Positions 1 to 63,771 are shown, counted from the whole stretch's first letter. The stretch is 63,771 nt of DNA, filler included, from Octopus bimaculoides (GCF_001194135.2; 7 parts of 6 records of this genome joined end to end with filler, not necessarily neighbours in it), one strand, 5' to 3'. Notes: generated from the letters alone by a model not told the origin. Translations and numbers: made by a program.

Positions 1-1677
1 TCCAACCTGCCCTACCACTCCCCCTGCCTCAAAAGAAATTGCAAAAGTTTGGCTGAAAATTTTGAATATATTCCAGTCACAAATGAAAATTTAAACTTTC
101 CACCACCACCACCACCATCACTACCATGAAAATCGTTAAAGATGACCCCCCCCATTTTTTTTTTAACTCAGTAAACACTACCACCACCACCACCACCACC
201 CCATCTATATAATATAATAAATAATAACAGTTAAAGAAAACAATGTGTGTCGGAATCTGTTCTTATATCCATAACTTCTACCAAAGTCTCCCTTACCATT
301 TTTCTTCCCACAAGCCTTTCAGTTCCCACATCAAACCCACTTGGACTACAGCTGTTACTCAAATGCTTAGAATTTGTCTGATGGAATACAAAGAATTTGG
401 TATTATTGCATCAAAAAAAAAAAACAAAAAGCAGAAATGATTGAGAATTATTACAGGGTTGGGATGGATGTGAAAAAAAAAAGGAACTAGAAATAGCTGG
501 TTATGTTCATAGTCACATTATGAACATCTACACACACACACATACATACACACACATACAGATATGTGTGTGTGTGTATAGATATGTATACATGTTTCTA
601 CAGATGTGCAAACATACACACATATAAACTAATGTGTATTTGTGTGTGTTTTGTATATTTTTCGTTTGTTTGTTTGTTTGTTTTGGGTGTTTTTTTCTTT
701 TTTGAAAAAGTGGGTGTTATATTCATGAGTGCACATATTACATGTTTGTGTGTGCTTTTGAGTTTACAAACAAGAGAAAGAAGTTTCCAATAAAGAAGTA
801 GAGAGAACAATTATTTATTGTAGTACTGACATTGCTCTGTGTTAATCCTCAGAGCTTCACAGCAGGGGAGTAATGGAGAGTAAATCTCATCGCTACAATA
901 TATAAATACATATGTGTATATTCATATATATGTATACCTGTGTGTATATATATATATTTTTTTTTCACACACAGACGTTTCAAAAGTAAATAGACACCAT
1001 TCGTTTTGAATTGTTCCTTTCTAGAAACAAAATGATGTAATTTGTAATATGGTGTATTTAAATACTTAATCTTGTATCTAGAACATGCCTTGTGTGTAAT
1101 CCATTGAGTTTAAAGCAACTGGTAGTGTTCACACACATAAAACAGTACGATGAGGGATGTCTATTTACTTTTGAGCTATTTGTATATGTATATATACATA
1201 TATATGTGTGTGTGTGTATGTGTATATATATATATATATATTTATGTATATATATAATGTGTGGAATGCATATATGTTGTGTGTTTTGTATCACAGACAA
1301 GAAGGTTGTTGGGTTTTTTTTTGGGGGGGGGGAAGGTGGAGAAGAAGTGGAGGTGGGGGTTTCAATTGCCAAAAGCTGCAAAGAGACTACAGAAACAAAA
1401 CAAACAAAAAATATATGCGACAAAACAAAAAAGATATCAATAACAACAAAAAAAAGACCAAACAACTTTTTATTTATTTTTTTTAACTAGCAAATTGATT
1501 TTTTTCTGTATTATCCATGTGTCTATATGGACTGGAATTCAACAGGAAGTTACACACACACACACACACACAAATTCGTAAATACTCCCCCAACTACTCA
1601 TATATATGTATATACTCACACACACATACACACACACACATGTATGCACCAATTGTATCATTATTATTATTATTATT

Positions 1678-1880
1678 AAGGCAGTGAACTGGTAGAATCA
1701 TTAGCACATCAGGCAAAATGCTTAGTGGCATTTCATCCATTCTGAGTTCAAATTCCACCAAGGTCAACTTTGCCTTTCATCCTTTCGGGGTCGATAAAAT
1801 AAGTACCAGTTAAACACTGGGATCGTTGTAATTGATTCATCCCTTCCTCCAAAATTGCTACTCTTGTGGCAAAATTTGAA

Positions 1881-1931
<51 letters not shown>

Positions 1932-2500
1932 AGGCTATGAGCTGGCAGAATCATTAACACACCAGGTGAAATGCTTAGAGGTATTTTGCTTCCACCTTTA
2001 CATTCTGTGTTCAAAATCTGCTCAGGTCGACTTTGCAGTTCATCTTTTGGGATTGATAAAATAAGGATCAGCTGAGCACTGGGGTCAATGCAATCAACTA
2101 GCCCTCTCCCCAAAATTTCAGGCCTTGTGCCCTTAGTGGAAAATATTAATAATAATAAATACCAGTGAGAGTCTGGAGTGAATAAAATAACCCCCTTGTC
2201 TCTCCCTCTCACCAAAGAAAATGTTTATAACCTTTAAGGGGACAAGTTGGCAGGATTGTTAACACACAGGGCAAAATGGTTAGTGGCATTTTGCCTGTCT
2301 TTGCACTTAAGGCGGTGAGCTGACAGTCATTAGCTCACTGGGTAAAATGCTTATCGACATTTCGTCTGTCTTTACATTCTGAGTTCAAATTCCATTGAGG
2401 TTGAATTAGCTTTTCATTTTTTGGGGGTTAATAAAATAAGTAGCAGTTGTAATCGACTAAGCCCCTTCCCCCAAAATTGCTGGCTTTGCGCCAAAATGTG
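1678..2500 (+). repeat. Cluster of three to four head-to-tail tRNA-derived SINEs separated by (ATT)n
   Basis: Heads AAGGC(A/G)GTGA(A/G)CTGG..GAATC start at about 1678, 1931, 2235 and 2309. B-box-like GAGTTCAAATTCC. Shared body CTTTGCCTTTCATCCTTTCGGGGTCGATAAAATAAGTACCAG. Confidence 0.85.
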
Positions 2501-3684
2501 AAGTCAATGTATTACTCATTAATTTGCAACATTTTAGTTATCAATTGCTGAACCTTGAGTTCAAATCCCAGCCCAAAATCTCAATGTCACTGGGGAGGTC
2601 ATCTCTGCATTTCATCATCTCTCCTTGAGGGGAGAAGTAAGGGGAAGATGGGGGGGGGGGGTCAGCAAAAATGTATTAATGAAGTGCTGGGTTAGTTAAA
2701 AGGGGTCAGGTGCTTTATTATTTGGCTACTCTGATGGTCACCTCTCCAGTTCAACGCATCTGTTGAAATAATTGTGACCCTTGTAAATCGTTGGGCCTGA
2801 AAACTGTAGAGGAAAAATAACAAAATGCTTTGATGTTACTTGTTCAGCTTCTTTTCCCTTCAAACATTCCCATATTTTGTTTTGTTCTTTTTTTTAAATC
2901 CCACTGACATTAACGTTTTTCATTCATTGCCTAAACCTGGCCACCCCTAAGTTGCAAATGAAATAAACTCTATATCGGTCAAGCACTGAATTGAGGTGAG
3001 AAGGGTGGGGATTTAATTGATTAAGAATGGTACTAGTATTAGTAGTAATAATAATAATAATAATAATACAAATATATTTTTAAAAAGAAACAGATCATGT
3101 GACAATAAAAATGCATACCATTGATGCAAAAGTTCATCAGTTCTACAAAGAATTTGCCAAAGTGTTGATGCTCAATTCTAAAAAAAGATAGGACAATGTC
3201 AACAAAACAAGATTTGCCTCCTTATATATATGTATGTTTGTATGTATATATTTGTGTGTGTGTGTGTGCATGTATATATATACATATATAGAGCAAGATA
3301 CATTTTTATATATGCATACATATGTGTATATATGCTTGTACGTATGTATATGTACCATTTTTTTTTAAATGCTTCTATTTGGGTTTATATATATATAGAT
3401 ATATATATAAATATATATATAATTTAATAAAAAATTATTATTATTATTATATTTTATTTTATTTTTTCATTTCATTTTCTTTCTTTTAAATTATTTCATT
3501 TTTGTTTAATCTTTTTGTTTCTGCTATTTTTTAAACTTTGCTTTAGCTTTTATTTTATTTTATTTTATTTTTTATTTGGTTTTATTTCATTTTCATTATA
3601 ATTGGTTTTCAGTTATAATTATTCATTTATTTGTGGTTCTTTGTCTCATTTGTCTTGAAATAATAATTATAATAGTAATAAATT

Positions 3685-4018
3685 ACAATAATGATAATGT
3701 TGGCATTCCGTCACTTATGACGTCGAGGGTTCCAGTTGATCCGATCAACAGAACAGCCTGCTCATGAAATTAACGTGCAAGTGGCTGAGCACTCCACAGA
3801 CACGTGTACCCTTAACGTAGTTCTCGGGGATATTCAGCGTGACACAGTGTGACAAGGCTGACCCTTTGAATTACAGGCACAACAGAAACAGGAAGTAAGA
3901 GTGAGAGAAAGTTGTGGTGAAAGAGTACAGCAGGGTTCGCCACCATCCCCTGCCGGAGCCTCGTGGAGCTTTTAGGTGTTTTCGCTCAATAAACACTCAA
4001 AACGCCCGGTCTGGGAAT
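3685..4018 (-). repeat. tRNA-derived SINE with head truncated
   Basis: Shares GAGAGAAAGTTGTGG..AAAGAGT..CAGCAG and ACAACGCCC..TCTG with the 59355-59673 copy, which retains the tRNA-like head. Confidence 0.75.
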
Positions 4019-4109
4019 ATGATAATAATGAATAGAGAAAGAACATAGAGTAAAAGAAATTTCGTGCACATTCTTCTGCAATGTGACTTGCAAACACCTT
4101 GTTTGTGCA

Positions 4110-4450
4110 AGTGCTGGCAATCAAACTGTCGCAATCGTTTCCAGCTTCGCCTTACTGGCACTTGTGCCGATGGCATGTGAACAAAACATTGGACTGGCTC
4201 CCATGCAGGTGGCAGGTAAAAAACACCATTTGAGCGTGGCCGTTGCCAGTACCACTGGACTGGCCCTCGTACCAGTGGCATCTAAAAAGCACCCACTACA
4301 CTCTCGGAGTGGTTGGCGTTAGGAAGGGCACCCAGCTGTAGAAACTCTACCAGATCAGTTTGGAGCCTGGTGCAGCTATCTGGTTTGCCAGTCCTCAATC
4401 AAATCATCCAACCCATGCTAGCATGGAAAGCAGACGTTAAAGGATGATGA

Positions 4451-4453
<3 letters not shown>
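4110..4453 (+). repeat. RTE 3'-end fragment / RTE-tailed SINE
   Basis: Collinear with 25960-26470, including the GTGGCCGTTGCCAGTAC repeat, CCATGCTAGCATGG and the (GAT)n tail. Shorter tails at 21600-21693, 32205-32413 and 61742-61797. Confidence 0.8.
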
Positions 4454-4485
<32 letters not shown>

Positions 4486-4828
4486 GATTTCATCGTATAG
4501 TGAAACTAATAACCAGTTGTTAAAACTCAGTATATGTATTCTTTAGATTAATGTGTTAGGCTGGTATAGAGCATAATATTAATGAATGAATGACAAGAGA
4601 ACAGCCATCATGGAATTGGCTTCAAACTGGTCACATCTGTTTCTGCTATAAAAAGCAGTGCGCTCAGAGATAAGTGCTTATGCAACATCCTCTTGCTTCC
4701 TCAGAGCTTTTAAAATAGCATCAGACCAGTATAGTAATTGGTAACTATGAAAACGAAGGCGCTACAGCATATATAAGTTAAGGTATTTATTGAACGTAAT
4801 CTATAACACACTGCACACACAAACACAA

Positions 4829-4859
<31 letters not shown>

Positions 4860-5842
4860 CATTTATACATACTTACACATATATAGTATGTGTGAGTGGT
4901 GTGTAAATATATGTATATGTTTGTGGCCAATACTGCTTGTCTTTCAGTTTTAGGCAATGTTTGTCAAGGAACCAATAAGATTCTTTCATTTCGTTTTGTT
5001 TTTCTTTTGTCTTATCACTTGTTTATTTGTTCTTAATTTTTTCTCCAACTCAAATTTGAAATGGAAAATCTATTATTCTTCAACTATAGCCAGGAGGGTT
5101 TCATATCTGTGGGAACAGAAACGAAGGCTTTAATTAGACTAACACTTAGACTAAGATACACTTACATGTTATATATATATATATATATATATAATACAAA
5201 TAATAAATTAGTATATACATATATACGTACATGTATGTACATACCTACATCTACATGTATGTATAGATGCATATCTGGGTACAGGACATTACACACACAC
5301 AGATATATAAACACATACACGTATAGTTCATTGAGAGGAGTTCTGTATGTTTGCTCGACAGGCTGAAAAATTGCAGCCAATTTTCTTTAAATTAGCCATG
5401 ATTGCAAGACCAGGGTTTTGNNNNNNNNNNNNNNNNNNNNNNNNNNNNNNNNNNNNNNNNNNNNNNNNNNNNNNNNNNNNNNNNNNNNNNNNNNNNNNNN
5501 NNNNNNNNNNNNNNNNNNNNNNNNNNNNNNNNNNNNNNNNNNNNNNNNNNNNNNNNNNNNNNNNNNNNNNNNNNNNNNNNNNNNNNNNNNNNNNNNNNNN
5601 NNNNNNNNNNNNNNNNNNNNNNNNNNNNNNNNNNNNNNNNNNNNNNNNNNNNNNNNNNNNNNNNNNNNNNNNNNNNNNNNNNNNNNNNNNNNNNNNNNNN
5701 NNNNNNNNNNNNNNNNNNNNNNNNNNNNNNNNNNNNNNNNNNNNNNNNNNNNNNNNNNNNNNNNNNNNNNNNNNNNNNNNNNNNNNNNNNNNNNNNNNNN
5801 NNNNNNNNNNNNNNNNNNNNNNNNNNNNNNNNNNNNNNNNNN

Positions 5843-5885
<43 letters not shown>

Positions 5886-6034
5886 TACATACACACATAT
5901 ATCCACATAAGCATCCAGAGACATCAATTTATTTCCATAACTTTTCTCGTAATTCAGCAACCATTATTATACATCATTGTTTGTTGTTGTTGTTGTTATC
6001 ATTATTATTATTATTATTTATTATTATTATTATC

Positions 6035-6260
6035 AAGGTGGCAAATTCATTAGAGTCATGGACAAAATGCCTTGCAATATTTAAGTTATGTCCCTTTGCA
6101 TTCTCTGTTCAAATCTCATTGACTTCAACTTTGCCTTTTTCATCCTTGTGGGGATGATCAATAAAATAAAGTACCAGTCAGGTACTGGGGTCAATTTGAT
6201 AGACTTTCTGTTCCACCTTCAACCACCTTGGATTTGTGGCCTTGTGCCTATGTTAGAATT
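6035..6260 (+). repeat. tRNA-derived SINE (same family as 1678)
   Basis: AAGGTGGCAAATTCATTAG..GTTCAAATCTC..TTGCCTTTTCATCC..AAGTACCAG..GGCCTTGTGCC after (ATT)n. Confidence 0.75.
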
Positions 6261-6870
6261 CATCATCTTTGTCATCATTATTATTTGGTTTGTCCCAGCA
6301 GGAACGATACCTTGGTTGCATGTGGAATTAAATGCATGGAAATATTAACAGCATTCCTTCACATTTTAACTTTACATCCCATAACCAGACTCAGCTTTGC
6401 TTTTTGGCTTCTCTAGGGTTGATTAAAAGAACATAACTGAAGTGCAATACACATTTAATGGGCTGAAACTCATCAACTACCTACAGCTTCAGCTCCAAAT
6501 CTGCAACGTCAACACCAACGATTATTAAGTATTATTTAATAGTAAACATAACAAACAAATGAATATATCTCGATCCACAGGAAGTGTGTATAGTTTCGCT
6601 GGATTTCATGGGAGAGGGTCATTTTTTTCTTTTATGTTTTTTTTAAATTTTAATTTTCATTTATTCTCTTCTGTTTTGTTAAAAATTTTTTTTTTATTAA
6701 TTATTACTTAGTATTATCGATTGTTAAATTAGTAATTAAATGCAGTTGTAGTTATTAACAATTGTGATTGTTTATTACTATATTGCATCCTGTCTGCATA
6801 CCTCAAAAATTATTTGCTAAGAAATTNNNNNNNNNNNNNNNNNNNNNNNNNNNNNNNNNNNNNNNNNNNN

Positions 6871-6882
6871 TTAATTAATTAA
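6871..6882. other. Artificial scaffold linker TTAATTAATTAA in a 100-bp N spacer
   Basis: Exactly 44 N + TTAATTAATTAA + 44 N. The same 12-mer sits inside N spacers at 15408, 41999, 50640, 58529 and 62547; it has stops in all six frames. Confidence 0.95.
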
Positions 6883-6926
6883 NNNNNNNNNNNNNNNNNN
6901 NNNNNNNNNNNNNNNNNNNNNNNNNN

Positions 6927-6960
<34 letters not shown>

Positions 6961-7937
6961 CAGAAACTTGAAAGCGTACTAACAAATAGAAAAGAAAAAA
7001 AGGACAAAAACGCTACAAACAATGAAGTTGGACCATAAACGCTGTTGCTTAAAATGTCAATTTCTACAAGAAAAGTATAATTTCTGTAAGAAACGAGACA
7101 CCCAAATAACTTGGTAACTCGCGTATTAACCCTATTGTTCGTACGTACTACCTGTACTTATCTAGGATTTACGTGACATTTAAGCAAATCGTAAAATTTT
7201 GGTCAGGAAATAACTAAAATAGACAGAGTTACAACTTACATGGAAAGAAGAAGCTAGAGGTAAATTTCTCTTTAGTTAGAAAGCTAGCCTATGCCAGACA
7301 GACCGACTGCTTGCAAGTGAGAAATAGCTTCCTCTTTAGCTTGGAAACTAACTTTTATCAAATATAGATGCAACCAGTGTTATAAGTTAGATAAACTATC
7401 GAAATTACATTTTATTGATCTTATTTAAGAACATAATGTGTATCTGAACAAAAATTTTGGACGTTATGTATCAATAATTAATGATACGAATGTTTTGTAT
7501 AATAAATGTATTTATTTCTATACTTGTGCACTTAGCAAAGTTTTGGAGATCTTCTCTGGTTTGGCGTAGATCGCTGTTTCTTCTGTGTCATCGCTGCTTT
7601 CTAGGATATGTTGCGCTTTCTTTGTTTACATCATAATGAACACATTCGTAGTCAGTTATAATTAGCTATTAACGACGGAGACAGCCTTTGTAATGAATAT
7701 CAATCAGCACATCCTAGTTGGTAGTGTTGAACGCCGTAGACTGAGGAAAACGTCCGAAGCAATCATCTCGCCATTTAAGCGATGTCCTTTTTCATATGTG
7801 ATGTAGTGGTGTTGCAAAATTTGACTTGTGCGTATTAATTTCCATTATGTCCTTTATATTGTTCAGATTTTCATGCATTTATTTATAAAGTTAAGGAAGT
7901 TACTAAAAATTGAAAGCCATCAGTGGCTTTTGGAGCA

Positions 7938-7995
<58 letters not shown>

Positions 7996-8914
7996 GACAG
8001 AAATATGTTACAAAACAAAATAGAAACTACACGTGGAAATGTAAGGGGAAAGTAAGAAGAAAAATAAGCGAAAATGCACATTGGAAATAAAAAAAGTAAA
8101 GGCTTTTTTTAATGAAAAGTAACGATAGATATATACCATTAGATGAACTGAGGTAGGAATAAAAGTTATAAAAGTCACACCGCTTTGCTCGACCCGGGGA
8201 TATTGTAGAAGGCATTTGCTGAATGTGTCGTGTAGTGTGACTGAACCTAGAACTATGTGATTGGAAAAAAAAGCTTCTTACCACAAAACCACGCATAAAT
8301 AAATTTTAAAAAAGAAATTGGTTATTTGAGAATGTGCTGATAAGATCAGAATCTTTTCATCTTAAATCTTGCGGTTACTTTAAATATTTTTTAACTTAAT
8401 CACGAAGCTCTCGGAAAGTGCAAGAGGAAAATGAATGCTAAAACACACAGAAAAAAATCATGCTTGAAAGCAAAATAAAACTATACAAAACTTCACATGG
8501 TTTCTTAGTGTATTATATTCCGATATTGTATTCTCTTTTCTTCTTTTTGCTACACTTGAAACCAGAATCAGGACAGGTTTTGCAATTTAAGTTCACAGAA
8601 TTACTGACGTAATCGATTGGATATTTCTAAAGAACTAGCAACAAATAAATAAGACTTTGAGAAGTTATTGATCACAAAATTATTGATTCTTTTTGATAAT
8701 GCACGCTACTCCTGATTGTGAAGAAAAAACACTGTAACAAAATGAATTTAAACATGATAATACTGGGACCTCTGGTATCAGACCTAAATAAATAAAACTG
8801 ATAATTCAACGATGATCGGATTTGAACAGTCAAACAGAGTGAAAAGAACATCTAAAACCATTAATTTCAGTGTAGCTGTGTCAGTAGCCAGGTCGCAGTT
8901 TATGCGACTAAAAT

Positions 8915-9350
8915 GTAGAGTTCAGATTCCGCCGAGGTCAACTTTGCCTTTCATCCTTTCGGGGTCGATAAATTAAGTACCAGTTGCGTACTGGGGTCGA
9001 TCTAATCGACTGCCCAACCCCTCAAAACTTTCTGGCCTTGTGCCTAGAGTAGAAAAGAATTATAAAGGAGAGGGAGGGGTGTGTGGTGAATAGTAGAAAA
9101 GCGCGTAGCGATGCCTTAAAAATATTTATAAATTCCATCCATAACGAGCTGGCGGAATCGTTAGCACGTTGGATGAAATGATTAGCGGTATTTTGCCCGT
9201 CGCTACGTTCTGAGTTCAAATTCTGCCGAGGTCGACTTTGCATTTTATTCTTTCGGGGTCGATAGATTAAGTACCAGTGAAACACTGAAGTTGATGTAAT
9301 CGACTAGTCCTCTTCCCCAAAATTTCAGGCCTTGTACCTATAGTAGAAAG
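8915..9350 (+). repeat. Two SINE copies of the same family (8915-9060 and 9145-9350)
   Basis: GAGTTCAGATTCCGCCGAGGTCAACTTTGCC and GAGCTGGCGGAATCGTTAGCAC..GAGTTCAAATTCTGCCGAGG. Confidence 0.85.
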
Positions 9351-9534
9351 GGGTTCATATCATTACTATATGTACCCTACATTATATCGGTGCAACCCCC
9401 AGAGAACTGTTATTGCCAGATGGCATCATCAGGCGGGGGCCGGCATAATAAAATAGGATCTTTTATACACATTCTCAAAAATGTTTCCGGTAAACGAACT
9501 TAAAATATATGTGCATGTATATACATACATACGT

Positions 9535-9573
<39 letters not shown>

Positions 9574-9860
9574 ATGGTGTCATAGTACAAATAGAACAAA
9601 GAGAATAAGAGAAGGGCAGAGATATAACGTGTGGTTACACAGATTGACAAAAGTTCAAAATTCTAAAAGTGATGGGAAAAACGTAAACTCATACAAAAAA
9701 AAAAAAGTAACAACAAAAGTTGTGAAGAGAGGATTGTGGGTCGAATAAAGGCAAAGAAAAAAGGAGATCGACATTTCAGTTGAACCTCCATCAAAGATTA
9801 AGAAAGAAGATAAAAGATGCAAGAAAGGAAACGACATTTATTTGAAGCACAGAAACAAAG

Positions 9861-9913
<53 letters not shown>

Positions 9914-10047
9914 NNNNNNNNNNNNNNNNNNNNNNNNNNNNNNNNNNNNNNNNNNNNNNNNNNNNNNNNNNNNNNNNNNNNNNNNNNNNNNNNNNNNNNN
10001 TATATATATATATATAGGAAAATGAAAAAAACCCCACTATTTACTGA

Positions 10048-10085
<38 letters not shown>

Positions 10086-10806
10086 AATATATATGGTCGT
10101 ATATTGCCAAATAGAGATATTAGCCTAATGAGATACCGTATGCCTTACAAATGTATGTTCTCATAAGTATGCAAAACTAGCCGAAATAAGTAATACTTGC
10201 AGAGCAATGTCTTGTCAATTTACCGAAAGTAAATTGAAGAACTTAAATCCATTCTCTTTGTAAAGAACAGGAAATCGTTCAAACGTCATTATAAAAGAAG
10301 TCATGTGATGATTAAAAAAAAAGAGAGAGAGAGAATGGGGAATATAGCAATCAATTGTTAAGCAGGATTTCGTACGTGACCTAATTTTTCCGATACGTAT
10401 TCTCAGATATCTTTAATTATTCTCTGTTGAAAGTAAGATATAAATGCCACACTTAATGTTCCCGAACCAACTCTTGAAATAGTATGAGGTTGCAAACGAA
10501 AATAACTTCGATTTTCACTAACAAGCTGTGCTGAGAAGATATGAAGAGATCCTTGTGTTGATAAGAAATTACAAAATATCTCTGCATTTTTAGGTCTTTA
10601 ATTAATTAAATAAATAGTTAACTGATTTATTAATTTTATGTTCTCCGTTCTTTATATATTTCTGAACACATCTAACTACATTATAACATAACGTAACATA
10701 ATATAATATAGTTCTATATTCAAGAGATGAGGAATGATGTACATTATTTACATTATTTTCATTTGACCGAGTTCGATTCCAGGCAGTGACCTGAATAATA
10801 ATAATG

Positions 10807-10840
<34 letters not shown>

Positions 10841-10989
10841 TAATAATGATAATAAGGATTATCAGAAGGATTCTAAGCATTTGAAAGACTACCGAAAACG
10901 TGTGGATACCTAAGTTTGCATGTTATAACCCGCTAACAACATAGATCCTACCAAGAATAAAACGAAACCTGAGTTTTGTTTCCTTTTCT

Positions 10990-11745
10990 ACTGTTGGCAC
11001 AAGGCCCGACATTTTGAGGGAAGGGGTCTTAGCGAGTACATCGACTCCAGTATTTCGCTGGTATTTAATTTATTGACTCCGACCCCGAAAGGATGAAAAG
11101 CAAAAATCGACCTCGGTGGAATTTGAACTCAGACCGTAAAGACGGACAAAATGCCTCTAAGCATTTTACCCGACGCGCTAACGATTCTGCCATCTTGCCG
11201 CTCCAAACATCCTTGATATTAACAAAATCATCAGCTGTGACATGTGAAAATCAGAAATAACGATATCACCCTCACCAAAACAATGGCAATTTAATTAAAA
11301 TCAGTTCTACATTCATTACAAGAAAAACCACTCAGAGACATTCATTGCTTAAATCTGAACTTATTACCAAATCTGTTGGATAAAAACCGCCATTTTTACT
11401 GATGAGAACATATATCGAAGATATTTTCTTCGTGAATGACTTGAGACTATAACAATGGTTGTATGATATATCCTCAATATGAATAACTTAAGAATATAAT
11501 AATGGATAACAGTTAGTTGGAAAAAAACTAGTAAAATGTTCATAAATTCTGTTAATGCATCAGGATGAGCACTGAATTTCATAAGTGTGCCAACTGTATT
11601 TCACTGGTACTTAATTTATCGACCCCGAAAGGATGAAAGGTAAAGTCGATCTGCGCAGAATTTGAACTCAGAACATAAAGACGGACGAAATATCGCTAAG
11701 CATTTCAGTCACCGTGCAAACGATCCTTCCAGCTCGCCACTTCTT
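10990..11745 (-). repeat. Two minus-strand SINE copies of the same family (10990-11200 and 11590-11745)
   Basis: GACCCCGAAAGGATGAAA..GGAATTTGAACTCAG..GCTAACGATTCTGCCA (reverse complement of the 1678 family). Confidence 0.8.
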
Positions 11746-12363
11746 AAAAAATAGTATTAATGATAAACCGTGATCCAGGAGCTTAAATCCTAGGACCAAA
11801 TACGAGGAAACCCGAAAGTTTCAGAATAACAAAAAAATTATTCCCGTGAGTACTGTCCTCACCCAAAGAAAAGTACAGTTGATCTGAGAATACCTGATTC
11901 TCTTAAAACTCTTTCGTATTTAAAATAATACAAATTCACAGATCCATCGTTCTCACAATCTGGTTTTCTTTCCTTACAGCATATCATCGCCAACCATGAA
12001 TAACACCCACTTTTAAATGCACAGCTTAACTATTACATGGGGTTTATGAGTGAGACATGGAACACCTTATATAAAACAAAGCAACGACAACAAATGATAA
12101 TTACAATAAAAAAATAGAAATTTCAATGAAAGATATCCATCACACATTTCTGTAGCGACATTCAACAAAAAGGTGTTTCATGCATTTGTATTTAAAACAA
12201 AAAATACATAGTTTTAAACTTCAAATCGCATATTACCAATGATATGGGGACTATAAAAGAAGGACTGCATAAAAACAGCTATAAAAATGTTGATATATGT
12301 GTGTGTATGTGTGTGTGTGTGTGCATGTATATATACATGCATATATATATGCATATATATACA

Positions 12364-12411
<48 letters not shown>

Positions 12412-12835
12412 NNNNNNNNNNNNNNNNNNNNNNNNNNNNNNNNNNNNNNNNNNNNNNNNNNNNNNNNNNNNNNNNNNNNNNNNNNNNNNNNNNNNNNNNN
12501 NNNNNNNNNNNNNNNNNNNNNNNNNNNNNNNNNNNNNNNNNNNNNNNNNNNNNNNNNNNNNNNNNNNNNNNNNNNNNNNNNNNNNNNNNNNNNNNNNNNN
12601 NNNNNNNNNNNNNNNNNNNNNNNNNNNNNNNNNNNNNNNNNNNNNNNNNNNNNNNNNNNNNNNNNNNNNNNNNNNNNNNNNNNNNNNNNNNNNNNNNNNN
12701 NNNNNNNNNNNNNNNNNNNNNNNNNNNNNNNNNNNNNNNNNNNNNNNNNNNNNNNNNNNNNNNNNNNNNNNNNNNNNNNNNNNNNNNNNNNNNNNNNNNN
12801 NNNNNNNNNNNNNNNNNNNNNNNNNNNNNNNNNNN

Positions 12836-12867
<32 letters not shown>

Positions 12868-12884
12868 TGTATATCTATCTGTGC

Positions 12885-12946
<62 letters not shown>

Positions 12947-13669
12947 AACCGATCTCATCTTCGATATTTGTAACGTGGAGTTTATACGATGTTTATCTGA
13001 AATTGATACAGAAAACAATCAAATTAAATTATATTAGAGTCACACAATAATATTTCTTTGAATAACAACGACGCTGGTATAGAAGCATTGAGTAGTCTTG
13101 GGGAAACTAATGATCATATCTATGTAAAGAATAACAAGACTCTTGGGAATTATGCTGATTAAATAAACAATCATTATTTACGTAGACATGAAGACTACTC
13201 CACGTAGCCGAGGACATCAATAGGTCAGATATCCACATTTTTCCCATCGCTGGTATACGTGAAGTGAAATGGCTAATTCGAAATTTTAAACAGTCGCGTG
13301 CACTCGCATCTTCCCGACTATCATTTACGAACTCTATGGCAGACGTCATTATATATTCAAACAACAATTTCTCACGGAAATTTTTCCCTTTATATTTATT
13401 ATTTATTCAAATAATGAGCATGGAAGAAAAAAAAATTTCAACAAGAAATCATTAGGGACCCTCGAAATAACAGTGGAAAATATTCTGAAGATATGTAAAT
13501 GCCATATCAATTAACTTACATAGAATAGAATGTAACCTATATAGGCAATCATTATTAAAATCTATGCGGACACCCTCTCCACTGCTGCGTAAAATATTCG
13601 TGAGTAAAATGCATTCAGTCTCTCAATGACAACACTGGATAGAACTGTGTCAATTTTTCTAGCTTTACT

Positions 13670-13830
13670 CTTTTACTCTTTTACTTGTTTCAGTCATTTG
13701 ACTGCGGCCATGCTGGAGCACCGCCTTTAGTCGACAAACCGACTCCAGGACTTATTCTGTCGGTCATTTTTGCTGAACCGCTAGATTACGAGGACGTAAA
13801 CACATCACCATCGGTTGTCAAACACAGACA
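13670..13830 (+). repeat. SINE-type repeat (CAGTCATTTGACTGCGGCCATGCTG family)
   Basis: Same motif at 47810-47960, 49650-49840 and, inverted, 60060-60095; it ends in a (CA)n tail. Confidence 0.75.
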
Positions 13831-13835
13831 CACAA

Positions 13836-13871
<36 letters not shown>

Positions 13872-13984
13872 NNNNNNNNNNNNNNNNNNNNNNNNNNNNN
13901 NNNNNNNNNNNNNNNNNNNNNNNNNNNNNNNNNNNNNNNNNNNNNNNNNNNNNNATATATATATATATATATATATACATATAC

Positions 13985-14148
13985 ACGACGGGCTTCTTTC
14001 AGTTTCCGGCAACCGAATCTACTCACAAGGTTTTGGTCGGCCAGAGGCTATAGTAGAAGACACTTGCACAAGGTGCCTCGCAGTGGGAATGAACCCGGAA
14101 CGATGTGGTTGGCAAGCAAGCTACTTACCACAGCCACTCCTGCGCCTA
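13985..14148 (-). repeat. Intact-headed tRNA-derived SINE (host family of the 5S-LINE insertion)
   Basis: Minus strand TAGGCGCAGGAGTGGCTGTGGTAAGTAGCTTGCTTGCCAACCAC..GGGTTCATTCCC..CACCTTGTGCAAGTGTC. Further copies at 49885-49980 (-) and about 55140-55220 (+). Confidence 0.8.
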
Positions 14149-14179
14149 ACAAAAATACTCTAATGTAAAAGAGTTACTG

Positions 14180-26865: not shown

Positions 26866-27424
26866 AAACTACATATCATAATGAACTAAAAAAATTGAAT
26901 GATAGAAAAAACACACAAAAAAAATCTGAGAAGGCAGCATATAGAAAATGTTGAAAGTAAAAAGCAGAAAATGATAAACAAAACAAAAACAAAAAACTAA
27001 AATGTAAAAAATAAAAAGGTAAAAGAGCTATCCTCGTTAGACCTTAAATGATAAGGCTGGAAAGATATCAACAAATCAATCAGGAATAGGTAAAATTTTC
27101 CAATTCTTCAAAATATATTTATACATATGCTTGCAACCATTGAAAAGTGAATTTTAAAAATCGCTACGTCAATCACATAGCATCCCTCTGACATGAGGAC
27201 AAAGGTAAAGCTACTAAGTTAGCTAGCTATGTATGGAATTTAAAAGACAATGAAACACCACATCTGATTAAGAGGAAAGTAATTGGAAAATTCATACCCT
27301 ATGTTAATGGACCGAATAAATGTAGGCTTTATTTAGCAGAAAGAGCACAGTTCCTGTTCAGATGTAAGATCCATAACTCTCTACTGAACACTAGGTCAGA
27401 AATTTTCAGAGGTTTCAAATATAT

Positions 27425-28897
27425 CATCATCATCATCATCATCATCGTTTAATGTCTGCCTTCCATGCTGATATGGGTGGGATGGTTTGACAGGAGCTGG
27501 CCAGGCAGAAGCCTGCACCAGACTTCTGTGACTGTTTTGGCAGGATTTTTACAGCTGGATGCCCTTCCTAACACCAACCACTCAGAAGAGTAGACTGGGT
27601 GCTTTTAAGTGGCACCTGCACTGACAGGGTCAGCAAGTACTTGCAAGACAAAAAAAACTTTCAAGAGGGGAGTGGGGTATAGGAGGAGGTTATTTTGAGT
27701 CAGGTGATGAAGGGTCATAGCGAGACAGAGAGACAGAAACAGATATCTTGCTGTAGAGAAAGTACAAGGTTACCTGGCTGGAGAGAGAGATCAGAAATGA
27801 AGACAGAAACATGTGCACTACCGCAAAGGAAATACATGGTTACCCAACCTGATGGAAGTGCAGGAGAAGGAGAGAGAGTGGGAGACAGCAGGATAGAGAT
27901 GGTAGAAAAATGCCAGGCATATTCACAAGGGACTGGGATCAGAATATAAACGAGATGGTTGAGTAAAAGAAGAAAGAGATACAGACGGTGGCAAGAGCCA
28001 GAGCATACCCTTGAGGTTCAAACATCATAATATAAGTGGCAGGATATTATGAAGGAAGTATGATTAAAGAGTGCGGAGAGTGGAGAGTGAGTGGTGAAAA
28101 CCTGGATATATATAGAGTTGGTGGTGGGGCTACCAGTTAGCAATGATACAGATGAACAGGGCCATGAGGACAGGATTTGGAGTGAGAGTTAGGTATAGTG
28201 CTTGAAGGAGGAAATGTGAGGAAGAGAAGAGATGTGGAAATGTAGATTGTTTTGTTGGGGTAGGGTGAGTGAAAAGTTTTCTTATCACATCTGGGTGGAA
28301 CACACAGGTCGAGGGCTAGCAGATAGCAATAATACAGTGAGATAGGGCATGTGGGTGGAACACACAGGTGTTCCACCCACATGCTAATAGAGAGCACTGA
28401 TACAATGGTACAGGGCCAAGAGGACAGGATGGGGGAGTGGGAGGTAAGTATAATGCATGAAGCAGAAATGTGAGAAAGAGAAGAGATATAGTTTGGTTTG
28501 TTGTGGTAGAGTGTGTGAGAAGTTTTCTTGTTAAGTGTGGGTGGGACACACAGTGCTTCTAGAACTCAGTTTCACTGATGTGAGCAGGTCTTCTCTAGAA
28601 CTTCATATTGCCAGACATCTCGGTCCATTGTCATTTCCTCCGCAACACCCAATATCCTGAGATTGGTCCTTACCACGTCATCCCACATCTTCCTGGGTCT
28701 TCCTTTTCTGCAGGTACCATTCAGTTTCAGTGATTGGCACTTCTTTATGCAGCTGTCCTCATTTATACACATCACATGTTTGAACCAACGTAGCCTTTTC
28801 TTTTGCATGCTACATTTGAGTCCTCTTATGCCTAACTTTTCCCTCAATACATTTGCACTTTGTCTAATATGTGCACTGATGTTGCACATCCAATGGA
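27425..28897 (-). mobile_element. 5'-truncated RTE-clade LINE with long 3' UTR and (ATG)n tail
   Basis: ORF end MLHWMCNISAH..REKLGIR..RLRWFKHV..GRPRKMWDDVV (28572-28901), then a GA-rich 3' UTR, then the TTAAAC-(GAT)n tail at 27425-27455. Confidence 0.8.
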
Positions 28898-29168
28898 GCA
28901 TATGTATAAATATATTTTGAAGAATTGGAAAATTCCGCCTTTTCCTGACTGACTTGGCAATATTTTTCCAGTCTTATACTTTAAGGTCTAAGGAGAGTAA
29001 CTCTTATACCATTTTACTTTTTACTTTTAACATTTTAGTTTTTGTGTTTTTGTTTTCCATTTTTCATTTTCCATTTTTTACTTTCTGCATTTTCTATATG
29101 CCACCTTCTCAGCATTTTTCGTGTTTCTTCTATTATTCAATCTTTTAGTTCGTTACGATATGTGATTT

Positions 29169-29222
29169 GTGCCTGAAGAATATGTGTGAGTATTTCTCAG
29201 CATATGAAACTATTAGTAGCAC
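29169..29222 (+). ncRNA. Type I hammerhead ribozyme with intact core in the Penelope terminal repeat
   Basis: GTGC-CTGAAGA-ATATGTGTGAGTATTTCTCAGCATAT-GAAA-CTATTAG-TA-GCAC. Stem I is GTGC/GCAC, stem II is closed by ATATG/CATAT, stem III is minimal (AC-U/A-GU around AUU), and the triplet is GUA. Confidence 0.8.
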
Positions 29223-30143
29223 TTAAAGACATGTATTGTGCCCTTTAAATAAATAGTATTTATCTCCCACCAGATGGAGTGCTTTTTTTGTTCAATTTTC
29301 TGTCACAGAACAGTACATTATATATGTATATATATATATCTATACACACACACACATGTATATATAAACATACACATGCATGCATACATATACATACTTA
29401 TACATATACACATAGATACACACATACCTTTATGCACACATGCATATACATATATACAATCACACACACATACATATGTTCATACATATAGTTGCATATA
29501 ACTATTTTGACAACAGAAAGTGAAAACATATGTATAAAAATATACAAAAAAAATAAAGAAACAATAAGACAGTTTTAATGTGGGGAAGGAGGAACTACAG
29601 ATAAGTATGTATAGTATTTTAGCAAAAAACAAGGAACAAAAAATTATAATAAAACCATGATGGCATTTATTCATCTATATGAGTACACAGACACACATGC
29701 AAACATTTTATTGTACATAACTGCAACATTTAAATAGTCACGCGTGTGCGTGCGTGTGTGTGTGTGTATGCACACACCAAAATAATACTCCAAGTTTATA
29801 ATTATTGTTGTTTTCATAAGCAAACATAATTTTAAATATAAGATGAAGTAAATTGTATCTAGTAAGTGAATATGTAAGTTACAATATGTGTTTAATTATA
29901 AATTACTAAGATGTATAAGCAATTACAGATAAAAAAGTAATGATTATATAGATGTATCTTATATATTATACACACACATTTATACATACAAAAATATATA
30001 CACCACATATGCATTCATTTTATAGTATTATATATGTGCAATCACAATGATAGACAAAGGTATATTTTGTAATTGTATGCATGAATGAGCATACAGAAGG
30101 TTTTATTGTGGGTATCCATATAAACATACAGTGTGGTATACAG

Positions 30144-30256
<113 letters not shown>

Positions 30257-30269
30257 CACACATACATCT

Positions 30270-30786
30270 ATTTGGTGTCATCTTCTACAGCTTCCTGAGA
30301 CCTGGTAAGTCAATTACAGTAGATGTATACATCAACCAACTGGATGAAATGATGAGTGAACTTGCAATTAAACAACCGAGATTGGTCAATAGAGACAGGC
30401 CAATTTTCTTGCAAGACAGTGCTCGACCACATGTTGCACAAAGAACACTACTCAAGTTACAGGAACTGAACTTGGAAGTACTCTGTCATCCACTATATTC
30501 ACCAGACCTTGCACCAACTGACTATCACGTTTTCTAGGCATTAGACAACTTTTTGCTAGGAAAAACTTCAAATCTGAAGAAGATGCAAAACAGCCTTTTG
30601 TGATTCCATCACCTCTTGCTCTCCAGAATTCTTTGCTGCTGGCATAAATAAGCTACCAATAAAATGGGGCAAAATTGTGTTGATAATTTAGGTGCATACT
30701 TTGATTAACTGCATTGCTTTTTGTTGAGATGAAGTAAAATAAACTTTCAGTTCAAACTCAGACATTTCATTCTTAATGATCTGATA
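30270..30786 (+). mobile_element. Mariner transposase 3' fragment
   Basis: [48 protein letters not shown] followed by an ITR-like end CATTTCATTCTTAATGATCTGATA. Confidence 0.85.
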
Positions 30787-31273
30787 ACTGATCCTCCTGT
30801 ATTTTATTTTACCCAAAGCCAGGAACTTTTCAGAATGCCCTCATAAGCATTGGATAATTGATTCCTCGTGCTTGTTAATACAGTTTCTACAGTTCTATAC
30901 TTTCTAATGAACACAAATTACTGATCAAAACAGTGTGTATGTTATATTTTTATCTTTTAACTCCCAAATGAGAATTGCAAAGGATGTATTGTTAGATTTA
31001 CTTTTATATTTGAAAGAAAAAATGTAGTTATAAAACTTTAATTCATAGATGTGGCACCCATATATTGGTGTGTTTTTTTGATGAGCTCAGACAGAGCATT
31101 TATAAATTATGTTTTCCAGAAGATATTTATCATTTAAAGGACATGATGTTTTTATTCAATAATTACATAATTTAATTGAATTTTATTTTATAACATGACA
31201 TTTTGTTGAAATTATTGTTACATGATCCGTTGTCAATATGATTATTATGGCAGTTATTATTTTCATTATCATA

Positions 31274-31309
<36 letters not shown>

Positions 31310-31429
31310 TGTAGTAGTAGTAGTAGTTGTTGTTGTTGTTGTTGTTGTATTGATATTCTTACAATTATTGTTATTATTACCAGGATAATAATAGCTATCA
31401 ATGTTATTAGTTTTTGTTTTTTTTTATAA

Positions 31430-32190
31430 TTTAAGGAAGATATATTATCACCTACGCTAGGCAGTGTGGTGTTTTTCTAATAGTAGAAAGAATAGAAAAA
31501 GTATTTTAGTGGATATATGACTACTAAACAAAACATTATACCATATGATTTTTCTGTTAAGTGATTCATTATAAATTTATTGCTGTGGTTATTATTATGT
31601 GAGTTATCAACTTGATCATCATTATTTTGTGTATTTTTCAATTAATAAATTTTACAATATTTTGTGTTAATGGAATCATTTTTTAAATTTATTAAGTGTT
31701 TTATAATTTGTAGTGCCTAATTGTTGTTTATCATTTGTATCATTTCTATTTTATCTTTATATCCAACTCTAGAAAGAACTGAATTACAGTAGTTAGTATG
31801 GTAGGAAAAAATATCTTTATTATCTGAAATTTTAGAAATACAATGTGAAATGCCATTTATAATTGAATTTATAACTTCACGCAGATGATTTGATTTTTTT
31901 GTGTATGTATTGAAGATTTTCATTAATTTTGTGATAAGTTTTATATAAACCAGAGTTTGAATAAAAAGTGACATCTAAAAAAGCAGCTGTTCTATGATTC
32001 AAACCCACAATAATTGAAGTATTTGATTATTCTTTTCTTCATTTTTTTGTCAAATTCAATTTCTACATTACTATATCTATAAAGTAAAAAAAGAGAATCA
32101 TCCCTACACAGACAACCTTGAATAGAATGGAATTGCTCTTTAATATTATCTAATAAATACAATCCCACAAGATCTGCCTTCATTATTACT
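31430..32190 (-). mobile_element. Decayed Penelope reverse transcriptase fragment
   Basis: ADLVGLYLL..CLCRDD (ELVG..GLYRDD-like), KSNHL..SHCISKISDNKDIF..VGY and RKIIWYNVLFS (RKIIWFNPPFS-like). Confidence 0.75.
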
Positions 32191-33506
32191 ACAACCCCAC
32201 TCAGTTGAGGGAATTTTTTCTGTCTTGCAGGTTACTTGATGATCTCATAAGGCTGGTGCTACAAAAAAAAGCACCTGGGGCACTCTGTGAAGTTGCTGGC
32301 ATTAGGAAGAGCATCCAGCCATAGAAACCAGGCCAAAACTAACTATGGAACTTGATGCAGTCCCCTGATTTGTTGAATCCTGTTCAAAACATAGAAGCAA
32401 GATGATGATGATGGTTTTTGGTAACTAGATCTATTACTGAAAGTTTATAACTATTAAATAATGTATATGTTTACTCTTTAATCATTAAATCTAGAACATC
32501 CAGAAATGTAATTTTCTGCCATTTATTACATCCTAATCAAGTACATAATTCATTTAAAACATAAAATCCAACTTCATAATGTTTATTGCCAAGTCTATAA
32601 TAATAATAGAAATGTGTTTGCAGTAGGTATTATCATTAGAAATGAATGAAGTGAATTTTCAAAAACGTTTTGCTCTCTTATTTTACCTTTAAATATTCAC
32701 ATTCATCCCCAAGAATATTGAAATTTTTGTGTTCACAACCAAGATAAGGATCTCTTATTACTATATGAATTTAATATCTATAACATCTCTTACATTCAGT
32801 GAAGATTCAAGCCAAAGTTTCCTACACTATCTATAAGTAAAAGTTTTGCAATCTACAAATACCTGTACTCAGTGGTGAGTTGCCAAAATTTTAACCAATG
32901 CTTCGGGATAAAATATTACAAATATGACAATAAAATATAGCCAATCCTTCAGAAAGATTGGCAACATTGGATACCAAATTAATTACTAAGTACATTCATT
33001 TTGTCATTGAACATTTTGTTTACTGAATACATTTACATCTTTTAACTATAAACAAATATACTGGAAGTGTTAATTATTTTATGTCTGTCTCACAGTGAAG
33101 ATCATATTTGAAATTAAATTGGAAAATAATCTATACATAGAATAAATGAATATTAAAACAAAATATTTTAGATTATAAAAAGAAATAAAGTTGGTATTTT
33201 TCATTTAAGAACAGCAAATCAATGATATAGACAATTACTACTACTACAACTCAGCAACATTCAGAAGGAAATGAAATTGCAGATGTAACTTTTGTAAGAA
33301 AGTAATATGAAAATAAAGAACTGATATCATGAAATATTCATTTATCTTATTTCAGTTACTTTTTCCTTTTATTTCTGCATGATCAATTCATCTTTTGGAG
33401 CAATTGAAACTGGTAAAAATGCATATACTTTCGTTTTTATTTATCCATGATAAAGTTCTCAAAGCAATTTCTTCTTTCTGTTTATTAATATGCTTTTACT
33501 CACATT

Positions 33507-33525
33507 ATAGGTGCAGGCATGGCTG
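33507..33525 (+). repeat. 5' stub of a tRNA-derived SINE interrupted by the 5S-LINE insertion
   Basis: ATAGGTGCAGGCATGGCTG matches the head of the family whose copies read (minus strand) TAGGCGCAGGAGTGGCTGTGGTAAG ending near 14148 and ATAGGCGTAGGAGTGGCTGTGTGGTAAG ending near 49980. Confidence 0.7.
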
Positions 33526-33638
33526 GCCATATCACGCTGAGAGCACCGGTTCTCATCTGATCACCGAAGTTAAGCAAAGTCGAGCCTAGTGAGTAATTAG
33601 ATGGGTGACCGCTTGGGAAACCTAGGTGCTGTAAGCAT
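33525..33638 (+). rRNA. 5S rRNA: 5S rRNA-derived copy lacking about the first 6 nt and the oligo-T terminator (probable retro-pseudogene)
   Basis: GGCCATATCACGCTGAGAGCACCGGTTCTCATCTGATCACCGAAGTTAAGCAAAGTCGAGCCTAGTGAGTAATTAGATGGGTGACCGCTTGGGAAACCTAGGTGCTGTAAGCAT follows the animal 5S pattern over 114 nt. A-box AGTTAAGC is intact at 33568-33575; the C-box region is altered (AGTAATTAGATGGG versus the usual AGTACTTGGATGGG). Confidence 0.93.
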
Positions 33639-36600
33639 CCCACAATTTAAATTTCTCATGACGTCAAAGACATTAGTAGTGTTAGGAGACTATAACGGTA
33701 TAGTTGATGCACGCATCGATAGTGTTGGCTCGATCCATAGGAAAGTAAACTCACGCCTCGTAGATCTGCTTAAGTGTTTTCAGCTGGCAGATCATTACAG
33801 ACTTGACCATCCGAACGTCCCTGAGTGGACCTGGATGAGAAGCAACGGAAGGTTCAGGTCTTACTTAGATAGAATAGTAATAAGAACTAGAGATAAGTCT
33901 AGTTTTAGCTGTCCACAGCTCGTCCATGTAGCTTACACTGACCATAGAATGGTCAAGTGTACACTGGATGTAGATAGTACGGTTAAGAGAGGAACCAGCT
34001 ACTGGAAGCTGAATAAGTCTATTTTGACTTGCGAGGCATGCCATAGCCGGATTAAGGGGTTAGTACAGAGGGCGTTAACCGGCACTGTGGTTAACAACCG
34101 ATGGTGGTTCGCCCTCAAGAGAGCCATTCGTTTTGAGTCTATTAGGTTTAGCCGTCAGCTAAGACTAGATAAGGCCAGAATAGAAGGGTAACTAGTTAAG
34201 GACCTAGAGGAGGCGTTGAGGTTGGGCTCCGCATCTCACATTTTGGCAGCGAGAATGGCCTTGGACCGTCACCTCAAAGCCAAACATGAAGGGTACAGAG
34301 TTCGGGCTAAAGTATGCGCATTGGGCCGTGCGGGAATTAACGTTGCCAGATGGGCCCGTACGGTAGAAACCCAGCGTGGCAATGATGCCACAATTAGGTC
34401 TCTTGTCGATGATAATGGGTGTTCGGTCGATGGACGGGACGAGATGTGTGAGGCGCTTCACAAGCACTTTGCCGAGTTATTCGGGAGTGGCGGGGCGCTG
34501 GATCATGGCAAGGCCCTTAGAGATTTCCTGTCTGGTGGCCCACGTCTCTCGGCACGAGAAGCTGAGTGCTGTGAGGGGCCAATCACGGCCGAGGAGGTGA
34601 TCAAGGTACTGGGTGAATGCCCCGGGGAGAAGTCGCCTGGTCTCGATGGTCTGCCTTACGAATTCTACAAAAGTATGCCAGACTTGTTCGGGCACCTGCT
34701 GGCCAGCGTCTACGCCAATTGGCATCNNNNNNNNNNNNNNNNNNNNNNNNNNNNNNNNNNNNNNNNNNNNNNNNNNNNNNNNNNNNNNNNNNNNNNNNNN
34801 NNNNNNNNNNNNNNNNNNNNNNNNNNNNNNNNNNNNNNNNNNNNNNNNNNNNNNNNNNNNNNNNNNNNNNNNNNNNNNNNNNNNNNNNNNNNNNNNNNNN
34901 NNNNNNNNNNNNNNNNNNNNNNNNNNNNNNNNNNNNNNNNNNNNNNNNNNNNNNNNNNNCAAACGTGCGCTATCCTGGGCAGGACGATCCACAACAATCT
35001 CCACCTTATACACTACTCCTTAGAGAGAGTGGAAAAACTTTCTGGCGCAGGGGGGGGGGGCACTGGTACATTTAGACCAGTCTAAGGCTTTCGATAGGGT
35101 CGACCATCGGTACTCAGCGGCGGTCCTTGGGAAGGCTGGCCTGGGCCCAACCTTCCGCGGTTGGATTGCTACGTTGTACAGCGACATCGAGTCTGTCGTA
35201 AAAGTGAACAGTTTCCTTTCGAAGCCATTCGGGATCGAGCACTCAGTGCGTCAGGGGTGTCCCCTGTCTCCGCTTTTGTATGTGTTGGCCCTCGAGCCAT
35301 TGCTGCGGAAGTTGGAGGCGATAGGGGATGCACCGCATGATCTATGGTGTGGGAAAGGAGCTACGGCGTATGCGGATGATATCACCATCAGCGTGACGGA
35401 TGAGGGCCAGTTTCCAATGGTGGAAGAGGCTATCAAAAGTTACGAGACGGTAGCAGGAGCAAAAGTTAACAAGGACAAGTCAATCGGTTTGCAATTCGGC
35501 ACCTGGAAGGGCAAGCCAATGCCGTCCAATAACGTCATGGGGCGTTGGACGGAAGGTCCTGTTAAGCTGCTTGGAGTCTGGTTCAGGCCAGGCCTCCAGA
35601 TAGAGAAAAATTGGAGCGAGGTGACCAGCAGGGTGACTGCTCTAACCCAGACCTGGTCTGGGCGGGCGTTATCCTTGCTAGGAAAGGCGGAGGTGGTGCA
35701 GATGTTTATAGCATCGGTTATCACCTACCGATTTGTGGCTGAACAAGTTGGAAAGAATCCTTTTCCACTTTTTGTGGAAGGGAGGAAAGCCACTCGTGAA
35801 GTGCTCTGTCTGCTGCCAGAAACCGCTAAAGGGTGAGCTAGGGAAGCCTTGGCTGAGGATGCGAAAATTCGCATTAAGGTTGAGGCACCTTTGGCTTTAC
35901 CTGGATGGAGAGCAGGCGTGGTCACCGCATGTCCAGTTCTACCTTCCGCACTTAACGTCCTTAATGGACGTTGGTAACTGGATCAAGCAGAGATCTAGGC
36001 TGGGGAACTGGCAATTGGAATGCCGACAGGCACTTCAGCTACTCTCTCGGGCAGGCAATGCCGGCAACAGGAGTTCCACCGTGGATTTTTATAGCAGGTT
36101 AGTGGGATTTAGGTCCGAAGACACCTTGGGGAAGACCCTGGGCTATGAAGAAAATCAGTTGACCAACCTGTTCAGAACTTTCGGGCCGGGATATCTGGAC
36201 AATTACCAGAAATCCCTGGCTTGGCAGTGCTTCCATGTGGTGTTACCTGTTCGTGATAAACTGTCAAGACACGAAAGTGCCGTATTGCCGACATGTCCGA
36301 GGTGCGGGCAGGACAGGGAAACCGTCTTGCACGCATTCGTGGAATGTCCAGAATTAACGAGACTGATAGTTTTCGCAGAACAACTGTTGTCATCGATGAG
36401 AAGAGTACAGCTTTCAGCTGAATCTATCATCGAGATCGTGCCACCTCCTTCCCTCAACAGGGAAAGGAAGACTTGCTTTTCCTGCGTAGTAGCCATACTG
36501 AAAGAAACAGTATGGAAGATGCCTGTAAGAAGCATAGTGACGGATACCTTTGTATCTGGCCAGGGGTTAGTTAACTTTTTTGTTACCACCTCAGTAGTAA

Positions 36601-36644
36601 GATCAGGCTGGAGAAGAGGTATCTGTCACGAGACAGATTCATGA
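33601..36644 (+). pseudogene. Disrupted ORF2 (APE endonuclease - reverse transcriptase - CCHC) of the Tx1/L1-like element
   Basis: APE motifs GDYN, SYLDRI and YTDHR (33601-34191). RT motifs KSPGLDGLPYEFY, RTIHNNLHLI, LDQSKAFDRVDH (about 35070-35106, off-track frame), VRQGCPLSPLLYVLALEPL and AYADDI. C-terminal CPRCGQDRETVLHAFVEC. In-frame stops near 34189 and 34204, frameshifts near 35050 and 35730, and an N gap at 34727-34959. Confidence 0.88.
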
Positions 36645-36897
36645 GAAGATGGAAGCCTGTGGCAAGGAAGCTGGGAATGTTTGGCACCAGGTAAGTGGGA
36701 GCCAAAAACAAGGGAAAGAAAAAGCAAAATTGCATCTGTATTGAGCAATACTTCAATCGAACATTGTAAATAATTTTTATTGTTTATTTAAAATTGTAAA
36801 TATTTAATCAATACAGTTTCTTCACCCCTTTTATGTTTGTCTGTCCTTGTTCGTCCCCTCTTTGTAATGCCTTTATGGCAAATATTTATGAAATAAA
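33639..36897 (+). mobile_element. 5'-truncated L1-group (Tx1-like) non-LTR retrotransposon
   Basis: Successive ORF pieces encode the C-terminal APE endonuclease, an RT and a CCHC knuckle. The 3' UTR ends at AATAAA (36892-36897). Tx1 versus other L1-group clades is inferred from motif style. Confidence 0.88.
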
Positions 36898-37030
36898 GAA
36901 GCTTGCTTCCCAACCACATGGTTCCAGGTTCAGTCCCATTGCATGGTACCTTGGGAAAGTGTCCTCTGACAAAGCTGACCAAATCCTTGTGAGTGAATTT
37001 GGTAGATGAAAACTGAAAGAAGCCTATCAT
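36896..37030 (+). repeat. 3' remainder of the same interrupted tRNA-derived SINE
   Basis: AAGAAGCTTGCTTCCCAACCACATGGTTCCAGGTTCAGTCCC (B-box-like GGTTCAGTCC)...GTGAATTTGGTAGATGAAAACTGAAAGAAGCC continues where the 33507 stub stops, by comparison with the 13985-14148 copy. Confidence 0.85.
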
Positions 37031-37445
37031 ATATGTATGTATATATACATATATATTCATATATGTATATAATTAAGTGGAGAATGGAAAAACAAACACA
37101 AGAAGAAGCAAGTCAATTGGGCTAGTTAGCCATTGATTTAATTATGTGGAGATTATATAATGAGTCATTTATGATCATTTCGATGTGCCAAATGGTTTGC
37201 AAGACAAAAAAAATTTTTGAGTGTGGAGGAAGCATTGGAGATCCAAATTGAGGGAGTGAAAGTAAAGTCCAGACTACATGTGTTTTCTAGCCAGCAGATC
37301 CTCTGATGTAAAAATTACTCAATGAGGGATACTCAGCTAGTGTCTCATCAAGCCAAAGATACCTTAATTATATGAAGGTTACATTGTCATTAAGGATTCC
37401 CAAGTTAACTCACCAAAGATAAAATTTGAAATATATATATAATAT

Positions 37446-37477
<32 letters not shown>

Positions 37478-37959
37478 ATCAGTGGTGACTCCAGCACTCG
37501 GACTGTTTGGGCTTAGCCTGAGTATAAATTTAGTAAAGTGAACATGTATTTGCAAGATGATTTAATTTCTGCCAACACTGACTTCAAGTATGTAATTTCA
37601 GTCAATAAGTTGGGCTAATTTTATTGAGCCTGGTTGCAGTCTATTTATTTTCATTCAACATCTGGTGGTCATCTTAGAGGTGCCCTGTGTCAAAAAATAT
37701 CATTCACAGCAGACGTTCTTTCGATATTGTTCACACGTGCCAGACTCGGGCTCAGAAGTTACTGCCTGAGTTGTTATCTATAATCATAAAAATTTAAAGT
37801 AATTCAAATTCAATTTTTTTTTGAAACAATAAATTTCTATAGTGATTAGGATTTAAGTTCCAATCTATGAAAAGTTTCCATTCTACAATATTCTTAAAGG
37901 AACGAAAAATTATCCAACACAACAATTCCTATCTCTCCACTTGTAGTCATCATCTGCAT

Positions 37960-63771: not shown

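What the first reader, a model, noticed from the sequence alone, without database searches (positions are those of the whole stretch)
33507..37030. 5S rRNA fused to a Tx1/L1-like LINE, inserted as one unit into the A-box region of a tRNA-derived SINE
Seen: SINE head (33507-33525), 5S nt 7-120 (33525-33638, 1-nt G overlap), a LINE truncated inside its APE domain, 3' UTR AATAAA, then the SINE resumes at AAGAAGCTTGC (36896). By comparison with intact copies (13985-14148, 49885-49980), about 6 nt of target (TGTGGT) are missing and no TSD or poly(A) is visible. The 5S lacks its oligo-T terminator. Known: L1 makes U6-L1 type template-switch chimeras in vertebrates, some Tx1 families target small-RNA genes (Mutsu in 5S, Keno in U2), and SINE3 uses 5S heads. 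Inference: this is either a 5S-LINE template-switch chimera or a member of a propagating 5S-headed LINE derivative. I do not know of either being described in cephalopods.
Basis: partly seen in the sequence, partly recalled or inferred. Interest (0 to 1): 0.8.

Follow-up and report, generated by a model that had tools for sequence, protein, structure and literature searches.

The report
5S rRNA–LINE chimeric retrocopy in a SINE
A dead, front-truncated octopus LINE retrotransposon carries an almost complete 5S ribosomal RNA copy on its front end and sits inside an older SINE; this looks like a one-off template-switch chimera of a kind well known from mammalian L1, and is probably ordinary apart from its host.

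Summary
Window 33525-33637 is a real 5S rRNA sequence (Rfam 83.7 bits, threshold 38). It lacks its first ~6 nt and has no T4 terminator.

After a 12-nt filler comes an L1/Tx1-type LINE (33649-36896). It starts at about residue 132 of ORF2, inside the endonuclease domain, and runs to the family's true 3' end (...GAAATAA). An Argonauta relative has the same 3' end.

The assembly gap (34727-34959) hides about 176-190 nt. Both sides are colinear with an 85%-identical O. bimaculoides copy and with related proteins.

The unit splits a tRNA-type octopus SINE. The stub GGTGCAGGCATGGCTG lies on the left and AAGAAGCTTGC... on the right. About 6 nt (TGTGGT) are lost, and there is no target-site duplication and no poly(A).

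Best reading (about 0.7): a single target-primed reverse transcription event. The LINE's enzyme left its own RNA partway and jumped onto a 5S rRNA.

A propagating 5S-headed family is unlikely. The LINE body holds 14 runs of T4 or more, the first only 140 nt after the 5S, so Pol III transcription would stop early. No second fusion turned up, but octopus repeats are almost absent from the searchable libraries, so genomic copy number remains untested.

This is a new member of a known kind, of modest interest.

The parts
33510..33525 (+). 5' stub of a tRNA-type octopus SINE (GGTGCAGGCATGGCTG). It ends in the A-box region. The G at 33525 is shared with the 5S.
   Evidence: It matches 14 of 16 positions of the head consensus from three SINE copies in L001, and both mismatches are CpG transitions.
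33525..33636 (+). 5S rRNA-derived segment, about nt 7 to 118, sense to the LINE. It lacks the first ~6 nt and the terminal U-run, and has 14 differences from an invertebrate 5S consensus.
   Evidence: Rfam RF00001 scores 83.7 bits. Alignment to 10 metagenome 5S genes is.
33637..33648 (+). 12-nt filler (ATCCCACAATTT) between the 5S and the LINE. Its origin is unresolved: a patch from the LINE, a 5S 3' trailer, or untemplated.
   Evidence: It matches neither the 5S consensus nor the LINE at this position. With the preceding GC it matches the LINE-internal GCATCCCACATTTT (L001 10930-10943) at 13 of 14; 1 of 300 shuffles reaches this.
33649..34726 (+). LINE, left of the gap: C-terminal third of the AP-endonuclease domain, the linker, and the N-terminal part of the RT. 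There is one in-frame stop at 34189-34191.
   Evidence: It is 85.4% identical to L001 10352-11423. Pfam Exo_endo_phos matches weakly. tblastn with P0001, P0002 and L124 ORF2 residues 133-491 matches here.
34727..34959 (.). Assembly gap of 233 N. It hides roughly 176-190 nt of the RT (about 62 residues). The flanks are colinear.
   Evidence: L001 has 176 nt between the two aligned blocks. P0001 and P0002 lack 62-63 residues across the gap.
34960..36644 (+). LINE, right of the gap: RT core (YADD at about 35375), then a C-terminal region with a CCHC zf-RVT motif (about 36195-36341). There are frameshifts at the G10 run (about 35050) and near 35740.
   Evidence: Pfam RVT_1 2.6e-17 and zf-RVT 5e-7. 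It is 83% identical to L001 11600-12051. Human L1 ORF2p is the best solved relative at E 7e-31. The frames are shown.
36645..36896 (+). LINE 3' UTR, ending ...TCGTCCCCTCTTTGTAATGCCTTTATGGCAAATATTTATGAAATAA. This is the family's true 3' terminus, with no poly(A). The last 1-2 A overlap the SINE's AAGAAGC.
   Evidence: The last ~60 nt align with the 3' end of the Argonauta hians relative (L124 about 7140-7192), which also ends GAAATAA.
36896..37030 (+). Remainder of the split SINE (AAGAAGCTTGCTTCCCAACC...GAAAGAAGCCTATCA), followed by its (TATG/TATA)-like tail up to about 37075. All CpGs are lost.
   Evidence: It is 77-78% identical to SINE copies in L001. CpG observed/expected is 0.0 here against 0.7-0.8 in the insert.

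Best explanation
This is a single retrotransposition event that produced a chimeric retrocopy.

Step 1 (inferred). An L1/Tx1-group octopus LINE nicked the bottom strand of an older tRNA-type SINE in its A-box region, at about 5'-CTTCTT/ACCACA-3'. It primed reverse transcription on the 3' end of its own RNA (...GAAAUAA), using 1-2 A/T of microhomology.

Step 2 (inferred). It copied about 3.2 kb. Inside the endonuclease-coding region the enzyme left the LINE RNA. It possibly copied a 12-nt patch first, then continued on a 5S rRNA, entering near the RNA's 3' end (...GUAAGC). It copied this down to about nt 7.

Step 3 (inferred). The cDNA end was joined to the upstream target DNA at a shared G. 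About 6 bp of target (TGTGGT) were lost and no target-site duplication was made.

The product was dead on arrival as a LINE, since it has no ORF1 and no front of ORF2. It has since gained one stop and at least two frameshifts. The 5S part is a pseudogene with no function of its own.

Shown directly: the order, orientation and boundaries of the four parts, the 5' truncation, the intact 3' end, the colinearity across the gap, and the target deletion.
For: - 5S identity and limits.
- The LINE is truncated at ORF2 residue ~132, whereas the 85%-identical copy L001 and the homologues P0002-P0004 continue upstream through a full endonuclease domain.
- The LINE 3' end is complete. The last ~60 nt, including the terminal GAAATAA, are shared with the Argonauta relative L124. 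An intact 3' end with a truncated 5' end is the signature of target-primed reverse transcription (established knowledge).
- The SINE halves fit together with only ~6 nt missing and nothing else intervening.
- The insert is younger than its target. CpG observed/expected is 0.7-0.8 in the 5S and LINE, against 0.0 in the SINE and 0.2 in the flanks.
- The 3' tail of this LINE lineage is conserved between Octopus and Argonauta, and in Argonauta a tRNA-like SINE copies it. This argues that the enzyme recognises its own tail. A lone 5S RNA would then be a poor template in trans, and riding on a LINE cDNA would be the easy route in (inference).
- Small RNA fused in sense to a 5'-truncated LINE 3' part is the known architecture of U6/L1 chimeras, and 5S/L1 chimeras are also catalogued (though those are often antisense): bioRxiv 10.1101/2025.02.02.635956 and PMC4494074.
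Against: - Only this one locus could be examined. Neither the orthologous empty site nor the genomic copy number was accessible.
- There is no TSD, so the single-event character rests on parsimony rather than on flanking duplications.
- A 12-nt filler separates the 5S from the LINE, whereas classic U6/L1 junctions are usually direct.
- The assembly gap lies inside the LINE, so physical continuity of the two halves is inferred. The grounds are colinearity, similar divergence from L001 (85% and 83%), and the matching SINE halves.
- Human 5S/L1 chimeras are mostly antisense and truncated, unlike this sense, near-full-length 5S.
Confidence: 0.7

Rival explanations
1. Two nested, independent insertions. 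Either a 5S retropseudogene entered the SINE first and the LINE later landed exactly at its 3' end, or the truncated LINE entered first and a 5S retrocopy later landed exactly at the SINE/LINE boundary.
For: There is no TSD to tie the two parts together. A 12-nt filler lies between them and could be a remnant of a separate event. Old repeat-rich regions such as this one collect nested insertions: an RTE-like LINE, a mariner-like fragment and another LINE lie in the same piece.
Against: It needs the second insertion to hit the precise boundary, so that no SINE sequence lies between the 5S and the LINE and no LINE or SINE sequence is duplicated. The filler does not match the SINE in the sense orientation. 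A lone 5S RNA lacks the conserved 3' tail that this LINE lineage appears to require. CpG retention is similar in the 5S (0.71) and the LINE (0.70-0.82), which fits one age.
Confidence: 0.12
2. A copy of a propagating 5S-headed non-autonomous family: 5S promoter plus LINE body and tail, mobilised by the LINE. The junction would then be shared by many loci.
For: The 5S keeps the region of its internal promoter (nt ~50-97 present), and the unit ends with the LINE's authentic recognition tail. 5S-headed SINEs (SINE3) and SINE birth from LINE/small-RNA chimeras are known. This LINE lineage does have a tRNA-headed partner SINE in Argonauta.
Against: There are 14 runs of T4 or more on the sense strand between the 5S and the LINE tail, the first at 33777, only 140 nt downstream. 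A Pol III transcript would therefore not reach the tail. At 3.4 kb the unit is far longer than any SINE. The one other family copy has endonuclease sequence at the junction position. No protein in the 5.8-billion or 1.84-billion libraries aligns to the 5S-derived residues, and none exceeds 78% identity. The exact junction is absent from JGI metagenome contigs. These absences are weak, because octopus repeats are scarcely represented in those collections.
Confidence: 0.06
3. Assembly or scaffolding artefact: the 5S, LINE and SINE pieces are not truly adjacent in the genome.
For: This is a short-read assembly with many N gaps, one of them inside the LINE. LINEs and SINEs are classic sources of mis-joins.
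Against: Both informative junctions (SINE/5S at 33525 and 5S/LINE at 33637-33649) lie in one gap-free contig, 25512-34726. The LINE/SINE junction lies in another, 34960-40840. The junction partners share at most 1-2 nt, so there is no repeat overlap to cause a collapse. The two contigs carry complementary halves of one SINE broken at the same point, and colinear LINE halves at the expected spacing.
Confidence: 0.05
4. A site-specific (Mutsu-like) LINE sitting in a genuine 5S gene or array, with the SINE resemblance coincidental.
For: Some Tx1-clade families target 5S genes.
Against: Mutsu inserts about 20 nt into the 5S and leaves the rest of the 5S downstream of the element. Here nt 7-118 lie upstream, and the 3' flank is SINE for 135 nt at 77-78% identity to other copies. 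Rfam finds only one 5S in the 26.5-kb piece. The 16-nt stub matches the SINE head, at a chance of about 3e-7 by my own calculation.
Confidence: 0.02

Closest known systems
U6/L1 and 5S rRNA/L1 chimeric retrocopies of mammals (Buzdin et al. 2002/2003, cited from memory; catalogue in bioRxiv 10.1101/2025.02.02.635956)
   Same: A small Pol III RNA is fused to the 5' side of a 5'-truncated LINE that keeps its 3' end, inserted as one unit. It is explained by template switching, or RNA ligation, during target-primed reverse transcription. Each event is unique and does not propagate. The sense, near-full-length small RNA here resembles the U6/L1 pattern.
   Different: The host is an octopus. The LINE has no poly(A) tail and appears to recognise a specific 3' end. 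There is a target deletion where most human 5S/L1 cases checked have TSDs (6 of 8). Human 5S/L1 chimeras are mostly antisense and truncated at nt 46 or 90, whereas this 5S is sense and nearly complete. A 12-nt filler sits at the junction.
Multi-part template-jump pseudogenes of Magnaporthe grisea (MINE; PMC2104539, listed, abstract only read)
   Same: A non-mammalian LINE makes chimeric retrocopies with an abundant non-coding RNA. Double jumps are proposed there, which would parallel the possible LINE to patch to 5S sequence here.
   Different: It involves a different LINE clade, partner RNA and host. In Magnaporthe many copies exist, whereas here there is one.
5S-headed SINEs (SINE3 and relatives; Kapitonov & Jurka 2003, cited)
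   Same: A 5S head joined to a LINE-derived 3' tail. Such SINEs are thought to begin as chimeras of exactly this kind.
   Different: SINEs are short (under about 600 bp), lack internal Pol III terminators and are multi-copy. This unit is about 3.4 kb, has 14 T4+ runs and is seen once.
Mutsu, the 5S-gene-specific Tx1-clade LINE of zebrafish (PMC5340908)
   Same: A LINE of the L1/Tx1 group physically next to 5S sequence.
   Different: Mutsu interrupts the 5S about 20 nt from its 5' end, sits in 5S arrays, leaves 5S sequence downstream and has poly(A). Here the 5S is entirely upstream, solitary, and the target is a SINE.

Membership tests
LINE template-switch chimeric retrocopy (U6/L1-type) | Small cellular RNA copy joined, with no target DNA between them, to the 5' side of a 5'-truncated LINE | tested here: met
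   5S nt 7-118 is followed, after 12 nt of filler that is not target sequence, by a LINE starting at ORF2 residue ~132.
LINE template-switch chimeric retrocopy (U6/L1-type) | LINE part retains the authentic 3' terminus (product of target-primed reverse transcription) | tested here: met
   The last ~60 nt and the terminal GAAATAA are shared with the Argonauta relative L124.
LINE template-switch chimeric retrocopy (U6/L1-type) | Whole unit bounded by one pair of target-site duplications, or otherwise shown to be a single insertion | tested here: inconclusive
   There is no TSD. The target SINE is rejoined with ~6 nt lost and nothing extra. This fits one event with a target deletion but does not prove it.
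LINE template-switch chimeric retrocopy (U6/L1-type) | Unique event: the junction is not shared by other loci | not testable with these tools
   No octopus genome could be searched by DNA. Indirect searches found no second fusion.
L1/Tx1 group of non-LTR retrotransposons | AP-endonuclease, then RT, then a C-terminal Cys/His motif in ORF2; closest to L1 ORF2p among characterised RTs | tested here: met
   Pfam finds Exo_endo_phos (weak, 17.1 bits, below its 24.5 cut-off), RVT_1 and zf-RVT in order. Human L1 ORF2p scores E 7e-31 against 1e-11 for R2. The relative L124 has an ORF1 containing a CCHC motif, seen by eye (no Pfam family matched ORF1).
Tx1 clade specifically | Placement within Tx1 in an RT phylogeny with reference elements | not tested
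   No reference set (Repbase) was available. The only hint is a fish homologue named after the Tx1 149-kDa protein (P0020).
Tx1 clade specifically | Sequence-specific target shared by copies (common in the clade, not universal) | tested here: inconclusive
   The window copy is in a SINE A-box region. The Argonauta relative is followed by (TTA)4, and a neighbouring copy by (TTA)17, which may be tail or target. There are too few copies to judge.
Mutsu-type 5S-gene-specific LINE | Insertion at a fixed site inside the 5S gene, with 5S sequence on both sides, within 5S arrays | tested here: not met
   All the 5S sequence is upstream, the 3' flank is SINE, and there is a single 5S in 26.5 kb.
5S-headed SINE (SINE3-like) | Short Pol III-transcribable unit with no internal T4+ terminators before the tail | tested here: not met
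   There are 14 T4+ runs between 33777 and 36832, and the unit is about 3.4 kb.
5S-headed SINE (SINE3-like) | Multiple dispersed copies sharing the head-body junction | not testable with these tools
   See the copy-number row above.
tRNA-derived octopus SINE (target element) | Repeated dispersed element with a tRNA-like head (A and B boxes) | tested here: inconclusive
   It is repeated: 3-4 copies in 13 kb of L001 at 72-78% identity. A-box-like TGGCTGTGTGG and B-box-like GGTTCAGTCCC motifs are seen by eye. ARAGORN and Rfam do not call a tRNA in the copies tested. tRNA-derived octopus SINEs are published (Ohshima & Okada 1994, cited), but the family name was not established.

The most novel reading that the evidence does not exclude
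The reverse transcriptase of this octopod L1/Tx1-type LINE lineage, which recognises its own 3' tail, may habitually jump onto Pol III transcripts: a 5S rRNA here, and three head-to-tail tRNA-like SINE units abutting the 5' end of the Argonauta relative. If so, the window shows a caught-in-the-act intermediate of SINE birth, and a shorter 5S-headed derivative with this LINE's tail may exist in Octopus genomes.
Probability: 0.1. Interest if true: 0.55.

Novelty: new member of a known kind. Interest (0 to 1): 0.3.

Why it matters
If confirmed as a single event, it extends LINE/small-RNA template-switch chimeras from poly(A)-dependent mammalian L1 to a tail-specific L1/Tx1-type LINE in a cephalopod. 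That is consistent with template jumping being a general property of these enzymes, and it gives one concrete example of the raw material from which 5S-headed SINEs arise. It has no evident consequence for the host: the copy is dead, sits in repeat-rich non-coding DNA, and the 5S part is a decayed pseudogene. Its practical value is as an annotation caveat, since an isolated 5S hit here is not a 5S gene, and as a possible rare genomic marker for octopus phylogeny.

Tried and rejected
- Other copies inside the piece. BLAST of the SINE, 5S and LINE parts against 15464-41954 found only themselves.
- Exact-protein look-ups of the junction-spanning ORF (33601-34191) and of the C-terminal ORF found no record.
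- Three homology searches with LINE protein segments and one exhaustive representative search with the junction ORF were run. The best relative is 78% identical (O. bimaculoides P0004), and nothing aligns to the 5S-derived residues. Copy number could therefore not be assessed.
- The exact junction 27-mer had 0 hits in JGI metagenome contigs.
- A 5S core pattern searched in the same collection gave 120 invertebrate 5S loci of unknown species. These were useful for the 5S limits but not for the octopus 5S flank.
- Rfam on L001, L124, L123 and L002 found no 5S next to related LINE copies.
- ARAGORN and Rfam on SINE copies made no tRNA call.
- Pfam on the Argonauta ORF1 matched no family.
- Mutsu-like targeting is rejected because of the 3' junction.
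- A triple template switch that would create the SINE halves de novo is rejected as far less parsimonious than insertion into an existing, much older SINE (CpG 0.0 against 0.7-0.8).
- The origin of the filler was explored three ways, without a decision.
Full report
**Observation**

I read 33300-37200 directly. Rfam finds a single family in the whole piece: 5S rRNA at 33522-33637 on the + strand, at 83.7 bits against a gathering score of 38. I aligned it with ten invertebrate 5S genes pulled from metagenome contigs. True 5S homology begins at GGCCATA (33525, 5S nt 7) and ends at GTAAGC (33636). The three bases that Rfam aligns to model positions 1-3 belong to the SINE.

The copy differs from the consensus of those genes at 14 of 112 positions, five of which are invariant in all ten. 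It also breaks several helix pairs. It lacks a T4 terminator; only a TTT lies at 33646-33648. It is a pseudogene-grade copy, not a gene.

The protein search returned an O. bimaculoides protein, P0004. Its locus L001 comes from GCA_001194135.2, CM046626.1 and holds a copy of the same LINE.
- Window 33649-34724 aligns to L001 10352-11423 at 85.4%.
- Window 34960-35406 aligns to L001 11600-12051 at 83.1%.
- L001 has 176 nt where the window has 233 N.
- Related proteins P0001 and P0002 bridge the gap with 62-63 residues missing.

The two sides are colinear parts of one LINE, at the expected spacing and with similar divergence. As written they are even in the same frame, but the N count is an estimate, so the frame cannot be known. 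Physical adjacency still needs long reads. The strongest internal argument for it is that the two contigs carry complementary halves of one SINE, broken at the same point.

**The LINE**

Pfam gives three domains in order on the + strand: the C-terminal part of an AP-endonuclease (weak, below its cut-off), RVT_1 (2.6e-17) and the zf-RVT Cys/His motif (5e-7). Human L1 ORF2p is by far the best solved relative, at E 7e-31 against about 1e-11 for R2. L1-group membership is therefore supported. Tx1 clade membership was not tested, for lack of reference elements.

The copy starts at about residue 132-133 of ORF2. L001 and the homologues P0002-P0004 continue upstream through a full endonuclease domain, so the window copy is 5'-truncated. 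It has one stop (34189), a frameshift in a G10 run (about 35050) and another near 35740.

A full-length relative in Argonauta hians (L124) has an RT 60% identical at the protein level. Its last ~60 nt of 3' UTR align with the window's, and both finish GAAATAA. The window LINE therefore ends at its family's true terminus (36896) and has no poly(A). An intact 3' end with a truncated 5' end is the signature of target-primed reverse transcription.

**The target**

L001 carries three to four copies of the SINE. Their heads read GGCGCAGGCGTGGCTG-TGTGGT-AAGAAGCTTGC. The window has GGTGCAGGCATGGCTG at 33510-33525. This matches 14 of 16 positions, and both mismatches are CpG transitions. The window resumes at AAGAAGCTTGC at 36896.

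About 6 nt are missing, and there is no duplication. The G at 33525 could belong to either the SINE or the 5S, and the last 1-2 A of the LINE could belong to either the LINE or the SINE.

The SINE has lost every CpG (observed/expected 0.0). The 5S and the LINE keep 0.7-0.8. The insert is therefore clearly younger than its target, which excludes exotic models in which the SINE halves were created by the same event.

**The junction**

The 5S and the LINE are not directly abutted. Twelve nucleotides (33637-33648, ATCCCACAATTT) match neither. Three origins are possible.
- With the preceding GC, they match an internal LINE segment about 585 nt downstream at 13 of 14, on the same strand (L001 GCATCCCACATTTT). 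Only 1 of 300 shuffles reaches this, which suggests an extra short jump within LINE RNA. The comparison was made post hoc.
- They could be the 3' trailer of a 5S primary transcript ending in UUU. One unidentified invertebrate 5S gene ends GGCATCTCTTTTT.
- Their reverse complement contains TGTGG, the deleted target. The chance of that is about 2%.

None of these could be settled without the octopus 5S rDNA unit.

**Mechanism**

The most economical account is one event.
1. The LINE nicks the SINE's bottom strand at about CTTCTT/ACCACA.
2. It primes on the ...GAAAUAA end of the LINE RNA.
3. It copies about 3.2 kb.
4. It switches template to a 5S rRNA near that RNA's 3' end and copies it to about nt 7.
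5. The cDNA is joined to the upstream target at a shared G, with a 6-bp target deletion.

This is the architecture of mammalian U6/L1 and 5S/L1 chimeras. One further argument favours a ride-along over an independent 5S retrocopy. The 3' tail of this LINE lineage is conserved from Octopus to Argonauta, and in Argonauta a tRNA-like SINE has copied that tail (GCCCTTGTGGCTAATA.AGAAAT). This implies the enzyme recognises its own 3' end, which a lone 5S RNA lacks.

**Rivals**

- Two nested insertions would require the second to land exactly on a boundary. This cannot be excluded without TSDs or an orthologous site (0.12).
- A propagating 5S-headed family is disfavoured (0.06). There are 14 T4+ Pol III terminators, the first at 33777. 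The unit is 3.4 kb long. L001 has normal LINE sequence at the junction position. No second fusion was seen. These absences are weak, because the libraries hold almost no octopus repeats.
- An assembly artefact is unlikely, since each junction lies in gap-free sequence and the junction partners share no repeat (0.05).
- A Mutsu-type insertion into a 5S gene is contradicted by the 3' junction.

**Comparison and novelty**

5S/L1 chimeras make up about 10% of the human catalogue, but there they are mostly antisense and truncated and usually have TSDs. This one is sense, nearly full-length, made by a LINE without poly(A), and carries a target deletion and a filler. My literature searches found no cephalopod example, but absence from that library is not proof.

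I rate it a new member of a known kind, with interest 0.3. The most novel reading still open is that this enzyme habitually captures Pol III transcripts and that a shorter 5S-headed derivative exists. That rests on one Octopus locus and one Argonauta concatenate, and I give it about 0.1.

Noticed in passing
L124 800-1400 and 7140-7210 (Argonauta hians BAAFZT010000007.1): Directly upstream of the full-length Argonauta relative lie the 3' end of another copy plus (TTA)17, then three head-to-tail copies of a ~185-nt tRNA-like SINE. The SINE's tail (CGGCCCTTGTGGCTAATAGAGAAATCTATTT) mimics the LINE's tail, which suggests a LINE/SINE partner pair. The LINE itself is followed by (TTA)4. The SINEx3-LINE concatenate could reflect end-to-end template jumping or tail- or microsatellite-targeted insertion.
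   Followed up: partly
window 33637-33648: The 12-nt filler between the 5S and the LINE matches an internal LINE segment at 13 of 14 when the preceding GC is included. It also resembles a 5S 3' trailer, and its reverse complement contains the deleted target TGTGG. Its origin is unresolved.
   Followed up: partly
window 37800-39400 (- strand ORFs 38001-38537 and 38598-38969): A second, unrelated LINE fragment lies on the minus strand (endonuclease motif GDFNGHVG). It coincides with strong GC skew, about -0.6 to -0.75.
   Followed up: no
window 24816-25739 (+): An RTE/CR1-like LINE C-terminal fragment (…FRYLGDQVSSGGGCAESVTARI…) is interrupted by the N gap at 25353-25511.
   Followed up: no
window 30133-30537 (+): A mariner/Tc1-like transposase C-terminal fragment (…LQDSARPHVAQRTLLKLQELNLEVLCHPLYSPDLAPTDYH…) follows an (AT)n run.
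   Followed up: no
window 26006-26277: A 115-bp tandem repeat, 2.4 copies, 87% matches.
   Followed up: no
window 21859-22668 (+): A 269-aa ORF with a low-complexity Ser/Thr/Asn-rich middle and a C-terminal part (…GIGFKQCLYNHRSSFRVLERQYVTSLGSYVWHLKNEETPYDIKCQILEH…). It was not identified and is possibly a transposon remnant.
   Followed up: no
P0033: A protein labelled 'MAG: zinc-binding domain-containing protein [Herbaspirillum sp.]' is 51% identical to the C-terminal region of this cephalopod-type LINE. It is probably eukaryotic contamination in a bacterial metagenome-assembled genome.
   Followed up: no
L001 9331-9372, 15022-15120: Long (TAA)n and (CTT)n(TTA)n microsatellites lie near the O. 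bimaculoides LINE copy. No link to the LINE ends could be shown, because its 3' half lies in an N gap (12052-13771).
   Followed up: partly
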